The notes under the pieces were generated by a model, which searched no databases, was not told the DNA's origin, and worked only from the letters and a program-made list of their open reading frames with translations. From the NCBI GenBank assembly GCA_040386935.1, contig JAZKEQ010000030.1, positions 600 through 64,599 of the forward strand: a DNA stretch of 64,000 nt, read 5' to 3'. The position numbers and the translations under genes were made by a program. Positions 1 through 64,000 of this stretch are shown piece by piece (positions within the stretch are counted from its first letter, which is position 1; each line of letters starts with the position of its first letter). Source of the DNA: Bacteroidota bacterium (GTDB lineage: Bacteria > Bacteroidota > Bacteroidia > NS11-12g > UBA955).

Positions 1-264
1 GCGGAGCAGGTACTTGAAATAAGTTTTAAGGGAAGATATTTTGCGATTCACCGATTTGGGGTCCGCTTTATTTACCATTTGGTCGGCCAACCAGCTTTTG
101 ATGTGCAAATGCTTCACCGATTGGATGTTCTGAATATCGAGTGTGGCCAGATAGCTGAAACACTGACTTAAATCGGTAAGGTAGGCTTTTGAGGTATGGG
201 GCGATACCTTTCTTTCGGATACCAGATAAGTTTCAAATTGCGATATAAAAAAAGCGTCCGACAA
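1..264 (-). CDS. tyrosine recombinase XerC/XerD-like, N-terminal part (runs off the left edge)
   Basis: My own minus-strand translation from the TTG at 264-262 gives LSDAFFISQFETYLVSERKVSPHTSKAYLTDLSQCFSYLATLDIQNIQSVKHLHIKSWLADQMVNKADPKSVNRKISSLKTYFKYLLR. This is the typical SAM-like N-terminal domain of phage-integrase-family recombinases. It is absent from the ORF track because no stop lies in the window. Confidence 0.6.
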   Translation of the reverse strand, partial: MSDAFFISQFETYLVSERKVSPHTSKAYLTDLSQCFSYLATLDIQNIQSVKHLHIKSWLADQMVNKADPKSVNRKISSLKTYFKYLLR

Positions 265-282
265 TGTTAATTATCGGACGCT
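244..282 (-). terminator. Rho-independent terminator downstream of rpsU
   Basis: Plus-strand arms AGCGTCCGA (253-261) and TCGGACGCT (274-282) form a 9-bp stem. On the minus strand it is followed by a run of 7 T (247-253). Confidence 0.6.
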
Positions 283-306
283 AATATAATATAATTTACT
301 TATCAA

Positions 307-501
307 TTAACTGCCTTGCTCATTTTGCATGAACTGGCGGTATGCTGCTTTTTTAATTTCCATTCTACGGGTAATAGATGGTTTTTCGAAAGCCTGACGA
401 GATCTCAATTCTTTCATGATGCCAATTTTTTCGTACTTCTTTTTGTACTTCTTTAAAGACTTGTCTAGGTTTTCGTTGTCTTTTACGCTGATATAAATCA
501 T
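307..501 (-). CDS. rpsU: 30S ribosomal protein S21
   Basis: 64 aa and basic. The motif KKYKKKYEKIGIMKELRSRQAFEKPS is typical of S21. Confidence 0.9.
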   Translation of the reverse strand: MIYISVKDNENLDKSLKKYKKKYEKIGIMKELRSRQAFEKPSITRRMEIKKAAYRQFMQNEQGS

Positions 502-529
502 GTTGCTATTTTTTTAAAATTAGGGATGG

Positions 530-537
530 CAAATATA
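530..537 (-). promoter_or_regulatory. candidate Bacteroidota -7 box (TAnnTTTG) for rpsU
   Basis: The minus strand reads TATATTTG about 29 nt upstream of the rpsU ATG, with a TTG about 20 nt further upstream. Confidence 0.35.
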
Positions 538-604
538 GCACTGGTTTTTGAAATTTGCAAGAAATTTTGAATAATTGTCAAAAGGGGTGCTAAATGCCTG
601 TTGT

Positions 605-1747
605 TTAGTCCTTCAGAACGGCTCTGGAAATCACGAGTTTCTGTATTTCTGAGGTGCCTTCGCCAATGGTACATAATTTACTGTCGCGGTAGTATTTCTC
701 CACCGGAAAATCTTTGGTATAACCATAGCCGCCAAATATCTGAATGCCTTCGGTTGCCACTCTTACACAAGTTTCGCTGGCGTAGTATTTTGCCATGGCC
801 GATACCTTGTTAACGTTCTTGCCGTTATTTTTCAAATGGCAGGCTTCGTTAATTAACAATTCAGACGCTTCAATTTGTGTCGCCATATCGGCCAGTTTAA
901 AGCCAATGGCCTGGAAATGGGCAATCGGTTGACCGAATTGTTCGCGTTCTTTCGCATATTTTACTGATGCTTCGTAAGCGCCTTTTGCAATACCTAAAGA
1001 TAAAGCAGCAATAGAAATTCTTCCGCCATCCAAAATTTTCATGGCCTGAATAAATCCTTCGCCTACTTTACCCAATAAATTGGCTTCAGGAATGCGACAT
1101 TCCTCAAATATCATTTCTGCGGTTTCGCTGGCGCGCATACCGAGTTTGTTTTCTTTTTTTCCTGCATTAAAACCGGGTGTACCTCTTTCTACTACGAAAG
1201 CTGAAATACCATGTGAATCGAGCAGGTCGCCTGTTCTGGCCAATACTACTGCAACATTGCCAGTAATACCATGAGTAATCCAGTTTTTAGCACCATTCAA
1301 TACCCATTCGTTGCCTTCTTTGCGAGCTGTTACTTTCATGCGCAAGGCATCGCTGCCGGTATTAGCTTCAGTCAAGCCCCAGGCACCAATCCACTCGCCA
1401 CTGGCCAGTTTTGGTAGCCATCTTTTTTTCTGTTCATCGTTGCCGAACATCATGATATGACCGGTACACAAACTGTTATGTGCCGCCATACTCAAGCCGA
1501 TAGAGCCGCAAACTTTAGCAATTTCTACAATCGCTTCAACGTATTCATAGTAGCCTAAACCGGCTCCACCGTATTCTTCTGGTACCAGTATTCCCATCAG
1601 TCCCAATTGGCCCATTTCTTTGAAAAGATCAATCGGAAATTTCTGAGCCTCATCCCATTCCATTACATGTGGGCGGATATTGCGCTCTGCAAAATCCCTG
1701 CAGGTTTGTCTAATCATTAACTGACTCTCTGAAATCTCGAAATTCAT
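605..1747 (-). CDS. acyl-CoA dehydrogenase (short/branched-chain type)
   Basis: 380 aa. ACAD motifs are present (GAWGLTEANTGSD, FGGYGYTKDFPVEKYYRDSKLCTIGEGTSEIQ). Confidence 0.9.
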   Translation of the reverse strand: MNFEISESQLMIRQTCRDFAERNIRPHVMEWDEAQKFPIDLFKEMGQLGLMGILVPEEYGGAGLGYYEYVEAIVEIAKVCGSIGLSMAAHNSLCTGHIMMFGNDEQKKRWLPKLASGEWIGAWGLTEANTGSDALRMKVTARKEGNEWVLNGAKNWITHGITGNVAVVLARTGDLLDSHGISAFVVERGTPGFNAGKKENKLGMRASETAEMIFEECRIPEANLLGKVGEGFIQAMKILDGGRISIAALSLGIAKGAYEASVKYAKEREQFGQPIAHFQAIGFKLADMATQIEASELLINEACHLKNNGKNVNKVSAMAKYYASETCVRVATEGIQIFGGYGYTKDFPVEKYYRDSKLCTIGEGTSEIQKLVISRAVLKD

Positions 1748-1799
1748 ATTGTAGTAAACTGCAAAAATAGCATTATTCCCGAACCTAAAAATACTTGTT

Positions 1800-2717
1800 T
1801 TAGAATTTTAGATAATTTTTAAGTTTACTTAAAGTTAATTCATCAATCAGTTTAACTTTTAAGAGATCTTCGGGCGATGAAAAATTGCCGTGTTGGGTTC
1901 TGTAATTTACGATTACTGCCGCTAATTTGTATTTGATATACGGGTGTTGACCCAACTCTTCGGCTGTAGCCGTATTTATAGCAATCATGTGATAGGGTTG
2001 CAATTCAGTACTGAGTTTGGGTGTAATGTCTGCAATCACTTCAGGACTTAAACCATATACTTCAGCCAATTGAGCTGTGCTGTAAAAGCCGCCCAGTTTT
2101 TCGCGGTAGTTGACGATGCGCTGTGATAGTTTATGGCCTATGCCTTTTAATCGGTTGAGTGTAGCTGTGTCGGCCGTATTCAAATTGATAGGGGCATATT
2201 TTTTTGGCGTGAAATTTTCCTGTTTGTTTTGAGCAAAGGTTGGTTGAGTGGCTGTTGAATATTGCTCAGGTAAATCAATGTAGGGCTGCAACTGTTTAGC
2301 AAATCCTTCATCGATGCCATAAATTTTTGAGATGTCGGATTTGATTTTAAAGGCACCACCGGCATTTCTGTATTTTATTATTCTATCGGCCAAATAAGGT
2401 TTGAAACCCAATTTTAAAAAGGTCGCCTTGTCGGCAGTATTCGGATTAAAGAGGAACAAGTGCTGCTCACCCGCCTCTGAATGATTATAAGTATAGTTGT
2501 TGGGCTTTTTCTCATCTGCTTCGCTTTGCATTGAGTCTAATGCAGCGAGTTGTTGCAGTGTTGAGAAGTCAGTGGGTTGGGGAGTTTGTTGCCTGAAACT
2601 AATAGCAGGTAGAATGGCTATTATTAATGCAACAGCCGATAAAACGAAAAAAGCATTTCTTTCGCCTTTGGTAAAGTTGAAATAATTACGCAAAAGGTTT
2701 TGAAATGCTTTTTTCAA
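1800..2717 (-). CDS. ComEA-like helix-hairpin-helix DNA-binding protein with an N-terminal membrane anchor
   Basis: It has one N-terminal TM segment and repeated HhH modules (NLNTADTATLNRLKGIGHKLSQRIVNYR, INTATAEELGQHPYI). Confidence 0.7.
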   Translation of the reverse strand: MKKAFQNLLRNYFNFTKGERNAFFVLSAVALIIAILPAISFRQQTPQPTDFSTLQQLAALDSMQSEADEKKPNNYTYNHSEAGEQHLFLFNPNTADKATFLKLGFKPYLADRIIKYRNAGGAFKIKSDISKIYGIDEGFAKQLQPYIDLPEQYSTATQPTFAQNKQENFTPKKYAPINLNTADTATLNRLKGIGHKLSQRIVNYREKLGGFYSTAQLAEVYGLSPEVIADITPKLSTELQPYHMIAINTATAEELGQHPYIKYKLAAVIVNYRTQHGNFSSPEDLLKVKLIDELTLSKLKNYLKF

Positions 2718-2736
2718 GTAAAAAGTCTATGAAATA

Positions 2737-3990
2737 CTATCTGATAGCGGCATTCATCAGTTTTTCCTGATTGTAAACGCCCGCTGCTAATTTGTCTTTT
2801 ATTTCAGTAAATGCTTTGATGGTTCTTTCCACATCAGCCATAGTGTGCACAGCTGTAGGAATTAAACGCAAGATAATAATGCCTTTAGGAATTACCGGAT
2901 ATACAACGATAGAACAGAAGATATCGTAATTCTCTCTTAAATCGTAAGTCAAGTGAGTTGACTCAGCAACTGTACCATTCAATACCACAGGTGTAACCGG
3001 GGTAGTGGTAGAGCCGATATTGAATCCTGCAGCTTTCAAACCTGATTGCAAAGCATTCACAATGGTCCATAAATTTTCTTTCAATTCAGGATGTTTTCTG
3101 ATCAAGTCAAGTCTTTTCAATGCACCTATTACTAATGGCATTGGCAACGACTTAGCGTAAATCTGTGAACGCAGATTATAACGCAGGTAGTTCAAAATAT
3201 TTTTTGGTCCTGCAACAAATGCACCGATGCTGGCCATTGATTTTGCAAATGTAGAAAAGTGCAGATCAACACCATCAACAACACCTTGTTCTTCGGAAGT
3301 ACCGCTGCCTTTAGCACCCATGGTACCAAAACCGTGTGCATCGTCAACGAATAATCTGAAGTTGTATTTTTCTTTCAAAGCAACAACGCCTTTCAGGTCG
3401 CCCTGATTACCGCTCATGCCGAATACACCTTCAGTGATAACGAAAATTCCACCACCTGATTTTTCAACCAGTTTAGTAGCGCGTTGCAATTGTTTTTCGC
3501 AACTTTCCATATCGTTGTGTTTGTACATGAAACGCTGACCCATGTGTAAACGGGCACCGTCCACTATACAAGCATGTGATTCTGCATCGTACACGATTAC
3601 GTCATGTCTGTCGACCATTGCATCTATAATAGATACAACGCCCTGGTAACCGAAATTCAATAAAATGGCATCTTCTTTACCAACAAATGCAGCCAATTCT
3701 CTTTCTAATTGTTCGTGAGGATTGCTGTTACCGCTCATCATGCGGGCACCCATCGGGTAAGCCATTCCGTAAGCTGCAGCTGCATCGGCATCCGCTTTTC
3801 TTACTTCGGGGTGGTTGGCCAATCCCAAATAGTTGTTTAAACTCCAGTTTAATTTCTCTTTGCCGTTAAAAACCATTGAAGGGCCAATTTCACCTTCCAG
3901 TTTTGGAAATGTAAAATAACCGTGAGCTTCATTGATGTGGGTGCCTAATGGCCCCATGTTTTTAATTACTTTATCAAATATATCTGCCAT
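2737..3990 (-). CDS. PLP-dependent alpha-oxoamine synthase family acyltransferase (Kbl/BioF/serine-palmitoyltransferase-like)
   Basis: 417 aa. It carries DDAHGFG and the PLP-lysine context FSTFAKSMAS. Substrate cannot be decided from the sequence alone (glycine, serine or cysteate). Confidence 0.85.
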   Translation of the reverse strand: MADIFDKVIKNMGPLGTHINEAHGYFTFPKLEGEIGPSMVFNGKEKLNWSLNNYLGLANHPEVRKADADAAAAYGMAYPMGARMMSGNSNPHEQLERELAAFVGKEDAILLNFGYQGVVSIIDAMVDRHDVIVYDAESHACIVDGARLHMGQRFMYKHNDMESCEKQLQRATKLVEKSGGGIFVITEGVFGMSGNQGDLKGVVALKEKYNFRLFVDDAHGFGTMGAKGSGTSEEQGVVDGVDLHFSTFAKSMASIGAFVAGPKNILNYLRYNLRSQIYAKSLPMPLVIGALKRLDLIRKHPELKENLWTIVNALQSGLKAAGFNIGSTTTPVTPVVLNGTVAESTHLTYDLRENYDIFCSIVVYPVIPKGIIILRLIPTAVHTMADVERTIKAFTEIKDKLAAGVYNQEKLMNAAIR

Positions 3991-4115
3991 TTATAAGAAT
4001 GTTTAAAGGTGCAAAGGTAGTTATTTGACCAAAGAATAACAAAATCTGTACTGAGATGCCTGATATTAATAGTCATCACACTTTTTGCAAAACTCAATTT
4101 GCCTAATTTTTTAAC

Positions 4116-4123
4116 TATATTTG
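4116..4123 (+). promoter_or_regulatory. candidate -7 box TATATTTG
   Basis: It matches TAnnTTTG and lies 34 nt upstream of the ATG at 4157. Confidence 0.35.
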
Positions 4124-4156
4124 CATCACTTTTAGGATAAACACCTAACCCTATTT

Positions 4157-5689
4157 ATGCCATTCGAAACAGAACTTAAAGTATTGCCTGCCATCGCTTT
4201 TGATGCGGTTAAAATTCAGGAACAATTTCTCAAACAATTTCCCGACACCGATTTACAACAGTTAGAAATTATTAAGCGCTCAATTGACGCAAGAAAGAAA
4301 CCCATTCTTTATGTTCTGAAATTAAGGGTTTGGCTGAAGGGTGATACAATCACCAAGGAAGTTAAACAGTTTACATTTTCTAATCAGCAGGTGAAACGCG
4401 TAGCGGTGATAGGTTTCGGTCCTGCGGGAATATTTGCCGCTTTTCAATTATTGGAGAAAGGGTATTTACCTATAGTGATAGAAAGAGGAAAAGCTGTTAA
4501 AGAACGCAGAAGAGACCTTGCAGCATTGAATAAAGAATTGCTGGTAAACCCTGATAGTAACTATTGTTTTGGTGAAGGCGGAGCCGGTACTTACAGCGAT
4601 GGTAAATTATATACCCGCAGTAAAAAAAGAGGTGATGTAGAAAAAGTACTGCAAACATTTGTGCAATACGGAGCCAATGAGGATATATTGGTAAATGCCC
4701 ATCCTCATATCGGTACCAATAAATTGCCCGGTATTATTGAAAATATGCGGGAAGCCATTCTGGCTGCCGGAGGACAGATTCATTTCAATACAAAATTGAC
4801 AGATTTTGTAACAGAAAAAGGAAGGATACAGCGCATTATTTGCAACAATGATTTGGAAATACATGTGGATGCTGTGATACTGGCCACAGGTCATTCTGCC
4901 AGAGATATTTTTCATTTATTGAACGATAAGAAATTAACAATAGAAGCAAAACCTTTTGCCATGGGTGTAAGAATAGAACACTCACAGGAATTGATAGACC
5001 GCATTCAATACAAACAAAATAAAAGAGACGACAATTTACCACCTGCAGCTTATAGTATAGTGACACAATCTGAAGGATGCGGAGTGTTTTCTTTTTGTAT
5101 GTGCCCGGGAGGCATTATTGCACCTGCCGCTACATCTATAAATGAAACAGTGGTTAATGGCTGGAGCCCAAGTAAGCGTAATGGCTTGTTTGCCAACAGC
5201 GGTTTTGTTGTTACAGTAGATCCTCAGCGCTGGCAGTCAACCATGGGTAATCATCCTTTGGCAGCCCTTGAGTTTCAACAGTTGTATGAACAAAAAGCCT
5301 ATAACGCAACAGGAAGTATCATTGCACCGGCACAACGCGTAGAAGATTTTATTATGGGACGTGTGTCATCTTCATTGCCCGATTGTTCTTATTTGCCCGG
5401 CATTAAAAGTGTAGACATGCGCAATATTTTACCCGGATTTATTACCACTGCCATGCGCGGGGCGTTGGTACACTTTGGTAAAACCATGCAAGGCTATCGC
5501 AGCAATGAGGCTTTATTAGTAGGTATTGAAAGTCGTACGTCTTCACCTGTGCGCATTCCACGCGATAAGGAAACATTACAACATCCTGATATTAGCAATC
5601 TTTTTCCATGCGGAGAGGGAGCAGGATATGCAGGTGGTATTGTAAGTGCCGCATTAGATGGCATGGCCTGTGCCAATGCTATTCAATAA
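4157..5689 (+). CDS. FAD-dependent oxidoreductase (uncharacterised dehydrogenase family)
   Basis: 510 aa. It has a dinucleotide-binding motif VAVIGFGPAGIFAA and a C-terminal GEGAGYAGGI motif. Confidence 0.8.
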   Translation: MPFETELKVLPAIAFDAVKIQEQFLKQFPDTDLQQLEIIKRSIDARKKPILYVLKLRVWLKGDTITKEVKQFTFSNQQVKRVAVIGFGPAGIFAAFQLLEKGYLPIVIERGKAVKERRRDLAALNKELLVNPDSNYCFGEGGAGTYSDGKLYTRSKKRGDVEKVLQTFVQYGANEDILVNAHPHIGTNKLPGIIENMREAILAAGGQIHFNTKLTDFVTEKGRIQRIICNNDLEIHVDAVILATGHSARDIFHLLNDKKLTIEAKPFAMGVRIEHSQELIDRIQYKQNKRDDNLPPAAYSIVTQSEGCGVFSFCMCPGGIIAPAATSINETVVNGWSPSKRNGLFANSGFVVTVDPQRWQSTMGNHPLAALEFQQLYEQKAYNATGSIIAPAQRVEDFIMGRVSSSLPDCSYLPGIKSVDMRNILPGFITTAMRGALVHFGKTMQGYRSNEALLVGIESRTSSPVRIPRDKETLQHPDISNLFPCGEGAGYAGGIVSAALDGMACANAIQ

Positions 5690-5712
5690 AAGTTTACCTT
5701 TGCCACACTCTT

Positions 5713-7032
5713 ATGAAAAACATTGTTTTGTTTGGGGCGGGGCGCAGCAGTATCTATCTGGTAGAGTATCTGCAGGCATGGTGTGTGAAAAACAATTACA
5801 TGCTGATAATTGGCGACAAGGATGTACAATATGTACAAGATAACGTCAAAGAAAAAGACAATTTACAGTTTCAAACCATTGATATTTTCGATCACGAAAA
5901 GGTAGAGGCATTGATAAAAATCAGTGAACTGGTTATTTCATTATTACCTGCTGCATTGCACATGCACATTGCCCATTTGTGTCTCGACAATCATAAGCAC
6001 ATGGCTACTGCTTCTTATGTATCAGATGAGATGAAAGCCATTCACGATGATGCGATAAATAAAGGACTGATATTTTTAAATGAATGCGGATTGGATCCGG
6101 GCATCGACCATATGAGTGCCATGCAATTGATGGACAACATCAAAAGCAAGGGCGGTATTATTAATAGTTTCGAAAGTTATTGTGGCGGATTGGTCGCCAA
6201 TGCCTGTGATGGAGACAATCCATGGAAGTACAAATTTTCATGGAACCCTCGCAATGTGGTAGTAGCAGGTCAAGGTGCACCTGCACAGTTTTTATTGGAT
6301 GGACAATTAAAGGTATTGCCTTACCATCAATTATTCGCTTACACCAAAGACTTTACAATTGGCAATCACGGTACATTCGAGGCTTACCCAAACAGAGATT
6401 CACTGAAATACCGACCATTGTATGGCTTGGATCATATAGCCACCATGGTAAGGGGCACCTTTCGCAAACAAGGCTATGCTTCGGCCTGGCAAGTACTGGT
6501 AGTGCTTGGTTTAACTGATGATACAACTAAATTGTATTACCCTCAGGGAACCACTATGCAGCAATGGCTGACGACTTATATGGTACATCCTTATCAGGAT
6601 TTAAAAAATGCGGTGAAAACAGCGACCCATTGTACAGATGCGGATATTGCTAAACTGGAATGGTTAGGATTATTTGGCAATGAGGTGTTACCTTTATATG
6701 AAGGTACATCGGCACAAATACTGGAAGAGATATTGAAAATAAAATGGCTGTTATTGCCCAACGACCGCGATATGGTGGTGATGCTGCATAAAATAGGGTA
6801 TCAATTGAATGGAGAAAATAAAGCGGCCACTTCAACTCTGGTAATAGAAGGGGAGAGCAACACACATACAGCCATGGCAAAAACTGTGGGACTGCCTTTG
6901 GCCATAGCCTGCCGACTGATATTGGAAAATAAAATCAGTCAACGCGGTGTAGTTGTACCTGTCGATTGCGAGCTGTACACACCGGTTTTAGAGGAATTGA
7001 AGGGATTTGGGATACATTTCATTGAAAATTAG
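5713..7032 (+). CDS. saccharopine dehydrogenase family protein
   Basis: I start it at the ATG at 5713 (MKNIVLFGAGRSS Rossmann motif). The track ORF from 5608 overlaps the upstream gene and adds a Cys/Arg-rich nonsense extension. LNECGLDPGIDHM is typical of the family. Confidence 0.85.
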   Translation: MKNIVLFGAGRSSIYLVEYLQAWCVKNNYMLIIGDKDVQYVQDNVKEKDNLQFQTIDIFDHEKVEALIKISELVISLLPAALHMHIAHLCLDNHKHMATASYVSDEMKAIHDDAINKGLIFLNECGLDPGIDHMSAMQLMDNIKSKGGIINSFESYCGGLVANACDGDNPWKYKFSWNPRNVVVAGQGAPAQFLLDGQLKVLPYHQLFAYTKDFTIGNHGTFEAYPNRDSLKYRPLYGLDHIATMVRGTFRKQGYASAWQVLVVLGLTDDTTKLYYPQGTTMQQWLTTYMVHPYQDLKNAVKTATHCTDADIAKLEWLGLFGNEVLPLYEGTSAQILEEILKIKWLLLPNDRDMVVMLHKIGYQLNGENKAATSTLVIEGESNTHTAMAKTVGLPLAIACRLILENKISQRGVVVPVDCELYTPVLEELKGFGIHFIEN

Positions 7033-7068
7033 TCGGTTCAATAGATTTGTATAATTAAAAAAATATAT

Positions 7069-7076
7069 TACCTTTG
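7069..7076 (+). promoter_or_regulatory. candidate -7 box TACCTTTG upstream of rpsP
   Basis: It matches TAnnTTTG and lies 40 nt upstream of the ATG at 7116. Confidence 0.3.
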
Positions 7077-7115
7077 CACCCCCGTGAGAAATGGAGAACT
7101 CATGGTTTTATAATT

Positions 7116-7763
7116 ATGGCAACAAAATTAAGATTACAGCGTCATGGACGCAAAAAACAAGCCTACTACTACATTGTGGCGGCAGATGCACGTGCTCCGA
7201 GAGATGGTAGATTCATTGAAAGAATTGGTGATTACAACCCTAACACTAATCCTGCAACAATTAACCTCAATCTTGAACACGCAGTTAAATGGTTGGACAA
7301 CGGAGCTATCCCTACGGATACCGTTAAAGCCATTCTTTCTTACAAAGGTGCAATGATGATGCACCATTTACACGGTGGAGTGCGCAAAGGCGCAATGACA
7401 GCGGAACAAGCGGATGTTAAATTTGCAGAATGGATGGCAGCTAAAGATGCTAAAGTTCAAGGCAAACGCGACAACTTAGCAAACAAAAAAGCAGAAGCTA
7501 ACGCTGCTAAATTTAAAGCAGAAACAGCCATTAAAGAAGCTAAAGCTGCAGCAATCGCTGCTAAAATAGCTGCTGAAGAAGCTGCAATCGCTGCTGCTAA
7601 TACACCTGTAGCTGAAGTAGTTGAAACGCCTGCTGTTGAAGCAGAAGTAGCAGAAACTCCGGTTGCTGAAGTAGAAGTAACTGAAACACCTGCTGCTGAA
7701 GCAGAAGTAACAGAAGCTCCTGCTGCAGAAACAGAAGCTCCGGCTGAAAACACAGAAGCTTAA
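7116..7763 (+). CDS. rpsP: 30S ribosomal protein S16 with a long Ala/Glu/Thr/Pro-rich C-terminal tail
   Basis: [42 protein letters not shown] is the canonical S16 N-terminus. The start is the ATG at 7116, not the track start at 7074. Confidence 0.9.
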
Positions 7764-7776
7764 TCAGCTTTTTGGT

Positions 7777-8280
7777 ATGACACTTAAAACAATCAATATA
7801 CATGATAAACCCACCCGCAAGGTGGGTTTTCTGTTAAAGCCACATGGCTACAAAGGCCATATTAAAATGGCAATAGAGGATGATGATTTTTATCCCGAAG
7901 ATTTTTTGCTCGTCAGTGTCAACGACAAATTTGTTCCTTATCGCATCGAAAAATATAATCAGGAAGCCGATATCATTAAATTGAAAAACATCAATTCAAT
8001 TGATGAAGCCACAAGTTTACTTGGTAGAGCAATTCTTGATTTCGTTAGTGATACCCCCGATGATTCACTCGATTATACAGATTATACATTAATAGACAGT
8101 GCTACCGGAACTCAATATGCCATAACAGCTGTTACAGAAATGCCGCAACAGGTATTTCTAGAATTCAGAAATGGTTTTAAAGACAGCATGTTTCCGTTTC
8201 ACCCCGATTTAATAGAAGATGTAGATCACGATAAATTAACCATCACGGTGCATTTTCCTGAAGGCTTACTCGACTTGTAA
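7777..8280 (+). CDS. rimM: 16S rRNA processing protein RimM
   Basis: The motif [17 protein letters not shown] is present, and the gene sits between rpsP and trmD. Confidence 0.85.
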
Positions 8281-8281
8281 C

Positions 8282-8950
8282 ATGAGAATAGACATTATCA
8301 CTGTTCAACCCGGATTACTGGAAAGTCCTTTCGCTCACTCAATGTTGAAAAGGGCGCAGGATAAAGGTTTTGCAAGCATCAATCTCATTAATCTCCGCGA
8401 CTTTGCCATCAATGCCCACGGGCAGGTAGATGATTACCAATACGGTGGTGGTGCAGGCATGGTGATGATGTGCGAACCCATTGCCAATGCCATTGAATCA
8501 CTACAAAAAGAAAGACAATACGATGAGGTGATTTATACTTCGCCTGATGGTGAATTATTAGATCAGCCCATGGCCAATACCTTATCGCTGAAAGAAAATA
8601 TCATTATTCTCTGCGGCCATTACAAAGGCATTGACGATCGCATCCGACAACTGTATATCACCCGCGAAATATCCATTGGCAATTACGTGTTGACCGGTGG
8701 AGAACTGGCTGCTGCTATTATTGCAGACAGTATCGTGCGATTAATTCCCGGTGTATTGGGCAATGAAGAATCAGCCCTTACAGATAGTTTTCAGGACGAT
8801 CTGCTAGCCCCACCTGTATACACCCGACCGGCAGAATTTAAAGGGTTGAAAGTACCTGATGTTTTGCTTTCAGGTAATTTTAAACTCATAGAAGATTGGC
8901 GCGCTCAACAAGCTGAAGAGCGCACCAAACAAAGACGCCCCAACTTATAG
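8282..8950 (+). CDS. trmD: tRNA (guanine37-N1)-methyltransferase
   Basis: TrmD motifs are present ([37 protein letters not shown]). Confidence 0.95.
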
Positions 8951-8985
8951 TTTTTCAAATTCAGCACCCCTAATCAACGACTCCA

Positions 8986-9756
8986 ATGAACCTGCAACTT
9001 ACTAAACCCCTTGTCATTTTTGACCTTGAAACCACCGGTATCAATACTTCTAAAGATCGTATTGTAGAATTGTACATGATTAAAATTATGCCCGATGGTG
9101 CCCGTCACGACATACATCAGCGGTTTAATCCTGAAATGCCAATATCTGCAGAAGCCACTTCAGTTCACGGTATTTCTGATGCCGATGTTGCCAATGAACC
9201 GACCTTTAAACAAAAGGCACATGATCTAAATCAGTTCTTAATGAATTGCGATTTTGCAGGATTTAACAGCAATAAATTTGACTTCCCAATGTTGGTTGAA
9301 GAATTTTTCAGAGTAGGTGTTGAGTTCGATACATTGAAACGCAAATTCATCGATGCACAACGCATTTTCCATTTAATGGAACCAAGAAATCTGTCGGCTG
9401 CTTTTAAATTTTATTGTCAGAAAAATCTTGAAAATGCCCACAGTGCAAAAGCTGATACTGAAGCTACCTGGGAAATTATTCAGGCCCAACTCAACCATTA
9501 CCCAACCCTCGAAAACAATATAGACTTCCTTCACCAATTCAGCGGTCAAAGCAATCTGGTTGACTTAGCCGGTCGTTTGGTATTCAATGAAAAGAAACAG
9601 GCTTGTTTTAATTTCGGTAAGCACAAAGGCAAAACCGTTGCCGAAGTATTGAAAGTAGAACCGAGCTATTACGAGTGGATGATGAACGGAGATTTTCCTG
9701 CCCAAACCAAAAAAGTGCTAACGCAATTGCGCTTAGAAGCAATTACAAGTAAATAA
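8986..9756 (+). CDS. DEDDh 3'-5' exonuclease (DnaQ-like)
   Basis: The Exo I motif FDLETTG and the Exo III motif HSAKADTEAT are both present. Confidence 0.85.
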   Translation: MNLQLTKPLVIFDLETTGINTSKDRIVELYMIKIMPDGARHDIHQRFNPEMPISAEATSVHGISDADVANEPTFKQKAHDLNQFLMNCDFAGFNSNKFDFPMLVEEFFRVGVEFDTLKRKFIDAQRIFHLMEPRNLSAAFKFYCQKNLENAHSAKADTEATWEIIQAQLNHYPTLENNIDFLHQFSGQSNLVDLAGRLVFNEKKQACFNFGKHKGKTVAEVLKVEPSYYEWMMNGDFPAQTKKVLTQLRLEAITSK

Positions 9757-9759
9757 AGC

Positions 9760-10962
9760 TTATAGTTTTTCGTAAACAATCGCCAGTCCCTGACCAACAC
9801 CGATACACATTGTTGCCAATCCGTATTGTAGGTTGCTGCGTTTTTGCATTTCGTGAATCAATGTTGTACTGATACGCGCACCGCTACATCCCAATGGATG
9901 ACCAATGGCGATAGCACCACCATTCACATTCACGATATCGGGATTCAATCCCAACTCGCGCATAGAGGCGATACTCTGACTGGCAAATGCCTCATTCAAT
10001 TCTACCAAGCCTAATTGTTGTACTGTTAAGCCGGCTCTTTTCAAAGCCTTGCGCGATGCTTCAACCGGTCCTATACCCATTATTTGCGGATGTACGCCAC
10101 TGGCTGCACTCGATACCACACGGGCCAAAGGTTGAATGTTATGGGCCTTCACAAAACTTTCTGAAGCCAATGCCAATGCACTTGCACCATCATTCACACC
10201 ACTTGAGTTACCGGCTGTTACGCTGCCATCTTTTTTAAAGGCAGGTTTTAATCCGCCCAATATTTCCATACTGCTCATACGGGGTTGTTCATCTCTGTTA
10301 AACAGCAATGCTTCCCCTTTTTTCTGAGGTATTTGAACGCCTACTATTTCGTTGGCGAATTTATTTTGTTTGTCGGCCTCCTGCCATTTCAATTGCGAGT
10401 TGTAAGCAAATGTATCTTGCTCATCTCTGCTTATTTTCCATTGGTCGGCTACGTTTTCTGCCGTTTCGCCCATGGTATAAGGGTGATATAGTTTTGATAA
10501 AGCAAGGTTGGTAAAACGCCAGCCTATGGTCGTATCGTGAATTTCAGGTGCACGGCCGAAAGCTGTATCAGATTTTGCCATTACAAATGGTGCACGGCTC
10601 ATGCTTTCAACGCCACCTGCTATATATAAGTCGCCATTGCCTTGTGCTATTTCCATGGCTGCATTGGCTACAGCCTGCAGTCCACTGGCGCAAAGGCGAT
10701 TCACTGTATAGCCTGCCACGGTAACCGGCAAGCCTGCTAATAGCAAAGCCATACGCGCTACGTTTCTATTGTCTTCACCGGCCTGATTGGCAGCGCCTAA
10801 TACCACTTCCTCTGTTTGATCAAAGGGCAGGTTGGGGTGGCGGTCCAGTAATCCTTTGATGGCAATAGCAGCCAGATCATCAGGACGAACAGAAGATAGC
10901 GTGCCGGCATATTTGCCTATGGCTGTTCTAACAGCATCGATAACATAAACGGTTTCTTTCAT
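9760..10962 (-). CDS. acetyl-CoA C-acyltransferase (thiolase)
   Basis: It has the active-site context NRLCASGLQAV and the C-terminal motif NGGAIAIGHPLGCSGAR. Confidence 0.9.
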   Translation of the reverse strand: MKETVYVIDAVRTAIGKYAGTLSSVRPDDLAAIAIKGLLDRHPNLPFDQTEEVVLGAANQAGEDNRNVARMALLLAGLPVTVAGYTVNRLCASGLQAVANAAMEIAQGNGDLYIAGGVESMSRAPFVMAKSDTAFGRAPEIHDTTIGWRFTNLALSKLYHPYTMGETAENVADQWKISRDEQDTFAYNSQLKWQEADKQNKFANEIVGVQIPQKKGEALLFNRDEQPRMSSMEILGGLKPAFKKDGSVTAGNSSGVNDGASALALASESFVKAHNIQPLARVVSSAASGVHPQIMGIGPVEASRKALKRAGLTVQQLGLVELNEAFASQSIASMRELGLNPDIVNVNGGAIAIGHPLGCSGARISTTLIHEMQKRSNLQYGLATMCIGVGQGLAIVYEKL

Positions 10963-11112
10963 GGAGCCGCAAAATTACTAAATTGTAAGGTGATACCGCA
11001 TAGGGTTTCTTGATTTGTTTATTGACATTGTCCTTTTAGTTTAAAAAAGTCGGGAAATAAAAAAAGAGCTACCGCAGTAGCCCTTTTTATTGAAAACATG
11101 AATCAACTATTC

Positions 11113-11526
11113 CTATCGGGCGTAATTGTAATTATTTTTTGTAGTACCTGACATGAATTCTGTTTGAAGATTCTTGTCATCGAGTTTCAGAATTTTCCAA
11201 GTGTAAGGAGTCATGACACCTGTTAATGTCACTTTTAATTCATTAGAATCTGTCGTAGTAAATTTATAGGTGCCGATGTCTTTAAATGTGCCACTGATTT
11301 CAGCTCTGAAATTGCCATAGCGATTGAATTCATAACGGCCTGTACCATTGGTGGTTTTTTGCATGCCGTTTTCGAAGGTTTCTTTTAATACCCACACCTG
11401 ATTCAGTAGTTCTTTTTTAGATGGTGGTCTTGTAGATTGAGGAGGGTTTTCTGTTTCTGTTTTTTTACAAGCAGTAAAGGCTGCAAGGGCAGCGACTAAA
11501 ATAAATAGTTTGATGTTGTTTTTCAT
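11113..11526 (-). CDS. small lipoprotein, function unknown
   Basis: It has a signal peptide with a lipobox (LAAFTAC). I recognise no other motif. Confidence 0.5.
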   Translation of the reverse strand: MKNNIKLFILVAALAAFTACKKTETENPPQSTRPPSKKELLNQVWVLKETFENGMQKTTNGTGRYEFNRYGNFRAEISGTFKDIGTYKFTTTDSNELKVTLTGVMTPYTWKILKLDDKNLQTEFMSGTTKNNYNYAR

Positions 11527-11674
11527 TTGAATGATGAGATTTAATGTCTCTATTAAACGATTAATTGATAGCTGAGGTTGCTTGCTAATACGGCGTTATG
11601 AGCCTATTGTTGACCAATGGTAGACAGGTGTTGACGAACGACAGAAAACATAGGATGAATGTAAAGTGTTAAAT

Positions 11675-12379
11675 TTACGAGCGGTTAAATAACAGCGAGT
11701 GAATGTTCGATTTGTAAATACGGCCAACGGGTACTTCACCCATTCCTGAAAGTTTGATTTGATTAGCGGATACAGAGTCTATGAAATCGGTATTCACGAT
11801 ATAGGATTTGTGTACCATGATAAAGCGTTGGGAATCGAGTTGGCGGTAAAAGTTTTTGAGTGTTGAATGCACAGTATGCGAACGACCGTTTTGCAAATGC
11901 ACTTTTACATAATTCTGCATACCTGAAATATAGACCAACTCCGACAGATTGATTTTTTGAAGACGTCCATTAATTTTTATGAGGAAAAAATCTTTTTTAC
12001 CTGAGGCTGCATTGGTCATTATATTGAATTGCTTCAGGGCTTTTTCAGCGCTGTTTTCAAATTGGCTGAGTTGAATAGGTTTCATAAGCGTGTCAAGGGG
12101 TTTAAGTGTATTGTTTGATTTGGATGTCGAAGTTTGTAATAGGACAATAGCAGGTGGGCGACCGGCAGCGTTACGGATAACAGCTAAAGCGGAGAGGCCG
12201 GGAAATTCATCGCTTACAAACAGCACATCAATGCTATTGGTACTCATCAATTCAAGGGCAATTTCAGGGTTGGGCGCATAACCTGAAAAGTAAAGGTAAC
12301 CTACAATTGCAATGAATTCACGAATCTTCTCACCCACCACAGGGTCGTTGTCTGCTACAGCACATTTAATAATTGGCAT
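11675..12379 (-). CDS. LytTR-family response regulator
   Basis: It has a receiver domain (DVLFVSDEFPG, LMKPI) and a C-terminal LytTR domain (ISGMQNYVKVHL...HKSYIVN). I start it at the ATG at 12379. The track start at 12454 adds 25 atypical residues. Confidence 0.8.
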   Translation of the reverse strand: MPIIKCAVADNDPVVGEKIREFIAIVGYLYFSGYAPNPEIALELMSTNSIDVLFVSDEFPGLSALAVIRNAAGRPPAIVLLQTSTSKSNNTLKPLDTLMKPIQLSQFENSAEKALKQFNIMTNAASGKKDFFLIKINGRLQKINLSELVYISGMQNYVKVHLQNGRSHTVHSTLKNFYRQLDSQRFIMVHKSYIVNTDFIDSVSANQIKLSGMGEVPVGRIYKSNIHSLLFNRS

Positions 12380-12652
12380 AAAATAGTATAAGTGTAAAAT
12401 GCACTTCGATTCGAGGCAAAAAAATTTCCGCTCCGGCATTTGGCCGACAGTCATATCTCAATACAAACTGATTGTAGTAGGGTGTTTAAACCTGAACTAG
12501 TGTTAAACGGTAGTTTTTCTTATCAAATGGAAGTTATTTGTCTATTGACAACACGAGTTTTAAAAATGTTGCCTGACAATTAAAGGTTTTTGATGAACGA
12601 CAGGGAAAAGGGGGGAGGGAGAGAGTATTTGTGGTGAGTGGAAATTCACCTA

Positions 12653-12961
12653 TTAAATTTTTATTGATAATTCTAAATGGCCACCAAATCCAAGCTCAAC
12701 AATTTTTTGAAGTGTCGAAATTCGTACTTCTTTAATGTCGTTTTCTATTTTTGAAATATATGACTTTGTTGTACCAACTTTTTCAGCAAGCTGTTCTTGT
12801 GTCATACCCAATTCAATACGGGTATTGTGAATTAAAGCTCCCATTTTGAAATTATCATAACCGGCTTCAAGTTCATCGCGTTTTTTTGAACCACGTTTAC
12901 CATAATTTTTTTCTTTGAAATCTTCAAGAGAGGTTAGATTCTTATTTTTTAATTCGCTCAT
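12653..12961 (-). CDS. XRE-family HTH antitoxin (HigA-like)
   Basis: 102 aa with the HTH segment MTQEQLAEKVGTTKSYISKIEN. It lies 26 nt downstream of the toxin-like gene. Confidence 0.8.
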   Translation of the reverse strand: MSELKNKNLTSLEDFKEKNYGKRGSKKRDELEAGYDNFKMGALIHNTRIELGMTQEQLAEKVGTTKSYISKIENDIKEVRISTLQKIVELGFGGHLELSIKI

Positions 12962-12987
12962 GATTTTTATATTGGTGGTGCTTATTG

Positions 12988-13335
12988 TTATTTTTGAAGT
13001 TCGTATTCTGCCTTTATTCTCAAGGCTAATTCAATTTCTTTTTTAGGGGTCTTTTGTGTTTTCTTTTGAAATCCATTTGCGACTATTATTAATTGTCCAT
13101 GATCAAAAAAGCAGAAAATTCTAAAGATATCACTGCCAATTTGAACCCTTATTTCATAAAGTCCATCAGTGCTTTCAATGTGTTTAAGGTACGTTTCAGG
13201 AACTCTTTGTAAGTCTTCAACCAAGTTTAAAGTCCATATAATTTTTGCTTTAACCTTTTTTGATTGCTTGTCAAAGAAGACTTGAAAATAGTTTTTGAAA
13301 AAAGTAACACTTCTAAACTTCTTGTTTTCAGCCAT
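12988..13335 (-). CDS. type II toxin, Gp49/HigB (RelE/ParE superfamily)-like
   Basis: 115 aa. The pattern LKHIESTDGLYEIRVQIGSDIFRIFCFFDHGQLIIVANGFQKKTQKTPKKEIE is typical of phage-derived Gp49-like killer proteins. The toxin-first gene order also fits. Confidence 0.75.
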   Translation of the reverse strand: MAENKKFRSVTFFKNYFQVFFDKQSKKVKAKIIWTLNLVEDLQRVPETYLKHIESTDGLYEIRVQIGSDIFRIFCFFDHGQLIIVANGFQKKTQKTPKKEIELALRIKAEYELQK

Positions 13336-13370
13336 CTAAATTACAATTATGCAAAGATAAGAAAGTTTCA

Positions 13371-13466
13371 CTAAAGTGCAACTATGAAATTTATTTTTTC
13401 TTCAATGTTTTGCAAATCGGCCAGCTGCTCCCGAATGCGGTTTGCTAAATTATCGTTGTATGCCAT
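13371..13466 (-). pseudogene. truncated TfoX N-terminal-domain-like remnant (31 codons)
   Basis: My translation gives MAYNDNLANRIREQLADLQNIEEKINFIVAL-stop. The first ~23 residues resemble the start of ~110-aa TfoX/Sxy N-domain proteins, and then the frame ends. This rests on my recollection of the family consensus only. Confidence 0.4.
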
Positions 13467-13547
13467 ACAAGTATTTTTAGCGAAGATAAAAACTTGCAGG
13501 TATATAACAAGCAAGTTTCGTGTATTCAGGAGCGTTATCCAACTGTT

Positions 13548-15182
13548 CTACTGATTCAATAATTTAAGTTCTTCTTTGAGTTCTGCCAGGGTCAGTGATC
13601 TAAACTCAACCGGTAGTGTTTTATTTGAGATTGATGTTGACTGAATGTATACAAAAGGCTTACCTTCTTCATATTTAATGGCCACCACCCATGCAGTATC
13701 TCCCCTGGGAACATTTTTGAATACATATTGATTGCCTTCGCGACTTGCAGGTAATATAATGCGCCTGTTTTTGAACACCAGTTTGCAATCTGTGTTGGAT
13801 TCTGCTTTCAAATCAACTTTCAAAGTAGTCAGTTGGTCGTTCATGAATTTTTGAAATACATCAATATTAGCCCAACCCATATTGGTAATATTAAATACAT
13901 AATATCTGTAATCATCATACGACAGTGATTTGTTTAAATACGCTAACTCTACTTTTTGAGTGTTGATTTTTTTTATAGTATCCTGAAGTTCAGCATAGGT
14001 TTTTACATTGTATCGGTCGAGCAGTGGCTTGTTCACCGCATCTATTAAAGCTGTCAAGTTATTCACCCCATAGTCTTTATATAATTTGTCGAGCGCACTA
14101 CATTTATTTCTCATTTCTCTGCTTAATTGACCATTGCTTTGACTGCGACTTCTGAATAATAAGTCATTGATAAAATACCTGATTTCGCAAAAGAATAGTG
14201 GGCATTGACTACCGCCTCCACCACAAAGAAATGATGCACAAATATTTAATTCCTGGAGTGAGAAATTGGCCAATACTGAGTTGTTGTTCACTGTCCAATT
14301 CAAAATATTGTCGTGGCCGGTGCGCTTACCTTGAAAAATTTGCTCATTCCTTTTAACCAGGTTAGTGGGTATCATGGCAATGATGTTTTTTTTATTGTTT
14401 ATTGAATTAATGGATTTGCCGCTTAATTCATTTGCTTCTGTGTATATCATGCCACGGGTTTCAATGATTTTATTGTCAGATGTTGTCGATAAATTGTCCA
14501 ATAGCATATCAGATTTTAAAAATGCTTCCTTTACTGAAAAGCGAATTGTAGATGAAGATGTCCTAAATGAATTGGCTTTTACGTAAACAATTGTACCGCC
14601 TTCACAACGCAATGCCGTATCTCTTTTAGTGTTGATTTTGAATACCTGAGCTCTGCACGACAGTTGGTTATATAGTTCATCAATAGAGGGCAATTCCTTT
14701 GCAATTGGTTTTGCAATAGTAGAGTTGCGAGTAAAAGCAATGGCAATGTCTACCCTTCGGTTTTTTTGTTTGCCTGCATCGGTGGTATTGTCTGCTATGG
14801 GTTTGTCTTCACCAAATGCATTGGTCGTAAATACTTTCGCATTAATGCCTTGGGCTATCAAGTATTGTTGAGCGGCCAGCACCCGTTGTTCCGATAATTG
14901 TTTGTTATAACTGCTGTCGCCAATATTATCGGTATTGCCTTTTATGAAAATTTTATAGGTCGCATAGCTTTTTAAACTGTCGCACTGTTGGTTGAGGGTC
15001 GCTTTGCTATCAGCGGTAAGGTCGAATTTTGCCGACTCGAAATAGATACTTTGTTTAAGCGTATTTTTTTGTCCATAACCTGTTGTATTTAGCAGTAGGA
15101 ACAATGAAAGGAGTAGTGTAAGCCTGTAATAGCAATTGGTACTTTTGCAGTTACAGATTGGGATATTGTAAATCATATCCAT
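13548..15182 (-). CDS. OmpA-domain protein with a large uncharacterised C-terminal region
   Basis: An OmpA-like peptidoglycan-binding module lies near the N-terminus (FESAKFDL...GNTDNIGDSSYNKQLSEQRV...NRRVDIAI). Confidence 0.75.
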   Translation of the reverse strand: MDMIYNIPICNCKSTNCYYRLTLLLSLFLLLNTTGYGQKNTLKQSIYFESAKFDLTADSKATLNQQCDSLKSYATYKIFIKGNTDNIGDSSYNKQLSEQRVLAAQQYLIAQGINAKVFTTNAFGEDKPIADNTTDAGKQKNRRVDIAIAFTRNSTIAKPIAKELPSIDELYNQLSCRAQVFKINTKRDTALRCEGGTIVYVKANSFRTSSSTIRFSVKEAFLKSDMLLDNLSTTSDNKIIETRGMIYTEANELSGKSINSINNKKNIIAMIPTNLVKRNEQIFQGKRTGHDNILNWTVNNNSVLANFSLQELNICASFLCGGGGSQCPLFFCEIRYFINDLLFRSRSQSNGQLSREMRNKCSALDKLYKDYGVNNLTALIDAVNKPLLDRYNVKTYAELQDTIKKINTQKVELAYLNKSLSYDDYRYYVFNITNMGWANIDVFQKFMNDQLTTLKVDLKAESNTDCKLVFKNRRIILPASREGNQYVFKNVPRGDTAWVVAIKYEEGKPFVYIQSTSISNKTLPVEFRSLTLAELKEELKLLNQ

Positions 15183-15232
15183 TGATAACCAAAAAGTAAA
15201 AAGGTAAACCGAATTAAAAGTAAAAAGTAGTT

Positions 15233-15733
15233 TTACTGCCCTGCAACTTGCTTGCTCTTGAATTTGGCAATTCCTTTGCTAACCACTGTTGTCAATACAT
15301 ACAGCCAAACGGTAAAAAAAACAGAGCCAAATATGAGTTGCCATAAAACATCTCTACGCATGGAGTAATTTCTGAATTCTGAAATCTTTTGATAGTCTTT
15401 GGGATTGTTGCTTTCGTAAATAACTGAATCTATTGGCAAATACATATTGATTTCTTCAAGAACATCAGTGTCATAGGCCCAGGTGTTTTTGGTAAAGTCG
15501 AAGATGGTATCACCTTTGGTAGTAACGAAATATATTTTAGCCACCTTGGTGTATTTAAACTTTTGGGCAAATGTCGTTTCATGCTTTCTCAAACCTTTTA
15601 CAAACAATACCTGTGTAATGCCGTTTGTTTGAAAGTTGTTATGCGTTGTATACTGACTGATAAAAATACCAGTATTAATGATGAAAGCAATGCTGATGCA
15701 GTATAAAAGTCTTCGTTTGTTAATGGGTTTCAT
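15233..15733 (-). CDS. membrane protein (TM, soluble domain, TM layout)
   Basis: I start it at MKPINKRRLLY (ATG at 15733), which gives a 4-nt overlap with the upstream gene. It has hydrophobic segments at both ends. Confidence 0.5.
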   Translation of the reverse strand: MKPINKRRLLYCISIAFIINTGIFISQYTTHNNFQTNGITQVLFVKGLRKHETTFAQKFKYTKVAKIYFVTTKGDTIFDFTKNTWAYDTDVLEEINMYLPIDSVIYESNNPKDYQKISEFRNYSMRRDVLWQLIFGSVFFTVWLYVLTTVVSKGIAKFKSKQVAGQ

Positions 15734-16188
15734 GTTTGTTGATTGTCCCTTTCTATATAGTTGTTGTACATTATGTAGCAACCTAGTGAACAAATGCTTA
15801 ACAGAATGAGTAAAGTTAATGTTATTGATAATACGAATCCGTTTTCATGATCATGATTGCCAATATTGGCGAATAGCCTTACAAGGACAAGCAAACTAGA
15901 AAAAAATAAAATGAACCCATACATATAAGATAAGAATCTTAAAACAATATTTAGCAACCTTATGAATAGCTGTTTTTGAGTTTTGAGTAATTCATAGGTA
16001 ATAGCCATTAAGCCTAATACAATAACTGCAATAAGAAAAGGGATAAACAATGTTTCTTCGTGGTCTTCAACTAAATCCGGGTCGGGCCATACAAGTGTAC
16101 CTTTTATTTTATACTCTTGATAAAGTGGATTTATTGAAAATACTACGATAATGACATTTAATATTATTAGAATGATTCTTTTTTTCAT
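15730..16188 (-). CDS. polytopic membrane protein, function unknown
   Basis: 152 aa with about 4 hydrophobic helices. Confidence 0.5.
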   Translation of the reverse strand: MKKRIILIILNVIIVVFSINPLYQEYKIKGTLVWPDPDLVEDHEETLFIPFLIAVIVLGLMAITYELLKTQKQLFIRLLNIVLRFLSYMYGFILFFSSLLVLVRLFANIGNHDHENGFVLSITLTLLILLSICSLGCYIMYNNYIERDNQQT

Positions 16189-16268
16189 TGATTCTATTAT
16201 AATTAGTCTAAACGCTGTAGGAATGAAAAAATTATATCGATTGCTGAATGTTGTTTGAGCTCTAACAT

Positions 16269-16991
16269 TTAATTCAGCTTCATTCGTTCAGCCCAATTTA
16301 ATGCCGGGGGCAATTCAATATTAGAAAATTCAATGTGTATGACCCTGCGTTTTTTGTTGTTGGTAGTTCTGCTTGAACTGTGCAGCAATAGGGGTTTCAT
16401 AATCATTGCACCGCCCTTTTCTACCTTACAGATGGCTTCTGTTGCTTGGGTATGGTCTATCGTCTCTGGTCTGTAAATGTTCTTTAAATGCGAACCGGGA
16501 ATTACTTTTAATGCACCATTGTTTTCATCCGTATCATCCAAATGAATGCGTATGGTGTAAATGTTTTTGAGAATGTCTAATGGCGGTTGTACGGCAAACT
16601 GGTTTTGTTTAACGGTCCATGGACCAAAGCCCTCAAGCGCTAGTTTTTTATCAACTGATATGGTGAGGTCCTGATGATAGGCAACATACCAATTGGATGT
16701 TTCAGGTTTATCGAAATAAATGCTTTTTACTACAAAAAAATCATGCCCCATTATTTCACTGATTACCGCCTTTAATTTCTGATTCATTAGCAATTCGAAA
16801 ACACCCGGCACTTCTTTTAAAAACTGCCTGATGGCAAATAAATCGCTTGATTTTCTGAAAGTATCTTTTGTAGTATCGGCTTGTTGAATGAGGTCTAAAA
16901 TTTGCTCAACTTCAGCAGACGAATAAATAGCAGGGATGGTGGTAAAACCTTGAGAGGAGAGGGATTGACTGTGTTGGGAGTAACTGGTCAT
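16269..16991 (-). CDS. phytanoyl-CoA dioxygenase (PhyH) family protein
   Basis: The context WYVAYHQDL...ALKVIPGSH...HSSS is typical of PhyH-type 2OG oxygenases. I chose the ATG at 16991 over the TTG at 17036. Confidence 0.8.
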   Translation of the reverse strand: MTSYSQHSQSLSSQGFTTIPAIYSSAEVEQILDLIQQADTTKDTFRKSSDLFAIRQFLKEVPGVFELLMNQKLKAVISEIMGHDFFVVKSIYFDKPETSNWYVAYHQDLTISVDKKLALEGFGPWTVKQNQFAVQPPLDILKNIYTIRIHLDDTDENNGALKVIPGSHLKNIYRPETIDHTQATEAICKVEKGGAMIMKPLLLHSSSRTTNNKKRRVIHIEFSNIELPPALNWAERMKLN

Positions 16992-17081
16992 TTGATTAAA
17001 GTAGTGTGCAATGATACTAAAATGAGTTGATTTCAAAACTTAGCATGTCTGTTTGATGAAAAAAGTGATAATCATTATCTT

Positions 17082-18011
17082 TTATTTTGTCCACTTTTGA
17101 TTTTCTCTTAATTCAAATAGTAATTGATACACTCTATCAAGGCCGAATGTTCCTATTAAGCCATAGTCATAAATTTTTTTTACTTTGCCATTGTCATAAG
17201 TAATTTCTAAAATTGAAGCTTGGTCATCTGTCCAGTTAACAGCGTATTTGTCTTTCAGCGTTTCAAAGTTAATATAGTTGAGCAAATCAATTATTTCGTT
17301 GAATTTATCGTCACTTACTTTTGTAATTAAATTTCCGGTCACTTCATTGTTGTCTATGTTGTTATACCTTTTAGCTTCCCATGTTGCACTTTTGTCAGAA
17401 TTGATTGTCAATTTAAAAATTGGGCATGATCCATAACACCCTGTAGTTAAATATTGAATTTTTTCAATTTTGTGGTTAGCCGGGTTTAGATTTTCTTCAA
17501 TGAAGTCTCCAAATTGATAGGTTAAAGTAATTTGTTTGAGATATGAAGGCTCAAACCACTTATCAGGATCTTCTTTACTTTCAAAATAATATTTTATTTT
17601 ATCATTGGAAACTACAGGCAAGGTACAGTATTGAAAAACATATCTTGTAATTCGTTTGATTTGATATCCATTCCCTTTATCCAGAATACAAATTATGGGA
17701 TAGTTATAACTACTAGGACTGGTGACTAAAATATCTGTCAGACCATTTTTGTCAAAATCTGCTTTTGCCCAAGGCTTAACTTTTAAACTATCGCTTAAAT
17801 GTTGCCAATATTTATTGCGGTATTTAAGAGTGTCATTTACATGAATTTCGTAACAGTTGTTTTCAATTCTTGAGATTAAGTCATTAATTTGTTTTTCGGT
17901 TTTAATATTGTCTATATAATTACGCTTGCGCGAAACTTTATTTGCTGTTTTTTCCTTACAAGAAAGAAAGAGTGTCAATATAATAACTATTTTTAGATGA
18001 GTTTTAAGCAT
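17082..18011 (-). CDS. lipoprotein, function unknown
   Basis: It has a signal peptide with the lipobox LFLSC and an FG-GAP-like segment ADFDKNGLTDILV. The gene is AT-rich. Confidence 0.5.
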   Translation of the reverse strand: MLKTHLKIVIILTLFLSCKEKTANKVSRKRNYIDNIKTEKQINDLISRIENNCYEIHVNDTLKYRNKYWQHLSDSLKVKPWAKADFDKNGLTDILVTSPSSYNYPIICILDKGNGYQIKRITRYVFQYCTLPVVSNDKIKYYFESKEDPDKWFEPSYLKQITLTYQFGDFIEENLNPANHKIEKIQYLTTGCYGSCPIFKLTINSDKSATWEAKRYNNIDNNEVTGNLITKVSDDKFNEIIDLLNYINFETLKDKYAVNWTDDQASILEITYDNGKVKKIYDYGLIGTFGLDRVYQLLFELRENQKWTK

Positions 18012-18066
18012 GATGTTTTGTGTGGTTTGTTAAAATGGGGCTTTATACACTCCTCCAATGTATGAG

Positions 18067-18429
18067 TCATTTTTTTTCTTCAGTTAGCCCAAAATACCTG
18101 CCCTTAATTTGATCACCTTCAATTGACAATAAGCAAGGGTATTTCATTACACCGGCTTTTCTTACAGTTTTTTCAAGTAGTTTGAAATTGATGGCAGTTA
18201 TATCTCTTGAAGCAATATTGATAATTTCAATCGGGTCATACTTTGCTTTATCAATAGTAGCGGTCAACTCTTTGGTTGATTGGGCATCATTGCAAACAAG
18301 GATATGGTTCAATTGTCTTGATTTGAAATAATTCTTAACGGTCTTCACTTGATAGTAATTCTTGCCCTGAGCAACTGCCAGCAACACGAAAAATGCCACG
18401 ATGAAATATAAAGCCAAGCCCATGTACAA
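18067..18429 (-). CDS. hypothetical membrane-anchored protein
   Basis: 120 aa with one N-terminal hydrophobic helix. I recognise no motif. Confidence 0.4.
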   Translation of the reverse strand: MYMGLALYFIVAFFVLLAVAQGKNYYQVKTVKNYFKSRQLNHILVCNDAQSTKELTATIDKAKYDPIEIINIASRDITAINFKLLEKTVRKAGVMKYPCLLSIEGDQIKGRYFGLTEEKK

Positions 18430-18523
18430 TAATAATTAAAATAGTTTAAATGTTAGGTGTACCTGTTAAAAGGCCGCAAATGGTTTTGTAGTGAACATAA
18501 AAAAATAAACGGAGAGAACCTTT

Positions 18524-19420
18524 TTACTGCTTTGCTGCAACTGCCTGATCAAGAAAATTCTCAATCAACTCAATCATAAAATCGCTGTTTTTATACCCCG
18601 GTTTTAGTGTAGTAATTTCACCAATGTAAGCGCCATGACCACCGGGCAAAATGATCAGTTGACTGTTAGCTACCAGTCGCGACATGGCAACAATGTGTTC
18701 CGATGTGGCCACATCCTCATTGCCATTAATGAATAACACAGGTGATTGAATCGCTTTTATTTGTTCATCCGGAAAGTCTTTGAAATGATTCATTCTGTCT
18801 GCACATTTCTGAAACATGTTCATCAGTTTGGCACTGTCGGGATTTACTGCCTTAAATGCGTCTTTGTATGGCTGGGGCATTTGATCGAAAGTGCCGTTTT
18901 TCATGAACTCCCAAAACTGTGGGAAGGTGCCATCTCTTTTCAGTAACACTGATGCAGCTATTATTTTATTGCAAACTTCAGGATGTCTGATGGCCATTTG
19001 CAGCGCAGTATTGCCACCATTACTGAATCCCAATATATCTGCCTTAGCAATACTTAAATTTTTGAGTAAAGCCACCACATCATCGGCATCCTTTTCAAAT
19101 GAAATAGCTGTATTCCTGTCACCCGTACGACCGTGAGCCTGCAACTCCACACATATCAATTGCCTGTGTTGGGCCAGTGTTGGTATTACCCTGCCAAAGC
19201 TTGTTTGTATAGTAGAGCCACCACCGTGTATCAAAACAAGGGGCTTGCCCTGTCCATATATTTCGTAATACATGCTGATGCCATTCACATCTGAATAGCC
19301 TTTAGTAGGAATTAGGGTGTCTTTTGCTGTTGGGTTCATTGTAGTTTCGGTTTGAGGTGCGTTGTTGCAGGAAGAGAGTATTAGGAATGCTAATGCGATG
19401 GTAAGGAAAAGGTGATTCAT
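18524..19420 (-). CDS. alpha/beta hydrolase lipoprotein
   Basis: It has the lipobox LILSSC, the oxyanion motif HGGG, the nucleophile elbow GFSNGG and a late GGHG. Confidence 0.85.
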   Translation of the reverse strand: MNHLFLTIALAFLILSSCNNAPQTETTMNPTAKDTLIPTKGYSDVNGISMYYEIYGQGKPLVLIHGGGSTIQTSFGRVIPTLAQHRQLICVELQAHGRTGDRNTAISFEKDADDVVALLKNLSIAKADILGFSNGGNTALQMAIRHPEVCNKIIAASVLLKRDGTFPQFWEFMKNGTFDQMPQPYKDAFKAVNPDSAKLMNMFQKCADRMNHFKDFPDEQIKAIQSPVLFINGNEDVATSEHIVAMSRLVANSQLIILPGGHGAYIGEITTLKPGYKNSDFMIELIENFLDQAVAAKQ

Positions 19421-19429
19421 TGTGATAGA

Positions 19430-19876
19430 TTATTTTTTAGTTTTTGCTAGCCAATCTTCATTTATAGAAATAAAATGGTCTAATGTGTCACAGCATTCTG
19501 TATACTGGCAAGTGTCTGACCATTTCAAAGATTTTTCTAAATCTGTTGTACTATCGCGATTCAATCCGGTCAAGTCGCGATAATCAAATTTGACAATATT
19601 TCTTAGTTGGTCAATTTCTACTTTAAGGGTCTTTGAGTAATTTACTTTATTGTCAATCGGTAGTGAAATCAACAAGCTGAATAATGACGTTCCCGGAAAG
19701 TAATAATTATTATAACCTTTTTCAATGATATACTTAACCAAAATACTAATTGGGCGAAGGCTGTTGCACTCTGATATCAGTTGGTCGTAAAATGAAAGGG
19801 TTTCAGCCCACTTTTCTTTTAAGTTAGTTGCTGTAGCCTCTGTGCCTTGGGTTATATCTTTGGAGTTAAGGGTCAT
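19430..19876 (-). CDS. hypothetical cytoplasmic protein
   Basis: 148 aa with no signal peptide. It lies 9 nt from the upstream gene. Confidence 0.45.
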   Translation of the reverse strand: MTLNSKDITQGTEATATNLKEKWAETLSFYDQLISECNSLRPISILVKYIIEKGYNNYYFPGTSLFSLLISLPIDNKVNYSKTLKVEIDQLRNIVKFDYRDLTGLNRDSTTDLEKSLKWSDTCQYTECCDTLDHFISINEDWLAKTKK

Positions 19877-19964
19877 AGGTTATAGACTATAGAAGAGTAA
19901 ATCAAAATTAGGTTTTCTAAGTGAGGTATCATAAATGGAGTTTAATTGAATTACTAATCCAGTA

Positions 19965-20936
19965 TTATTTAGACCCTATTTTTGATATGCCATTTTTGGA
20001 TAATATTTCATTGATTATATCATTTTTTCTGTCACTATAGTCATATACAATCCGAGCTTTTTTTAGATTTTTCATCTCTTCAAAAATCTCAAATTTTTCC
20101 GGTTCTAATTTTTTTATTTGGTAGGCTATAAAGCTACTTAAGTTTTTTGCAGTTTTTAAATTCTCAATATTCTCTAACTTATTCAGCACATCAATAAAGA
20201 TGCTTTTCAGTGACAAGCATTTACTAAAATTAGGGAGGCATTTTAATTTAGAAAGCATAATTATACTTAAATGTTCTATGGAAGTGAGATCACTAACAAA
20301 ATGTATGTTTTCAATTGATCTTAAAGCGGATAATTCAAGCCTTTTTAATTTATTAAGTTTTGTAAGCTTTGACAAGTCTTTTATACCACCATACCCTAAA
20401 CTAAGGTCTTTTAAATTTGGAAGTTGAATTAAAACATCTAATTGGTTTTCTTTAATAGATGAAACATAAAGGTTTTCAACGGTTGATATTTTTGCAATTT
20501 TTTCAAAATCATTGAATTTTGCACTAGTATAGAGGCTAACTAGGTGGTTTAATTCTAAAAGTGGGGTTAATGATAATTTAGGGTTATTTGATGAAAATGA
20601 AAGAGATTTTAAATTATTGAGATAGCGGATATTGTTTAAGTTTTCTGCTATATTAAAATCCAATGTTAAATGTTCTAAATTGTCCAAGTATTTAAGAAAA
20701 CTCAAGTCTGACCAACTACCATCGTTGAAAAAAGTAAAGAGTCTTAATTTGATATTTGGCTTTAATTTGAAGAGTTTTTCATTTAATTTTTTGAAAGCAG
20801 AGTCATGAGGTTGTTTCTCAAACTGTATATCCTCAAGCTCTGTATTCTGACAAAGCCATTCAATGTTATCATCTGTAATATTAGGGTACAGGTGAAGTGA
20901 TTTTTTATTCAGTAAATAATCCTTTGTGTTTTCCAA
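19965..20936 (-). CDS. leucine-rich-repeat protein without a signal peptide
   Basis: It contains repeated LxxLxLxxN/L modules (NLEHLTLDF, NLKSLSFSS, NLKDLSLGY, KLKRLELSA, SIEHLSII, SLKSIFID). Confidence 0.7.
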   Translation of the reverse strand: MENTKDYLLNKKSLHLYPNITDDNIEWLCQNTELEDIQFEKQPHDSAFKKLNEKLFKLKPNIKLRLFTFFNDGSWSDLSFLKYLDNLEHLTLDFNIAENLNNIRYLNNLKSLSFSSNNPKLSLTPLLELNHLVSLYTSAKFNDFEKIAKISTVENLYVSSIKENQLDVLIQLPNLKDLSLGYGGIKDLSKLTKLNKLKRLELSALRSIENIHFVSDLTSIEHLSIIMLSKLKCLPNFSKCLSLKSIFIDVLNKLENIENLKTAKNLSSFIAYQIKKLEPEKFEIFEEMKNLKKARIVYDYSDRKNDIINEILSKNGISKIGSK

Positions 20937-21034
20937 ATTTTTTAATTGGGTTTTATTAGTTCAAAATTATATACTAATGCAAATGGAATGTTGTACATAA
21001 ATTAAAAAGTGCGCTTTGAGATCCAGTTGTTAAT

Positions 21035-21541
21035 TTACTGCTTTTCTTTAGTCAAGGTGTCCAATTTCTTTAAGGTTGTAGGAATTCTATTTTTACCACT
21101 CATGCTATTTATTAATTCACTAGCTTCATTAAGCTTAATTCCAATTGCAGTTATATAAAGTGGATTTATACTTTGGCCTCTTAAAAGTTTTCTTTTGTTT
21201 ATTTTAATAGTAGCAAAGTTTGTTTTTGCTACACCAATTACAGGGATTTTCGAATTTAATTTTTCGTATAAGTGTCCACCTAAGCCTAATTTTCCATTGT
21301 CGTCTAAATATACAAAACCATCAATTATAATCGCTTCTATATTATCAAATTTTATTTTTTCATACAAGCTCATAATACAAGGCAATTCCCTTTTATAAAA
21401 TTCTCCAGAAATATAGTCTTCGATGTTTTCGAGAATTTCAGTATAGATTTCATATTTTTCACAAGTATTCCAACTTTCAAATGCCAAACAAACAGTTTTG
21501 GCTTTATTTCCAAAATAATGAGTATCAAACGCTAAAATCAC
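21035..21541 (-). CDS. endonuclease V-like protein (compact, 168 aa)
   Basis: AFDTHY, YISGEFYKRELP, IIIDGFVYLDDNGKLGLGGHL and PVIGVAKTNF parallel the EndoV blocks (D, PYIPG..FRE.P, DG.G..HPR..G.A.H.G and IGVAK). The C-terminal RIPTTLKKLD parallels RLPEPTR.AD. Confidence 0.7.
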   Translation of the reverse strand: MILAFDTHYFGNKAKTVCLAFESWNTCEKYEIYTEILENIEDYISGEFYKRELPCIMSLYEKIKFDNIEAIIIDGFVYLDDNGKLGLGGHLYEKLNSKIPVIGVAKTNFATIKINKRKLLRGQSINPLYITAIGIKLNEASELINSMSGKNRIPTTLKKLDTLTKEKQ

Positions 21542-22350
21542 AATATATGTTCTATAGGGTCCTTTGGCAATAATAAGTCAGCATAACTAATTGTGTAATT
21601 TAAGAAAGGGTAAACAAAATTCAAACTTTTATTCTCTTCTCCTCTAAGTTTGAAAAACTCCTTTTCCTTTTCTTCACTTGCTAGTTTTAATTGTTCTCCA
21701 TTTTCAAAAAATGGTAAATTGTTTTTAAACTCGAGATATGTCTTTGAGGTCCTAAATGTCATGCCTAACCATCTATTTTCTAATTCAGGAATATTTAATT
21801 TAGTGTCAATGTCTAAAACTATTTTATGTTGAAATTTCATATTGGTTTCTGTTGAAAATAGAATTACTGAATTATGAGTTAAAAATAGTTCAGATTCTTC
21901 ATTCGTTATTTTGTCTTTAATTTTTAGCTTTCTTGTGTTGTGTTCTGTTAGCTTTTCAGGATTTTCATAACAAGAAAATAGCCCAATAAAGGAATTGTTT
22001 TCTAAGTCTAAACTTTGGTCGGAATGAAAGTTCATTTTCGAATACGTAGATTCATATATTTCAATTAGCGAATTATTGAATTGTAGATAAGGAATGTTTT
22101 TAAGGTTGTTTTTTATAACAGTTTGATTTATTGTACTGATTACAAAATTGTGGATTTTGGAAAATTTTTGTGCAGGTAAATTGTACTTGCTTGTCGTTCT
22201 AATAATTGGAACAAGGGTTTTTTCAATACGAACTAAATGATTGGCAATTCTACCATTGGTTATTTTTTCAAATTCAATTGAATTGGATAATTCTTCGAAT
22301 AAATTATCCTCGAACGGAAGAATGACTTTATAAAATTCCAAATCGTTCAT
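21538..22350 (-). CDS. AlkB-like 2OG-Fe(II) dioxygenase
   Basis: NNSLIEIYESTYSKMNFHSDQ...SFIGLFS, LTHNSVILF...KFQHKI and RWLGMTFR match the AlkB pattern (N.Y...H.D, distal H, R....TFR). Its stop overlaps the EndoV-like start by 4 nt. Confidence 0.65.
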   Translation of the reverse strand: MNDLEFYKVILPFEDNLFEELSNSIEFEKITNGRIANHLVRIEKTLVPIIRTTSKYNLPAQKFSKIHNFVISTINQTVIKNNLKNIPYLQFNNSLIEIYESTYSKMNFHSDQSLDLENNSFIGLFSCYENPEKLTEHNTRKLKIKDKITNEESELFLTHNSVILFSTETNMKFQHKIVLDIDTKLNIPELENRWLGMTFRTSKTYLEFKNNLPFFENGEQLKLASEEKEKEFFKLRGEENKSLNFVYPFLNYTISYADLLLPKDPIEHIL

Positions 22351-22358
22351 TGTAATTT

Positions 22359-23585
22359 TTAATATATTGGTTTTTCATAGTCGCCTAAATTCATGCTAAA
22401 ATGGACTTTTCCATATTCAACTAAATTTTCTGTTTTATTTTCTTCGGCATAAGAAGTTCTCAAATTTTCGATGGACTCCATGCTCATTGGTTCAAGTTTA
22501 ATTAAATTATCATTTTCTTTAATGAAAGTTTCACCATTCGTATACAATGCTTCTAAATTAGAACATCTTACTACATATCCCATTCTGATTGGAATTCTTT
22601 CAATATTTAGCATTGAGGGCCTAATTTCATGAGTATATAATCTGTTGGTAGAAAGTGGTATTATGAATACAGAATTTGGATATAATGTTACACTAAATTC
22701 TTTTTCTAAAGTATCATCAGTAACTGTATTTTTCAGTTTAAAGTGAAGCTTTGTTAACCCAGTTATTTGTTTATAACACCAGTCAAATCTATCCGAATTT
22801 GACGGCTCTAAATGTTTAAAATGATTTGTGTCATAAAATGTACAAAACGCAATAACGCCATCTTTGGGCATGTCTTTAGTTTTGTCAGAATGGGCTTTGA
22901 TTTTTGCTTTAATTTCCTTTCCGTTTTCTTCTGGTTTTATTGTGTTTTCATATATTTGAGCTAATACATGATTCAATTTTGTTTCTTTTTCAAAAATATA
23001 CTTCATTGAATCATTCAGGGTATTTAAAATAATATGGTCTGTATTTCTTAAATTATCAGAAGGTCCAGTAAAATTGCTAGAACATCTTAGGAGATGAAAA
23101 TGCAATGTTTCATTATTCTCATAGTCTTCTTTCTTTACTTCGGTTATATAAATACCTTTTCTGAATGCTTTAGTATCTTTGTTTGATTCAGTTAGTTGTT
23201 GAAATTCATGTTCTGATTTAATTTTATTGAAATAATCTTCCTTGTGAAAAAGGTTTCTAAAATATACACCAGCATTATGAATAATAATAGGAACCTCTCC
23301 AAGTGTGACCAGCGTGTTTTTGTTAGTAATCCAATTTTCGAAATTGTTAGATAATTCTTGAATTAAATGAAAAGAGTGATTAATTATTTTAGTATTTGAA
23401 AAATTTCCACAAGCATAAATTTTAATATCATTTTGAATACCCTCTATCTCAGAAAGACTATTAACGACTTTTCCGCAAAAATTTTGAATTAGATATTGTA
23501 GGTCTAAGTTCTCTTCTCCATCATTCTGTAAAACGACAAGTATATTTTTTTCTTTAGTGATTTGATTTTCAAATTGGGGTTTCAT
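22359..23585 (-). CDS. AlkB-like 2OG-Fe(II) dioxygenase with a ~200-aa uncharacterised N-terminal extension
   Basis: The C-terminal half carries LNHVLAQIYEN...KIKAHSDKTKD...GVIAFCTFY, LYPNSVFIIPL...LYTHEIRP and RIPIRMGYVVR. This is the same HxD...H...R.....R arrangement. Confidence 0.6.
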   Translation of the reverse strand: MKPQFENQITKEKNILVVLQNDGEENLDLQYLIQNFCGKVVNSLSEIEGIQNDIKIYACGNFSNTKIINHSFHLIQELSNNFENWITNKNTLVTLGEVPIIIHNAGVYFRNLFHKEDYFNKIKSEHEFQQLTESNKDTKAFRKGIYITEVKKEDYENNETLHFHLLRCSSNFTGPSDNLRNTDHIILNTLNDSMKYIFEKETKLNHVLAQIYENTIKPEENGKEIKAKIKAHSDKTKDMPKDGVIAFCTFYDTNHFKHLEPSNSDRFDWCYKQITGLTKLHFKLKNTVTDDTLEKEFSVTLYPNSVFIIPLSTNRLYTHEIRPSMLNIERIPIRMGYVVRCSNLEALYTNGETFIKENDNLIKLEPMSMESIENLRTSYAEENKTENLVEYGKVHFSMNLGDYEKPIY

Positions 23586-23710
23586 TATTTTACTAATAAC
23601 TTATTTTATTTATGCAATATACCAATTTTCCCAATCCCTCATTCCATTTCTTCAATAAATTCACCAAATAGTCAAATTGTAAGTCCTGTAGCCTTATAAT
23701 TTTCCCAAAA

Positions 23711-24005
23711 ATCGAACTCTGGTTCGAAATTCAACGAACGCAGTTCGAAAAATAGCGAAAGCAGTTCGAAAAGTAGCGAACGCAGTTAGAAATTCAGCGA
23801 ATACAGTTCGAAAAGTAACGAAAGTAGTTAGAAATTTTGCGAAAGCATTTCGAAATTCGAGGAACGGAGTGAGATATCTAGCGAAAGCAGTGAGAAATTT
23901 AGGGAACGCAGTGAGATATTTAGCGAAAGCAGTTAGAAAATCAGCGAAAGTAGTTAGAAATATTTCGACTGCGATGTGCTCAATTGCCAGCGCAGTTAGT
24001 AATAT
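23711..24005. repeat. head-to-tail array of 12-14 copies of a 21-bp unit, consensus AGCGAAAGCAGTT(C/A)GAAAWWT
   Basis: I parsed the units by hand. Exact 21-nt register holds from 23733 to 23963 (units start at 23733, 23754, 23775, 23796, 23817, 23838, 23859, 23880, 23901, 23922 and 23943). A 22-nt unit lies at 23711 and two decayed units at 23964-24005. Confidence 0.95.
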
Positions 24006-24056
24006 CAGTTGTCACCATTTTTTTTCGAGATGACAAGACAATTGTCAACGAATGAA

Positions 24057-24124
24057 AAAGCACACACATTCAGCAGCTTTGGTTTTTTGCATGAATTTGC
24101 AGGGCTGTTAAAAGTGTGTGCTTT
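24057..24124 (-). terminator. long-loop hairpin downstream of the carbonic anhydrase gene
   Basis: AAAGCACACAC (24057-24067) and GTGTGTGCTTT (24114-24124) form a perfect 11-bp inverted repeat. On the minus strand it is followed by TTTTT. Confidence 0.45.
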
Positions 24125-24147
24125 GTGGTACCGATTTGTTTGATTGG

Positions 24148-24792
24148 TTATGCACCCAAATTCATTGTGTCAGAATAAAAGGTAACATCTCCTGTCGCAA
24201 TATCGTGAGTGCCTCCAATAATTCCGATTTGTCCGCTTTCAATCATTTCTTTTAGGATTGGACTGCGTTCCATTATTGATTTAACGGTTCGCTTTACATT
24301 GATTGTCGCTACTTTTTCAACAAATGCAGGGTTGGTAGAGTTGCGATTTTCCGTTGTTGTATTTTCATCATCAACTGCAGGTCGTATTTTGGTGAGCAAC
24401 GCTGTGAGGTTACCCATTTCTACATGGTCGCAGGCCCCTTTTACAGCTCCGCATTTTGTATGACCTAACACTACAATGATTTTGGAACCTGCTACTTTAC
24501 AAGCAAATTCCATACTGCCTAAAATATCCTCATTGATAATGTTGCCGGCAATACGAACACTAAAAATATCGCCAAGTCCTTGGTCAAAGATGAGTTCAGC
24601 AGAGGTACGACTGTCGATGCAACTCAGAATTACAGCAAAAGGGTGCTGTCCGTCTGAGGTTTCATTTGCTTGTTGCAAAAGGTTGCGGTTCACTTTCAGG
24701 TTGTTTACAAACCTTTTATTTCCTTCTTTTAAAAGTTCTAAAGCCATTGAAGGAGTGATGGCTGCTTGCATTTCTTTTGTTAACGTTTTCAT
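24148..24792 (-). CDS. beta-class carbonic anhydrase
   Basis: It has CIDSR, the GDIFSVRIAGN context and HTKCGAVKGA (the Cys-Asp-Arg...His-x-x-Cys zinc site). Confidence 0.9.
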   Translation of the reverse strand: MKTLTKEMQAAITPSMALELLKEGNKRFVNNLKVNRNLLQQANETSDGQHPFAVILSCIDSRTSAELIFDQGLGDIFSVRIAGNIINEDILGSMEFACKVAGSKIIVVLGHTKCGAVKGACDHVEMGNLTALLTKIRPAVDDENTTTENRNSTNPAFVEKVATINVKRTVKSIMERSPILKEMIESGQIGIIGGTHDIATGDVTFYSDTMNLGA

Positions 24793-24819
24793 TTTTGATT
24801 TGATGTGATTTTGATGGGG

Positions 24820-25713
24820 TTATAATAAATAAAAATTGTCAGGTTGAAGCGGTTTTGGGATGTCAGTTTCTTTTAAGAGTTGCTTTATGTTTATTTCTAT
24901 AGTTCTTGCTATCGCTGTCATAGCGGTGTCTGTTGGTCTGTTTTCAAATGGGTCTTGCATGTGCATGGCTGTTTTTTTCAATAAAAGGAATGCTGCTGAA
25001 ATTAGAAGCAGTAATGGTATCTCAAACATACCGCCAATATCTTTTAATGAAATAGAAAGTGTTACGATGAATAGATAAATAATGGCGTGCAAAAAAAGGC
25101 GGTATGTAACAGGAAATACAGTTGTTTTTATTCTTTCAGATTTTCCTTGTGAATCACAAAGGCGCACCAGGGTATTGTCTAATTGTATTTGCGAAAAAAT
25201 GTCTAATTGATTGTTTTCCTTCAGTGCCTTTATGTCTTTTCCATGCAAGTGAAGCAGTGCTAAAGGTTTGTTGTTGTGTTGCTGTATTTCTTCAAGGTCT
25301 TCCTTAGAAAGAAATTGATCTAAATTTTCAGTTGGGTTCAATCCTCTGAGCGATTGACCTAATGAATAACACCAAGCAATTTGTCTGAATGCGATTTTTT
25401 TCACTATTGGGTCATTGCCTTTGGCCGTTAGGGTTTGCAATTGAATTACATAACTGCGGGAGTCGTTCACTATGGCACCCCATATTTTTCGTGCTTCCCA
25501 CCATCTATCGTAAGATTGACTTAGCTTAAAGGAAAGTAGAATTGAAATAGCAGTACCTATAAATGCAGGAATTGTCAACGGCATATCGGGTAAAAGTTCC
25601 TTAAAACTGTCGGTAATGAATAGTACCGATAAGGATACAATAAGCACATATACAAGGTCATGCTTTACCTTGTTAAATATGTAGGTTAGCGGTATTCGAT
25701 TGTTAAGCAGCAC
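24820..25713 (-). CDS. bestrophin-family (UPF0187/YneE-like) ion channel
   Basis: It has the SYDRWWEARKIWGAIVNDSR signature and four hydrophobic helices. It uses a GTG start. Confidence 0.85.
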   Translation of the reverse strand: MLLNNRIPLTYIFNKVKHDLVYVLIVSLSVLFITDSFKELLPDMPLTIPAFIGTAISILLSFKLSQSYDRWWEARKIWGAIVNDSRSYVIQLQTLTAKGNDPIVKKIAFRQIAWCYSLGQSLRGLNPTENLDQFLSKEDLEEIQQHNNKPLALLHLHGKDIKALKENNQLDIFSQIQLDNTLVRLCDSQGKSERIKTTVFPVTYRLFLHAIIYLFIVTLSISLKDIGGMFEIPLLLLISAAFLLLKKTAMHMQDPFENRPTDTAMTAIARTIEINIKQLLKETDIPKPLQPDNFYLL

Positions 25714-25843
25714 GGTCTATTGTTCAATGTTTTGGCAAAGATAGTAATAGTTTTTAAAATGATAGCAATACTATCATAAAAAATTGTAAAAATATTTTTC
25801 TTAGCTTTGTCGCTTTATTCAAAGGAAGTAAAAATTATCTAAA

Positions 25844-26521
25844 ATGAAGTTACAGTTACAGATAAAAATGAATGAAGCATTGTTTCTTCGCAATCCGGAA
25901 AGTTCGGAGTTAGGAAAGAATATTTTAAAGCATGGTATTCAACTTATCTATAAAGGAGGCTTTGAGGCATTTACTTTTAAGAAACTTGCTGAAGATATTG
26001 GAACAACTGAGGCCGGTATTTACCGCTACTTTGAAAATAAACATAAGCTATTGGTGTACCTAACGGCTTGGTATTGGGGTTGGCTTGAATTTCAGATCAG
26101 TTTTCATACCAATAATATCGCGGACCCATCTGTTAAGTTAAAAAAAGTAATAAAACTATTGGCAACAGCCGTTGAAGATGATGAACAAACCAGTTATATC
26201 AATGAAAGTTTGCTGCATCAAATAATTATAGCAGAAGGCTCAAAGGCCTACCTTACCAAACAAGTTGGCGAAGATAATAAGCAGCAGTTTTTTAAACCAT
26301 ACAAAGACCTGTGTGCAGTTATTGGAAATATTATTTTAGAATGCAGTCCAAAATATAAGTACCCCAAGTCGTTAGCATCCACTATTATCGAAATGGCGCA
26401 TTTTCAAAATTTCTTCATGAACAATTTGCCTTCACTTACCGATTTCGGCAAAACAAAGGAGGAAAGCGAAATAATAGCTTTTCTGAACGATTTGGTTTTT
26501 ACAAGTTTTAAGAAAGTTTAG
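25844..26521 (+). CDS. TetR/AcrR-family transcriptional regulator
   Basis: The N-terminal HTH is FTFKKLAEDIGTTEAGIYRYFENKHKLL. Confidence 0.85.
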   Translation: MKLQLQIKMNEALFLRNPESSELGKNILKHGIQLIYKGGFEAFTFKKLAEDIGTTEAGIYRYFENKHKLLVYLTAWYWGWLEFQISFHTNNIADPSVKLKKVIKLLATAVEDDEQTSYINESLLHQIIIAEGSKAYLTKQVGEDNKQQFFKPYKDLCAVIGNIILECSPKYKYPKSLASTIIEMAHFQNFFMNNLPSLTDFGKTKEESEIIAFLNDLVFTSFKKV

Positions 26522-26651
26522 TTGTCACTAATCGCAACTAAGTGAAAGTCGGTCGATTTAAAGACCTGAAGGTATAAGAATGTGCTGGTATTTTTTGCCC
26601 TTTTGCTCCCTGCAATATACCATTTATTGAAACTCACTCGCGCAAATTTTT

Positions 26652-26724
26652 GCCATTTTAACCCCAATATAAGACAAAATGGCTTATATTTTAAAATAAA
26701 ATTCACAAAATAAGACAAAATGGC
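26652..26724. promoter_or_regulatory. repeat cluster upstream of hsp20 (candidate operator)
   Basis: ATAAGACAAAATGGC occurs exactly twice (26669-26683 and 26710-26724). GCCATTTT (26652-26659) is the inverted partner of AAAATGGC. Confidence 0.3.
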
Positions 26725-26788
26725 CTAAAAATAGGCATTGGTCTTTCTTTTGAAATAGGATGTTCATCAATTTAAAACAATTACAATT

Positions 26789-27226
26789 ATGGTACTTTTA
26801 AAATCAAAACCCGGCTTAATAATGAATGATGCTTTTATCCCTTCTTCTTTTCATTCATTGATCAACGACTTCTTAAACGAAGGTAAAACTTCTGCTACTG
26901 CTACCGGCTTTACACCTCATGCCGATATCATCGAAAAACAATCTCACTTCGAAATTCAAATGGCATTGCCAGGCTTGAAAAAAGAAGATGTTAAAATCCA
27001 TGTTGAAGGCGATCAACTAACCGTAAGTGGCGAAAAACAAACAACAGCTTTGGCTGAAAATGAGAAAGTGCACAAACGCGAAATTCACTTCGGTAAGTTT
27101 TCGAGAACATTTAATTTGGGTAAAGTGAATAAGACCAAAGTAGAGGCGAAATTCGAGAATGGCGTGTTGACATTAACACTTCCAAAACTTGAAGAGGAGC
27201 AACCGCTTACAATAGATATCAAATAG
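26789..27226 (+). CDS. Hsp20/alpha-crystallin small heat-shock protein
   Basis: An alpha-crystallin domain is present (PHADIIEKQSHFEIQMALPGLKKEDVKIHVEGDQLTVSGE...GVLTLTLPK). Confidence 0.9.
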   Translation: MVLLKSKPGLIMNDAFIPSSFHSLINDFLNEGKTSATATGFTPHADIIEKQSHFEIQMALPGLKKEDVKIHVEGDQLTVSGEKQTTALAENEKVHKREIHFGKFSRTFNLGKVNKTKVEAKFENGVLTLTLPKLEEEQPLTIDIK

Positions 27227-27256
27227 TTTTTTTCATAAGTATATATAGGTAGGAGA

Positions 27257-27300
27257 AAGGGTTTATGACTGCAAGGTTATAAACCCTTTTTTATTTTTTT
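27257..27300 (+). terminator. Rho-independent terminator of hsp20
   Basis: AAAGGGTTTAT (27257-27267) pairs with ATAAACCCTTT (27279-27289), followed by a T-rich run to 27300. Confidence 0.75.
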
Positions 27301-27967
27301 AATTTTGAATTTATGATTTTTTTGATTTGGAAGCTCGTTTGCTGGAAATAAGCAAGCATTTCATTTTAAACTTGTAGATTTTATTTTCCCTTTACTTTTT
27401 TGCATTGCGAAAAAAGTAACAAAAACGCTAGCCTCAGGATGATATTTTTGAGTTTTCTACACATGATTGGAGCCCACAACAAAAAAACTCGCCCAACGCA
27501 CATCCCACTCTGCGCTCAAGCAGCTTTTGTTTTGCCCCCTGCCGCACAATCCTATGCTCCCTCTGCATTCGCTCCAACCACGTTTGAAAATTAACAAAAA
27601 TCTCATTATGAGGCATCACACACCCGAGCACTTATAGGTAATTTAATGGCATGGAATCCTAACTAAATTTTTGATAAAAATGCTATTTCCATTTCAGCAA
27701 AAACTAGTCATTATCTTATAACAACAAATTTTAAATCATTTTGAAAAAATGTTGTTATGAAAACGAATCTGCGGGTTGAGTCCACGAAAGGTGTGAAATT
27801 TCTCTTGGCCGGCCCGAGTGGAGGTTGGCTGCGCGATAGGCCATTGAAATTTCTCTTTCGTGGTGGGCTTTTTGCTCCACTTTTTGCCCAAACAAAAAGT
27901 GGAAAAAGAAATAATTTATAACCAAACTAGAGAAAAAAATCTACTAAGCAATAAAAGGGGCTATGAG

Positions 27968-28133
27968 TTTTACTTTCGTTCAATTTAGCGATATCCTGTC
28001 CTGATTTTCATCAGGATGACTCGTCAGGATGACTCTATCCGTTTTGTTTGTTGTGGTTTAGGGAAGTGTCTTTTTGTTTGTGAATCCTCTTGCGTTGGGT
28101 TTAATAACCTATTAACTCAATAACCAATAACTT
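27968..28133 (+). repeat. partial, diverged copy A of the R1 dispersed repeat plus an AATAACC-type 8-bp periodic tract
   Basis: TACTTTCGTTCAATTTAGCGATATCCTG...TCAGGATGAC matches copies B and C, and the hairpin region is duplicated. The tract TAATAACC/TATTAACT/CAATAACC/AATAACTT lies at 28102-28133. Confidence 0.7.
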
Positions 28134-28276
28134 TATTTCCAAGCTGTCAGAGCGAAGAATGAATGAACCCGTAAGTCAATATAACCGATAGCGATTACAT
28201 TTCCAAATGTCATATTTTCAAAATGAATGACACGTTTTTCAATTAAAATCAGTCTAGTAAAAAGGAGGGTATTGAT

Positions 28277-29593
28277 ATGAACAGTTTTACTATTATCGGG
28301 GCCTGCTTTACTATAGTATCTGCGGCCGATGCACAGTCACTAAATTTTAACCTGCCTTCAGACAAACATTTTCCGGCCTTTTGTCTGCACCACACGTCCG
28401 TTGCCATTATGCCATCATTGAATTATCAATTGAATGCAAAAGGGCAGCTCTTTAATTCGGAGTTAATGCAAAACACGCAAACTTCCGATTTTTTAAAAGT
28501 ATTGTTATATGAAGGTCGCCATGTCAATTACCTGTCATTTAATATTACTTCTAATATTTTTGATATCAGAAAAAATCACAACAAGTACGAACTGGGTTTT
28601 AGTATGGGTATTAAAAGTGGTGGCATTTTAAAAACACTGGTAGATATTCCCGATTTAACACCCACTGAGTCGGGGCCACTGAAACTCACCAGCGATCCCG
28701 GTTTTAAAATTGCCATGAACGGTTATGCGGCCATGTCTTATTCCTTTTCATACTTAAGAAAAATAAGCAACCGCAATTTGCAAACCGTTGGATTTAGAAC
28801 CGAATTGCTTACGGGACTAAATGCTGTTAAAGGTAAAATTCAAACACGAGGGCTTACGGTTGTAGACACCAATACCGTGAATTTAACGGTGGAGAGCAAA
28901 GGGTATATTGCCCGTTCCAAAAAACGCCTGCACAGAGATGAGTTGATACCGGTGTACAACAACCCCGGTTTAGCTGTTAGTTATGGCATGCAATGGCAAT
29001 TGAGTCACAATCGGCAACTATCGTTCAATGTTATGAATCTCGGTTTTATTTATTTCAACAAAACCAACCGCTATCTGGCGCATCGTTTCGATACACTGAA
29101 TATTCGCTATGGCTCTGATGTGTATGGTCGCTACTGCGATAGCATACAAGCCTATGCCGATAAAGGGGGCAGTGTGGTATATTGCCTGCCGTTCGACTTG
29201 CGTATGGATTACGAATACAACATTAAACCAGGACATAATTTAATCATGATGGCGCAATACAATCCCATTTTATCGAATGTGGCAATGTCGTTAACCTTCT
29301 GCAGAAAAATAGCATCGTACAGAATTAGTCCATCGCTGAGTCTAGTAAATTTTAATACGGTGTTAACGGGATTAGGTGTTACAAAAACCGGCCGTCACAT
29401 CAGTTGGGGCATAGGGATGAAGTATCTGAAACCAAGTATGACGCTGTATCAACAGACCATCAATGAAAATGTGATTTTAAAAAATAACAACAATTGGCAA
29501 ACCACTTGTTATGTGTATTATCACATTATATCAGACACCAAACGACTGACGAGTAAGAAACATAAATTGGTGAGGACTTTTATTAGGAACTAA
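28277..29593 (+). CDS. hypothetical protein (possibly secreted or outer-membrane)
   Basis: 438 aa with a short hydrophobic N-terminus ending AADAQ and Gly/Tyr/Asn-rich, beta-strand-like composition. I recognise no motif. Confidence 0.4.
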   Translation: MNSFTIIGACFTIVSAADAQSLNFNLPSDKHFPAFCLHHTSVAIMPSLNYQLNAKGQLFNSELMQNTQTSDFLKVLLYEGRHVNYLSFNITSNIFDIRKNHNKYELGFSMGIKSGGILKTLVDIPDLTPTESGPLKLTSDPGFKIAMNGYAAMSYSFSYLRKISNRNLQTVGFRTELLTGLNAVKGKIQTRGLTVVDTNTVNLTVESKGYIARSKKRLHRDELIPVYNNPGLAVSYGMQWQLSHNRQLSFNVMNLGFIYFNKTNRYLAHRFDTLNIRYGSDVYGRYCDSIQAYADKGGSVVYCLPFDLRMDYEYNIKPGHNLIMMAQYNPILSNVAMSLTFCRKIASYRISPSLSLVNFNTVLTGLGVTKTGRHISWGIGMKYLKPSMTLYQQTINENVILKNNNNWQTTCYVYYHIISDTKRLTSKKHKLVRTFIRN

Positions 29594-29887
29594 TGATAAT
29601 TTGATAATTGGTTGATTTGGTGATTTGGTAATTTTTTTTCGTCCGTTTTTTTTGTAGAGGTTGATTAATGGTTTAATTTGGTTAAGGAACGTAATGGCAC
29701 AACCCTTAAGCACAACAAATAAGACGGGCCTGTCATCCTGACGAAAGTCAGGATACCGCTAAATTGAACGAGAGTATTGCTAAATCAATATTAAGTCGTC
29801 AAAAAAAGTATTTGATAACTAACAACGAACCCCATCAACAAATCATCAAATCACCAAATCACCAAATCATCAAATTTTCAAATCAAC
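29594..29887 (-). repeat. MITE-like composite element, copy B (R1 core 29641-29812 flanked by inverted 8-bp periodic tracts)
   Basis: The reverse complement of 29641-29812 aligns by eye with 49343-49512 at roughly nine positions in ten. The tracts 29594-29633 (TGRTRATT units) and 29834-29887 (ATCAnCAA units) are reverse complements of each other in type. Confidence 0.8.
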
Positions 29888-30557
29888 CGCTAACTTTATT
29901 ATTCTCAATCTTAATAATCCTTGCGGGATATTTTTCGAGTAGGCGGTGTTCATGGGTGGCCATTAGAACGGCAGTGCCTTCTTCTATAGCAATGAGTTGA
30001 AGCAGCTTGGTGATGTCTTCAGAGATTTCAGGATCGAGGTTACCGGTTGGTTCATCTGCTAAAATAATTTCGGGCTTATTGAGCAATGCGCGGGCTATTA
30101 CCAAACGCTGTTGTTCACCACCACTCAACTGATGCGGCATTTTGTAATCCTTGGTTTCAAGACCGACAATATTCAATACTTCACCTACACGCTTGGCCAT
30201 TTCCATTTTATTTTTCCAGCCTGTTGCTCTGAGAACAAACAATAAATTTTCTTTCGCGTTGCGGTCGGTTAGCAATTGAAAGTCCTGGAAAATAATGCCC
30301 AGTCTTCTGCGCAGTTTCGGTATTTGTCGTCTGCGGAGTTTTAGTAAATCAAATCCTGCAACGTGGCCATTGCCCAGTTCCAATTTCAATTCACCGTACA
30401 GTGTTTTGAGTAGTGAACTTTTGCCACTGCCTGTTTTGCCAATCAAATAGGCAAACTCACCTTTTGCAATATCCAGATCCACCTGATGCAGTACCAGATT
30501 TTTTTCCTGAAAGATATCAGCGGTTTTTAATTGAATGACAGAAGCTTCACCTTGCAT
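29883..30557 (-). CDS. ftsE: cell-division ABC ATPase FtsE
   Basis: It has Walker [10 protein letters not shown], the signature LSGGEQQR and Walker [13 protein letters not shown]. Its size fits FtsE. Confidence 0.85.
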
Positions 30558-30572
30558 AGGGCAAAGCTAACA

Positions 30573-31268
30573 TTACAATGGCAATTGCCAATCAATAACA
30601 GGCAACCCTTTTTCAACAAAATAAGCATTCACCGATGAAAAATGTCTACATCCGAAGAAACCGTTGTAGGCCGAAAAGGGTGAGGGGTGAGCGGCCATTA
30701 ATATTTTGTGTTTGTTTTGGTCGATGAACAGGCGTTTGTTTTGGGCGTATTTCCCCCAAAGAATAAAGACCAGGTTTTCTCTTTTTTCATTGAGTATGCG
30801 AATCACTTCATCGGTAAATGTTTCCCAGCCTTTTTGCTGATGACTGCCGGCTTCGTTGGCTCTAACAGTAAGTGTGGCATTCAGCATGAGCACACCTTGT
30901 TCGGCCCAAGTTTGTAAATAACCGTGAGATGGTGGTGTAAAGCCCACATCGGTTACCAGTTCTTTGTAAATATTTTTTAACGAAGGTGGGATAGGCACCC
31001 CCTTGTTGACACTGAAACACAAGCCGTGGGCCTGTCCTTCACCGTGGTAGGGGTCTTGACCGAGGATAACGACTTTTACATTTTCAAAAGGTGTGGTGTC
31101 GAAAGCTGAGAAAATATCGGTCCCCTTGGGGTATATGACATACCCCTTTTGTTTCTCTTCATTTAGAAATTGTTTTAATTGAGAGAAGTACGGTTTTTCG
31201 AATTCATGCACCAATTCCCTGTACCACGATGCATGGATATTCACCAATTGATTTGACATAGTTAGCAT
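30573..31268 (-). CDS. ung: uracil-DNA glycosylase (family 1)
   Basis: It has GQDPYHGEGQAHGLCFSV and HPSPFSA. The start could instead be the second ATG at 31259. Confidence 0.9.
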   Translation of the reverse strand: MLTMSNQLVNIHASWYRELVHEFEKPYFSQLKQFLNEEKQKGYVIYPKGTDIFSAFDTTPFENVKVVILGQDPYHGEGQAHGLCFSVNKGVPIPPSLKNIYKELVTDVGFTPPSHGYLQTWAEQGVLMLNATLTVRANEAGSHQQKGWETFTDEVIRILNEKRENLVFILWGKYAQNKRLFIDQNKHKILMAAHPSPFSAYNGFFGCRHFSSVNAYFVEKGLPVIDWQLPL

Positions 31269-31338
31269 TGCAAAGAAATAGAAAAATTTGCATTGAGTCG
31301 AATCATTTACTACTTAATGCGGAAAGCATTCTTTGCAA

Positions 31339-31551
31339 TCAGGATCTTTTCAGTGAAACGCTTCGCGATTTTTTTTGCCATATGGTCCAATGACCAAGCT
31401 TTAATCTGCGTTTCATTAACTTAATAATTTCTGACTCGCTTAACCCGAATTGCGCTTGTATTATTTCAAACGGAGTGCGGTCATCCCATGCCATTTCTGA
31501 TGCACGGTCTATATCTTGCTCACTTAAATCTTTTATTTTAAGCGCATTCAT
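31339..31551 (-). CDS. small DUF2805/TIGR03643-like protein
   Basis: 70 aa. MAWDDRTPFEIIQAQFGLSESEIIKLMKRRLK matches my recollection of that family. Confidence 0.65.
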   Translation of the reverse strand: MNALKIKDLSEQDIDRASEMAWDDRTPFEIIQAQFGLSESEIIKLMKRRLKLGHWTIWQKKSRSVSLKRS

Positions 31552-31553
31552 AA

Positions 31554-33620
<2,067 letters not shown>

Positions 33621-33638
33621 ACTAACTTTGAATCGGAT

Positions 33639-34157
33639 TTGAAACTGAATGCCCTCATAAAAAAAAGTAAGCAAAATGCAGGAAAGCGTTTGGCAAAAAA
33701 TATTGATATCATTGAATCAGTATTGATTGTGTGGGATGCCACCCAACCGAAAACAGAGATTGAAGAATTGAAAACTTTTGGACATGAGTTCAGACAAAAA
33801 GGGAAGAACATCACATTTCTCGCTTATCATCCCATCAAAAAATTAGCAGCCGATATGCAGCCGAATGATTTATACCGTTTGTGTTGCAAATCTGATTTCT
33901 CATACTGGCAAACGCCTAAAAGCAATGATTTGAAAAAAATTCTGGAAGAACCTTACGACTTGTTCATTAACGGTTGCTTGCAGGAACACAAAACAATGCA
34001 TACACTGGCGGCATTTACCAAATCGCGTTTTCGCATCGGGCCATACATTACACCCAATGACGAAAATTTTTACGAACTCATGGTGCAACCCAATGGGGCC
34101 GATCCATGTGAAAATTACCTGATTGAAATAGGCAAATATCTCAAGAAAATACATTAG
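33639..34157 (+). CDS. hypothetical protein
   Basis: 172 aa with a TTG start in the track. I recognise no motif. Confidence 0.45.
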   Translation: MKLNALIKKSKQNAGKRLAKNIDIIESVLIVWDATQPKTEIEELKTFGHEFRQKGKNITFLAYHPIKKLAADMQPNDLYRLCCKSDFSYWQTPKSNDLKKILEEPYDLFINGCLQEHKTMHTLAAFTKSRFRIGPYITPNDENFYELMVQPNGADPCENYLIEIGKYLKKIH

Positions 34158-34159
34158 CA

Positions 34160-35059
34160 ATGGCACATATCATATCACAAAAGTTCAGAGGAACAGGTGT
34201 TGCACTCGTAACACCATTTAACAACGATAACAGTGTAGACTTTAACGGGCTGAAGAAGCTGGTTAATTTTCAGATAGACAACGGTATTGACTACCTGGTG
34301 GTGATGGGTACTACAGGCGAGAGCCCAACAGTATCTTCATCAGAGAAACAACAAATCATTGATTGTGTAAAGGAAGCCAATAACGGTCGTTTGCCATTGA
34401 TGCTGGGCATGGGAAGCAACAACACTTTGGAATTAGTAGAAGCATTGAAGAAACAAGATTTCTCAGGGTTTTCAGTGGTGTTAAGTGTGAGTCCTTATTA
34501 CAATAAACCCAATCAAAACGGTATTGTAGCACATTATACAATGGTAGCAGATGCATCGCCATTGCCGGTATTGCTGTACAATGTACCGGGTAGAACGGGT
34601 AGCAATATTTCAACTGAAACTACTTTGAAACTGGCCGCTCACCCAAATATTTTTGGAACAAAAGAAGCCAGTGGCAATTTTAACCAATGCATGGAAATTA
34701 TTCAACAACGCCCTGCCGACTTTGCAGTTATCAGTGGCGATGATGCCTTTACACTGCCATTTATTGCCATGGGCATGGATGGGGTTATCAGCGTAATGGG
34801 CAACGGTTATCCGCGTAAATTCAGCAGCATGGTAAAACTGGCGCTTGAAGGTAAAATTGAAGCAGCCCGTGTATTGCATTACGAATTACTAGATGCCATG
34901 AATCTGATATTTGCTGATGGCAGTCCGGGTGGTATTAAAGTATTGCTAGAAGCGCAAGGAATATGCGGCAAAACAGTGCGCATGCCTTTGCACGATGTGA
35001 GCGAAACTGTGAAACAGCAATTGTTGAAGACAATGGATAACGCGAAGGCCAAAGCCTAG
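34160..35059 (+). CDS. dapA: 4-hydroxy-tetrahydrodipicolinate synthase
   Basis: It has GVALVTPF, GTTGES and YNVPGRTG, with the lysine in the GTKEASG context. Confidence 0.9.
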   Translation: MAHIISQKFRGTGVALVTPFNNDNSVDFNGLKKLVNFQIDNGIDYLVVMGTTGESPTVSSSEKQQIIDCVKEANNGRLPLMLGMGSNNTLELVEALKKQDFSGFSVVLSVSPYYNKPNQNGIVAHYTMVADASPLPVLLYNVPGRTGSNISTETTLKLAAHPNIFGTKEASGNFNQCMEIIQQRPADFAVISGDDAFTLPFIAMGMDGVISVMGNGYPRKFSSMVKLALEGKIEAARVLHYELLDAMNLIFADGSPGGIKVLLEAQGICGKTVRMPLHDVSETVKQQLLKTMDNAKAKA

Positions 35060-35161
35060 GAATTATCATCTTAAAATTTTTTAAAATGGATTGATAATTT
35101 TTGTCAATCCATTTTTATTTTCTCTGTAATTTAATAAATTGCATCCAAAACTATAATCTAT

Positions 35162-35794
35162 ATGAACAACGATTCTACAGGAATAATGACTTCTAAATCT
35201 GATCAGGATTTGGTAAAAATTTTAGCTTTTGACAGAGATTCATACAGCTCAGCAACGATAGCAGCTGCTGAAAACGAAGTGCAGAAAAGAGGCATCGATG
35301 TGATGCAATATGAAGCGCTGAAAAAAGAAATCATCAACGATAATGGTACTCCTTTGGCATTTAGTGAATCTGCCAATGGTTTTCACCGCCTGATGCATTG
35401 GGTAACGGATACCATCTTTGTTATCATATTTGATATTTTAGTATTTGTGATAGCGTTTTATTTTTTGGAAGGTGTTTTATCAGAAAATGATATGCTGACA
35501 TATGCCATGGTGTTCTTTTATCTCAGTTTTCCATTGTATTACATCATTACGGAAGCCGTCTTTCAGCGAACAATAGGAAAAATGTTTACAGGTACAGTAG
35601 TGATTACAAATGCCGGAAAAGCGCCTACTGTTGGCGATGCTCTTGCAAGAACTTTTTGCCGTTTAATTCCTTTTGATGCCATTTCATTTCTATTTACACG
35701 CCATGGTTTTCACGACAATTTATCAAGTACAAAAGTGGTGTACGGCAAACCGCAAAAGGCTGGCGAAACACAGGCAGAAGTATTACACGATTAA
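35162..35794 (+). CDS. RDD-family membrane protein (paralog 1)
   Basis: It has an N-terminal soluble motif, two TM helices and the RDD-type core FQRTIGKMFTGTVV. Confidence 0.7.
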   Translation: MNNDSTGIMTSKSDQDLVKILAFDRDSYSSATIAAAENEVQKRGIDVMQYEALKKEIINDNGTPLAFSESANGFHRLMHWVTDTIFVIIFDILVFVIAFYFLEGVLSENDMLTYAMVFFYLSFPLYYIITEAVFQRTIGKMFTGTVVITNAGKAPTVGDALARTFCRLIPFDAISFLFTRHGFHDNLSSTKVVYGKPQKAGETQAEVLHD

Positions 35795-35838
35795 GTTATT
35801 TAACTTTAATACATTGCAAACCTAAAAGAAGAAAGCGT

Positions 35839-36468
35839 ATGGTGAATGATTTTACAAAAGTAATGGCTAAAAAAACCGACCGAGAGTTGGCCAAAATAGT
35901 GAAGTATGACAAGTTGAGTTATCATGAAGATGCAATAACAGCAGCTGAAGCAGAGATTCAACAACGGGGTATTGATATTCATAATTTACCGCTTGTTGAA
36001 GTAAAAGATGTAATTGAAGAAGAAGTAATTAAGGATGATAATCTTGTAAGAAGTATAGTTCGCTTATTGCATTTAATAATAGATATAGTAATCATCTATT
36101 TTTTCAATGTAATAGTTGGTATTGCAGTCGTTTTTTCATTTGGTAATAGCATCAGCGATAGTGATTTTGAAATTTACTTTTTAGTTTTCTTTTACCTAAC
36201 ATCCTTTATTTATTATGCATTTTTAGAATATAAATTTCAACGAACAGTAGGGAAGTTTGTAACGGGTACAATAGTGGTGACCTCAACTGGCGATGCACCT
36301 ACTTTTGGTGAAATTATGCGAAGAACATTTTGCCGCCTAATCCCATTCGATGGTTTTTCCTTCATATTTTCTCGCAATGGTTTTCACGATAAATATTCGG
36401 ATACCAGAGTGATTAAAGGCAAACGAACGACTGATAAAATAGCTCCGGCAGATATTTTACACAATTAA
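35839..36468 (+). CDS. RDD-family membrane protein (paralog 2)
   Basis: It has the same architecture and is collinear with 35162-35794 (FQRTVGKFVTGTIV, RTFCRLIPFD, GFHD). Confidence 0.7.
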   Translation: MVNDFTKVMAKKTDRELAKIVKYDKLSYHEDAITAAEAEIQQRGIDIHNLPLVEVKDVIEEEVIKDDNLVRSIVRLLHLIIDIVIIYFFNVIVGIAVVFSFGNSISDSDFEIYFLVFFYLTSFIYYAFLEYKFQRTVGKFVTGTIVVTSTGDAPTFGEIMRRTFCRLIPFDGFSFIFSRNGFHDKYSDTRVIKGKRTTDKIAPADILHN

Positions 36469-36469
36469 T

Positions 36470-36510
36470 AAAAAAGCCCCTTGCGAATTAACACAAGGGG
36501 CTTTTTGTTT
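36470..36510. terminator. bidirectional Rho-independent terminator
   Basis: AAAAAGCCCCTTG...CAAGGGGCTTTTT has A/T runs on both sides. It lies between the convergent genes ending at 36468 and 36523. Confidence 0.7.
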
Positions 36511-36522
36511 TATAAATACAAT

Positions 36523-37650
36523 TTACAGATTACCTCTCAATTCCTGCTCGCGCTCAATGGCTTCGAACAAGGCTTTGAAATTGCCGGCACCGAATGAACG
36601 GGCGCCTTTTCTCTGGATAATTTCTATGAATAATGTGGGACGGTCTTCCAATGGTTTGGTAAACAACTGCAACAGGTAACCTTCATCATCGCTGTCGACC
36701 AATATACCCAACTCTCTCAATGGTTCAATGTCCTCTTCAATTTTACCCACTCTTTCGAACAGGTCATCGTAATATGTTGAAGGCACTCTTAAGAATTCAA
36801 CACCACGCGCCATCAGTAATTTCACGGTGCTTACAATATCTGCAGTAGCTATGGCGATGTGCTGTACACCTTCACCTTCGTAAAATTCCAAATACTCTTC
36901 AATCTGTGATTTCTTTTTGCCTTCAGCAGGTTCGTTGATTGGGAATTTAACATAACCGTTGCCGTTGCTCATTACTTTACTCATCAAGGCAGAGTATTCA
37001 GTCGAAATCATCTTGTCATCAAAACTCAGAATGTTTCTGAAGCCCATTACATCTTCATACCATTTCACTGTTTCGTTCATGCGGCCCCAACCCACATTGC
37101 CTACGCAATGGTCGACATGCAATAAACCCGTAGGTTCAGGATTGTAAGTGCTTTCCCATTTCTTAAAGCCCGGCATAAATGCACCTTTGTAATTTTTGCG
37201 CTCTATGAACATGTGAATGGTTTCGCCATACGTATAAATACCGCTCATCTTTACTTCACCGTGTTCATCTGTAAGGGTTACAGGCTCCATGTAAGATTTA
37301 GCACCTCTTTTGGTGGTTTGTTCGTAAGCATCATAGGCGTCTTCTACCATCAATGCCATTACTTTTACACCATCACCGTGTTTCTTGATGTGTTCAGAAA
37401 TTGGGTGATCCGATTTCATAGGGGTGGTAAGCACCAGTCTGATCTTGTTTTGAACCAGTACATAGCTCGCACGATCTCTCACACCTGTTTCCGGTCCTGC
37501 GTAGGCAAGGCTCTGAAAACCGAAGGCTGTTTTGTAGAAGTGGGCCGCCTGTTTGGCGTTACCAACGTATAATTCTATATAGTCTGTACCTCCCAATGGA
37601 AGAAAGTCGTTGACTATCGGTGTTTTTATTTCTGAAATTAAAGTATCCAT
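36523..37650 (-). CDS. hppD: 4-hydroxyphenylpyruvate dioxygenase
   Basis: 375 aa with tandem VOC domains, the GVQHIA context and C-terminal GNFKALFEAIEREQ. Confidence 0.9.
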   Translation of the reverse strand: MDTLISEIKTPIVNDFLPLGGTDYIELYVGNAKQAAHFYKTAFGFQSLAYAGPETGVRDRASYVLVQNKIRLVLTTPMKSDHPISEHIKKHGDGVKVMALMVEDAYDAYEQTTKRGAKSYMEPVTLTDEHGEVKMSGIYTYGETIHMFIERKNYKGAFMPGFKKWESTYNPEPTGLLHVDHCVGNVGWGRMNETVKWYEDVMGFRNILSFDDKMISTEYSALMSKVMSNGNGYVKFPINEPAEGKKKSQIEEYLEFYEGEGVQHIAIATADIVSTVKLLMARGVEFLRVPSTYYDDLFERVGKIEEDIEPLRELGILVDSDDEGYLLQLFTKPLEDRPTLFIEIIQRKGARSFGAGNFKALFEAIEREQELRGNL

Positions 37651-37853
37651 AACTTTTTTGTGCTAAATGATTTAAGAATGCAAAGATATTGAACCCCCTT
37701 TAATTTTTAAAACAAATATCGACAGATGTTAAACAATTGGTATCTCTTGTAATTTCATGCATCCACATCATTTTACATCATTTAAGCGTCACAAAATAGG
37801 ATGCACAAAATAAATTCTGTTACTTTGCGTTAGAACCGTAATTTTAAACCGTA

Positions 37854-40115
37854 ATGACCCGTATTCTCACCGCAATTTTTGTTTTATTAACCCTTAATCT
37901 TTTCGCTGATAATAAGCCCGTACCGGTTGGTAATTGGCGAGTGCACTTGAATTATCAGGATGTCAGACAGATAGCAGAAGTTGGCACAAAAATATATTGC
38001 GCTTCAAAAAATGGCTTATTTGTTTACAATAAAGATGGTGGCGCTACCGAAAGATTGTCGCCCATCAACGGATTTTATGGTTATGCAGTAGATGCCCTGC
38101 ACTACAGCGAAGCACAACAAACCCTTCTGATTGCCTACAGCGATGGCGTAGTGGAAATGCTAAAGGGCAATACCATTACCCGCAATATGGACATTAAACG
38201 CAAAACCATTGTTGGCGATAAAACTATTTACAGCATTAACAGTTCAGGCAGTTTTGCCTATTTCAGTACGTCTTACGGTATTTTGGAGTACAATTATTTA
38301 AAAAATGAGTTCAGAAACTGGTATGAGAACATTGGTCCGGGTGGGTCAAAATTACCTGTTTTCAGTACCGCAATTTTACATGATACGTTATTTGCAACCA
38401 CGACTATCGGCATCTTACAAGGCTCTTTATCACCCAGTGTTAATCTCTCTAATTTCGGCAGCTGGACAATGTCGCGCACCTCTCTCATCAGAAGTAAACA
38501 CATTGCTTCGTTCAACGATAATTTATTTGCTGAATCCGATAGTTTACTGTTGAAATACAGCAATGGCACCTGGTCGCTGTTTGAACCTGATTCAGGCTAT
38601 ATCATTTCCAATATCAATGTGATGCACGATAAATTGATAGTGGGAGTTTATGGCAAGCACATCATTACCCTAGATAAGAACAATGCCAAAACATATACCA
38701 ATGTCAATGAATTGAACCAATGTCTGCTTGATGCCGACAATGGGTATTGGCATGCCCATAAAGCCAATGGTTTGGTGGCCATGGCTCCGGGGGGCAATAT
38801 CAATTTTTATCCCAATGGTCCGGGAGCGCCTGATAACTTTGCGTTTCTGAATGCCTATGGCAAATTATACTGTACGGCCGGTGCTTTCTCTGTTACCACG
38901 TATGCCCCGGCATTTAACAATAACAGGTATTACAGTTTTGATAATTATAACTGGGAAAATTGCCCGCGTCTGGAACTCACGGATACACTGTATGACTTTA
39001 CTTACATGGCCTATAACCAAAACAACAAGCGCCTGTATATTGCAACTCATAGTAAAGGGCTGGTGCAACTCGACAATGGGGTAGCAACAAAAGTTTACAA
39101 TAATTCTAATTCACCTTTGGCCAAGCGTGCCAACTTATTTTGTATCGTTTCAGGTTTAGCGCTCGATAAAAACAATAATTTATGGATGAGCAATTACGAT
39201 GTCGACAGCCCTATGCTCCAGTTGAGCAACAAAGGGGTATGGTCGCGGTACAAGTTGCCGAGTCAGGCACCGGGAGCTATTCATGTAGACAGTAAAAACA
39301 ACAAATGGATCATTACACCCCGAAGCAATACGGGCATGGTATTTTTGAATGATAAAGGAACACCAACCAAGGCCGATGATGTAATACTGCCCATCACAAC
39401 ATCAAAAGGAAATGGCAATCTGCCTTCGAATTTTGTTACCGCTATTGCATTTACTAAAGGCGGTGAAATGGTTGTCGGTACTGACTTGGGTTACGGCCGC
39501 ATTCGCACTCCCGGGAATATTGCCACAGGTGGTAATTTTGATTTCGAACGCATCATTGTTTCTGTAGAAGAAGGTACCAGCTTGGGCGGCTATCTTTTAG
39601 AAAAGGAATACATCAATTGCATCACCATTGACGGTGCTGACAGAAGATGGATAGGCACGAATAACGGAGCCTGGCTGCTCGACAGTGACGGTGAAACTAT
39701 CTTACAACATTTTACAAAAGACAACTCACCTTTGTTGTCGGACAATGTGTTGAGTATTGGCATTATGGAAAGCAGTGGAGAGGTGTTTTTTGGCACCGAT
39801 CTCGGTATCATTTCATATCGCAGCAACGCCCTGAGTGAAAGCAAAAATTTAACGGAGATTAAAATTTACCCCAATCCGGTACGCCCTGATTTTGATGGGG
39901 ATATCGCCATTACAGGATTGAAAGACAATACACTTGTTAAAATTACAGATATCAACGGATTGCTGGTATACCAAACCTATAGCAATGGCGGTATGGCCAC
40001 ATGGAACTGCCGTACATTTGACGGAACACGACCTGCGACAGGTGTGTACCTGGCTTTTTGTGTAACAGAGGACGGAGGAGAAACGGGACTTGGTAAAATT
40101 TTATTTATTAAGTAA
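37854..40115 (+). CDS. beta-propeller protein with a T9SS C-terminal sorting domain (PorZ-like)
   Basis: It has a signal peptide, two-component-regulator-propeller-like repeats and the C-terminal IKIYPNPVRPDF...GVYLAF...KILFIK. It sits next to recO, as in many Bacteroidota. Confidence 0.6.
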   Translation: MTRILTAIFVLLTLNLFADNKPVPVGNWRVHLNYQDVRQIAEVGTKIYCASKNGLFVYNKDGGATERLSPINGFYGYAVDALHYSEAQQTLLIAYSDGVVEMLKGNTITRNMDIKRKTIVGDKTIYSINSSGSFAYFSTSYGILEYNYLKNEFRNWYENIGPGGSKLPVFSTAILHDTLFATTTIGILQGSLSPSVNLSNFGSWTMSRTSLIRSKHIASFNDNLFAESDSLLLKYSNGTWSLFEPDSGYIISNINVMHDKLIVGVYGKHIITLDKNNAKTYTNVNELNQCLLDADNGYWHAHKANGLVAMAPGGNINFYPNGPGAPDNFAFLNAYGKLYCTAGAFSVTTYAPAFNNNRYYSFDNYNWENCPRLELTDTLYDFTYMAYNQNNKRLYIATHSKGLVQLDNGVATKVYNNSNSPLAKRANLFCIVSGLALDKNNNLWMSNYDVDSPMLQLSNKGVWSRYKLPSQAPGAIHVDSKNNKWIITPRSNTGMVFLNDKGTPTKADDVILPITTSKGNGNLPSNFVTAIAFTKGGEMVVGTDLGYGRIRTPGNIATGGNFDFERIIVSVEEGTSLGGYLLEKEYINCITIDGADRRWIGTNNGAWLLDSDGETILQHFTKDNSPLLSDNVLSIGIMESSGEVFFGTDLGIISYRSNALSESKNLTEIKIYPNPVRPDFDGDIAITGLKDNTLVKITDINGLLVYQTYSNGGMATWNCRTFDGTRPATGVYLAFCVTEDGGETGLGKILFIK

Positions 40116-40124
40116 GGAGTTGTT

Positions 40125-40832
40125 TTGCTGACCAAAACCAAAGGCATAATTATTAAAACCATTCGCTATGGCGATGCTTCAGCGATTACTAAAATCTATA
40201 CCGAAGAGTTTGGATTATTGGGTTATCATTTGCCATCTGTCTATAAGAATAAGGGCCGCATCAAACCTTCGCATTTGCAACCGCTGAATTGTGTTGAATT
40301 GTCTTTTATTTACAGCACTACCAAAAACCTTTCATCCATTAAGGACTTTACTTGTCACTCACATTTTAACAGCACTCTTTTTTCGCAACAAGCCTATTAC
40401 AATGTGATAGTTGAATTGTTGACCCAAACACTGAAAGAACATGAACAAAATAAAGTACTGTTCAACTATATTCATGATGAATTAATCCCCTCTTTGGATA
40501 CACCACCGGGGTTTTGGCAATTGCCGACAGCTATGCTGGAAGTATTGTATCATTACGGTTGTGCACCCAATATTGATTTTTATGAAAAAGGCGCAGCCCT
40601 TGATTTAAGGGATGGTATTTTTATTCATGCCCCTACATCAAAATACATGGCATTACCTGATGTTAGTGATACCATCTATACATTGCTCAGGCATGGTGCG
40701 GATGAGTTACCCAGTGACAGCAATTTGCGCCACAGGGTGATAGAAGACATCATTAAGTATTGCCAATGGCACATCAGTGAGCAATTCGATTTGCGCAGTC
40801 GCGATGTGTTATGGCAGGTAATGAAAGGGTAA
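40125..40832 (+). CDS. recO: DNA repair protein RecO
   Basis: The N-terminal OB-fold pattern TKGIIIKTIRYGDASAITKIYTEEFG is present and the size fits. It uses a TTG start. Confidence 0.8.
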   Translation: MLTKTKGIIIKTIRYGDASAITKIYTEEFGLLGYHLPSVYKNKGRIKPSHLQPLNCVELSFIYSTTKNLSSIKDFTCHSHFNSTLFSQQAYYNVIVELLTQTLKEHEQNKVLFNYIHDELIPSLDTPPGFWQLPTAMLEVLYHYGCAPNIDFYEKGAALDLRDGIFIHAPTSKYMALPDVSDTIYTLLRHGADELPSDSNLRHRVIEDIIKYCQWHISEQFDLRSRDVLWQVMKG

Positions 40833-40834
40833 TA

Positions 40835-41845
40835 CTAGGCTGTAGTGGCCGCTCCCAACATCGCTTGTACTTGCTCCACCATTTCTTTTGAACCGATATA
40901 AATCGGGGTTCTCTGATGCAGTGATTCAGGTTGAATGTCCATGATGCGGATTTGACCGTTGGTAGCTGTTCCACCTGCTTGTTCAACAAGGAAAGCCATT
41001 GGGTTACATTCGTACAACAAACGCAATTTACCATTAGGCGCCTTAGCTGTTGAAGGGTATAAATAAATACCGCCCTTTAGTAAGTTGCGGTGAAAGTCTG
41101 CGATTAATGAACCGATGTAACGCGCTGAATAAGGTCTTTTTTCATCTTTGTTATTGCCTTTGCACCAGGCCACATAATCAATCACGCCTTTCGGAAATTC
41201 ATTCAAATTGCCTTCGTTTAATGAGAAGATAGACCCTTTTTCAGGTGTTTTAATATCGGGGTGAGACAGGCAGAACTCTTGAATAGAATCATCCAGTGTA
41301 AAGCCATTAACGCCATTGCCAGTTGTGTACACGAACATGGTGGCAGTACCGTAAATAACATAACCGGCAGCTACCTGACGATTGCCCGGTTGCATGATGT
41401 CTGCCTTGTCTACAGGTTTATCAGGTGAAATGCGTTTGTATATTGAGAAAATTGAGCCAATAGATGCGTTCACATCAATATTGGATGAGCCGTCAAGCGG
41501 GTCGATGGCCAGAATGTATTTGCCGTCTTTGCCATCAGGGCACCAGTGAATGTCATCGTTTTCTTCCGATACCACACATACACAGTCGCCACCCATGTCC
41601 ATCAGGTGTATGAACACATCATTGCTGATAACATCCAGCTTTTTCTGCTCTTCACCTTGTACGTTGGTTTCACCGAAATTACCCAGAATATCAATTAAAC
41701 CGGCTTTGCGCACATCGCGGTTAATCATCTTAGCGGCTAATTGTATATCTCTGAAAATACGTGAAAGACTACCCTGTACATAGGGGAAAAGATTTTGCTG
41801 GTCGGCAATAAATTGATTTAATGTGGTGATGGAATTTTTTTTCAT
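40835..41845 (-). CDS. fbp: class 1 fructose-1,6-bisphosphatase
   Basis: It has DPLDGSSNIDVNASIGSIFSIY and the GKLRLLYE context. Confidence 0.9.
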   Translation of the reverse strand: MKKNSITTLNQFIADQQNLFPYVQGSLSRIFRDIQLAAKMINRDVRKAGLIDILGNFGETNVQGEEQKKLDVISNDVFIHLMDMGGDCVCVVSEENDDIHWCPDGKDGKYILAIDPLDGSSNIDVNASIGSIFSIYKRISPDKPVDKADIMQPGNRQVAAGYVIYGTATMFVYTTGNGVNGFTLDDSIQEFCLSHPDIKTPEKGSIFSLNEGNLNEFPKGVIDYVAWCKGNNKDEKRPYSARYIGSLIADFHRNLLKGGIYLYPSTAKAPNGKLRLLYECNPMAFLVEQAGGTATNGQIRIMDIQPESLHQRTPIYIGSKEMVEQVQAMLGAATTA

Positions 41846-41858
41846 GCTGTCGCTCGTT

Positions 41859-41866
41859 TACTTTTG
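41859..41866 (+). promoter_or_regulatory. candidate -7 box TACTTTTG upstream of lysC
   Basis: It matches TAnnTTTG and lies 18 nt before the ATG at 41884. Confidence 0.3.
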
Positions 41867-41883
41867 CAAAAATAAGCAAAAGA

Positions 41884-43149
41884 ATGAAAGTCTTTAAATT
41901 TGGTGGTGCTTCAGTGAAAGATGCTGATGCAGTAAGGAATGTAGGTAAGATTATTGCGCAATTTTCGGGTGATAAATTACTGGTGGTGATATCGGCTATG
42001 GGTAAAATAACCAATAAGCTGGAAGAATTAGTGGATGCATTTTGGAAGGGAGACAACAAAAAGAAGCAGGAAATCATCAATGACTTAAAAACTTTTCATT
42101 TTGATATTGCCGGTCATTTAATCAGCGATAAAAAACACCATATTTTCTCTGACCTTGAAGATTTGTTGATGGAGTTGGAATGTCTGGTAGAAAAAAAATA
42201 CAGCAATGTGTCGTATGATGAGATATACGATGGCATTATTTGCTACGGTGAATTGTTGTCTACTAAAATTGTAAGCGATTATTTGCAAAGCATAGAAACA
42301 AAAAACAAATGGGTAGATGCCCGTAATTTCATACAAACCGATAGTAATTTCAGAGAAGGGCGTGTGAAATGGAATGAAACTGAAGAAACCGTGAAGCGCA
42401 TACTTAAACCCTATATCGACCGCAGTGTCGTAATTACACAAGGTTTTGTAGGTAGAGATGAGCAAAACAATACCACCACTTTGGGTAGAGAAGGGTCTGA
42501 CTACAGTGCCGCTATTTTTGCCTATTGCTTGGATGCGCAGGATGTTACCATCTGGAAGGATGTAGCGGGTGTGATGAATGCCGATCCTAAGCAGTTCAGC
42601 GATGCTGTGAAACTGGAGGCCATCAATTACAATCAGGCCATTGAGTTGGCTTACTACGGTGCATCAGTGATACACCCAAAAACCATTCAGCCATTGAAAA
42701 GCAAAAACATACAGTTGTATGTGAATTCATTCATCAATATCAATGCGCCCGGAACCATTGTCAACAATAAAGCGGAAGCATTGACTCACGAATGTTACAT
42801 CATTAAAGACAATCAAACACTGTTGTCAATTTCAACAAGAAATTATTCCTTTATTGCCGAAGATAATCTGAGTGCCATATTCGATGCATTTGCAAAATAC
42901 AAAGTGCGTATCAATGTGATGCAAAATTCAGCCATCAGTTTTTCTGCCTGCTGCGATACCAAAGAAGACAAGATCACTGAAATGGTGAAAGCGTTAGAAG
43001 GGGAGTACCAGATAGAACAATTGCCGAATTGTACTCTGCTAACGATTTACAATGCCAAAAAAGAAAATGCTATTCCTGAGTTTTTAGCAAAACGCAAAAC
43101 CTTATTGAATCAGGAATTGGGTATGGCCCGACAAGTGGTGTTGCAATAA
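41884..43149 (+). CDS. lysC: aspartate kinase
   Basis: It has MKVFKFGGASVKDA, VVISAMGKITN and a C-terminal ACT region. Confidence 0.9.
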   Translation: MKVFKFGGASVKDADAVRNVGKIIAQFSGDKLLVVISAMGKITNKLEELVDAFWKGDNKKKQEIINDLKTFHFDIAGHLISDKKHHIFSDLEDLLMELECLVEKKYSNVSYDEIYDGIICYGELLSTKIVSDYLQSIETKNKWVDARNFIQTDSNFREGRVKWNETEETVKRILKPYIDRSVVITQGFVGRDEQNNTTTLGREGSDYSAAIFAYCLDAQDVTIWKDVAGVMNADPKQFSDAVKLEAINYNQAIELAYYGASVIHPKTIQPLKSKNIQLYVNSFININAPGTIVNNKAEALTHECYIIKDNQTLLSISTRNYSFIAEDNLSAIFDAFAKYKVRINVMQNSAISFSACCDTKEDKITEMVKALEGEYQIEQLPNCTLLTIYNAKKENAIPEFLAKRKTLLNQELGMARQVVLQ

Positions 43150-43165
43150 AAAGTCGCTTTGTTTA

Positions 43166-44248
43166 TTACTGTTTGCGATAGCTTATTCTGGTTTTTATTT
43201 CAGCTATAAGCGCATCTATTTCTTCTTTTCTGCCTCCTTCAATACGTTTGATAATATTGCCATTGCTGTCGATTAGAAGTAAAGTAGGAAAACTTTTGAT
43301 TTTGTAAAATGTGGTATACCCAATACTATCCTTTTCTAATTGGAAGGTATAGGTGTTTTTCGATTTGAAAAATGCAATATTTTCAACACGATCAACAGGA
43401 TTTAAAGCCTTAATATTCAAAAAGTCGGTTTGAAAAGAATCTCTAATTAACTGAAGTTTTGGAAATCCAGCTAAGCAAGGTTTGCACCCAATGAACCAAA
43501 AATCAAGTAGTGTCAACTTGTTATACTGCTTTAAAGTATTGTTAATTTTTAAAGTGTCTTCAATATTTCGAGTAACCGGTAGACTTTTTAAAATTGTAAC
43601 CAAAGAATCAAATGAATGATTGAAACTTTGAATTGAGGAAGTTTTTTTTGTGCGAACGATATTTGAGTATTGGTAATAAATTCTCTTTTTTAGTGTTCCT
43701 GCGGTGTAATAGATGCTATCTACAAGTAATGTATGTTTGTTTATCCAAATTTGTTTAACAAAGCCTACATAAGTAGACTTCATTTCATAAAAATAATGGG
43801 TTGTTGCATCAGTCAGAATTGCATTGTTCGCCTTTTTTTCAGTGTGATAAAAGCAATCTGAAAAGGGGTTTTCAAAGCCTGAAATATTGACGCCAGTTAA
43901 TTGATAACAATCCATTATTTCTTGTTTGTTGATATCAAAGTATTCAAAACTGTCAACAAAGCGATTGAAATATTTGATTTTGTTTTGTGTGCTTTTATTC
44001 AATAAGATACAAGTAGATGCAGGATCGAAATATACTAAATCAAAACTTTTAGCACTCAATCTCTGCATTTGTAAATGGCATTTAAAAGTGTCAATATTTA
44101 ATTTATTATCATCCTTTACTTTTTTATGAGCATACATAGTCATTTCACTCATGCTCATGTATTGTTCACGTATATCAGATAAGGTAATTGATTGCCCCTT
44201 CAAACTCATAAACAAAAGAAAAACTACAATCAGTAAAGAAAATTTCAA
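43166..44248 (-). CDS. secreted protein with a C-terminal TlpA/thioredoxin-like domain
   Basis: It has a signal peptide and DFWFIGCKPC (a CxxC redox motif). Confidence 0.65.
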   Translation of the reverse strand: MKFSLLIVVFLLFMSLKGQSITLSDIREQYMSMSEMTMYAHKKVKDDNKLNIDTFKCHLQMQRLSAKSFDLVYFDPASTCILLNKSTQNKIKYFNRFVDSFEYFDINKQEIMDCYQLTGVNISGFENPFSDCFYHTEKKANNAILTDATTHYFYEMKSTYVGFVKQIWINKHTLLVDSIYYTAGTLKKRIYYQYSNIVRTKKTSSIQSFNHSFDSLVTILKSLPVTRNIEDTLKINNTLKQYNKLTLLDFWFIGCKPCLAGFPKLQLIRDSFQTDFLNIKALNPVDRVENIAFFKSKNTYTFQLEKDSIGYTTFYKIKSFPTLLLIDSNGNIIKRIEGGRKEEIDALIAEIKTRISYRKQ

Positions 44249-44310
44249 AATACTTACTGTTTTCTGTTTAAAATGCCAGGATTTAGGTGGTGTTGCAATA
44301 AAAGTGAACG

Positions 44311-45621
44311 TTAGAGTTTAATAAATTCCACCCTTCGGTTATTGGCCTTGGCCTCAACAGTTGTGTTGGTTTCTGCCGGTACTGATTCTCCTTTGCCATC
44401 TGTTTCCATGCGTGAGGCATCGATACCAAATTCTTTTATCAGCATATCTTTTACAGCCTGGGCTCTTTTTTTGCTGAGTTCAAGATTGGCCTTGTCATCA
44501 CCATCGCTATCCGTATGACCGACTATTTTTATTTTAACGGTAGGATTTTCTTTCAATACATTGGCAATTTCTTTCAATGCACCATAAGATTCAGGTTTGA
44601 TGGTGGCACTGTTCACATCGAATAAGATACCACGACTCACGTATTTGCCTTCTGTAATTAATTTATTTCTTGTATCGGGTGCACCTATGGCCAGTTTTAA
44701 ATTGCTGATGAGATAGCGGTCGTTTGGCTCGTGCATGTTGCCCAATGAAAATACAATTGCGTTGTATTTGATTAGTTTTTCAAATGCACGGGGCAGATCC
44801 CATATTTTTTCTTCGTTGATATACACCCTTACACGTTGACCTTGGCGCCATACCGCCACATGCACAACAGTGCGGTTATCAAATGCAGACAATTGATTCA
44901 CGGCTACATTATTGTCAATGGTAGCCTGATGCGTGGTGGATGAAAAATAATTGATTTGAGAACGACCTGAATTATTGCCGGCAGATGTTGGGTGTAATTT
45001 TAATTCTAATCCCGTTCTGTTGCCGCTGTATTGCATCCAGTCGGTGTAGTTGTCAGGTGTTTTTAATGCACAAAAGTCGATGCTCAATTCTGTAGAGTAA
45101 AAACTGAATTGCGGATTGACCGCCAAATCAAATTCGTAGGTAAAGTTTTCGGGTAATTCAGTGACAAATTCAGGCATAAAAACACCCTGTTTTGAAATTT
45201 GCAACCACTTGCCTGTACGGCCTTCCAGATTCACAATTTCACCTGATGAATTGGTATTCCATTTGCCGGGAAAATCGCCAAGCGCATCCTGACTGAAATC
45301 CTCAATTGATTTTACTTTTTCGCCACTGATGAAATCGTATTTGGTATAGGTTTTAAAAGTTGCTTCCTTATTAGCATTATCGGTTGTGCTGTTTTCAGTA
45401 GTACCAGCTGCAGCTTTGGCAATTGAGTCACTTTTCTTTTTCTTGGCAGCCGCTTCAGCATCGTCCAAACCCTTGTCAATGGTGTTGTCGATTTTGTTGT
45501 TGATGCGGTCGTTCACTTTTCTTTTAAGCACACTACCCGGATTAATGACTTGTGCTTTTACAGAGAAAATAAATAGCAAAGTGAGGAGTGTTGCAACTGA
45601 TTTAAAGTTGGTTGTTTTCAT
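44311..45621 (-). CDS. OmpA-family protein (C-terminal OmpA domain)
   Basis: It has a signal peptide and the C-terminal GHTDSDGDDKANLELSKKRAQAV...NRRVEF. Confidence 0.8.
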   Translation of the reverse strand: MKTTNFKSVATLLTLLFIFSVKAQVINPGSVLKRKVNDRINNKIDNTIDKGLDDAEAAAKKKKSDSIAKAAAGTTENSTTDNANKEATFKTYTKYDFISGEKVKSIEDFSQDALGDFPGKWNTNSSGEIVNLEGRTGKWLQISKQGVFMPEFVTELPENFTYEFDLAVNPQFSFYSTELSIDFCALKTPDNYTDWMQYSGNRTGLELKLHPTSAGNNSGRSQINYFSSTTHQATIDNNVAVNQLSAFDNRTVVHVAVWRQGQRVRVYINEEKIWDLPRAFEKLIKYNAIVFSLGNMHEPNDRYLISNLKLAIGAPDTRNKLITEGKYVSRGILFDVNSATIKPESYGALKEIANVLKENPTVKIKIVGHTDSDGDDKANLELSKKRAQAVKDMLIKEFGIDASRMETDGKGESVPAETNTTVEAKANNRRVEFIKL

Positions 45622-45707
45622 GTCAATGTCAGTTTGATTTACACAAACATAATTAAAATTGAGATGAAATAAGAAAGGGTTTTTTGTAGGGTATAAAATT
45701 CAGGTGC

Positions 45708-47345
45708 TTACATTTCCGTTATTTTAAACTCCACTCTGCGATTGTTTAAACGGCCTTCTTCAGTATCGTTGGTATCGATGGGTTCAGTTTGACCCGCACC
45801 GCGATAGGTCATGCGACTTTCATCAATGCCCAATTCCATCAGATACATCACCACTGCATAGGCTCTGCTATTTGAAAGTGTTTCGTTAGCTTTTACACTG
45901 CCCTTGTTATCGGTATGTCCGCTTATTTCTACTTTCATGGCCGGGTAATTAAGCATCAGGTCGGCTATGCTGTCAAGGATTTCTGTTGATGTTGGCAATA
46001 ATTCCGATTTGTTGGTTTCGAATTGTATGCTTCGCAATACCAGTTTTTGTCCCACTTTAGGAGAAGTATAAATACTATTTTCTTTAACAGGAATAGTCAT
46101 GGTATCAGTCATGGTATTATTGTCGAGCATGCAGCCGCTAACAGTGCATGGACAGATGGTGCCTTCTTTTTGTTCGATTAAAACTACATCGTCAATGTAG
46201 TAGTATATCTCCTCAATAAATTTATTGACAACATTGTCGAGATAGGTGAGTCGGATGCTGGTGTCTTTAGCGAAATTACCGATGTATAAAAACTTTTCAC
46301 CACCATTGGCTATAAAGCTGCCTGATACAGTCATCCACTGTTCGCGACAGGCCAATGGCAATAAACTATGGGTTTGCATGACAACACCATTGTCGATGGC
46401 TTCTCTTGGTGTTTTAAATGGTCGGGGTTTATCAGTCAGCGTTACGGAAACACTATTAATGGCGACATCATTTGTTTTTTTGAGTTTTAGTCTGAACTGC
46501 AGACAATAAGTAACACCTTCTTTTAGGGGTTGTTTTAATTCATTGCGCAGTACTTCATAGTTCACACCAAATACGCGGTAACCGCCATAGCAATTGTTGT
46601 CTTCATAAAAAATATCGGGTGTTTCATTGGCACTTCCCCAGAATTTAGCATAGGTGTCACCACCGGGTTTTATCTGACTTGAATGACCGGGTTGCATGCG
46701 TTCACGCTCCATTTCAAAGTCGGGATTGTTAATTAAATTCAAAGGCGTATTCACGGCCCATCGTCTTGCTTTCACCATGAGTGTGATGTTTGGATACTGC
46801 TGCATGATTTCAGCATCTGTGAAGTGGATCCTTTCCAAATCAAAAGCTTTTTTCTTTTCGGCAATGGCGAATATCGAAGGGTCGCCTTTTAAAATTTGCT
46901 GAGGTGTGGCGCTGTAATGGTAATTGATTTTGCCCTTTCTTTCTTCAATATTAAAGTTACCCATGCTATCGGCTATTATGATGATGGTATCACTTTCGTG
47001 TGCAAAATATCCTGAGTCGAGATAAGCGGTTTTTTCTACCCGCCCATTGTTGTACCAACGTTTGAACAATAAGATGTTGTCGTCAGAAAAGTATTGCCAT
47101 TCGCCATTCTTCATTGATGACTCATAACTGCCACTCGCTTTTTTTACACCGTCTGTATTGAACAATACCCATTCGCCATCTCTTACAATTGTGATGTTGG
47201 TGCTGCCGTAAGTTGTTTTTGATTTAATGGTTTTTGTTTTGCCTTTGCCAATGCAATTGCCTTCAGCATCAAACGCACAATCTTTTTGAGCTTCTGAGAA
47301 GAAAGGATGGATGATTAATAAAAGAAGTAGTAAGCGTTTTGCCAT
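45708..47345 (-). CDS. OmpA-family protein (C-terminal OmpA domain, MORN-like N-terminal repeats)
   Basis: It has a signal peptide, GEW...G motifs and the C-terminal GHTDNKGSVKANETLSNSRAYAV...NRRVEF. Confidence 0.8.
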   Translation of the reverse strand: MAKRLLLLLLIIHPFFSEAQKDCAFDAEGNCIGKGKTKTIKSKTTYGSTNITIVRDGEWVLFNTDGVKKASGSYESSMKNGEWQYFSDDNILLFKRWYNNGRVEKTAYLDSGYFAHESDTIIIIADSMGNFNIEERKGKINYHYSATPQQILKGDPSIFAIAEKKKAFDLERIHFTDAEIMQQYPNITLMVKARRWAVNTPLNLINNPDFEMERERMQPGHSSQIKPGGDTYAKFWGSANETPDIFYEDNNCYGGYRVFGVNYEVLRNELKQPLKEGVTYCLQFRLKLKKTNDVAINSVSVTLTDKPRPFKTPREAIDNGVVMQTHSLLPLACREQWMTVSGSFIANGGEKFLYIGNFAKDTSIRLTYLDNVVNKFIEEIYYYIDDVVLIEQKEGTICPCTVSGCMLDNNTMTDTMTIPVKENSIYTSPKVGQKLVLRSIQFETNKSELLPTSTEILDSIADLMLNYPAMKVEISGHTDNKGSVKANETLSNSRAYAVVMYLMELGIDESRMTYRGAGQTEPIDTNDTEEGRLNNRRVEFKITEM

Positions 47346-47390
47346 TCAAAAATTCTTAACGTTGAAATTTTGAAAATAGTATGTATACAA

Positions 47391-48356
47391 TCAATTCATC
47401 CTGTTTTTAAGTGAAGGGCGCATGGATTGCAATTGAGCATCATCGATTAAAAATTTAACACCTTCTAGAGCTAACTCAGTATGTTCAAATACTGTTTTTG
47501 CTTCCAATAATAATGGCTCCAAATTATCATATCGCGAAGAAAAATGACCGATGATTAATTTATGAACGCCTGCGTGTTTGGCAATGGTAGCGGCTTGTAT
47601 AGCGGTGCTGTGATATCTGTCCGAAGCCTTTTCTATCAATGCTTCCATATAAGTAGCTTCGTGGTAAAGCAAGGTGCTTTCGCGAATATATTCTACAATG
47701 TCTAAATCAAAAATAGTATCGCTGCAATAAGCATAACTTTTCAATGGTTTGGGGTCGAAAGTCAGCTCATTGTTCATGATGGTTGTACCCTTTACATCAG
47801 TGTAATCATTGCCGGTTTTGATGCTTCTGTAATACGCCACAGGAATGCTGTGATGTTCCATTGCGTTCATGTTCAGCGGTCGGTCCTTCTTGCCTTCTTT
47901 AATTAAAAAACCAGTGCAGTGTATGCGGTGTTTCAAAGGGAAGGTGCTCAGTTCAAACGAAGGGGTTTTAACGACAAACTCCGGACTATTGGGATTGGTA
48001 GGATGAAATACAATATCAAAATCGGGTGGGTGACCACCGTGCAGCAATTGCAGGTCGATAATTTTTTTCAAAGGGGGAGGACCAATCAGGTGCAGGGGTT
48101 GTTTTCGTCCCATTAAACTCATGGAAGACAGCAAGCCGATTAATCCGAAATAGTGGTCGCCATGCAGGTGACTGATGCAGATATAGTCGAGGCCGGTGTG
48201 GCGTATACCCAGTTGCATGAGGCGCATTTGCGTACCTTCTCCGCAATCGATCAGTATTTTTTCACTGCCGATTCTAAGCAACTGGCCACTGGGGTGCCGG
48301 TCTCTTGTTGGGGTTGCGCTGCTAGAGCCTAATATGGTTAATTCCGGTACCGACAA
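47391..48356 (-). CDS. rnz: ribonuclease Z
   Basis: It has the metallo-beta-lactamase motif SHLHGDH, and its size and end motifs fit RNase Z. Confidence 0.85.
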   Translation of the reverse strand: MSVPELTILGSSSATPTRDRHPSGQLLRIGSEKILIDCGEGTQMRLMQLGIRHTGLDYICISHLHGDHYFGLIGLLSSMSLMGRKQPLHLIGPPPLKKIIDLQLLHGGHPPDFDIVFHPTNPNSPEFVVKTPSFELSTFPLKHRIHCTGFLIKEGKKDRPLNMNAMEHHSIPVAYYRSIKTGNDYTDVKGTTIMNNELTFDPKPLKSYAYCSDTIFDLDIVEYIRESTLLYHEATYMEALIEKASDRYHSTAIQAATIAKHAGVHKLIIGHFSSRYDNLEPLLLEAKTVFEHTELALEGVKFLIDDAQLQSMRPSLKNRMN

Positions 48357-48439
48357 AAATTCACTACAAGTCTACCATTATTAATACAATTTTTAATGTT
48401 TCATCCCCCAAAAAAATTTAACTTATTTTTGCCCGGTTT

Positions 48440-49204
48440 ATGAATCAGCAAAAAATAGCCCTCATTACAGGTGCTACTTCCGGAATAGGAAGAGCCTGTG
48501 CGGAATTACTCGCCAAAAACGATTATAATTTGATATTGGTCGGCCGAAGAACAGAAAGGTTGCACGCAGAAAAGGATTTCCTCGAAAAAAATAATTCCAT
48601 TAAAGTACATGTAATTACTTTGGATGTAAGAGACCGCGCAGCAGTTGAACAGGCTTTTGCATCAATACCGGCAGAGTGGCAAGCCATTGATGTGTTGATC
48701 AACAATGCCGGATTGGCCATGGGTTTATCATCAGTTGAAAACGGCAATGTCGACCATTGGGATACCATGATTGATACCAATTTAAAAGGCTTATTGTACG
48801 TTACTAAAAATATATTGCCCTACATGATAGCGCGTAATGCCGGTCATATTGTGAATGTAGGCAGCATAGCGGGCAAGGAAGTGTATGCCAATGGCAATGT
48901 GTATTGTGCCACTAAGCACGCTGTAGATGCATTGAACCGCAGCATGCGCCTTGACTTAAGTAAATATCCCATCAAAGTTTCGGCCATTCATCCCGGAGCA
49001 GTAGAAACGGAATTTTCTATTGTGCGTTTTGAAGGCGATGAGGCAAGAGCGAAAGTGGTATACGAAGGATTTGAAAATCTAGTGGCCAATGATGTAGCAG
49101 AAGGGGTGTGGTTCATGCTCAACCGTCCACCACATGTTAACATCAATGAAATGACGATTATGCCGACTGCCCAGCCTATGGCAGGAGTGATTAATAGGAA
49201 GTAA
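48440..49204 (+). CDS. SDR-family NAD(P)-dependent oxidoreductase
   Basis: It has TGATSGIG, NNAG and YCATK motifs. Confidence 0.9.
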   Translation: MNQQKIALITGATSGIGRACAELLAKNDYNLILVGRRTERLHAEKDFLEKNNSIKVHVITLDVRDRAAVEQAFASIPAEWQAIDVLINNAGLAMGLSSVENGNVDHWDTMIDTNLKGLLYVTKNILPYMIARNAGHIVNVGSIAGKEVYANGNVYCATKHAVDALNRSMRLDLSKYPIKVSAIHPGAVETEFSIVRFEGDEARAKVVYEGFENLVANDVAEGVWFMLNRPPHVNINEMTIMPTAQPMAGVINRK

Positions 49205-49236
49205 ATATTTTAGATTTTTTATTTTTGTTTTTCTTA

Positions 49237-49285
49237 TAGTCCCGACCCTTCGGGATGATTTTTTGATGGTCTCGACTCTTCGGGA
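49237..49285. repeat. two REP-like hairpins (AGTCCCGACCCTTCGGGAT type)
   Basis: At 49237-49255, TCCCGA-CCCT-TCGGGA forms a 6-bp stem. A second copy at 49267-49285 has one stem mismatch. Confidence 0.8.
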
Positions 49286-49288
49286 TGA

Positions 49289-49560
49289 TGGTTATTAGGT
49301 TATTGAGTTAATGGTTACTTATAGCAACTCCGATACTTAGGAACTAGTTTTTTATCACAGGACTTATATTGTTTTAGTAATACTTTCGTTCAATTTAGTG
49401 GTATCCTGACTTTCGTCAGGATGACAGGTCCGTCTTATTTGTTGTGCTTAAGAGTTGTGCCAATACGTTCCTTAACCAAATGAAAACATTAATCAACCTC
49501 TACAAAAAAAACTGACAGTTAAATTATCTAATCATCAAATCACCAAATCATCAAATTCCT
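49289..49560 (+). repeat. MITE-like composite element, copy C (R1 core 49343-49512 flanked by 8-bp periodic tracts)
   Basis: The tract GGTTATTA/GGTTATTG/AGTTAATG/GTTACTTA lies at 49289-49320. The core contains the hairpin ATCCTGAC-TTTC-GTCAGGAT. The tract AATCATCA/AATCACCA/AATCATCA lies at about 49529-49556. Confidence 0.8.
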
Positions 49561-49814
49561 ATTCCCTTATTCCCAACCCCTTTCCCCAAAATTAAATTAT
49601 TATTTTTTATCAGTAGGCTTTAATATATTTGTTTTTGAAACTTTCGGTATTGCATATAGTGAAAAAAAATGGGAGGACTCAAGCAATTTTGTTTGTGCTG
49701 TTTTTTCTTTGTTTGATTTCTTGTACAAGGAGATTTAAAAAAATGTAGAATGCTTATAATACAACAAAAAAAGCTGAACAGCTTAAAAATCAAACTATAA
49801 ATACAAATTAAAAA

Positions 49815-50330
49815 ATGAATAAATTGTTTATTATTATCTTATTTTTATTTGGGTGTGATTATAGAGTTGGAAATAGAATTAAATTAATAAATTTAGGAAT
49901 TAGATCAAATATTGAAACATCCTTAGTTTTTCAGTACTTGGATTCTGCTGAAGAAATTAAAGAGAAATATGGGTTGCCCAAAAAATACCAATTTCTTAAA
50001 GATGATTCGGATATTAAATACTATTCAGATCAGATAAAATTAGTTTATTTTTCAGAAACACCTCAAGAAGTTTACAAAATAGAATTAAATGGTTATACAA
50101 TGCTACTTGATGTTTTTAATTCAACAATTGACAGTAGTTGGTTTCTTATGAAGCGTGAAAAATTAAACGATGCAGATTATGATAGAATTGAAAGAAGAAT
50201 TGATAGTTTTTATAGAGATATAATTAGGTTAGCTAAAAAGAATGAAGTAGATGATACAAATATTTTCAGTTGGAATGCAGCTAAACCGTATCATTTGCAT
50301 TTAATGAGGCCAAATGAAAAAATTAAATAA
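49815..50330 (+). CDS. small lipoprotein, function unknown
   Basis: It has the lipobox LFLFGC and is very AT-rich. Confidence 0.45.
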   Translation: MNKLFIIILFLFGCDYRVGNRIKLINLGIRSNIETSLVFQYLDSAEEIKEKYGLPKKYQFLKDDSDIKYYSDQIKLVYFSETPQEVYKIELNGYTMLLDVFNSTIDSSWFLMKREKLNDADYDRIERRIDSFYRDIIRLAKKNEVDDTNIFSWNAAKPYHLHLMRPNEKIK

Positions 50331-50384
50331 TAGAATAATTGTGAATATAAATAGGGTTAAATGGTTGAATTTAAATTATATAAA

Positions 50385-52880
50385 ATGAAAAATCTATTAA
50401 CTTTATTTCTCCTAATAATTCCTATGAAATCTTTGGATGCACAAACAGTTGTTTCAACTGGGAATGTATCAGGAACGTGGACAAAAACCGGCAGCCCCTA
50501 TAAAGTTACTGGAGAGATAATTGTACAAAAAGGAAGTACACTAACAATCGAACCTGGTGCTGTAGTAGAGTTTCAAGGGGCCTATAGCCTAACAGTAGAT
50601 GGGCAGTTAAAAGCAATTGGCAAAAAGAATGATAGCATTACTTTTAAAGCAAGCCAAAGCATAATTTGGACAGGTATACTTTTTATAAGAAATACACAAA
50701 CAGATACTATTCGCTTTAATTATTGCAGATTTGAAAATGTAGGGCAGCAATGGAAAAGCTATAAAAACACTTTCCCTTATCTATGGCAAAAGAATAATGT
50801 AATGGTGAGTAAGGCTTTATTCTGTGTTTATTCTTCCCCTTTAGTTATTAAAAATTGCAGTTTCTATTTTAATCGACCCAGACTCAATCAAGCTAATCTA
50901 GTGTACGTTTTTGGTAATGTGTTAATTGCGGATAGTTTATACATAACAAGTTCTTCTGATACAATTTCTAGCAGTACTGGCATGATTCAGGTTGATTCAG
51001 CAAAATACTATTCAATAAAAAATATTAAAGCAAATTCCATAAAAGATTTTAATACATTAATTAGGGCTGCAGATTGTAATGGCATAATGAGTAATTTATC
51101 AATTATTGAGAATGTTACAGGAGATAAATGTCTGAAAACTCAATTTGTTGTCATACGCGACTCAGATATTGGAATAGTCAGAAATATTAATCTTTCAAAT
51201 GGTGGCAGGTTTGGCATAATATTGTCAGGAGCTACTAATTATCAAGTGAATAATTGCATTTTCAGAAAAGTATCAAATGCTATAGGGAGTAGTGGAACTT
51301 GTACAGGAAGTATTGTTAGTAATATTTTAATTGAAAAGTGTGGATTGTTTGGTGTCACACAGGCTACTTTTTTTCAAAGTTCTGGGTTACTAATTCGCGA
51401 TTCTAAATTTATTGATAATATCATTGGATTTGCAGTTACTCAGGAATTTGGAAATGGCACACCAATTTTTTTAAATTGCAATTTTCAGGGAAATAATGGA
51501 GCTGGCAGGATTGAGGCTTATCCGGTTTTTATAAATTGTAATTTTCAAGATAATTTTAGTTACAAAACATTACCTGAAGGAAATGGCCCCAATATTCCTT
51601 ATACTTCCGGTATTATAATTACAAGAGAGTTTTATAATTCTCGCCCCTATTTTTATAATTGTCTGTTTTGGGGGAATAAAGATAGTTTCGGACATGGTAA
51701 CAATAATATTATGTATGTAGATAAAATTGTTAAAGGTGATTTTACAAAATGTATTATACAAGGGGATAGTAGCGATGGAATTGTGGGGTATGATGAAAAT
51801 ACTTTTTCAGAGTTTTCTGTTCCTAAAGCCAATCTCACCTATAACAATAGTAACGGTCAAAATCCGGGTTTTATAGATTCAACAACCGGCAATTATCAAC
51901 TCCTCAATACCTGTAATAAAACAGCCTATGCAATCAATAAAGGAATGTCGGGCAATTTACTCATCCAGTATCCCTACAATATCCTCTTGTCTCAGTATGG
52001 AGTCAATATTTACAATACAACAGATTTGCTAGGCAACCCCCGCATAGCTGATGATACCATTGATATTGGTTGTTATGAGAGCATAGGTAATAAGAAAGTA
52101 CTTAAACTTAAAAATACTTATAATGATACGACAGTGTGTTATGGGGCAGGGGCTAATTATAATGTCAAAACAATGGGAGCAGTACAAAGTTACTTATGGC
52201 AACATAAATCAGGTTCAGCAGTCAGTACTGTTGCCTCAGGTTCATCACTCACACTAGTCAATCAGAAAAGCAAAGCCAATCAGTACCGGTTGATGGTTAG
52301 TAATAACGAGTGCTTGCCATTAAAGGATAGTAGCAGATGGTTTACCTTCAATGTCAATAATCCTGTAAAGAAAGGTATTACAAAGAATCCCAATAGAGAC
52401 AGTATCTACCAAAATGAAACGATGCAATTAACTACCAATGCCACAGGATATGCTAGCTTGCTATGGAATACCGGAAGTACAGCTGCAGGTATTAGTTTTT
52501 TAGGGAGCAGTTTGGGAGCCGCAGGTAAGTATAGATTTAGTGTTGAAGGAAGAAAGACAACCGGATGTTTAGAAACGGATACGGTTTACATCATCACTAA
52601 ATCAGGCAATAGCAGTATTCAAACACCTTTTGCAAATTCTCAACTAACGATATATCCTCAACCTGCCACAGATATATTAAATATTTCAGGGTTTGATATA
52701 GAAGGAAAGACTCTTGTCATGCAGATTTACACCCTGGATGGTAAGTTACTCCTCACACAAGGTATCGAAACTAATGAAGTCGAAATAAATACTGCGCATT
52801 TACAACAAGGTATTTATTTAATGACAATTGCAGATCAGAGTACTGGTGAAATGATTGTAGTGAAATGGGTAAAAGGGTAG
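50385..52880 (+). CDS. secreted beta-helix-like protein with a T9SS C-terminal sorting domain
   Basis: It has the signal peptide MKNLLTLFLLIIPMKSLDAQ and repetitive N/G/I-rich segments. The C-terminal LTIYPQPATDILNI...GIYLMTI...VKWVKG is typical of a type A sorting domain. Confidence 0.75.
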   Translation: MKNLLTLFLLIIPMKSLDAQTVVSTGNVSGTWTKTGSPYKVTGEIIVQKGSTLTIEPGAVVEFQGAYSLTVDGQLKAIGKKNDSITFKASQSIIWTGILFIRNTQTDTIRFNYCRFENVGQQWKSYKNTFPYLWQKNNVMVSKALFCVYSSPLVIKNCSFYFNRPRLNQANLVYVFGNVLIADSLYITSSSDTISSSTGMIQVDSAKYYSIKNIKANSIKDFNTLIRAADCNGIMSNLSIIENVTGDKCLKTQFVVIRDSDIGIVRNINLSNGGRFGIILSGATNYQVNNCIFRKVSNAIGSSGTCTGSIVSNILIEKCGLFGVTQATFFQSSGLLIRDSKFIDNIIGFAVTQEFGNGTPIFLNCNFQGNNGAGRIEAYPVFINCNFQDNFSYKTLPEGNGPNIPYTSGIIITREFYNSRPYFYNCLFWGNKDSFGHGNNNIMYVDKIVKGDFTKCIIQGDSSDGIVGYDENTFSEFSVPKANLTYNNSNGQNPGFIDSTTGNYQLLNTCNKTAYAINKGMSGNLLIQYPYNILLSQYGVNIYNTTDLLGNPRIADDTIDIGCYESIGNKKVLKLKNTYNDTTVCYGAGANYNVKTMGAVQSYLWQHKSGSAVSTVASGSSLTLVNQKSKANQYRLMVSNNECLPLKDSSRWFTFNVNNPVKKGITKNPNRDSIYQNETMQLTTNATGYASLLWNTGSTAAGISFLGSSLGAAGKYRFSVEGRKTTGCLETDTVYIITKSGNSSIQTPFANSQLTIYPQPATDILNISGFDIEGKTLVMQIYTLDGKLLLTQGIETNEVEINTAHLQQGIYLMTIADQSTGEMIVVKWVKG

Positions 52881-52947
52881 TGGAGGTCTTGTTTATATTC
52901 AAGAGAATTCTTTTTCACTAATCCCTAAAATTGAGCACCGCAAATCA

Positions 52948-52966
52948 ATCCCAAAGGGTCGGGACT
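52948..52966. repeat. REP-like hairpin copy (opposite orientation)
   Basis: ATCCCAAAGGGTCGGGACT is the reverse complement of the AGTCCCGACCCTTTGGGAT type. Confidence 0.75.
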
Positions 52967-52994
52967 AAAATCCAAAATCTTAAAATCCCAAAAT

Positions 52995-53022
52995 CAAAAA
53001 TAAAAAGGGCCCTTTCGGGCCC
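52995..53022 (-). terminator. Rho-independent terminator for the minus-strand metal locus
   Basis: GGGCCC-TTTC-GGGCCC lies at 53007-53022. The minus strand reads GGGCCCGAAAGGGCCC followed by TTTTTATTTTT. Confidence 0.6.
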
Positions 53023-53091
53023 CCTTCCAGGATCTTCATATTTCGCTGTATGTTGGTCCTTTGGAAGTATCTTTATAATGTCTGTTTTCTA

Positions 53092-53110
53092 ATCCCGAAT
53101 GGTCGGGACT
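53092..53110. repeat. REP-like hairpin copy
   Basis: ATCCCGAATGGTCGGGACT has stems TCCCGA and TCGGGA. It is followed by the period-8 tract TAACCCAA/TAACCAAT/AACCTAAT at 53116-53147. Confidence 0.75.
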
Positions 53111-53141
53111 TGCAGTAACCCAATAACCAATAACCTAATAA

Positions 53142-54200
53142 CTATTCCCTAAACTTAGGATTATTCACAAATTCAAAATCGGTTAATGTATTAAGGAAAG
53201 CAATAATGTCCTGCACATCCATTGGATTCATGCGACCTTTTTGAGAGTTACCCAAATTAGGGTCGATGTTTTCAGCGTATTTAAAACCAATGTTGTAGTG
53301 CTGTATGCATTCTTCCAGTGTTTTAAATCTGCCATCGTGCATGTAGGGTGCTGTTAAGGCAATGTTGCGCAATGATGGAGTTTTAAATTTACCATCGTCA
53401 TTGTTGTTAAGTGTAATTAAACTGCGACCCTTGTCAACAGGAATACTGTCGAGGCCGGTGTTGCGGTATTCAAAATCGCTGAAGGTGCTGCCAATGACAT
53501 GGCAATGCCCACAGTCGCCTTTATTGATGTCAGTATACCATTGCAAACCTCTTTGTTCCTGAGGAGTAAAACTTGCTAATCCTTGTTTCACGCGATCGTA
53601 TTTGCTGTTGCCTGAAATTAAAGTGCGTTCGAATTGTGCAATGGCTTTCATCACCATTGGTGTTGTAATTTTATCGCCACCAAATACTTTCTTGAACAAT
53701 GCAGGATAATCTGCGTGTGCATTCAATTCACTCAGGGCATTTGTCAAACTCTCGTGCATTTCTACCGGATTTTGTATGGGTCCAATTACTTGTGATTCAA
53801 GATTAGCCGCACCACCATCCCAAAAGAATTGTTTCTGATAACCCAGATTTACAATCGGCATAGCATTGCGTGTGCCGGGCAGTTTATCGATGCCTATACT
53901 GAATTGAATGGTGCTGTCTGAAAACGAAAAGTTAGCTTTATGACATGAGCCACATGATTGCGTATTGTCGCCTGATAAAATAGGGTCATAAAACAATTGT
54001 TTACCCAATGCCACACCCTCAACAGTCATAGGATTGTCGGCAGGTATTACCATTGGTGGCAAGCCCGGAGGTATTACCAGTTCATAAGGTGTCAGTCCTT
54101 CTTCTGTTTTCAGGTCGTTGTCTTTCGCACAGCCAATAAAAATTATAATGGCACTTATGCATGCCATGATATACAATAATAACTGCTTCATATCTGACAA
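53142..54200 (-). CDS. di-heme cytochrome c peroxidase family protein (MbnH/MauG-like)
   Basis: It has two CxxCH motifs (CGSCH, CGHCH) and a signal/lipoprotein N-terminus. It lies 3 nt downstream of the MbnP-like gene. Confidence 0.85.
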   Translation of the reverse strand: MSDMKQLLLYIMACISAIIIFIGCAKDNDLKTEEGLTPYELVIPPGLPPMVIPADNPMTVEGVALGKQLFYDPILSGDNTQSCGSCHKANFSFSDSTIQFSIGIDKLPGTRNAMPIVNLGYQKQFFWDGGAANLESQVIGPIQNPVEMHESLTNALSELNAHADYPALFKKVFGGDKITTPMVMKAIAQFERTLISGNSKYDRVKQGLASFTPQEQRGLQWYTDINKGDCGHCHVIGSTFSDFEYRNTGLDSIPVDKGRSLITLNNNDDGKFKTPSLRNIALTAPYMHDGRFKTLEECIQHYNIGFKYAENIDPNLGNSQKGRMNPMDVQDIIAFLNTLTDFEFVNNPKFRE

Positions 54201-54203
54201 GTA

Positions 54204-54971
54204 TTACTGGATTTTGTCAAATATAAAAGCATCAGAAAAACTCAGCTTCAAATTGTCAATCCATGCAAAATCAGCACTGCTGCTCGACTGGCGGTTGTTG
54301 TCTACATTAAAATCAACATTAGTAGGCGTAGTGTATAAATTATTGAGGTTGAATTTTAAATGCAATTGTTTGGCAACGCCTTCAACTTTCAGTGAAGTAG
54401 TTAATGGTAACTCAACATCAGTTAGGGCTCTGTCAGTTGCAAAGTGAAAAGTCATTGATTTGGTAACACCTGAAGTATTTTTGTATTTGCCTTCGTGTTT
54501 GAAGAATACATAACCGGTGTTCCAGTCCCATATCATGCCCATTACCGGATCTAAGTCACCGTCTTGCGCACCATTGTGGTTGCGGTCGTAAGGTAAGCCA
54601 ACTTTAAATTTAATTTTTGTATAAGTGCCGTTTGGAACTTTTAACGCATCAACTTTGCAGGTACTGATATCGGCTGCGTTGATTAAATCGTAGTTGTCGA
54701 GTTTCAATTCTGTGTTGTCGTCTTTTACCAGTATCACATTGGTGATGTAGTATTTCAATAGGTCAACCTGATAGTTGTTGCCGGCAGCATTGGTGTATTG
54801 CATTTTGCCCAATTCAAGTGGCATGCCATCTACTTGATTGTTAAAAAGAATGCTAACATCAGCAGATGTTTCTGTATTGGTTGTAGCCGGTGGTGTTACT
54901 TCTTTGTCTTTGCAGGCAACAAGCATTACCATGGCAGTAAATGCCATTAAAGTTTGTTTGATTATTTTCAT
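54204..54971 (-). CDS. MbnP-family periplasmic protein (putative copper-binding partner of MbnH)
   Basis: It has the lipobox LVAC. FNNQVDGMPLELGKMQYTNAAGNNYQVDLLKYYITNVIL and MIWDWNTGYVFFKHEG match my recollection of the MbnP family. It pairs with a di-heme peroxidase. Confidence 0.7.
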   Translation of the reverse strand: MKIIKQTLMAFTAMVMLVACKDKEVTPPATTNTETSADVSILFNNQVDGMPLELGKMQYTNAAGNNYQVDLLKYYITNVILVKDDNTELKLDNYDLINAADISTCKVDALKVPNGTYTKIKFKVGLPYDRNHNGAQDGDLDPVMGMIWDWNTGYVFFKHEGKYKNTSGVTKSMTFHFATDRALTDVELPLTTSLKVEGVAKQLHLKFNLNNLYTTPTNVDFNVDNNRQSSSSADFAWIDNLKLSFSDAFIFDKIQ

Positions 54972-54992
54972 TTAATATATTGTAAAGGGTGT

Positions 54993-55037
54993 AAATAAAA
55001 AGTACGGATTCCCCACATTTATGAGGAGAATCCGTAC
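54993..55037 (-). terminator. Rho-independent terminator directly after the Cys-rich mini-protein gene
   Basis: GTACGGATTC (55002-55011) and GAATCCGTAC (55028-55037) form a perfect 10-bp inverted repeat. The minus strand continues TTTTTATTT. Confidence 0.6.
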
Positions 55038-55051
55038 AATTGTAAGATTAA

Positions 55052-55246
55052 TTATTTGCAGCAAGTGCAACCGCAATCGCAATTGTCGCCTGAGCAAGAA
55101 TTGTCGCAAGTACAAGCAGTTTCACATTTGTCAGTGCCGCAGCATGAGCCGTTGCATTTTGAAGATGAAGAACTGTTGATAGCGTAAAGTGCACCTGAAG
55201 TAGCAAGGACGGCTATAGAAGCCAATAAAATTATTTTCTTTTTCAT
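55052..55246 (-). CDS. secreted Cys-rich mini-protein (64 aa; 12 Cys in the last 35 residues)
   Basis: I start it at MKKKIILLASIAVLATSGALYA (ATG at 55246). The mature part is INSSSSSKCNGSCCGTDKCETACTCDNSCSGDNCDCGCTCCK. The longer track ORF adds a non-signal leader. Confidence 0.6.
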   Translation of the reverse strand: MKKKIILLASIAVLATSGALYAINSSSSSKCNGSCCGTDKCETACTCDNSCSGDNCDCGCTCCK

Positions 55247-55375
55247 GATATTTTTTGTTGTTAAAATTTGATTTTTGTGTTCAACATTTGAGCCTGTTGA
55301 GGGGCGTGTGTTTTCATAGTTCCGTTCACGGAATGAATTCATAAATAAATGGAATCACTTATTTACTACACGAAA

Positions 55376-55777
55376 TCAAATTTGCAGGACGCGTTTCTTC
55401 AACAAAATGGGGACGGGAAGCTCCCTCTGGTCGAAAGTATTGAAAGCCAAAACATCATCAACAGAATAGTTGAAAACGCTAGGCTGAATGAGATCGAATT
55501 TAATAGGTGCTTTTACTTGTTGTTTAGCAGAAAAAGCAATTGTTTTTTGTAAACCCAAAATAGGGTTAATCACTGTGCTAATAGATGAGGTATGGCAGCA
55601 TGAAGATTTATTTGGAATCTTTACACAGGCGCAGCACTCATCACTTACCTGAACACCGTTGTCTTTTAAACTAAGGCCTACACCTGAAAATACATCGCAG
55701 CACGTAGATACTTCTATCTTAATTCCGCTACCTGTGAGCAGAAAAATAACAGATAATATAATGGCTTTGATTTTCAT
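55376..55777 (-). CDS. secreted or membrane-anchored protein with three Cys-Cys motifs
   Basis: It has a signal/anchor segment and then STCCDVF, DECCACV and SSCCHT. It lies 16 nt downstream of the CDF gene. Confidence 0.55.
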   Translation of the reverse strand: MKIKAIILSVIFLLTGSGIKIEVSTCCDVFSGVGLSLKDNGVQVSDECCACVKIPNKSSCCHTSSISTVINPILGLQKTIAFSAKQQVKAPIKFDLIQPSVFNYSVDDVLAFNTFDQRELPVPILLKKRVLQI

Positions 55778-55793
55778 GGCACCAAATACAAAG

Positions 55794-56747
55794 TTAGTGA
55801 TTTTCTTCTGATTTGCAATTTTTGAACTCCATTTCTAATGTAGCATGATGAATATTAAGGGCATATAAATATTTCTTGAGCCTATCCTTTACTGCATCTG
55901 ATTGTTCTGAATTCATATTGTCTTTCATTAGTACATGGGCTGTTAATGCATTGCTGTTGCTGCTGATGGGCCATATATGGATGTGGTGAATGTCCACAAT
56001 ATTATCATCAATGGATTGTAATGCTTTGATATCTTTCATACTGATGTTTTCAGGCACCCCATCGAGGAACAAGCGCAATGTTGATTTTAAAAATCGCCAG
56101 GTGGACAGTAATAGAAATGCCATTACTAATAAGCTCACCAATGGGTCGAGCCAGTACATGCCGGTGTAATGCATGGCAATACCGGCCACAACAACACCTG
56201 CAGATATCAATGCATCGGCCAGTAAATGCAAATAAGCGCCTCTTACATTCACATCGTTTTTATTTTCTCTCATGAATAACCAGGCACTGAAACCATTGAT
56301 GAGTATCCCAATAAATGCGACCTTCGATACAGTAAATCCTTCGACAGCATGTGGATCCATTAAGCGAGTAATGGCAGAATAGCCAATACCGCCAACAGCG
56401 ATTGAAAGAATGATGGCATTCACCATGCCGGCCAGCACTGTGGCTTTGCTGAATCCGTAAGTAAAACGTTCGGTCGGTTTTACTTCTGCCAGTTTAAAAG
56501 CCAGCACAGATATCAGTAAACCTCCTACATCGCTGAGATTATGACCTGCATCAGATAGCAAGGCCAATGAATCAGTCATTAAACCCGCAACAGTTTCTAC
56601 AATTACAAAGCCGGCATTAAGTACAATACCTATAATAAAGGCACGGGTAATATTTTTTGATTGCAGTTGCCCATGACCGTGATGGTGGTGATGATCATGA
56701 GAATGATGATGGTCGTGCGAATGTTCGTGAATCATTACTTCAAACAT
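55794..56747 (-). CDS. cation diffusion facilitator (CzcD/ZitB-like) with a His-rich N-terminus
   Basis: It has HEHSHDHHHSHDHHHHHGHG, six TM helices, SDAGHNLSD and HLLADA motifs, and a C-terminal cytoplasmic domain. Confidence 0.9.
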   Translation of the reverse strand: MFEVMIHEHSHDHHHSHDHHHHHGHGQLQSKNITRAFIIGIVLNAGFVIVETVAGLMTDSLALLSDAGHNLSDVGGLLISVLAFKLAEVKPTERFTYGFSKATVLAGMVNAIILSIAVGGIGYSAITRLMDPHAVEGFTVSKVAFIGILINGFSAWLFMRENKNDVNVRGAYLHLLADALISAGVVVAGIAMHYTGMYWLDPLVSLLVMAFLLLSTWRFLKSTLRLFLDGVPENISMKDIKALQSIDDNIVDIHHIHIWPISSNSNALTAHVLMKDNMNSEQSDAVKDRLKKYLYALNIHHATLEMEFKNCKSEENH

Positions 56748-56794
56748 ACATTATTTTTTTTCAACTAAATTTGCATTCAATTGTTCTATAAGAA

Positions 56795-57664
56795 ATGAGT
56801 ACAGAAGTTAGGGTTGGAGGTGTTCCCGAACATTTTAATCTGCCGTGGAAACTGGCAAATGAATACGGGCTTTTTGAAAAAGATGATATTAATTTTCAAT
56901 GGCAGTTTTACAGTGCTGGCACCGGTGCTATGGTAAAAGCATTGGCTGACGATGAACTGGATATGGCAGTGTTGCTCACTGAAGGTGCTGTGTCGGCTAT
57001 TATTAAAGGATTAAAAGCGCGCATTGTTAAACAATACATTGCATCACCTTTGATATGGGGCATTCATACAGGTTGTGATTCGGGATTGGAAAATATCGGA
57101 CAATGCGAAGGAAAAAAATATGCCATCAGTCGCTTCGGTAGCGGCAGTCATTTAATGGCCATGATAGATGCAGAAATACGTGGCAAAAAAATTGAAGAAT
57201 CGGATTTTGTATTAATTGAAAATATGCAGGGCGCTTTACCTTCTTTGCAGAACAATCAGTCTCAGGTTTTTTTCTGGGAAAAGTATACCACCAAGCCACT
57301 GGTTGATAAAGGCATGTTGGAACGCATCGGTGAGTTTATAACACCGTGGAGTTGTTTTCAAATTGTGGCCACTGAAAAAGCATTGGCGACTAAACGCGGA
57401 GCCATTGAAAAAATATTGGCTTCTATGAATTTTATCTGCAAACAATTTATGAGGGCAGATAACAGCATCGATATGGTATTGGAACATTTTGAAATGAAAC
57501 CTGAAGATGCTCACTCATGGTTTTACAGTACAGAGTGGAATACGGATTATCACATCAGCGAAAAAATGCTGGAGAATGTGATGTATTCGCTAAAAAAAAT
57601 CGGCAATATCAGCAGTGAAGTGAAACCTGAAGTATTGGTTGACGAAGTGGTTGAGCTGGTTTAA
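56795..57664 (+). CDS. NMT1/THI5-like substrate-binding-fold protein (no signal peptide)
   Basis: VRVGGVPEHFNLPW...GTGAMVKAL resembles the periplasmic-binding-protein type 2 fold of NMT1/THI5-like proteins. The assignment is weak. Confidence 0.5.
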   Translation: MSTEVRVGGVPEHFNLPWKLANEYGLFEKDDINFQWQFYSAGTGAMVKALADDELDMAVLLTEGAVSAIIKGLKARIVKQYIASPLIWGIHTGCDSGLENIGQCEGKKYAISRFGSGSHLMAMIDAEIRGKKIEESDFVLIENMQGALPSLQNNQSQVFFWEKYTTKPLVDKGMLERIGEFITPWSCFQIVATEKALATKRGAIEKILASMNFICKQFMRADNSIDMVLEHFEMKPEDAHSWFYSTEWNTDYHISEKMLENVMYSLKKIGNISSEVKPEVLVDEVVELV

Positions 57665-58179
57665 GACTGCGCCTGTCTTTTCTTAGGCGATATCAAACTG
57701 TCTGCAGGGTATTGGGCTTTCATGCTGTCGCGTATTTCACGGGTCCAGTTGATGAGGGCTGATTTTTGCGTTTCATCTAAAATGGCATCTCTGTGAATAA
57801 TGGTATAAGATGACAATGGCATTTCATTCTCAGTAATTACCTCTTCAATTTCTTCCAGTTTGTGGTATTGACGGTATAAGCGGTAACTTGTAAACTCATT
57901 GAAATTTAATTCATGTTTGCCTTCATCAATGTGATTGGCTAACCAACCCGCAACAGGTTGTATTTGGGAGTACCAAGGGTATTTAGTGGTATTGCTGTGG
58001 CAATCATTGCAAGCAGTTGCCAAAATAGTTTTGACATTATCCGGCATTGGCCATTGCTTCGTAATATCGTTTGTAACATTACCGGAATTATTTTTATCAG
58101 GTCTTATGAATTGTATCAATACAAGTAAAACCAGCAATATTTTACCTGTAAGTTTAAGGATTTTTTTTAATTTGGACAT
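57661..58179 (-). CDS. heme-binding-domain protein (membrane-anchored)
   Basis: CNDCHSNTTKYPWYSQIQPVAGWLANHIDEGKHELNFNEF carries a CxxCH motif typical of the putative haem-binding domain family. The start is the ATG at 58179. Confidence 0.7.
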   Translation of the reverse strand: MSKLKKILKLTGKILLVLLVLIQFIRPDKNNSGNVTNDITKQWPMPDNVKTILATACNDCHSNTTKYPWYSQIQPVAGWLANHIDEGKHELNFNEFTSYRLYRQYHKLEEIEEVITENEMPLSSYTIIHRDAILDETQKSALINWTREIRDSMKAQYPADSLISPKKRQAQS

Positions 58180-58224
58180 GGTCCAAAAATACAAGATTTA
58201 TTTGAATGTCAAATTAATGTAATA

Positions 58225-59697
58225 TTACCCTTTTGAAATAAAGACTTTTGCTTTAAGCAATATGGGCGACAGGTATTCATCTTCAGTTGAAGGTTGAACC
58301 GCTGTATGGTAGTTAGCTAATAACTTTTCTACGGCTGATGATGAGCGCGATGGTCTTCTGTATTCAATAGCGCGTGCTGCAGTAATTAATTCAATGGCAA
58401 TGACCTGCCAAACATTTTCACAAACTCGGTACAGTTTTGTAGCGGCATTTGCTCCCATGCTCACGTGGTCCTCTTGTCCGTTGCTGCTTACAATGCTATC
58501 GATACTTGCAGGTGTACACAATTGTTTATTCTGACTCACGATACCGGCAGCGGTGTATTGGGCAATCATCAATCCACTTTCGAGTCCTGCATTTTTTGCA
58601 AGGAAAGGCGGAAGACCTCTTAAACCACTGATCAATTGATAGGTTCTGCGTTCAGAAATATTAGCGAGTTCAGCAAGTGCCATGGCTGCAAAGTCTAAGG
58701 CAAGGGCAAGTGTTTGTCCGTGAAAATTACCGGCACTGATGATCATGTCTTCATCTGCAAATACATTCGGATTATCGGTAACCGCATTTATTTCATTTTC
58801 AAAAATAGTATTGGCATAGTTGATGGCATCTCTGCTCGCTCCGTGAACCTGAGGAATGCAGCGGAAAGAGTAGGGGTCCTGTACCTGTGTTTTGGTTTGT
58901 TTGATGATTTCGCTGTCATTCAAAATGGCGACAATATCTGCCGCTGTTTGTATTTGCCCCGACTGGTTGCGAATGGTATGCGTATAAGGCAGAAAAGGTT
59001 CTATCCTTGCATCAAATGCATCAATACTTAAAGCCGCAGTGGTATTGGATTGTTTGATAATTTTATCGGCTTCCCACAAACAAGCTACCCCATAAGCACT
59101 CATGAATTGTGTGCCGTTAATTAAAGCCAAACCTTCTTTCGGTCCCAGTGTTACCGGTGTTAAACCATGCATGTCCAATACAGTTTTTGCATCAGTAATC
59201 ATGTTGTTATGCCACACATGTCCTTCACCAATCAATGGTAAGCAAAGATGGGCCAATGGGGCTAAATCGCCCGAAGCGCCTAATGATCCTTGCTGATAGA
59301 CCACAGGCACAATGCCGTAATTATAAAAATCAATTAAACGTTGAACAGTTGAAAGTTGCACACCCGAGTAGCCATAAGAAAGAGACTGTGCTTTTAATAA
59401 CAACATCAGGCGAATGATAGGTGCAGGTACATATTCACCAGTTCCACAGGCATGTGAACGCAACAGGTTGTATTGTAATTGCGCCAATTGATCATTCGGT
59501 ATTACAGTATTACAAAGTGAGCCAAAACCTGTATTGATGCCATAGATGACTGCCTGCTCTTTTGCCAGTTTTTGTTGCAGGTAGTTGTATGATTTTTCTA
59601 TGTTGGCTTTTGCTCCTTCTGATAATTCGAGCTTGGCCCCTGAATTAACAAAAGTTGCGAGCAACTGAAGTGTAATGGGATGACCTATTTGAAACAT
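58225..59697 (-). CDS. hutH: histidine ammonia-lyase (aromatic amino-acid lyase family)
   Basis: It has the MIO-forming triad context GSLGASGDLAPLAH. Confidence 0.85.
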   Translation of the reverse strand: MFQIGHPITLQLLATFVNSGAKLELSEGAKANIEKSYNYLQQKLAKEQAVIYGINTGFGSLCNTVIPNDQLAQLQYNLLRSHACGTGEYVPAPIIRLMLLLKAQSLSYGYSGVQLSTVQRLIDFYNYGIVPVVYQQGSLGASGDLAPLAHLCLPLIGEGHVWHNNMITDAKTVLDMHGLTPVTLGPKEGLALINGTQFMSAYGVACLWEADKIIKQSNTTAALSIDAFDARIEPFLPYTHTIRNQSGQIQTAADIVAILNDSEIIKQTKTQVQDPYSFRCIPQVHGASRDAINYANTIFENEINAVTDNPNVFADEDMIISAGNFHGQTLALALDFAAMALAELANISERRTYQLISGLRGLPPFLAKNAGLESGLMIAQYTAAGIVSQNKQLCTPASIDSIVSSNGQEDHVSMGANAATKLYRVCENVWQVIAIELITAARAIEYRRPSRSSSAVEKLLANYHTAVQPSTEDEYLSPILLKAKVFISKG

Positions 59698-59725
59698 GGG
59701 TTGAAAAGATTATTTGATGAATGAA

Positions 59726-61075
59726 TTAGAGCCAATGAAAATTGGTGATATCGTTTTGACTGATGGTGGATTGTTCACCGCTGTTTAAATTTTTAACGGT
59801 AACCTGCTGTTGTGCCATTTCGTTGGCGCCTATTATTACAGCCCATTGAATGTTTTTGGCATTGGCATAATCCAGTTGTTTTTTTAATTTAGAAGTGTCG
59901 GGATATACTTCGGTTCTTACACCTTTTAAACGCAGTGCATCGGCAAATGGCATGCAATATGGAAAGGCTTCCTTGTCCATACAACAAAATAAAACATCTG
60001 TAAATTTAGCGCCTTCAGCAGGGAATAAATTCAACTCTTCCATCACATCGTAAATGCGGTCGATGCCAAAAGAAATGCCTATGCCTGAAATGCCTTTTAA
60101 ACCGAATACACCTGTCAAGTCATCGTAGCGCCCACCGCCACTGATGCTACCCATTTTTACTTCGGTAGGAATGACTTCAAAAATACAACCGGTATAGTAG
60201 TCGAGGCCGCGGGCCAGACTGCCATCCAGGAATACCTGAGTAGTTTGTCCATTGAGCAGATTAAGCAATTCAGAAAGGTCGGCAATGGCTTTGCGCGCAT
60301 TGTCGGTGTCGGGTAATGAAGCGGCAATATTATTGAGAGTGTCAGTCGTAAATTCTTTTTTCTCGAGCAATGAAAGGATGATATTGCATTGATGACTACT
60401 CAATCCCAGGGTAATTAATTCATTTGTTACGCCATCAAGCCCAATTTTATCGGCCTTGTCAATGATGACTGTAATGGTTTTAAAGTGTTGCGAAGCGTTG
60501 GCTTTTTCAACTACCGCTTCTAAAAGTTTGCGGTGATTGATGCGGATTTCGTAGCCGGTTAATTTCAGTGCGGCAAATACCCTTTGGTATATTTTAACAA
60601 AGTCGGCTTCGCACATCAAAGAGGCTGTTCCCAGTACATCGGCATCGCATTGCCAGAACTCGCGGTAACGACCCTTTTGAGGGCGGTCAGCACGCCAAAC
60701 AGGTTGCATCTGGTAGCGTTTGAAAGGGAAGTGCACTTCATTTTGATTCATGACAACATAGCGCGCTAACGGTACTGTTAAGTCGTAACGCAACCCTTTT
60801 TCAGAAATATGTGAGGTGAGTTTTTTAGATTCAAAATTATCGCTGGAAATATCTTTTAAATAATCACCACTGTTCAGAATTTTAAAGATTAACTGATCAC
60901 CTTCATCACCGTATTTTCCTGTAAGGGTACTCAGGTTTTCCATGGTAGGTGTTTCCAATTGCATAAAGCCGAACGACTGATATACCTGCTCGATGGTCGA
61001 CAGGATATACTTGCGTTTGGCCATTGTATTGGGGCCAAAATCTCTGGTGCCTCTAGGTATGCCGGGTTTACTCAT
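59726..61075 (-). CDS. hisS: histidine--tRNA ligase
   Basis: It has PRGTRDF, the YQMQPVWRADRPQKGRYREFWQCD context and GGGRYD. The start is the ATG at 61075. Confidence 0.95.
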   Translation of the reverse strand: MSKPGIPRGTRDFGPNTMAKRKYILSTIEQVYQSFGFMQLETPTMENLSTLTGKYGDEGDQLIFKILNSGDYLKDISSDNFESKKLTSHISEKGLRYDLTVPLARYVVMNQNEVHFPFKRYQMQPVWRADRPQKGRYREFWQCDADVLGTASLMCEADFVKIYQRVFAALKLTGYEIRINHRKLLEAVVEKANASQHFKTITVIIDKADKIGLDGVTNELITLGLSSHQCNIILSLLEKKEFTTDTLNNIAASLPDTDNARKAIADLSELLNLLNGQTTQVFLDGSLARGLDYYTGCIFEVIPTEVKMGSISGGGRYDDLTGVFGLKGISGIGISFGIDRIYDVMEELNLFPAEGAKFTDVLFCCMDKEAFPYCMPFADALRLKGVRTEVYPDTSKLKKQLDYANAKNIQWAVIIGANEMAQQQVTVKNLNSGEQSTISQNDITNFHWL

Positions 61076-61145
61076 GGATAGGGGTTTAAAACGATGCAAA
61101 AGTAAGCAAAATGGGTTAATAGTTATTGAGTTATTCGTTATTGTA

Positions 61146-61327
61146 AGTCCCGACTCTTCGAGATTAAATTACTAAGCTAACAGCAAATCTCACTAATTCC
61201 TAATCCCTCAATCCTAATCCTGTTATTAGTTAATAGTTATAAGTTAGTAAAGTACCAGTACTTTGGGATTAAATTACTGAGCTAACAGGAAATCTCACTA
61301 ATTCCTATCCCCTCAATCCTAACCCCT
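61146..61327. repeat. direct duplication (period ~105 bp) of a hairpin-plus-tract unit
   Basis: The segment 61146-61222 recurs at 61251-61327: GGGATTAAATTACTRAGCTAACAGSAAATCTCACTAATTCCTAWCCCCTCAATCCTAAYCC. Confidence 0.8.
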
Positions 61328-61392
61328 AATAACTAAATCAAATATGGATTTTTTTAAAATTGTAATATATTCGCTTTTAAAATTTAATCAAT

Positions 61393-61812
61393 ATGGGATA
61401 CGAAGTACATGTAGTAAGAAAAAATGATTTTGAAAATGACGAAGAAGAATCGAACATTACCATGGAAGAATGGAAACATTTGGTAGAATCAACACCCGAA
61501 TTAACCTGGGAACAGTTTGCAGGAGATACTGCAGAACTTGATTATAAATACTGTTATTGGTTAGCGCATCCTGAGCAAGATGAAAGCAATAGACCGTGGT
61601 TTGATTTTTTCGGAGGCTCTATCAATACAAAGTGGACAGACCCTGCCTGCATGAAATTATTGTTGGGTATTGCTGAGCAGCTCAATGCCAAGTTGATAGG
61701 TGATGATGGTGAAATCTATACCATGAAAGAAATTATTGCTATGGAAGATTACAACAATCAACCAACACCCTCGCCAACTCCTGAAAAGAAACCCTTTTGG
61801 AAGTTCTGGTGA
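61393..61812 (+). CDS. hypothetical acidic cytoplasmic protein
   Basis: 139 aa. I recognise no motif. Confidence 0.45.
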   Translation: MGYEVHVVRKNDFENDEEESNITMEEWKHLVESTPELTWEQFAGDTAELDYKYCYWLAHPEQDESNRPWFDFFGGSINTKWTDPACMKLLLGIAEQLNAKLIGDDGEIYTMKEIIAMEDYNNQPTPSPTPEKKPFWKFW

Positions 61813-61964
61813 TTGTCATAACAGGGGAGTAAGTACCCTGATCTTAGCTTAGTATATCGCCATTCCATTAATCTGCACACAAATTTTTATTTGTGGATTT
61901 GTAATTGATAATTGTAATAAATAAACTGCTGCTTCGTTTTAATTTTGCCTTTTAGCATATTTAC

Positions 61965-64000
61965 ATGGCCACCAAAAAAAGTAATAGTTTCAGGAATGCG
62001 GCAGATGACTTTACTCCCGATGAAAAAGTCAAACAAAAACCTATTGCTTTAAGCAAGTTTGAATGGGTGAGGGACGAGCGCACTCACAAAATTCTGGGCG
62101 CGTTTTTTATTCTCTTTTCTCTGTTTTTATTTGCAGCTTTCACTTCTCACATCATCAACCTTTCCCGATTCGAAACCGATCAGGATATTTTGATGAGCAG
62201 TAACTGGAAATGGTTTAAAGCCAATAATGAAAGAGGTGCTGCCAATATGATGGGGTATTTGGGCGCTTGGTTCAGTCATTTGTTTATTCACAAATGGTTT
62301 GGTGTTTCATCTTATATTTTATTGTTGACATTTTTCACCATTGGTACGCGACTGCTGTTCAAATGGCAGGTGTATCCAATGACCAAAATATTGCGTTACA
62401 GTTTCTTCACCATTGTTTGGGTATCGGTATTAATGGGATTTATTTTTCACAACAACAATATTTTCATGGGAGGTGGATTTGGTTACTTCGGTTTCATGTG
62501 GTTGAAAAGTTTAGCAGGTACTTTTGGTGCAGCCATTATTTTACTCATGTATGCTTTGGTGTTCCTTATTCTTGTTTACAACATCGATTTAAGATTCGGT
62601 AAAAACATCAAGTCGAATATTGAAGAAGATGATGCCTTGAAAGTGCCTTTCTCTGATCACGAAACAGAAGCTGAAAGTATTAAGCAGCATTATCAGGAAC
62701 AACAGGAGCAGGTAGCAGAAGAAATAGTACCTGATTTAGCCAACTCTAATTTAGTTGAAGAAGAAGATGGCATACAATTGCATACCATCAGTGACAATAT
62801 AGAAGATGAAGTAATTGCTGAAGCCATTGATGAAATAGAAACAGGTGCCAATATTACTGAAGATATTGTGCCTGCAGTTATCAGTTTTAATGTTGAACCG
62901 GTAAAAGAAAAGAAAGTTGAAAAACCTGCTGACTTTGAATTAAAAATAGAACAACACGAGGAAGAAGAATATGTGCCGGAAGTAGCAGCAACACCTTTAG
63001 TAGCTGAGCGCACAGCGAGTTTGGATGAACCGTATGACCCAACGCTTGATTTGCCGGGCTTTCAGTTTCCTACTATTGATTTGTTACAAGAATACGAGTT
63101 TACCAAAACTGAAGTTGACAGAACAGAATTGGAAACCAGCAAAAATCTAATTGTTGAAACACTTAAAAATTACAACATCGCGATTTCTGAAATAAGAGCC
63201 AATATTGGCCCAACAGTGACTTTGTACGAAATAGTACCGGCTCCGGGTGTTAAGATATCGCGTATTAAAAATTTGGAGGATGACATTGCATTGAGCCTTG
63301 CGGCTTTGGGTATTCGTATCATCGCACCGATTCCGGGTCGCGGTACGATTGGTATTGAAGTGCCAAACAAAAAACCGGAAATGGTGCCTATGCGCAGCAT
63401 GATTGCCAGCAAGAAATTTCAGGAATGCAATTTTGAGTTGCCGGTTATTTTAGGCAAAACAATTTCAAATGAACTGTACATCGCAGATTTGAGTAAAATG
63501 CCTCACTTGCTTTGCGCAGGTGCTACCGGTCAGGGTAAATCAGTTGGTTTAAATACACTGATTATTTCCTTGTTATATAAAAAGCATCCTTCTACCTTGA
63601 AGTTTGTATTGGTAGATCCAAAGAAGGTAGAGCTCACCTTATACAATAAGATAGAAAGACATTACTTGGCAAAATTGCCGGGCGATGGCGATGCCATTAT
63701 AACCGACACCAAGTTGGTGTGTAATACTTTGAATTCATTGTGCATGGAAATGGATGAGCGTTATGAATTGCTGAAAGCAGCAGGTAAACGAAACATCATT
63801 GAGTACAACGCTAAATTCAAGGAAAGAAAATTATTGCCTACCGAAGGTCACCGATTCCTACCATATATTGTTGTAGTAATAGATGAGGTAGCCGATTTGA
63901 TGATGACAGCAGGCCGTGAAGTGGAAACCCCTATTGCGCGTTTAGCTCAGTTGGCAAGGGCTATTGGTATCCACGTGATATTGGCTACTCAGCGACCATC
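61965..64000 (+). CDS. ftsK: DNA translocase FtsK/SpoIIIE, N-terminal ~678 codons (runs off the right edge)
   Basis: My translation from the ATG at 61965 gives MATKKSNSFRN..., then TM helices, an acidic linker, Walker A GATGQGKS and ...IHVILATQRPS at the window end. It is absent from the track because no stop lies in the window. Confidence 0.9.
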   Translation, partial: MATKKSNSFRNAADDFTPDEKVKQKPIALSKFEWVRDERTHKILGAFFILFSLFLFAAFTSHIINLSRFETDQDILMSSNWKWFKANNERGAANMMGYLGAWFSHLFIHKWFGVSSYILLLTFFTIGTRLLFKWQVYPMTKILRYSFFTIVWVSVLMGFIFHNNNIFMGGGFGYFGFMWLKSLAGTFGAAIILLMYALVFLILVYNIDLRFGKNIKSNIEEDDALKVPFSDHETEAESIKQHYQEQQEQVAEEIVPDLANSNLVEEEDGIQLHTISDNIEDEVIAEAIDEIETGANITEDIVPAVISFNVEPVKEKKVEKPADFELKIEQHEEEEYVPEVAATPLVAERTASLDEPYDPTLDLPGFQFPTIDLLQEYEFTKTEVDRTELETSKNLIVETLKNYNIAISEIRANIGPTVTLYEIVPAPGVKISRIKNLEDDIALSLAALGIRIIAPIPGRGTIGIEVPNKKPEMVPMRSMIASKKFQECNFELPVILGKTISNELYIADLSKMPHLLCAGATGQGKSVGLNTLIISLLYKKHPSTLKFVLVDPKKVELTLYNKIERHYLAKLPGDGDAIITDTKLVCNTLNSLCMEMDERYELLKAAGKRNIIEYNAKFKERKLLPTEGHRFLPYIVVVIDEVADLMMTAGREVETPIARLAQLARAIGIHVILATQRP

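Follow-up and report, generated by a model that had tools for sequence, protein, structure and literature searches.

Organization of the locus

Within the window, by which we mean the whole 64,000-nt stretch of Bacteroidota DNA that was analysed, three closely packed open reading frames lie on the minus strand. Gene A (23585..22359) encodes 408 aa and carries the NCBI name 'hypothetical protein'; gene B (22350..21538) encodes 270 aa and is named 'alpha-ketoglutarate-dependent dioxygenase AlkB'; and gene C (21541..21035) encodes 168 aa and is named 'endonuclease V'. Direct reading of the sequence gives an 8-nt spacer between A and B (22351..22358, minus strand) and a 4-nt overlap between B and C (21538..21541, minus strand), in which the GTG start of C is laid over the TGA stop of B; the resulting GTGA implies that the two genes would be translationally coupled. 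The first-pass annotation had reported the same gap and overlap, and both lengths stand, but it took the overlap for one of the ATGA type. ATGA is, together with a gap of 4–7 nt, the commonest B/C junction among relatives: a 4-nt overlap is seen in loci L020, L022, L026, L028 and L060 (four of which have ATG as the called start), and a gap of 4–7 nt in L001, L003, L017 and L036. The spacing of A and B is similarly tight in most loci of the Bacteroidota type, where the two genes share a strand and are at most 31 nt apart or overlap; a gap of 76–203 nt is found in a few related loci.

The cassette was said to occupy the most AT-rich part of the window, and this is indeed the case: the GC fraction falls to 0.27–0.31 over 20–24 kb, the minimum for the window, and is 0.28 for the cassette versus 0.38 for the window as a whole. 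The flanks are ordinary chromosomal genes, encoding a carbonic anhydrase, a bestrophin, a TetR protein and a hydrolase.

A and B are predicted AlkB-clade paralogs

All three families proved to be strongly conserved, homology searches yielding 2714 matches for the A family (from a set of 5.8 billion proteins), 323 for the B family and 3229 for the C family. Protein B falls just short of the Pfam family PF13532 (2OG-FeII_Oxy_2), scoring 30.5 bits (E = 5.2e-7) against the cut-off of 31.2 in the Pfam copy used, and precomputed annotation places PF13532 on B and on all of its listed homologues. For protein A of the window there is no significant Pfam match, PF13532 included, although that family is matched by 19 of 44 A-family members (best E = 5.7e-5). 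A search of the PDB with the A and B sequence profiles returned no relative, and no match of B to E. coli AlkB, used as a single sequence, was obtained with hhalign; the assignment of both proteins to the AlkB clade thus rests on Pfam and on the comparison of predicted structures. With the AlphaFold2 (AF2) model of A (pLDDT 79, pTM 0.85), the best Foldseek matches in the PDB were ALKBH2, ALKBH3, AlkB and FTO (E = 4e-7, probability 1.0), and with that of B (pLDDT 92) they were ALKBH2 (E = 1e-9), ALKBH3, NMAD-1, FTO, ALKBH5 and AlkB (probability 1.0), such that the jelly-roll fold of a 2-oxoglutarate (2OG) oxygenase, or double-stranded β-helix, is predicted for both. In a BFVD search with A, the best matches were AlkB-type proteins of giant viruses and of RNA viruses, including plant RNA viruses. 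The two families also recognize each other: hhalign aligns residues 164–407 of A with residues 48–263 of B, HSD on HSD (probability 95.8%, E = 7e-9), and tblastn gives cross-matches down to E = 4e-9. The two proteins are about 21–25% identical. Taken together, the predicted fold, the profiles and the metal ligands support the view that A and B are divergent paralogs among the AlkB-clade 2OG/Fe(II) dioxygenases.

All of the sequence motifs that had been quoted for the two proteins are present, namely, AHSDK, YTHEI and RMGYVVR in A and FHSDQ, FQHKI and RWLGMTFR in B, and the HxD...H iron triad, in an 'HxDxxxxL/M' context as in the AlkB family, is invariant in both families. In A, the ligands His232, Asp234 and His319 are invariant across 44 sequences, as are Arg334 and Arg340, which form the R-x5-R motif for 2OG; when 140 distant representatives (380 aa or longer) were screened with regular-expression patterns, 137 showed the HxD context, 129 that of the distal His and 132 the R-x5-R motif. 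In B, His109, Asp111 and His175 are invariant across 38 sequences, and so is Arg200, but R-x5-R is absent: the invariant Trp194 aligns with Arg334 of A (W194-x5-R200), a register that derives from the sequences and not from coordinates. At the adjacent position (Arg193 of B), K or R is confined to Bacteroidota, and distant relatives have E, T or V. The full AlkB arrangement that the first-pass annotation ascribed to both proteins therefore holds for HxD and the distal His in each, and for R-x5-R in A alone, whereas the 'N.Y' pair of AlkB has become Q.Y in A and E.Y in B. Since the canonical first Arg of R-x5-R is missing from it, B may not be a conventional dioxygenase; judged from its sequence, it may be a specialized or partly regulatory subunit.

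Additional elements set the two proteins apart from typical AlkB enzymes. The N-terminal region of A, formerly put at ~200 aa and left unassigned, is considerably shorter: a domain of ~105 aa (23271..23585, minus strand; the boundary is approximate and taken from the AF2 secondary structure) precedes an AlkB-like module spanning residues ~110–408 (22362..23258, minus strand; from hhalign against the B family). The domain, which is not part of the alignment with B, is predicted to be a small β-α-β fold, with strands at residues 14–19, 39–41, 55–61 and 73–80 and a helix at residues 27–35, all modelled by AF2 at high pLDDT, and it bears conserved FCG and YxCG motifs. BRCT matches it weakly (E = 0.11 for this protein; 5 of 44 family members, best E = 0.021). 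At the other end, the module of A carries a C-terminal helix specific to the family, and its 'EEN ... Y-G ... GDY-x-x-P' tail recurs in B, giving the two proteins a C-terminal extension in common that other AlkB-family members do not share.

A and B form the conserved unit

A and B are adjacent in all 14 genome loci for which there is downstream DNA, and in metagenome loci wherever the contig continues past A. Moreover, they are fused in 24 of 149 distant representatives, in the order A-B in 18 and B-A in six, and the ligand motifs are largely retained in these fusions (A-type in all 24, B-type in 22). Relatives of the pair extend to a stramenopile transcript and to giant-virus metagenome-assembled genomes (MAGs), with fusions in protists; the versions of the pair in a eukaryote and in giant-virus MAGs retain 42–50% identity and come without EndoV. 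Several of the eukaryotic fusions start with a hydrophobic segment that, by eye, resembles a membrane anchor. Such an N-terminus is atypical of DNA repair enzymes.

The conserved unit is accordingly the A/B pair and not the A-B-C trio. Textbook AlkB enzymes reverse damage directly as single subunits, and we know of none that work as pairs; nor did we find a description of the A/B pair in the literature that was searched. The closest analogies to the putative A/B unit are proteins in which two related modules of a catalytic fold work together, perhaps with a catalytic role for one and a structural role for the other, such as the double β-helix of OGFOD1/Tpa1 and the METTL3–METTL14 heterodimer. 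Both A and B retain their iron ligands, unlike the C-terminal β-helix of Tpa1, which does not.

C is a minimal EndoV-family nuclease

Protein C passes the cut-off of the EndoV family PF04493 comfortably (40.3 bits versus 23.4; E = 3.5e-10), and, in the PDB, the C-family profile significantly matches EndoV chains alone (3goc, E = 3.7e-5). It lies far below the cut-offs of the NCBIfam EndoV equivalogs (NF008629, 30.6 bits versus 230; NF041102, 28.1 bits versus 300). In an alignment with the T. maritima and E. coli enzymes (nfi), C retains Asp6, Tyr43, Glu52, Asp74, His90 and Lys106; Asp6, Glu52, Asp74, Lys106 and Tyr43, which align with Asp43, Glu89, Asp110, Lys139 and Tyr80 of the T. maritima protein, are invariant across the C family. 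C thus has the whole catalytic Asp/Glu/Asp set, together with the GVAK Lys and the wedge Tyr, and the earlier observation that C keeps the EndoV catalytic blocks in only 168 aa is borne out. What distinguishes it from canonical EndoV, at about 225 aa, is the loss of the N-terminal helix (~37 aa), of an insert of ~14 aa and of the C-terminal GH, the His of which is His214 in T. maritima; additionally, EYISG stands in place of the PYIPG wedge and DGFVYLDDN in place of the DGxG-AHPR block.

Another short protein of the EndoV superfamily, which also lacks an N-terminal element of the T. maritima enzyme, is Endo_dU (DUF99, PF01949; A. fulgidus, PDB code: 2QH9), a deoxyuridine-specific endonuclease (PMC11585767). 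The resemblance of C to it is slight: PF01949 is matched weakly (E = 7e-4; 19.4 bits against a cut-off of 32.7) and over the C-terminal 35 residues only, and the C-family profile does not match 2QH9. Furthermore, Endo_dU has an incomplete DEDD set in which the first Asp is poorly conserved, whereas the D/E/D set of EndoV is invariant in the C family. The profile matches and the conservation of the catalytic residues support the assignment of C as a minimal EndoV-family nuclease.

Linkage of C to the pair

Of 32 unbiased loci, 11 have C next to the pair. Both A-B-C and C-A-B arrangements are seen, and the genomes concerned belong to four genera: Flavobacterium, Arcicella, Cellulophaga and Pedobacter. 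It is the sole neighbour of the pair to recur beyond the synteny shared by close relatives. The linkage is optional, given that two thirds of the pair loci have no C and that six of seven sampled C homologues stand alone, without the pair. C is therefore a facultative partner of A/B, and the linkage is real, but the single dedicated cassette of the first-pass annotation is an overstatement. None of the findings that would have overturned that annotation was made: the expected folds were recovered, the metal ligands are invariant, and the three genes do co-occur elsewhere.

Part of the linkage could reflect insertion of the pair beside a resident gene, as the Flavobacterium EndoV gene has the same neighbours (DUF1801 and DUF4256) with or without it. 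The insertion sites differ in every locus compared, and the GC content of the cassette is lower than that of its flanks in 20 of 22 loci; both observations fit the suggestion, made at first pass, of a mobile repair module.

Proposed function

AlkB enzymes reverse 1-meA, 3-meC and etheno lesions, and some members of the family act on RNA or protein. We propose, with a confidence that is about even, that the three genes constitute a compact base-damage repair operon that moves horizontally between genomes; it would comprise a heteromeric AlkB-like dealkylase and an EndoV-type nuclease. We infer the formation of the heteromer, its substrates and the division of labour as follows. The ancient tandem paralogs A and B would act together, most likely as a heteromer, to which A would supply the full AlkB cofactor signature (HxD...H and R-x5-R) and an extra N-terminal domain, whereas B, with its iron ligands preserved and a Trp at the position of the first 2OG-binding Arg, would serve as a specialized or partly regulatory subunit. 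Using Fe(II), 2-oxoglutarate and O2, the complex would remove alkyl or exocyclic adducts from DNA or RNA bases; and C, in which the D-E-D-K centre is intact, would nick beside bases that are deaminated or in some other way non-reversible. Alkylation and deamination, the two lesion classes that are jointly produced by nitrosative stress, would in this way both be covered by the operon. The E. coli ada-alkB operon offers a parallel, in that a gene for AlkB is co-transcribed with that for another base-repair protein, but the partner there is a methyltransferase rather than EndoV. EndoV itself makes its nick on the 3' side of deaminated bases, deoxyinosine among them (PMC11585767, PMC4693234, PMC3741635).

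A bolder version of this scheme, which we consider improbable, is that A/B is an undescribed, obligate heteromeric dioxygenase of the AlkB type, conserved across Bacteroidota, giant viruses and stramenopiles and fused in eukaryotes, that creates or processes a specific oxidized base in DNA or RNA, beyond simple methyl reversal; where the minimal EndoV is present, it would recognize the product and nick beside it.

Alternative explanations

The target could instead be RNA. A/B might act on tRNA, rRNA or mRNA, removing or oxidizing lesions or methyl marks there as ALKBH1/3/5/8 and FTO do, and the short EndoV might be a ribonuclease specific for inosine or lesions, which clears RNA that is beyond repair. 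The structural matches indeed include FTO, ALKBH5 and AlkB domains from plant RNA viruses, the pair occurs without EndoV in eukaryotes and giant-virus MAGs, and EndoV enzymes, that of E. coli among them, cleave RNA at inosine (PMC3741635). Structurally, however, A and B are closest to the DNA repair enzymes ALKBH2 and ALKBH3, and neither RtcB nor a ligase, kinase or other RNA-repair partner recurs near the pair; the sequences themselves do not discriminate between DNA and RNA substrates. On balance, we regard an RNA-directed role as unlikely. We give little credence to a further proposal, whereby A/B hydroxylates a protein or small molecule and its adjacency to EndoV is a by-product of insertion beside a resident gene, followed by co-transfer. 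It would accord with reports of AlkB-family members that act on proteins, with the missing 2OG-binding Arg of B, with the anchor-like segments of some eukaryotic fusions and with the constant DUF1801 and DUF4256 flanks of the Flavobacterium EndoV gene. Against this, the 30–50 best Foldseek matches listed for A and B are all nucleic-acid-modifying enzymes of the AlkB family, and a linkage to C that recurs across four genera and in two gene orders, and whose start/stop overlaps are conserved, is difficult to account for unless selection maintains it.

A role in modification-dependent restriction or anti-phage defence, in which the dioxygenases would write or erase an oxidized base mark and the EndoV-like nuclease would cut the marked or unmarked nucleic acid, had been raised by the first-pass annotation, and appears very unlikely. 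The low GC content of the cassette and its varied insertion sites would suit such a system, as would the company kept by a few loci: L001 adjoins a probable restriction-modification system (deduced from a cytosine-methyltransferase-like motif), an Imm11 gene lies near L017, and genes near L025 have the appearance of RHS-type toxin genes. Yet, when the three proteins and those of the two downstream genes were searched against PADLOC, the only match was a sub-threshold one between B and the generic 2OG part of CARF_2OG (E = 2.6e-4), and a PHROG search with the same proteins gave none. Among the related loci, no methyltransferase, helicase, ATPase or other defence partner was found to recur near the pair, and most of these loci, this window included, sit among ordinary chromosomal genes; the present locus is without hallmarks of defence or of mobile elements. 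Moreover, the nuclease is missing from two thirds of the pairs and is mostly found alone, in a conserved Flavobacterium neighbourhood, and the pair persists without it in the giant-virus MAGs and the eukaryote.

Significance

If the function of the locus proves to be ordinary alkylation repair, the outcome would be a modest improvement in annotation only. At present, the A family falls below the Pfam threshold and is annotated as 'hypothetical'. C, at 168 aa, is near the minimal EndoV fold and could find practical use as a lesion-specific nicking enzyme. Should the oxidized-base reading be true, it would point to a new pathway of oxidation followed by incision, serving either repair or the removal of a mark. 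Obligate pairing of A and B, if true, would represent a new build of AlkB enzyme, made of a partner with an additional domain and a partner whose 2-oxoglutarate site is altered, and resembling catalytic/accessory pairs of paralogs, such as METTL3–METTL14. Lastly, the recurrent, coupled link to EndoV leads to a testable hypothesis, namely, that alkylation and deamination damage are dealt with by a single small operon.

Organization and setting of the cassette

The cassette occupies positions 23585..21035 on the minus strand of the window and comprises three ORFs: A (23585..22359, minus), B (22350..21538, minus) and C (21541..21035, minus), which encode proteins of 408, 270 and 168 aa, and have the NCBI product names 'hypothetical protein', 'alpha-ketoglutarate-dependent dioxygenase AlkB' and 'endonuclease V', respectively. 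Direct reading of the sequence gives the 8 nt between A and B that the first-pass annotation had claimed, and also the 4-nt overlap between the stop codon of B and the start codon of C, although the latter junction is GTGA and not of the ATGA type. B and C are not a single frameshifted gene, as every C homologue begins at the same Met (MIL[AS]FDT) and has a length of 162–201 aa.

As had been noted, the cassette segment is the most AT-rich of the window, with a GC content of 0.27–0.31 over 20–24 kb; the value for the cassette is 0.28, compared with 0.38 for the whole window. The flanking genes are ordinary: those for a beta-carbonic anhydrase, a bestrophin and a TetR protein lie to one side, those for an alpha/beta hydrolase and a DUF6438 protein to the other. 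The cassette has a different insertion site in every genus, and it is lower in GC than its flanks in 20 of 22 loci. With regard to mobile-element boundaries, neither direct nor inverted repeats were convincingly present at the flanks, and no integrase was found; there is no tRNA within the window.

The upstream edge of the low-GC segment coincides with a 21-nt inverted repeat (24057–24124; 86% complementary, with a 26-nt loop), which lies just 3' of the carbonic anhydrase gene (24148..24792, minus) and is probably its terminator. Between this hairpin and the start of A there is a 21-bp tandem repeat (23722–23961, the register reaching about 23681–24010), with consensus GTTAGAAATTTAGCGAAAGCA and about 11 copies at 73% matches. 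The array occurs once in the window, where chance would give 0 matches; none of the related loci has it, and Rfam contains no match. Just 3' of the cassette, on the same strand and in the same low-GC stretch, are genes for a 323-aa leucine-rich-repeat (LRR) protein (19965–20936, minus; GC 0.28, with the start called at a TTG) and a 148-aa protein without a family match (19430–19876, minus). Both were ruled out as members of the system, as neither has a homologue in any of 90 related loci. LRR-repeat genes also occur near A and B in three of the related loci (L003, L056 and L073), probably by coincidence.

A and B are AlkB-like dioxygenases

B matches the Pfam family 2OG-FeII_Oxy_2 (PF13532) with E = 5e-7, marginally under the gathering score; the Pfam search gave no significant match for A itself, and PF13532 is matched by 19 of 44 close A-family members. 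Searches of PDB sequences returned only chance matches for the single sequences of A and B, and none for their family profiles. Moreover, when the B profile was aligned by hhalign with E. coli AlkB as a single sequence, the probability was 0.09; both profiles are shallow, which left this result uninformative, and the comparison with the AlkB family was therefore made by fold. AlphaFold2, run on family alignments, gave confident models (A: pLDDT 79, pTM 0.85; B: pLDDT 92), and the top Foldseek matches in the PDB are, for both proteins, exclusively AlkB-family members (ALKBH2, ALKBH3, AlkB, FTO, ALKBH5 and NMAD-1; E = 4e-7 for A and 1e-9 for B, probability 1.0), bearing out the proposal of two AlkB-like dioxygenases. 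Among viral structure models, A is best matched by AlkB proteins from giant viruses and plant RNA viruses.

Judged by their family profiles, A and B are paralogs: hhalign places A 164–407 on B 48–263 with a probability of 95.8% (E = 7e-9), and within this alignment they share a C-terminal helix and tail, both missing from canonical AlkB. The predicted iron ligands, H232/D234/H319 in A and H109/D111/H175 in B, are indeed invariant. The R.....R motif of AlkB, assigned at first to both proteins, is present in A (R334 and R340, R-x5-R), whereas in B an invariant Trp (W194) stands in that register; the adjacent K/R193 is not conserved among distant relatives. Given this replacement, B may bind 2OG unconventionally. 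The additional N-terminal region of A, put earlier at ~200 aa, measures about 105 aa and is modelled by AlphaFold2 as a small alpha/beta domain, with weak matches to BRCT (E = 0.11 for the window protein; 5 of 44 members, best E = 0.021). Apparent extra domains in long A homologues (899, 565 and 581 aa) were traced to spuriously extended ORFs, to low-complexity inserts or to fusions in the order B-A.

Adjacency and fusion of A and B

Related loci were compared via protein A (15 genome, 68 metagenome and 3 viral loci, at least two of the last being giant-virus MAGs), and further loci via protein C. Wherever a genome locus extends downstream (14 of 14), A and B lie side by side in the same orientation, and so they do in every Bacteroidota-type metagenome locus with a contig reaching beyond A. 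In distant relatives of the pair (42–50% identity), some of them from giant-virus MAGs, they are either tail-to-tail or fused (L050, L053, L056, L057, L067–L070, L072–L074, L077, L079, L080 and L089–L091; proteins P0371–P0507). Fusions, which are single proteins of 580–1100 aa, make up 24 of 149 representatives at 50% clustering, 18 in the order A-B and six in the order B-A; all 24 retain the A-type ligand motifs, and 22 the B-type. One fusion cluster includes a transcript of the stramenopile Ochromonas sp. CCMP1393. Adjacency, together with fusion in both orders, argues strongly for A and B working together physically.

Several of the fusions have a hydrophobic first segment resembling a membrane anchor, and contain low-complexity inserts. 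In a few relatives A or B is split or truncated (L010, 9218–10000; L027, 6604–7209; L040; L071), among them B in a MAG of an uncultured Tenacibaculum and A in L027. Such copies may be pseudogenes or assembly errors.

C is a minimal endonuclease V-family protein

C passes the Pfam threshold for Endonuclease V (40.3 bits; threshold 23.4), and EndoV chains are the sole PDB matches of its family profile. Comparison with the T. maritima and E. coli enzymes confirms that the catalytic blocks are retained within 168 aa, namely, the Asp/Glu/Asp centre, the Lys of GVAK and the wedge Tyr; relative to these enzymes, C is shorter by ~37 residues at the N-terminus, is without a ~14-residue insert and has no C-terminal His. 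Both the kept residues and the missing parts are invariant over 30 family members (166–185 aa). C falls far under the NCBIfam EndoV equivalog cut-offs, and also under the Pfam cut-off for Endo_dU/DUF99, a group of dU-specific endonucleases in which the DEDD set is incomplete (PMC11585767). With the EndoV residues kept, the above elements missing and neither the equivalog nor the DUF99 cut-offs reached, C is classified by its sequence as a minimal EndoV-family member and not as a canonical nfi orthologue.

C is the sole further neighbour of the pair that recurs beyond the synteny common to close relatives. It lies 3' of B in the window and in L001, L003, L017, L020, L022, L026, L028, L036 and L060, with a 4-nt overlap or a gap of 4–7 nt at the B/C junction, and 5' of A in L023, L024, L025 and L027; the named genomes carrying the trio belong to four genera (Flavobacterium, Arcicella, Cellulophaga and Pedobacter). 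The three-gene unit of the first-pass annotation thus stands as a recurrent linkage, but not as a constant trio: among A-found loci with adequate flanks, C is beside the pair in 11 of 32 (2/14 genomes and 9/18 metagenome contigs), and only one of seven C homologues checked on long contigs has the pair beside it. Nevertheless, the two gene orders and the conserved coupling indicate that the linkage is real and selected, yet facultative.

Four of the six lone C copies, all Flavobacterium-type, have a common neighbourhood of AHSA1 and DUF4256 genes (L016, L093, L094 and L095), with DUF1801 in two of these four; DUF1801 and DUF4256 are also found in L022 and L026. The persistence of this neighbourhood with or without the pair suggests that, in Flavobacterium-type genomes, a resident EndoV gene either gained the pair as a neighbour by insertion or lost it. 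In Arcicella aquatica (L001, 10741–13505), three further ORFs follow the trio on its 3' side: the first encodes a small probable HTH protein, the second (454 aa) has an FSGCG motif like that of cytosine-C5 methyltransferases, and the third is of 363 aa. Together they are possibly a restriction-modification system; this arrangement is absent from the other loci.

Proposed function

Repair is the likeliest function. We infer a heteromeric AlkB-type dioxygenase that would remove alkyl or exocyclic adducts oxidatively from DNA or RNA bases, with A as the canonical catalytic subunit bearing an added targeting domain, and B as a divergent partner subunit. C, which translational coupling would keep at a fixed ratio, would nick beside deaminated bases and other lesions that cannot be reversed. 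Since nitrosative stress causes deamination of bases and also gives rise to alkylating agents, the two activities make chemical sense together. Folds, ligands and linkage are shown by the comparisons above, and substrates, complex and division of labour are deduced from them; we give this mechanism an even chance of being correct.

The same dioxygenase and nuclease could instead be directed at RNA, which we consider unlikely. That A and B act on something other than nucleic acid, with the EndoV adjacency incidental, is improbable. A mark-dependent restriction or defence system, as raised in the first-pass annotation, seems very improbable and was rejected: A, B and C have no meaningful match in PADLOC or PHROGs, the flanks are ordinary and EndoV is the sole recurrent partner.

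The individual folds are already known, and two of the three genes (B and C) carry the correct family names. Full-text literature searches found nothing relevant to an AlkB–EndoV operon or to paired AlkB proteins in bacteria, in line with the first-pass annotation, which was aware of no such dedicated operon; nor did they return any account of an AlkB-like family with obligate pairing and fusion, or of its recurrent association in an operon with a minimal EndoV. That these AlkB-like proteins should be built as a pair, and that the pair should extend to eukaryotes and giant viruses, was not expected and goes beyond the routine.

Follow-up and report, generated by a model that had tools for sequence, protein, structure and literature searches.

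The window, a 64,000-nucleotide stretch of a 73-kb contig from an uncultured Bacteroidota MAG, contains an array of 21-bp tandem repeats between a carbonic anhydrase gene and a cassette of putative nucleic acid-processing genes. All the surrounding genes lie on the minus strand, in the order bestrophin, beta-carbonic anhydrase, a terminator hairpin, a cluster of TTGTCA/TGACAA half-sites, the repeat array, about 136 bp of unique DNA, and the three-gene cassette. The features of this region are as follows.

24148-24792, minus strand: beta-carbonic anhydrase gene (Pro_CA), the upstream neighbour
24057-24124, minus strand: carbonic anhydrase terminator, a long hairpin with a T-run, conserved in sequence in L020, L021 and L022
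24009-24050: TTGTCA/TGACAA half-site cluster containing the perfect palindrome GACAATTGTC; adjoins the array and is not a repeat unit
23974-24015: two decayed units at the distal edge, with the 21-nt register kept and GCA|GTTAG found again at 23992
23722-23973: core array of 12 head-to-tail 21-bp units in perfect register, consensus GTTAGAAATTTAGCGAAAGCA
23701-23721: decayed unit at the operon-proximal edge, TTTCCCAAAAATCGAACTCTG
23702-23727, minus strand: short hairpin TCGAAC-CAGA-GTTCGA and then TTTTTGGG, a weak terminator-like site at the array end nearest the operon
22359-23585, minus strand: 408-aa protein with an invariant HxD...H...R and an AlkB/ABH2-like fold, the first gene downstream of the array
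21538-22350, minus strand: AlkB-like 2OG-Fe(II) dioxygenase, 270 aa
21035-21541, minus strand: Endonuclease V-like protein, 168 aa
19965-20936, minus strand: leucine-rich-repeat protein, 323 aa, at the far end of a low-GC (about 28%) island

This placement agrees with the initial annotation: the array occupies the interval 126-420 bp upstream of the cassette's ATG (23585), and the terminator lies upstream of it in turn. The TTGTCA/TGACAA cluster could be a candidate operator for some regulator. A sigma-70 scan returned one weak minus-strand match, inside the 408-aa gene, and the exact Bacteroidetes -7 box (TAnnTTTG) does not occur on the minus strand between the array and the ATG, so the cassette promoter is not placed. 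The carbonic anhydrase hairpin is an observation in its own right. It has counterparts after beta-carbonic anhydrase genes in distinct genomes (L020, 6680-6745; L021, 6675-6735; and L022), in which the conserved sequence AAGCACAC ... AAATTCA ... GTGTGCT exceeds the needs of a plain terminator. The four sequences contain no covariation in the hairpin and no Rfam family corresponds to it.

The evidence supports the earlier reading of the cassette as an AlkB/EndoV operon, with two AlkB-fold dioxygenases and an EndoV-like nuclease. The 408-aa protein has no Pfam match and carries an extra N-terminal domain, and its predicted structure (pLDDT 77) resembles the ABH2/AlkB fold (Foldseek E = 1e-7, TM 0.70). 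More than 2700 homologues were found, with 60-75% identity among the 120 best listed, and these occur in Flavobacterium, Chitinophaga, Flexibacter and other Bacteroidota. The genes for the 408-aa and AlkB-like proteins co-occur in the window and at related loci (L001, L003, L004 and L016-L019), usually with the EndoV-like gene, which is missing from L016 and L017. At L018 the cassette adjoins an HTH gene and a DNA methylase gene. The cassette looks like an uncharacterised module for nucleic-acid repair, modification or defence. Together with the leucine-rich-repeat gene it forms a 28% GC island against a background of 38.6% GC; tRNA genes and flanking direct or inverted repeats were not found at the island ends. 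Cassette GC is also below that of the flanks in L001, L003 and L004, and the neighbours differ each time, which places the array at the edge of an island.

The anatomy of the array largely bears out what had been described. The 12-14 head-to-tail copies claimed correspond to 12 clean units and decayed flanking units, which together span about 23701-24015. An exact 21-nt register had been proposed for eleven consecutive units, and the 12 units of 23722-23973 align with zero indels. Tandem Repeats Finder reports the array at 23722-23961 with a period of 21, 11.4 copies, 73% matches and a score of 212, and gives periods of 42 and 63 slightly higher scores. Mean pairwise identity among the core units is ~70-75%, with near-identical pairs within the set (units 8 and 10 agree at 20/21 positions, units 2 and 3 at 19/21). 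The three predicted unit types are all present, TTCGAA in five units, TTAGAA in four and TGAGA(A/T)A in three. Ten columns stand out across the units, six of them invariant and four almost invariant (G1 T2 G5 A6 A8 G15 A16 A17 G19 A21), the others varying freely; this uneven column conservation loses significance once the common descent of the units is taken into account. Self-similarity between the halves of the 21-mer is not significant, so a 10/11-bp half-unit substructure was rejected. Within the 64-kb window the unit pattern (up to 3 mismatches) has 10 matches, all inside the array, against a chance expectation of 0.18. The units abut with zero spacers, which agrees with the earlier view that this is not a CRISPR, as CRISPR arrays have unique spacers between repeats.

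Comparison with related loci bears on whether the array belongs to the cassette. Nine homologous cassettes with about 57-75% protein identity were compared, several of which have a spacer of only 80-225 bp. None has a comparable tandem repeat in the 800 bp upstream, and these upstream regions are alignable neither to the array region nor to one another. Conservation of the array with the cassette was accordingly rejected. A relative with shared synteny on the other side (L020) keeps the TetR-bestrophin-carbonic anhydrase order and the terminator hairpin, with a carbonic anhydrase 94% identical, and lacks the array. The TetR protein of the window is encoded at 25844-26521. The role specific to this operon that had been suggested therefore receives no backing from conservation. 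The only other assembly of the organism (L024, SRR26324619; a Logan contig) ends inside the 408-aa gene, before the array.

The initial annotation had named a scatter of the 21-mer over unrelated loci, as a generic satellite, among the findings that would refute a role specific to this operon. This outcome was not seen, since no other copy was found in the window or in the collections searched, and a local role in binding or architecture is accordingly conceivable. A degenerate two-unit pattern gave 0 matches in 185,579 species-representative genomes, the JGI metagenomes and IMG/VR, and BLAST in distant mode found no match in plasmid and phage collections. A looser pattern of invariant columns only matched at eight loci, seven in genomes and one viral. 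Among those in genomes, four are ordinary coding heptads in Bacillota and the other three are unrelated-looking intergenic 21-bp arrays in Bacteroidales. The nearest of the latter (L009, GTACGAAAGCACACGAACGCA x 4.5) matches at 6/7 free positions around ACGAACGCAGTnCGAAA. The match is borderline after multiple testing, the ORF frame of L009 differs from the open frame of the array, and we treated it as a chance match.

Tandem repeats of this general kind are encountered elsewhere in the phylum. Intergenic 21-bp arrays of 4-10 units, each with its own unit, were seen in Bacteroidales/Prevotellaceae (L009, 4823-4925; L010, about 3100-3230; L011, about 2015-2230), that of L009 lying ~300 bp upstream of a BspA-like leucine-rich-repeat gene, and 21-bp intergenic minisatellites may be recurrent in Bacteroidota. 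An unrelated metagenomic contig (L005, 3103-3362) contains an intergenic 42-bp x 6.2 array with 89% matches, of which a gene caller made a 169-aa heptad 'protein'. Its unit is loosely like that of the array (GCnGTTCGnAAAAT..CGAAnGC), a resemblance that possibly reflects selection bias because the contig was found only via a peptide search. In Flavobacterium sp. ZT3R18 (L001, 8327-8418) the CTP synthase gene is immediately preceded by a promoter-proximal 17-bp x 5.4 repeat. The window holds a further repeat at 7623-7737 (30 nt x 3.8, or 60 nt x 2.1) inside ORF 7074-7763, presumably a coding Ala/Glu/Thr/Pro-rich repeat. Small arrays (period of at least 12, at least 3.5 copies) are common: the Bacteroidota sequences examined contain roughly one per 30-40 kb.

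The helical repeat of the array raises the question of DNA shape, and it has been proposed that each unit carries two A-tracts, giving ~25 in phase and a strongly curved segment. With an A-tract defined as a run of at least four A/T without a TpA step, this is an overcount: the array contains about 12 true A-tracts, one per 21 bp, and the second A site amounts to no more than A3 in six units and AA in the rest. These 12 tracts do share one phase, and nowhere in the window is AAA periodicity near 10.5 bp stronger. How A-tract periodicity relates to curvature has been reviewed (PMC3372288 and PMC3940949). In a wedge model with approximate Bolshoy-Trifonov parameters, for which the controls behaved (phased A6, 0.32; unphased tracts, 0.98), the end-to-end/contour ratio of the array is 0.80 against a window median of 0.93. 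This ranks it in the top 4.3% of the window; strong curvature is nevertheless an overstatement, given how far the value lies from the phased A6 control, and several other window regions, coding or ordinary, are predicted to be more curved. Column-permuted 21-periodic arrays of equal composition gave a ratio of 0.76 +/- 0.18, placing the real array at the 49th percentile, and the bend thus appears to be a generic by-product of the 21-bp period and not a tuned property. The array resembles phased A-tract curved DNA in that its tracts recur in helical phase upstream of the promoter region, and differs in having one true A-tract per two turns and a modest predicted bend. The proposal that it acts by DNA shape alone, as a curved upstream element aiding RNA polymerase or nucleoid proteins at the promoter of an AT-rich island, draws on the phasing, the periodicity and the rank within the window. 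We consider it very unlikely given the untuned sequence, the approximate parameters and the lack of conservation with the operon.

A 21-nt period is also compatible with translation into heptads, and an open frame covers the repeats.

23692-24033, plus strand: stop-to-stop open frame of 113 codons with VRxxAxA heptads, spanning the whole array

Of these codons 29 lie outside the clean repeats, and the frame ends at a TGA (24031-24033) 24 nt before the hairpin. The array may on this basis be coding, now or formerly, for a coiled-coil-like peptide, which could be a 54-aa ORF starting at GTG 23869 (23869-24033) or what is left of the C-terminal part of a gene that ran towards carbonic anhydrase and lost its 5' end at island insertion. 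The three unit types are synonymous in this frame, since GTT CGA, GTT AGA and GTG AGA each specify Val-Arg. In the clean units Val occupies heptad position a throughout, position d is mostly I/V/L/F, and the indel-free register would fit reading-frame maintenance equally well. In column permutations, the combination of no stop and at least 10 synonymous changes has a probability of 0.028, while the absence of a stop has a probability of 0.13 when taken singly. The frame is nonetheless devoid of ATG, GTG and TTG in its first 59 codons, GTG 23869 being the first start, and the 10 synonymous against 31 non-synonymous differences are not an enrichment (p = 0.24). A minus-strand frame of 105 codons is equally open. 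A phmmer search of 1.84 billion representatives retrieved unrelated repeat ORFs and nothing else; the best E was 1.7e-13, none reached 1e-30, and none matched the non-repeat tail. Neither the protein collection nor the NCBI annotation contains the ORF, no CDS separating the consecutive accessions MES2617950, with locus tag V4613_08725, and MES2617951 in the NCBI record, and relatives show no convergent gene after carbonic anhydrase. Known coding heptad repeats (L007 and L012) share with the array the 21-nt period, the open frame and the a/d hydrophobic pattern, but lie inside ORFs with an ATG start, whereas the array has no 5' start, homologues or annotation. The coding signal is suggestive but weak, and a coding array is in our view most improbable.

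Four units contain the mini-hairpin motif GCGAAAGC, exactly as had been reported (at 23755, 23839, 23881 and 23923), and a small palindrome, CGAAC-GCA-GTTCG, is formed at some unit junctions. These elements are what would recommend the array as a structured RNA, or the motifs as functional single-stranded DNA mini-hairpins. On either strand, the predicted RNA and DNA folds do not improve on those of shuffled sequences (z = -1.4 to -1.9), Rfam yields no match, and a motif found in only 4/12 units is not conserved within the array. On the strength of the shuffle-level folds and the lack of an Rfam match both of these roles were rejected as scarcely credible.

The regular spacing of the units is the property most difficult to reconcile with drift. 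Indel-to-substitution ratios in bacteria are roughly 0.05-0.15. At ~27% divergence at least two indels would then be expected in the array, and the probability of observing none is at most about 0.13, which by inference hints at a constraint on spacing or on reading frame. Because the register is free of indels over about 290 bp, a phased protein-binding array stays a minority possibility. Such an array would offer 12-14 helically phased sites on which a DNA-binding protein polymerises along one helix face, activating, silencing or insulating the cassette promoter. The grouping of the invariant columns as GT..GA.A and GAA.G.A is consistent with a binding site, and, since the array ends about 135 bp from the ATG, its proximal unit could sit just upstream of the promoter. 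Candidate binders are a LytTR-type regulator or an iteron-like or centromere-like protein.

The LytTR family is suggested by its operator geometry, in which 9-bp direct repeats 12 bp apart (PMC6193735) produce a 21-bp period, and this period matches the array. The window also encodes a LytTR-domain protein (11675-12454). Directly upstream of its gene lie a small HTH (XRE-like) ORF and a 115-aa ORF (12653-13335, minus strand), a pair which may be toxin-antitoxin-like. The unit stretch (A/G)CAGTT(C/A)GA is one that we take to resemble LytTR-type 9-mers, although an estimated ~40% of arbitrary 21-mers hold a 9-mer equally near the loose LytTR consensus. Repeats of 9 bp spaced 12-13 bp apart are likewise present here as they are in any 21-bp repeat. 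Three things are common to the array and LytTR operators: direct repeats that precede a gene and are spaced 21 bp centre to centre, a core (CAGTTnGA here) that is loosely alike, and a genome that encodes LytTR regulators. Known LytTR operators are pairs located about 10 bp from the -35 element and not 12 tandem copies (PMC6193735), whereas the array is a run of 12-14 without an adjacent cognate regulator, the LytTR gene being 11 kb away. A search of the window for LytTR regulon sites found no paired 21-bp-spaced sites elsewhere in the 64 kb, including the region upstream of the LytTR gene.

Direct repeats of 10-22 bp, wrapped by a dedicated protein, also make up plasmid iterons and the parC-like centromeres of type II partition systems, and the array is similar to them in having many phased ~20-bp direct repeats directly upstream of a gene. 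The iteron-like role put forward in the initial annotation fares poorly against the gene content. Instead of an adjacent initiator gene, the neighbours are carbonic anhydrase and AlkB-fold dioxygenases. The genes rep, parM and parR, a DnaA box and an AT-rich unwinding element are absent near the array (no DnaA box TTATCCACA, with up to 1 mismatch, at 22500-25000), and the contig bears chromosomal housekeeping genes. Taking these points together with the absence of such sites from the nine homologous loci and the unplaced promoter, we regard a phased binding array as unlikely. A bolder version holds that the register and the invariant columns reflect selection, and that the array, with its 12-14 same-face sites, nucleates the polymerisation of a DNA-binding protein, LytTR-type or other, to silence or activate the newly acquired cassette; to our knowledge H-NS is lacking in Bacteroidota. 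This version we judge quite unlikely.

The interpretation that we prefer, with a probability of about one half, is a non-coding minisatellite confined to this lineage and sited at the border of an acquired low-GC island. Nothing links the array to the operon in other genomes, and an ordinary bacterial minisatellite is therefore its most likely identity. The decayed edges, the ~70-75% unit identity, the near-identical pairs and the slight preference for a period of 42 over 21 form a signature of duplication followed by drift, and this origin is further favoured by the uniqueness of the array and its absence from all relatives examined. An ancestral 21-mer may have been duplicated by slipped-strand mispairing or unequal recombination, with later duplication of 42-bp blocks. 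The array occupies a non-conserved spacer where the horizontally mobile AlkB-like/AlkB-like/EndoV-like cassette meets the conserved TetR-bestrophin-carbonic anhydrase module, and would be neither ancestral to the cassette nor an integral regulatory part of it. The 21-bp period sets one A-tract per two turns on the same helical face, from which a modest intrinsic bend is predicted. If the array affects the cassette promoter at all, by spacing, by bending or by shielding it from carbonic anhydrase read-through, the effect would be incidental and restricted to this lineage, and the array is probably close to neutral.

Minisatellites and VNTRs are exemplified by the MIRU-type loci of mycobacteria and by VNTRs upstream of regulatory genes, and copy-number polymorphism between strains is their hallmark. 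Minisatellites are built of head-to-tail units of 10-100 bp without spacers and are not conserved functional elements across species, and both properties were found in the array. It is like them also in lying in an intergenic region beside a promoter and in its decayed edge units, block duplications and lineage-specific occurrence. It is different in that its units are already ~27% diverged, so that slippage should now be rare, and in that no dispersed family of the unit was found in the window and five collections. Under strict neutrality it is somewhat unexpected that an old repeat should persist in a genome as compact as that of a bacterium.

The significance of the array depends on which of these interpretations is correct. 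If the register has been selected, this would be a rare case in Bacteroidota of horizontally acquired genes controlled by a long run of phased operators, and if the array serves as a nucleation platform it would represent a lineage-specific, centromere-like solution to the regulation of foreign DNA in this phylum. If the minisatellite interpretation is right, the array is a further instance of an already known type of element and of minor import, and its use would not go beyond marking strains and signalling where an acquired island ends. The double-AlkB/EndoV cassette, which has thousands of homologues and no assigned function, is probably of more interest than the repeats beside it.

Follow-up and report, generated by a model that had tools for sequence, protein, structure and literature searches.

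The window analysed here, a 64,000-nt stretch of a Bacteroidota genome, contains a gene for a 438-aa protein lying between two facing copies, A (+) and B (-), of a repeat designated R1, with a third copy, C, elsewhere in the same stretch. This arrangement raises the question of what kind of element R1 is and whether it brought the gene with it. Our analysis suggests that R1 is probably a non-coding repeat with a REP-type hairpin, restricted to one uncultured species of Chitinophagaceae, which forms a module of intergenic mosaic DNA similar to NIMEs and BIMEs. R1 is best read as such a module, the MITE and the composite cassette being poorer readings.

Copies and distribution of R1

The three copies of R1 that the first-pass annotation had placed in the window were all recovered. 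Copies B (29641-29791, - strand) and C (49366-49516, + strand) are 93% complementary over 151 nt and 86% identical over 227 nt, while copy A (27945-28085, + strand; C30:28544-28684) is a diverged member with 82% identity over 50 nt and a covariance model E-value of 4e-18. The cores of B and C lie at 29672-29802 (-) and 49355-49485 (+), respectively. Alignment showed that copy A has a 5-nt insertion before the hairpin and that GTCAGGATGACT is duplicated in tandem there.

A genome-wide search with the covariance model identified six copies, A to F, on contigs C30, C20, C76 and C1 (E = 4e-27 to 4e-16). The core comprises ~105-130 nt, with ~225 nt common to the young pair B/C, and ~80 nt of conserved sequence lie outside the hairpin. 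Identity is graded, from 93% for B/C to ~80% for D and E and lower values for A and F. All six copies are intergenic, mostly located after gene 3' ends, and their neighbours are unrelated genes. The first-pass annotation had named two observations that would refute a mobile repeat, confinement to the window with no insertion polymorphism and membership in the leader or terminator of specific gene families; since R1 extends to other contigs and does not accompany one gene family, neither applies.

The reading frames starting from the ATG of GGATGAC were considered as a possible small protein within R1. They differ among the copies, that of D being frameshifted and that of E stopping early, so that R1 is non-coding. 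An orientation bias was also considered, as five of the six copies appeared to share the direction of the upstream gene. However, B and F lie between convergent genes, and the four sites with a single gene direction comprise three sense copies and one antisense copy (D). The apparent bias is thus reduced to three of four informative cases, and no real bias remains.

With the covariance model, R1 was detected in none of the 32 genomes of the genus, and it was likewise missing from 124 other genomes of the family, each species being represented by one genome. BLAST searches of 40 relatives returned nothing apart from one chance match within a coding region, and a pattern scan for the R1 3' flank gave no matches in metagenome contigs.

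The hairpin, its REP class and a possible RNA role

The perfect hairpin described for copies B and C was found at 29735-29754 and 49403-49422, with the stem-loop ATCCTGAC-TTTC-GTCAGGAT. On the + strand, copy B reads ATCCTGAC-GAAA-GTCAGGAT with the tag TGTC in front, and the corresponding hairpin of copy A is TCCTGAT-TTTC-ATCAGGA (27999-28016, +). All seven pairs are kept in all six copies, including two both-sided changes; for instance, a C-G to T-A change in the stem of copy A leaves the pairing intact. At the level of sequence, these compensatory changes show that the paired state has been kept, by selection or by copying fidelity.

Read on the GAAA strand, the R1 hairpin consists of (T/A/G)GTC, an 8-bp stem starting with AT and a 4-nt loop, and the consensus unit is NGTC + ATCCTGAC + GAAA + GTCAGGAT + ACC. 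This layout is close to the CGTC-1 class of REPs, which takes in those of Sphingomonas/Sphingobium, dRS3 of Neisseria and RPE-6 of Rickettsia (Di Nocera, De Gregorio and Rocco 2013, PMC3733652). CGTC-1 units are defined by an unpaired tag CGTC (with TGTC and CCTC variants), a stem of 8 bp with complementary A-T residues at its first two pairs, a loop of 4 nt and an unpaired 3-nt tail that is mostly CCA; they occur in many units, mostly as head-to-head dimers (PMC3733652). R1 shares the GTC-ending tag, the 8-bp stem beginning A-T, T-A, the 4-nt loop and the short tail, as well as an intergenic position mostly past gene 3' ends, and neither has a known dedicated transposase. Stems of the CGTC-1 kind are formed by ATCCTGAC/GTCAGGAT in B, C and D and by ATTCTGAC/GTCAGAAT in F, while in A and E the first pair is disturbed by a 5-nt insertion. 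The loop is GAAA in all copies but F, which has GAAT. Furthermore, the R1 stem-loop is identical, letter for letter, to the dominant Sphingomonas REP variant.

The likeness is incomplete. The GTC of the tag is constant, whereas its first base varies, with the TGTC of CGTC-1 in three of the six copies (B, C and E), AGTC in A and D and GGTC in F. The tails are ACC in B, C and D, CAG in A and E and CTC in F, compared with CCA in the Sphingomonas copies. Unlike CGTC-1 REPs, the R1 hairpin is a single unit within ~105-130 nt of other conserved sequence and never a head-to-head dimer; a genome-wide scan found no dimers, and beyond the six R1 copies only one solo hairpin (C8:9342-9361). This amounts to six or seven copies as against tens to thousands. 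The 22-mer TCCTGACTTTCGTCAGGATGAC was present at more than 120 loci in Sphingomonas, other Alphaproteobacteria, Bacteroidota, Patescibacteria and Gammaproteobacteria; a literature search for the hairpin sequence itself gave no matches. One Bacteroidetes locus and one Sphingomonas locus had suggested a connection with small GIY-YIG nuclease genes, which was rejected after a motif scan located such a gene at one of 120 hairpin loci.

Instead of selfish or neutral DNA, a conserved hairpin of this kind could also belong to a functional RNA element, which would be either the gene of a small RNA or a structure in the 3'-UTR or terminator that is under selection at every site. We consider this unlikely. 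The survival of the hairpin through two compensatory changes would fit such a role, as would the placement of every copy in intergenic DNA, mostly behind 3' ends, and a role as RNA has been proposed for REPs (PMC3733652). A possible second hairpin (TTAAGGG...TCCTTAA), with two invariant G-U pairs and pairing on the + orientation only, points the same way, but it is a weak candidate: 84% of cells are paired, a both-sided change occurs once, and F has no counterpart. Against an RNA element, Rfam gave no match at gathering score in the window or at any of the six R1 loci, with chance-level matches only at E <= 10. The hairpin is not followed by a U-tract, single copies do not fold with unusual stability (z = -0.7 to -2.4), and a Bacteroidetes-type -7 box (TAnnTTTG) occurs at no consistent position in or beside the copies. 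Moreover, the orientation to flanking genes is inconsistent, and it is difficult to see why a single species would require such an RNA at six unrelated loci when the rest of the family does without it. A promoter or leader role for R1 was rejected as well, because three of the six copies have no fitting downstream gene in either sense and no TAnnTTTG box is conserved.

Mosaic sites, 8-bp-period tracts and the DUF5723 gene

The matching sites of related species were compared with those carrying R1. In loci L256-L258 of related genomes, the genes around copies A and B follow the order Hsp20 - DUF5723 - thioesterase - ABC - UDG, with short spacers free of repeats and without R1. The Hsp20-DUF5723 spacer, 187-257 nt long in these loci, measures 1050 nt here, and most of the enlarged spacer is filled by a set of repeats named R2 (modules a-d; 27370-27915, +), of which module d (27755-27915) is a structured, multi-copy element found across the genus. 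On the other side of the DUF5723 gene, the thioesterase gene that separates it from the ABC gene in all relatives examined is absent from this whole genome. At copy E, the mosaic takes the place of a 361-aa porin gene located between kup and map in relatives. The SDR site of copy C is nearly empty in G021, contains a Y1 transposase gene in G009, G010 and G041, non-coding repeats in G007 and a 5.5-kb insert in G043. The comparison shows, from gene order and sequence in these species, that the places taken by R1-bearing mosaics are short spacers, genes or other inserts in relatives; judged in the same way, genes that relatives keep have been replaced by the mosaic at sites B and E. The absence of R1 from the matching sites of related species, together with the six copies on four contigs and their unrelated neighbours, bears out the part of the first-pass reading in which R1 is a dispersed non-coding repeat. 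A two-gene T9SS cassette gained in this genome was also observed at a REP-mosaic spot.

Besides R1, the mosaics comprise 8-bp-period tracts, the R2 modules and a second family of REP-like hairpins (AGTCCCGA-NNNN-TCGGGATK) with ~25 copies in the genome, two of which lie at 49237-49285 (+). As in NIMEs and BIMEs, several unrelated short repeat families thus occur in varying order in intergenic DNA beside variable genes, with REP-type hairpins among them (dRS3 of the NIMEs being a CGTC-1 repeat). Unlike in NIMEs and BIMEs, the other modules (8-bp tracts, AGTCCCGA hairpins and R2) are lineage-specific. The resemblance to REPINs and their RAYT genes is more distant. Hairpin repeats are spread across intergenic DNA in both cases, and Y1 (HUH) genes are present in this genome and, in relatives, at site C. 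However, R1 forms no inverted doublets and flanks no RAYT gene in this genome. Both of its Y1_Tnp genes (C2:2109-2453 and C4:21106-21444 of this genome) lie outside the window contig and have unrelated, GC-rich hairpins on their flanks, and their motifs DH[VI]H and Y...NQ..HH fit subclass 1.2, which is described as lacking an association with REPs.

The tracts beside R1 bear on a further reading, in which R1 and its flanking tracts form a MITE, a non-autonomous transposon of ~270-295 bp with the tract arrays as terminal inverted repeats and its transposase elsewhere. The first-pass annotation had drawn such an outline around both B and C, and the part concerning B stood. Copy B lies between a tract of TGATAATT / TGATTTGG units (29594-29637, +), which begins directly after the DUF5723 stop codon (distance 0) and is G/T-rich on the DUF5723 sense strand, and a second tract (29834-29887, -; AAATCAYC on the + strand, GRTGATTT in the sense of the ABC gene) at a distance of -3 from the ABC-ATPase stop codon. 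Over 44 nt (29594-29637 and 29837-29880) the two are inverted and 84% complementary, and copy B with its tracts (301 nt) folds as a single long hairpin, at -84 and -81 kcal/mol for the two strands (z = -5 and -6). This structure, the absence of R1 from the matching sites of relatives, and the same arrangement, with REP hairpins between a tract and an inverted tract, in genomes of Porphyromonadaceae and other Bacteroidota are the observations that favour a MITE. The outline did not hold for copy C, where the tract after the SDR gene (GGTTATTR, 49288-49320, +) and the tract on the right (AAATCAYC, 49521-49557, +) differ in unit type and do not pair, and the fold of 49205-49575 is not significant (z = -0.5) and keeps the right-hand tract single-stranded; the MITE-like outline is therefore confined to B. 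Copy A has a YAATAACC tract on its right (28102-28133, +), and neither A nor F has a pair. Matched arms are found in one of the six copies only.

Additionally, the tracts have a distribution of their own. The genome contains 43 of them, and 15 begin within 10 nt of a stop codon, compared with 5.4 expected, the G/T-rich strand always being the sense strand. The same tract pairs also flank unrelated cores, at C20:17133-17427, C77:9018-9260 and C20:12750-13034. At site C, the GGTTATTR tract is also present 3' of the SDR stop codon in G021, G009 and G010, all without R1, and it is therefore older than R1 at that site. The supposed terminal inverted repeats are generic, genome-wide 8-bp tracts and not part of R1, and two convergent genes with the same tract type at their stop codons can be enough to produce a MITE-like outline. 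No target-site duplication was identified in the R1 junctions and the matching loci of other species that were read. No ends specific to R1 were seen, and a search for Y1_Tnp genes in the genome gave no transposase sharing the R1 hairpin. Long-hairpin MITEs such as Correia, ERIC, RUP and BOX resemble copy B in its ~290 bp, its position between convergent genes and its one long stem, but the arms here are generic tracts at stop codons, missing in five of six copies, and no target duplication was identified, nor, in the Y1_Tnp search, a parent insertion sequence. Taken with these differences, a MITE is quite improbable.

The 438-aa gene itself (28277-29593, +), which encodes a signal peptide, had been taken for an orphan. 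It matches Pfam family DUF5723 (PF18990, E = 7e-16) and has homologues of 34-50% identity between the Hsp20 and thioesterase/ABC genes in L256-L258. It can hardly be the cargo of a composite cassette with A and B as its ends: although A and B face each other over one gene that is patchy in the genus (2 of 40 relatives at E <= 1e-5), its homologues keep the Hsp20-to-UDG order without R1, G007 and G043 have a DUF5723 gene adjoining the ABC gene, A and B come from different R1 subfamilies (~82% alike over 50 nt), copy A lies within an 800-nt block of other repeats, and copy B replaced the thioesterase gene. The presence of the gene between the same neighbours in R1-free genomes indicates that it was there first, as a resident.

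Probable spread of R1 and what the mosaics mark

Returning to R1 as a module of intergenic mosaics, the graded identities of its copies suggest that it spread over time, and we infer that this occurred by copy-and-paste within this lineage. A likely route would be hairpin-dependent transfer or recombination between mosaics, sometimes accompanied by the loss of a neighbouring gene. Once inserted, R1 would probably be transcribed within 3' untranslated RNA, where its hairpin, together with the ~40-bp tract stem at B, could end or stabilise transcripts, as proposed for REPs generally.

Copy B may also be an instance of an undescribed, Bacteroidota-wide element, in which CGTC-type REP hairpins lie between inverted 8-nt-period arrays, often starting at stop codons, and which would produce a very long stem, either in single-stranded DNA or at the 3' end of an mRNA. 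This proposal is tentative and rather doubtful. A layout with REP dimers between inverted 8-bp tracts, built from quite different repeat units, was observed in Porphyromonadaceae and other Bacteroidota, and a Patescibacteria contig carries a one-sided version. If such an element exists, the identical 22-nt hairpin across phyla would reflect recognition by a common host factor or enzyme.

By itself, R1 matters little, being a low-copy, species-specific addition to the CGTC REP class, a class barely described in Bacteroidota. Less ordinary are the tracts of 8-nt period beginning at stop codons and module d, the structured 160-nt repeat just upstream. In this genus, REP-containing mosaics mark places of gene gain, loss and replacement, as exemplified by the lost thioesterase and porin genes, the gained T9SS cassette and the Y1 transposase gene found at the same site in relatives.

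Copies and range of the R1 repeat

R1, a repeat of ~170 bp, is a real dispersed repeat but an ordinary one, low in copy number and species-specific; it is one module of mosaic intergenic DNA and carries a CGTC-type REP hairpin. BLAST and a covariance model built from all copies identified six copies (A-F) in the 3.4-Mb, 81-contig assembly, in which the window spans C30:600-64599. The three copies that the first-pass annotation had placed in the window were recovered, namely copies B (29641-29791, minus strand) and C (49366-49516, plus strand) through their complementarity and the diverged copy A (27945-28085) by BLAST (82% over 50 nt) and the covariance model (E = 4e-18). Copies B and C, described earlier as about nine-tenths identical, match at 93% over 151 nt, and BLAST extended this match to 227 nt at 86%. 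The genome-wide search for copy number revealed a dispersed distribution, with copy D at C20:26667-26798 (plus), copy E at C76:9584-9718 (minus) and copy F at C1:106212-106323 (minus). Identities are graded, falling to ~80% over 105-110 nt for C-D and C-E, while BLAST matches of copies A and F are restricted to the central 45-70 nt. These two copies have a 45-nt 5'-side extension in common.

Neither 32 further species of the genus nor 124 genomes sampled across 15 genera of the family yielded a covariance-model hit. A BLAST search of 40 relatives returned a single match, within a coding region, which was taken as chance, and metagenome contigs searched with a pattern of the R1 3' flank gave no matches.

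The hairpin and its REP superfamily

The perfect hairpin ATCCTGAC-TTTC-GTCAGGAT, previously noted in copies B and C with GAAA on the other strand, was located at 29735-29754 and 49403-49422. None of the six copies has lost any of the seven stem pairs; copy A has one C-G to T-A exchange and copy F a different one. Genome-wide, the motif is confined to R1 and otherwise at background level, except for one solo hairpin at C8:9342-9361. This seventh stem copy, ATCCTGAC-GTAA-GTCAGGAT, has no R1 sequence around it; here too a stop codon and a G/T-rich 8-bp tract precede the hairpin, and GCCCC...GGGGC hairpins adjoin it.

At least 120 loci of the species-representative genome collection contain the 22-mer TCCTGACTTTCGTCAGGATGAC. 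Among the matches listed, Sphingomonas forms the majority, with two facing copies ~59 nt apart (cCGTCATCCTGACGAAAGTCAGGATCCAGAG...CTCTGGATCCTGACTTTCGTCAGGATGACgg); Maricaulis, Sphingobium, Pragia, Oceanisphaera, Alteromonas, several Bacteroidota, an Ignavibacteriaceae, a Patescibacteria, a Fibrobacter and a Streptosporangium record are also among them. Nine viral contigs contain it as well. Partner hairpins at these loci vary in stem and loop and keep a constant frame, GTCATCC...GGAT. The TCCTGACTTTCGTCAGGATGAC hairpin belongs to the CGTC-tagged REP superfamily of Di Nocera et al. (PMC3733652), which includes Neisseria dRS3 and Rickettsia RPE-6. Its members are characterized by a CGTC (often TGTC) tag, an 8-9 bp stem opening with A-T pairs, a 4-5 nt loop, a tail near CCA and mainly head-to-head dimers, and they have no known dedicated transposase (PMC3733652). 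On the GAAA strand, the R1 tag reads TGTC (B, C, E), AGTC (A, D) or GGTC (F), followed by ATCCTGAC, GAAA, GTCAGGAT and then ACC. From this reading of tag, stem, loop and tail, the R1 hairpin fits CGTC-1 partially: stem and loop are alike and tag and tail agree in part, whereas copy number and dimer organisation differ.

A second REP-like family, GTTACTGCAAGTCCCGA-NNNN-TCGGGATT, was observed in ~25 copies, commonly clustered, including window positions 49237-49285, 52948-52966 and 53092-53110, as well as C11:7780-7973 and C73:9037-9332. A conserved G-T wobble in its stem can pair on just one of the two strands.

All six R1 copies are intergenic. Copies B and F lie between convergent genes, copies A, C and E run in the direction of the upstream gene, and D runs against both of its neighbours, so that no clear orientation rule emerges from the six copies. 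R1 is non-coding, since short reading frames beginning within the hairpin are not alike across the aligned copies. Rfam contained no family matching R1, single-copy folds showed nothing unusual, no Bacteroidetes-type -7 box stands at a constant position relative to the copies, and no U-tract follows the hairpin. A candidate second hairpin, TTAAGGG...TCCTTAA, shows pairing in 84% of cells, only one compensatory change and, on the plus orientation, two G-U pairs that never vary; copy F has lost it, and it is treated as unproven. At most, R1, together with the long tract stem at copy B, would belong to 3' untranslated RNA, the usual proposal for REP elements (PMC3733652).

Regarding a cognate transposase elsewhere in the genome, the search for Y1_Tnp genes identified two (C2:2109-2453 and C4:21106-21444), both flanked by GC-rich GCCCC...GGGGC-type hairpins and neither by R1. 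Their motifs, DH[VI]H and Y...NQ..HH, fit subclass 1.2 of Quentin et al., which is described as low in copy number and as generally lacking the terminal hairpins that typify IS200 (PMC6006769). A link between the hairpin and small GIY-YIG genes was only apparent and did not hold.

The DUF5723 locus and other R1 sites

The 438-aa gene between copies A and B (28277-29593) had been described as an orphan and as the content of a composite cassette. Its product matches Pfam DUF5723 (E = 7e-16), and homologues are 34-50% identical. Contigs of three homologues carry the order Hsp20, DUF5723, thioesterase (opposite strand), ABC ATPase and UDG, with a 187-257 nt Hsp20-DUF5723 spacer and an 8-nt DUF5723-thioesterase gap. 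DUF5723 adjoins the ABC gene in two related genomes (G007, G043), and three others (G041, G010, G009) lack it and have the order Hsp20, thioesterase, ABC. Given this gene order and the 35-50% identity to syntenic counterparts against 84-91% for neighbours (flanking ABC ATPase), the gene is a fast-evolving resident of the locus. Orphan status and a role as cargo between cassette arms A and B were both ruled out. The protein, secreted or outer-membrane, is either evolving unusually fast or being replaced.

In the window, the Hsp20-DUF5723 spacer measures 1050 nt and holds repeat set R2 (27370-27915), copy A and a tract. The thioesterase position is now occupied by the copy B mosaic (29594-29887). 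The lost gene, which encodes a 138-aa 4HBT thioesterase and is located after the ABC-ATPase gene, is kept by related species and has no homologue anywhere in this genome.

At site E (C76:9380-9778 in this genome), kup and map are separated in the closest relatives by a 361-aa porin-like gene, which is gone here. A tract, copy E and another tract, ~290 nt in all, stand in its place and end just ahead of the conserved map promoter box TAAATTTG. Site C in the window comprises, in this order, two REP-like hairpins, copy C between two tracts, and a two-gene T9SS cassette. In G021 a tract and short spacer alone separate the SDR gene from the gene that follows; the counterpart of site C in G007 is 1.2 kb of non-coding repeats, and in G043 a 5.5-kb insert. 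In G009, G010 and G041 (L252, L253 and L255), the ortholog of the SDR gene (window 48440-49204) is followed by an IS200/RAYT-like, subclass 1.2-type Y1 transposase gene that has hairpins of its own, CAACCACTTCGTGGTTG and AATCCCTCTGGGATT; G007 has hairpin repeats only. These comparisons at sites E and C place R1-bearing mosaics where the genus gains and loses DNA.

Tracts and module d

The MITE-like outline proposed earlier, with inverted 8-bp-period tracts, stood at copy B and failed at copy C. Around copy B, the tracts (29594-29637 and 29837-29880) are 84% complementary, and the 301 nt of copy plus tracts form a single long hairpin on both strands (z = -5 and -6), whereas the copy C tracts, built from different types of unit, show no pairing with each other (z = -0.5). 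Tandem Repeats Finder (period 8, at least 3.4 units) identified 43 tracts in the genome, mostly AAATCAYC, YAATAACC or complements, including 29594-29637, 29834-29887, 49288-49320, 49521-49557 and 28102-28133 in the window. Inverted pairs also bracket sequence unrelated to R1 (C20:17133-17427, C77:9018-9260, C77:1407-1548, C20:12750-13034). In 15 of the 43, at most 10 nt separate the tract start from a facing stop codon, against 5.4 +- 2.3 (maximum 12) in 200 trials of random intergenic placement, and all 15 are G/T-rich on the sense strand of that gene. Copy B obeys this rule, one tract lying directly 3' of the DUF5723 stop and the other abutting the ABC-ATPase stop; these genes are convergent, and the tracts are therefore mutually inverted. 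The left tract of site C also lies 3' of the SDR stop codon in G021, G009 and G010, all without R1. Because of the unrelated cores, the stop-codon rule and the SDR tract in genomes without R1, the tracts are a separate, older feature and not ends of R1, and a MITE with its own ends was rejected. In A/C-rich orientation, tracts often stand just ahead of the next start codon (C6:13307, C1:47881, C31:16203).

The layout of copy B recurs, built from units such as AACCGGYA, on two Porphyromonadaceae contigs and in another Bacteroidetes genome. In these Bacteroidota the order is stop codon (terminator in L107), 8-bp tract (TGCCGGTT type), head-to-head CGTC-type REP dimer and inverted tract; a Patescibacteria contig is one-sided, with the right-hand tract only. 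The approximate loci, L080:190-340, L107:2990-3330 (minus), L117:1490-1660 (minus) and L119:6040-6200, share the layout of copy B but have unrelated unit sequences.

R2 (modules a-d) makes up most of the enlarged Hsp20-DUF5723 spacer. Its copies on C26, C73 and C1 are 90-98% identical in shuffled order, and at C1:106212-106711 R2 directly adjoins copy F. Module d, a structured repeat of ~160 nt, has five copies in the genome, at window 27755-27915 (plus), C73:14907-15059, C1:106514-106711, C1:117714-117905 and C26:24433-24585. It consists of CUGCGGGUUGA-GUCCACGAAWGG, a long variable stem, CWUUCGUGGUGGGCUUUUU and a hairpin, CCACUUUUUG-CCCAAA-CAAAAAGUGG. In an alignment of nine copies from ~8 genomes, the central stem and last hairpin change in sequence and keep their pairing. 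Full or partial matches (1-13 each) occur in 11 of the 24 other species of the genus searched and in none of 16 genomes from other genera of the order, and Rfam gave no match. Module d is a candidate multi-copy RNA or MITE family, and it looks more interesting than R1.

Follow-up and report, generated by a model that had tools for sequence, protein, structure and literature searches.

A minus-strand envelope metal locus in a Bacteroidota bacterium, read as a composite of leader-CysR, MbnP-MbnH and CDF modules

Within a 64,000-nucleotide stretch of DNA from a Bacteroidota bacterium (hereafter the window), five genes on the minus strand form a locus that we read as a composite of three modules differing in evolutionary depth: a leader gene paired with the gene of a small Cys-rich peptide (CysR), an mbnP-mbnH pair, and a CDF exporter. 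For the explanation as a whole, including the mechanism proposed below, our belief slightly outweighs our doubt. The initial annotation had located all five ORFs correctly and had suggested an envelope metal-buffering or trafficking system. In general terms an envelope metal locus is supported, and the two exported Cys-rich proteins (133 and 64 aa) are real; the combination of all five genes as a conserved system did not survive comparison with relatives, all of which are uncultured MAGs.

The MbnP-MbnH pair and the CDF exporter

The MbnP-family lipoprotein (54204-54971, minus strand; lipobox LVAC, Cys20) matches PF20243 with 137 bits (E = 7.5e-40). Foldseek matches of its AF2 model (pLDDT 92.3) are the chains of 7L6G alone, at E-values of 1.5e-8 to 6.7e-7. 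In a motif alignment to that structure, MbnP of Methylosinus trichosporium OB3b, it keeps the invariant residues: the WxW (W148-D-W150), the Met two residues before it (Met146) and the NH motif (N131-H132). The adjacent gene (53142-54200, minus strand) encodes a di-heme lipoprotein of the MbnH/MauG type (lipobox FIGC; PF03150, E = 1.9e-58), which shares the two CxxCH motifs with OB3b MbnH. Its top NCBIfam model is TIGR04039 (MbnH) at 241 bits, under the cut-off of 363, and its best PDB match and closest solved relative is OB3b MbnH (6E1C, E = 1.3e-46). Both calls thus hold as first made, and the terminator expected near 53000 was located after mbnH (53002-53027, minus strand; 11-bp stem, 6 GC pairs, T-run). 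The pair is adjacent in OB3b as well, but it differs here in several respects. Identity of MbnP to 7L6G is about 14% and both NCBIfam equivalog scores are under cut-off, this genome has neither a methanobactin operon nor an adjacent TonB receptor, both proteins of the locus are lipoproteins, and the pair sits behind the leader-CysR unit. MbnPH is no rare marker in this order, where every one of 61 genomes carries one to five MbnP genes.

The partner genes first described as missing are indeed absent nearby, with no TonB receptor, CopA/C/D or regulator within about 5 kb of the locus. In relatives, however, a TonB receptor, HMA proteins, a P1B-ATPase and a multicopper oxidase adjoin the same leader-MbnPH module. 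Because of these neighbours, the MbnPH part of the locus points to copper. The choice between Cu and Zn, left open at first, thereby tilts to copper for this part, while the CDF retains a Zn/Cd/Co-type site.

The CDF exporter (55794-56747, minus strand) is of the ZitB/CzcD type, as had been proposed. It matches PF01545 (E = 1.4e-40), PF16916 and, in the NCBIfam profile search, TIGR01297 at 237.5 bits, above cut-off. Like ZitB/CzcD-type CDFs it has these fold families, a His-rich N-terminus (confirmed in the ORF translation) and an HD-HD transport-site quartet, read from the translation as GHNLSD in TM2 and LHLLAD in TM5. It differs in scoring under the ZitB equivalog cut-off (210.8 bits against 408, ZitB being the top equivalog) and in that the promoter of a leader unit, probably of copper type, runs across its stop codon. 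The divergent region upstream is 47 bp long and contains a Bacteroidota-type -7 box, TATGTTTG (56741-56748, minus strand), identified by motif scan. The box overlaps the first ATG of the ORF, and the second ATG at 56735 may be the true start. Only 6 of 33 genus genomes have this CDF; it is absent at E <= 1e-20 from the 27 others, which keep the leader-CysR(-MbnPH) module, and it is also missing in all nine wider neighbourhoods of this MbnP subfamily. The CDF is a recent neighbour in a few species, outside the conserved system. Where both genes lie on the contig (5/5 loci), the gap between CDF and leader is 11-17 nt.

The leader protein, CysR and their transcription signals

The 133-aa protein (55376-55777, minus strand) carries a signal peptide and, as originally described, three CC pairs (residues 26-27, 48-49 and 60-61). 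Its linker is variable, and its C-terminus, VPILLKKRVLQI, is conserved and precedes a TGA stop. It had been taken for a secreted Cys-motif protein; it belongs to the catalogued HYC_CC_PP/DUF8199 family and resembles a regulatory leader of the CutF/CruR type more than a structural metal buffer. Its score against NF047658 is 21.6 bits, under the cut-off of 28, with homologues at 30-79 bits, and a precomputed PF26622 assignment supports the family. When homologues are clustered at <=50% identity, 16 of 17 clusters have the Pro motif at a distance of exactly 10 residues from the stop. The spacing from CC to Pro is 58-65 residues and spans the least conserved segment (1.2-1.6 bits), whereas the C-terminus is the most conserved (3.3 bits), with synonymous variation among its codons. 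The stop is TGA in 16/17 loci as against 12% genome-wide, and the 3' 150 nt have more C than G in 16-17 of 18 loci as against 27-34% of coding windows, the loci in both comparisons being related and not independent. The AF2 model is unfolded (mean pLDDT 48.5), with an input alignment of 22 sequences only.

We propose that this protein is an exported metal-sensing arrest peptide of the CutF/CruR type and not a structural protein, a reading that fits its architecture. CutF (Rhodobacter capsulatus cutFOG) and CruR (Bordetella pertussis bp2923) are exported copper-sensing upstream ORFs of the DUF2946 CutF-like group; published criteria for such proteins, and their abundance in Bacteroidota, are given in PMC9973294 and PMC9426467. 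Like them, the leader is shorter than 150 aa and has an export signal at its N-terminus; it carries a metal motif of Cys residues and, beside basic residues, a conserved C-terminal motif that contains Pro. Also shared are a preserved spacing between sensor and C-terminal motif across an unstructured linker with C>G, and a position just upstream of metal-homeostasis genes on the same strand, with family members beside CusA/CzcA and TonB receptors. The intergenic region downstream is 129-190 nt, compared with 162 for CruR. The leader differs in its motif, [VI]P[IV]L[LI]xKRVLQI-TGA, in which only one Pro is invariant, in place of RAPP or PPP, in having three CC pairs where those proteins have CxxC or CxxxC, and in its immediate downstream gene, a Cys-rich peptide gene outside the neighbour classes listed in the CutF-like paper. 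Since similarity to DUF2946 is not detectable (no Pfam match at E <= 10), we treat the resemblance as architectural and not as demonstrated homology.

CysR (55052-55246, minus strand; supported by alignment, dN/dS and a genome survey) is the 64-aa secreted protein with 12 Cys that the initial annotation had reported. Its ORF is nested inside a listed 96-aa ORF, and it has been overlooked by gene callers; the protein database has just the window's own copy. A Sec-type signal peptide precedes a metallothionein-like mature part of 42 aa, with 12 invariant Cys in the alignment and neither hydrophobic nor aromatic residues. The Cys domain has dN/dS values of 0.01-0.28, showing strong purifying selection. 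CysR is present as a single copy in 30 of 191 order genomes and limited to 3 of 28 genera. With the bacterial metallothioneins SmtA/BmtA and with Csp1 it shares its small size, about 29% Cys, CxC/CC/CxxxC spacing and lack of aromatics. It has no sequence match to any of them, however; known bacterial metallothioneins are cytosolic whereas CysR bears a signal peptide, and Csp1, an exported copper storage protein, is a folded four-helix bundle.

CysR always follows the leader, being adjacent in all 17 genus loci examined, and MbnPH comes next in 11 of these; leader-CysR is thus a conserved pair, often followed by MbnP/MbnH. In other genomes, DUF8199 precedes a hidden CysR (L074 and L077), stands directly before MbnPH with a P1B-ATPase nearby (L071 and L076) or lies within a multicopper-oxidase island (L069), and in a sister family HYC_CC_PP heads clusters of the form TonB receptor-HMA/MauE-MbnP-MbnH-HMA.

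A motif scan placed a -7 promoter box of the leader-CysR unit, TAACTTTG (55789-55796, minus strand), over the CDF stop codon and 19 nt before the leader ATG. Of the 18 genus-type loci for which there is sequence, 17 have an exact TAnnTTTG no more than 20 nt ahead of the leader start, and the other has one mismatch; the background is 83 matches per 128 kb. The motif is absent from the leader-CysR intergenic region in 16/17 loci. In the window this region (55247-55375, minus strand; 129 nt) is moderately structured (fold z = -2.76), with an A-rich tract at its end and a hairpin about 10 nt past the leader stop that is conserved in the alignment to L006; it contains no -7 box and gives no Rfam match. 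Across loci these regions are again only moderately structured (z from +0.3 to -5.0), with no single conserved switch structure identified. Directly after the CysR stop lies an intrinsic terminator hairpin (55002-55037, minus strand; -23 kcal/mol, z -5.26) with a U-run to about 54993. An equivalent hairpin and U-run follow CysR in 17/17 loci, with unrelated stem sequences. Both this terminator, between the 64-aa gene and mbnP, and the -7 box at the CDF stop had been overlooked at first.

Alternative explanations

The grouping of the genes can be read in two other ways. One is that all five form a single co-regulated envelope metal-buffering or trafficking system, in which the CDF delivers metal to the periplasm for MbnP and the two Cys-rich proteins to handle. 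All five genes point the same way and are closely packed; 16 nt, with no terminator, separate the CDF stop from the leader start, and five loci of a subclade retain this arrangement. There is also no canonical promoter before CysR or mbnP, therefore one transcript could in principle span all. We nevertheless judge this unlikely, given the sparse distribution of the CDF described above, the leader's own -7 box, the strong terminator dividing CysR from mbnP, and a Zn/Cd/Co-type CDF site set against copper-type partner genes in relatives. The other is that leader-CysR stands beside mbnPH by accident, as two unrelated modules. This would fit the terminator between them, the 6 of 17 genus loci in which MbnPH is missing downstream, and the MbnPH pairs found alone or in other contexts in L005, L073 and L075. 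It appears still less probable, as at least three distinct architectures, spread over several families, link the leader family to MbnPH, and mbnP starts 30-45 nt past the terminator with no -7 box before it in 11/11 loci.

For the Cys-rich proteins, the alternatives concern function. Instead of sensing metal in cis as a nascent chain, the 133-aa protein could be stable, either anchored in the membrane or periplasmic, and serve in the manner of CusF or CzcI as a metallochaperone or regulator that passes metal to CysR, MbnP or pumps. It does combine a signal peptide with conserved Cys pairs, and elsewhere in Bacteroidota HYC_CC_PP members adjoin CusA/CzcA pumps, a setting in which proteins of the CusF and CzcI types are found. 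CzcI has itself been placed among CutF-like proteins despite having no Pro motif (PMC9973294), the window protein has PVP and not the strict PP demanded by the published CutF-like filter, and an exported protein that is short, disordered and rich in Cys might just as well be a stable metallochaperone that folds only once metal is bound. Against this, conservation peaks at the very C-terminal end, a constant 10 residues from a TGA stop, which is rare, and the 60-residue linker is conserved in length and not in sequence. Arrest peptides typically show this pattern, which would be unusual in a folded chaperone. AF2 predicts no fold, and the gene invariably comes directly before its companion genes on their strand, with CysR lacking a promoter. 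A stable chaperone is therefore a possibility that we take seriously but rather doubt. CysR, for its part, might be a bufferin-type RiPP precursor (Buf2, 6/12-Cys) whose Cys are enzymatically turned into metal-binding heterocycles. Bufferins are Sec-exported copper chelators, and CysR has the small size, Sec-type signal peptide and 12 conserved Cys of the Buf_6/12Cys precursor description (PMC11626156), as well as a likely periplasmic metal-buffering role. Unlike them it has no MNIO, DUF2063 or DoxX genes nearby and no NCBIfam or Pfam match. MNIO (PF05114) was found neither in the window genome nor in any of 61 relatives, with a positive Caulobacter control, and Buf2 precursors without MNIO occur in 0/864 genomes (PMC12452194). 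Because no relative has the MNIO enzyme, we do not regard CysR as a bufferin, and give that idea hardly any credence.

Proposed mechanism

The composite reading with an arrest-peptide leader suggests how the locus could work. Leader and CysR would be transcribed from the -7 box immediately before the leader, ending at the strong terminator after CysR. In a small subclade only, a ZitB-like CDF with a Zn/Cd/Co-type HD-HD site has been placed directly upstream, and its transcription would read into the leader unit. The leader would be co-translationally exported, and its periplasm-exposed Cys pairs would bind a soft metal, most likely Cu. Binding would alter ribosome pausing at the C-terminal VPILLKKRVLQI-UGA, which in turn would set expression of the downstream gene or genes, with the metal acting as either inducer or repressor. 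CysR, a 42-aa peptide with 12 Cys, would be exported by Sec and would buffer or carry periplasmic metal in unmodified form, although under the oxidising conditions of the periplasm a Cys-only peptide might form disulfides instead of binding metal. Lying behind the CysR terminator without a canonical promoter of their own, mbnP and mbnH are probably expressed by read-through. By homology, MbnH would then oxidise a Trp of the MbnP WxW to kynurenine, giving the cell a periplasmic copper site.

Gene layout and the CDF exporter

The observation of a metal locus in this DNA holds and its interpretation was partly right, in that the idea of an envelope metal locus carrying an MbnPH pair (adjacent mbnP and mbnH genes) stands while the integrated five-gene system proposed in the initial annotation does not: the locus is a patchwork. 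Its main interest is not the CDF exporter. It lies in the pairing of a probable nascent-chain metal sensor with a hidden, secreted peptide rich in Cys, and in the repeated coupling of the sensor family to MbnPH. Translation of the window bore out all five minus-strand ORFs where they had been placed: a CDF transporter (55794-56747, also supported by profiles), a 133-aa protein, hereafter the leader (55376-55777), a 64-aa ORF with a signal peptide and 12 Cys, hereafter CysR (55052-55246), MbnP (54204-54971, matching PF20243) and a di-heme MbnH-type protein (53142-54200, matching PF03150). A terminator expected near 53000 is present at 53027-53002. The source genome is a 98%-complete MAG of 3.4 Mb, and the relatives used for comparison are uncultured freshwater Bacteroidota MAGs. 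On either side of the metal genes are a Haem_bd (PF14376) protein (57661-58194, minus strand) and an 839-aa T9SS-sorted beta-helix protein (50361-52880, plus strand), and we found no link between these flanking genes and the metal genes. The Haem_bd-PBP-HutH-HisRS synteny is kept across the subclade, the few species of the genus with the CDF gene directly before the leader.

The CDF protein scored 237.5 bits with TIGR01297 (cut-off 82.35) and matched both PF01545 and PF16916; ZitB was its top equivalog at 210.8 bits, below the cut-off of 408. The HD-HD transport site could be read from the translation in TM2 (GHNLSD) and TM5 (LHLLAD). In the five loci with both genes on one contig, CDF lies 11-17 nt upstream of the leader gene. 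A neighbourhood survey nevertheless spoke against a linkage of all five genes, since a ZitB-like CDF was present in only 6 of the 33 genus genomes (the other 27 had no match at 1e-20) and was missing from all nine annotated neighbourhoods examined around members of this MbnP subfamily in other lineages. In other species of the genus a CBS/Omp85-POTRA pair precedes the same downstream module, and in the window's own genome this pair is on a separate contig. The CDF linkage is thus a shallow, subclade-specific juxtaposition, a rearrangement that should not be taken as a new Zn/Cu system. The start of the CDF gene may need correction as well. A -7 box, TATGTTTG, within 56733-56748 on the minus strand overlaps the first ATG of the ORF, and a second ATG at 56735 (MIHEHSHD...) follows 5 nt past the box, which suggests a leaderless or near-leaderless mRNA and a protein four residues shorter.

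The MbnP and MbnH pair

MbnP/MbnH pairs are widespread, and to our knowledge their physiological role is poorly understood outside methanobactin operons. Profile search, set beforehand as the test of MbnP identity, gave 137.3 bits with PF20243 (cut-off 27). TIGR04052 (MbnP_like_WxW), with a cut-off of 140, gave only 51.9 bits; the window protein represents a divergent Bacteroidota subfamily. A sequence search of the PDB returned zero matches; a profile of 10 sequences reached 7L6G, the MbnP of M. trichosporium, at E 0.13 only, and a deeper, narrower profile lost it. An AF2 model built on 51 homologues had a pLDDT of 92.3, and Foldseek matched it to 7L6G alone, in all six chains (E 1.5e-8 to 6.7e-7, probability 1.0, TM 0.49-0.54), the next-best match being at E 0.04. 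For the predicted model, the fold search settles the identity of the MbnP fold. Across the 51 sequences no change is seen in W148-D-W150 (the WxW motif), M146 or H176; N131-H132 is retained, with H132 almost invariant. This 'NH...GMxWxW' pattern aligns with the corresponding motifs of 7L6G and by comparison marks a putative copper site; the site in 7L6G is formed by His, Met, water and a kynurenine derived from a Trp of the WxW motif (PMC11951088).

The mbnH gene starts 4 nt past the mbnP stop, and its translation contains two CxxCH motifs, CGSCH and CGHCH. The proposed MbnH identity was upheld by PF03150, the CCP_MauG domain (E 1.9e-58), and by TIGR04039, which was the highest-scoring NCBIfam though below its cut-off (241.2 against 362.85 bits). 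The best PDB match was 6E1C (E 1.3e-46), a di-heme enzyme which we take to be the MbnH of M. trichosporium. PF20243 was found in 61 of the 61 genomes of the order that were examined, in 1-5 copies each, and a second MbnPH pair occurs in the window's own genome, so MbnPH is commonplace here and seems to belong to the core of the order. Immediately upstream of this second pair (contig C16 of G000, L005:7967-11740, minus strand), and overlapping it, is a gene for a T9SS-sorted M1 aminopeptidase; no leader, CysR or CDF gene accompanies the pair. On two unrelated Bacteroidota contigs (L070:7001-7753 and L072:7001-7744) an MbnP gene stands alone, with no MbnH, after a DUF4159 gene.

The leader gene and its secreted Cys-rich neighbour

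In all 17 genus loci the leader gene is directly followed by the Cys-rich gene, and MbnP-MbnH comes next in 11 of them. The leader is a putative member of the HYC_CC_PP/DUF8199 family of which the window copy scores below the cut-off, at 21.6 bits with NF047658 (HYC_CC_PP, cut-off 28); its homologue in the genus locus L029 scores 30.1 bits and related members 34-79 bits, and PF26622 (DUF8199) is precomputed for the leader and its homologues. When the narrower DUF8199 alignment was used for searching, only MAGs of the same genus were recovered. The literature that we searched mentions neither HYC_CC_PP nor DUF8199 by name. Elsewhere, HYC_CC_PP genes adjoin CusA/CzcA RND pumps (L040, L042), head TonB-receptor-HMA/MauE-MbnP-MbnH-HMA clusters in the sister family (L041, L043, L044), immediately precede MbnP-MbnH, an AraC regulator and a P1B-ATPase being close by (L071, L076), or belong to a multicopper-oxidase island (L069). 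Given these pump, TonB/HMA, P1B-ATPase and multicopper-oxidase contexts, the leader family's association with MbnPH is wide and copper-flavoured. The full gene order of the sister-family cluster (L043:8011-13714, L041 and L044) is HYC_CC_PP, a TonB-dependent receptor (CarbopepD_reg_2 plus Plug), an HMA and MauE fusion, MbnP, MbnH and an HMA lipoprotein; in L044, MbnPH pairs and HYC_CC_PP genes each occur twice inside 10 kb.

The known proteins that the leader most resembles in architecture are CutF and CruR. CutF-like proteins are by definition shorter than 150 aa, with a PP motif at the C-terminal end in addition to a signal peptide and a Cys/His motif; their genes sit upstream of CusC/A/B/F, TonB-like or PCuAC genes, and Bacteroidota contribute 40% of them after normalisation (PMC9973294). 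CruR, for which no structure is predicted, has CXXC and RAPP motifs at conserved spacing, a sequence-tolerant linker with C>G and an intergenic region of 162 nt (PMC9426467). The leader agrees with the CutF-like definition in size (133 aa), in its hydrophobic N-terminus, MKIKAIILSVIFLLTGSG, which is a putative signal peptide, and in its Cys residues, among which C26, C60 and C61 are invariant and C27, C48 and C49 conserved. Its distance to CysR also fits, being 129 nt for the window copy and 129-190 nt across the 17 loci. The most conserved segment of the genus DUF8199 proteins is the C-terminal motif [VI]P[IV]L[LI]xKRVLQI (3.3 bits), which in the window reads VPILLKKRVLQI, and in 16 of 17 clusters (<=50% identity) a single invariant Pro stands exactly 10 residues before the stop. 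The CC-to-Pro spacing is kept at 58-65 residues and spans the least conserved segment. The C-terminal codons vary synonymously, the stop is TGA in 16 of 17 loci (12% genome-wide), and the last 150 nt have C>G in 16-17 of 18 loci, compared with 27-34% of coding windows. The AF2 model of the leader is unfolded (pLDDT 48.5).

The genus proteins thus share with CutF and CruR a signal peptide, a Cys motif, a conserved C-terminal Pro motif, kept spacing and C>G. They differ in that the window leader has P121-V-P123 and no PP in its last 15 residues, and in having no DUF2946 similarity (no Pfam match at E <= 10). Because of these two differences we limit our claim to the leader working like a CutF-like protein rather than being a member of that group. 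Members of the sister family and those at L071 and L076 do have PP or PPP. By analogy, then, the leader is a probable nascent-chain metal sensor. From the context Cu is the favoured metal, with Zn and Cd as the remaining candidates.

All 12 Cys of CysR are invariant, and hydrophobic and aromatic residues are missing from its mature part of 42 aa. Its dN/dS is 0.01-0.28, and in the comparison of the window with the related locus L006 we counted 10 synonymous changes and 1 non-synonymous change over 35 codons. A six-frame profile search of 191 genomes from the order found it in 30, spread over 3 of 28 genera and always in single copy, and it adjoins the leader wherever positions could be compared. 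A word-index search of a collection of 5.8 billion proteins returned the window's own copy only. The family is essentially absent from protein databases because public gene calls leave the site empty (a gap of ~415 nt) or place a spurious ORF on the opposite strand (L006:5064-5312 (-), L074:4578-5001, L077:4588-5001). Variants of 115-122 aa with the same signal peptide and two or three Cys-rich repeats occur at L034, L035, L038 and L039.

Two known types of peptide could be considered for CysR. It resembles the precursors of bufferins with 6 or 12 Cys, and would then be a modified RiPP of the Buf2 kind. The relatives differ in lacking the MNIO enzyme (PF05114): none of 61 genomes had it, in a search that did detect the positive control, and Buf2 without MNIO was reported in 0 of 864 genomes (PMC12452194). 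The bufferin/RiPP reading was rejected because MNIO is absent from these 61 genomes. The likeness to metallothioneins is one of composition only: CysR matched no Pfam or NCBIfam family, and metallothioneins are expected in the cytosol, whereas CysR has a signal peptide. The simplest reading of the sequence is an unmodified, exported, metallothionein-like peptide that presumably binds metal.

Transcription and a proposed copper circuit

A sigma-70 promoter scan performed at chance (14 found, 13.3 expected) and was replaced by one for the -7 motif of Bacteroidota, which has a background of 83 boxes per 128 kb. In 14 loci an exact TAnnTTTG is placed 14-19 nt upstream of the leader start, and three more have one at the equivalent position given the correct start codon; one locus has a single mismatch. 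In the window this box (55796-55789) overlaps the CDF stop codon. The leader-CysR intergenic region is without a box in 16 of 17 loci, which is the chance level, and the CysR-mbnP interval has none in 11 of 11. A strong hairpin with a U-run follows the CysR stop in all 17 loci, with unrelated stem sequences; the window copy (55037-55002, minus strand) has -23 kcal/mol and a z of -5.3. An Rfam scan of the locus gave zero matches, and between leader and CysR we found no one RNA switch that is conserved. The 3' end of mbnP contains an exact -7 box, TATATTTG (54218-54225, minus strand), 25 nt ahead of the start of mbnH and with a TTTG 23 nt upstream of it, and this could be an internal mbnH promoter.

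These motifs suggest that a single promoter likely drives the leader and CysR, and that the strong terminator after CysR likely stops most transcripts. The mbnPH genes would then likely need read-through or a non-canonical promoter, and CDF transcription, from its own promoter, would likely read into the leader unit.

Joining all of these parts gives a broader reading that we put forward as tentative and, taken as a whole, rather unlikely. CysR would be the founding member of a so far unrecognised family of metallothionein-like peptides, exported by Sec and left unmodified by enzymes. Its synthesis would be gated in cis by a nascent-chain metal sensor whose arrest motif would be new and lack polyproline ([VI]P[IV]L[LI]xKRVLQI-UGA). 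MbnPH would be reached through read-through of the CysR terminator, and together these would make up a Bacteroidota-specific periplasmic circuit for copper buffering and trafficking.

MbnPH, universal among the 61 genomes of the order, repeatedly comes after a small gene that looks in its main features like a CutF/CruR-type sensor. If that gene does work as such a sensor, two recently discovered copper systems would become linked, nascent-chain metal sensing would extend to a family without DUF2946 similarity and with a different arrest motif, and a family of secreted 12-Cys peptides, entirely missed by annotation pipelines, would be revealed.
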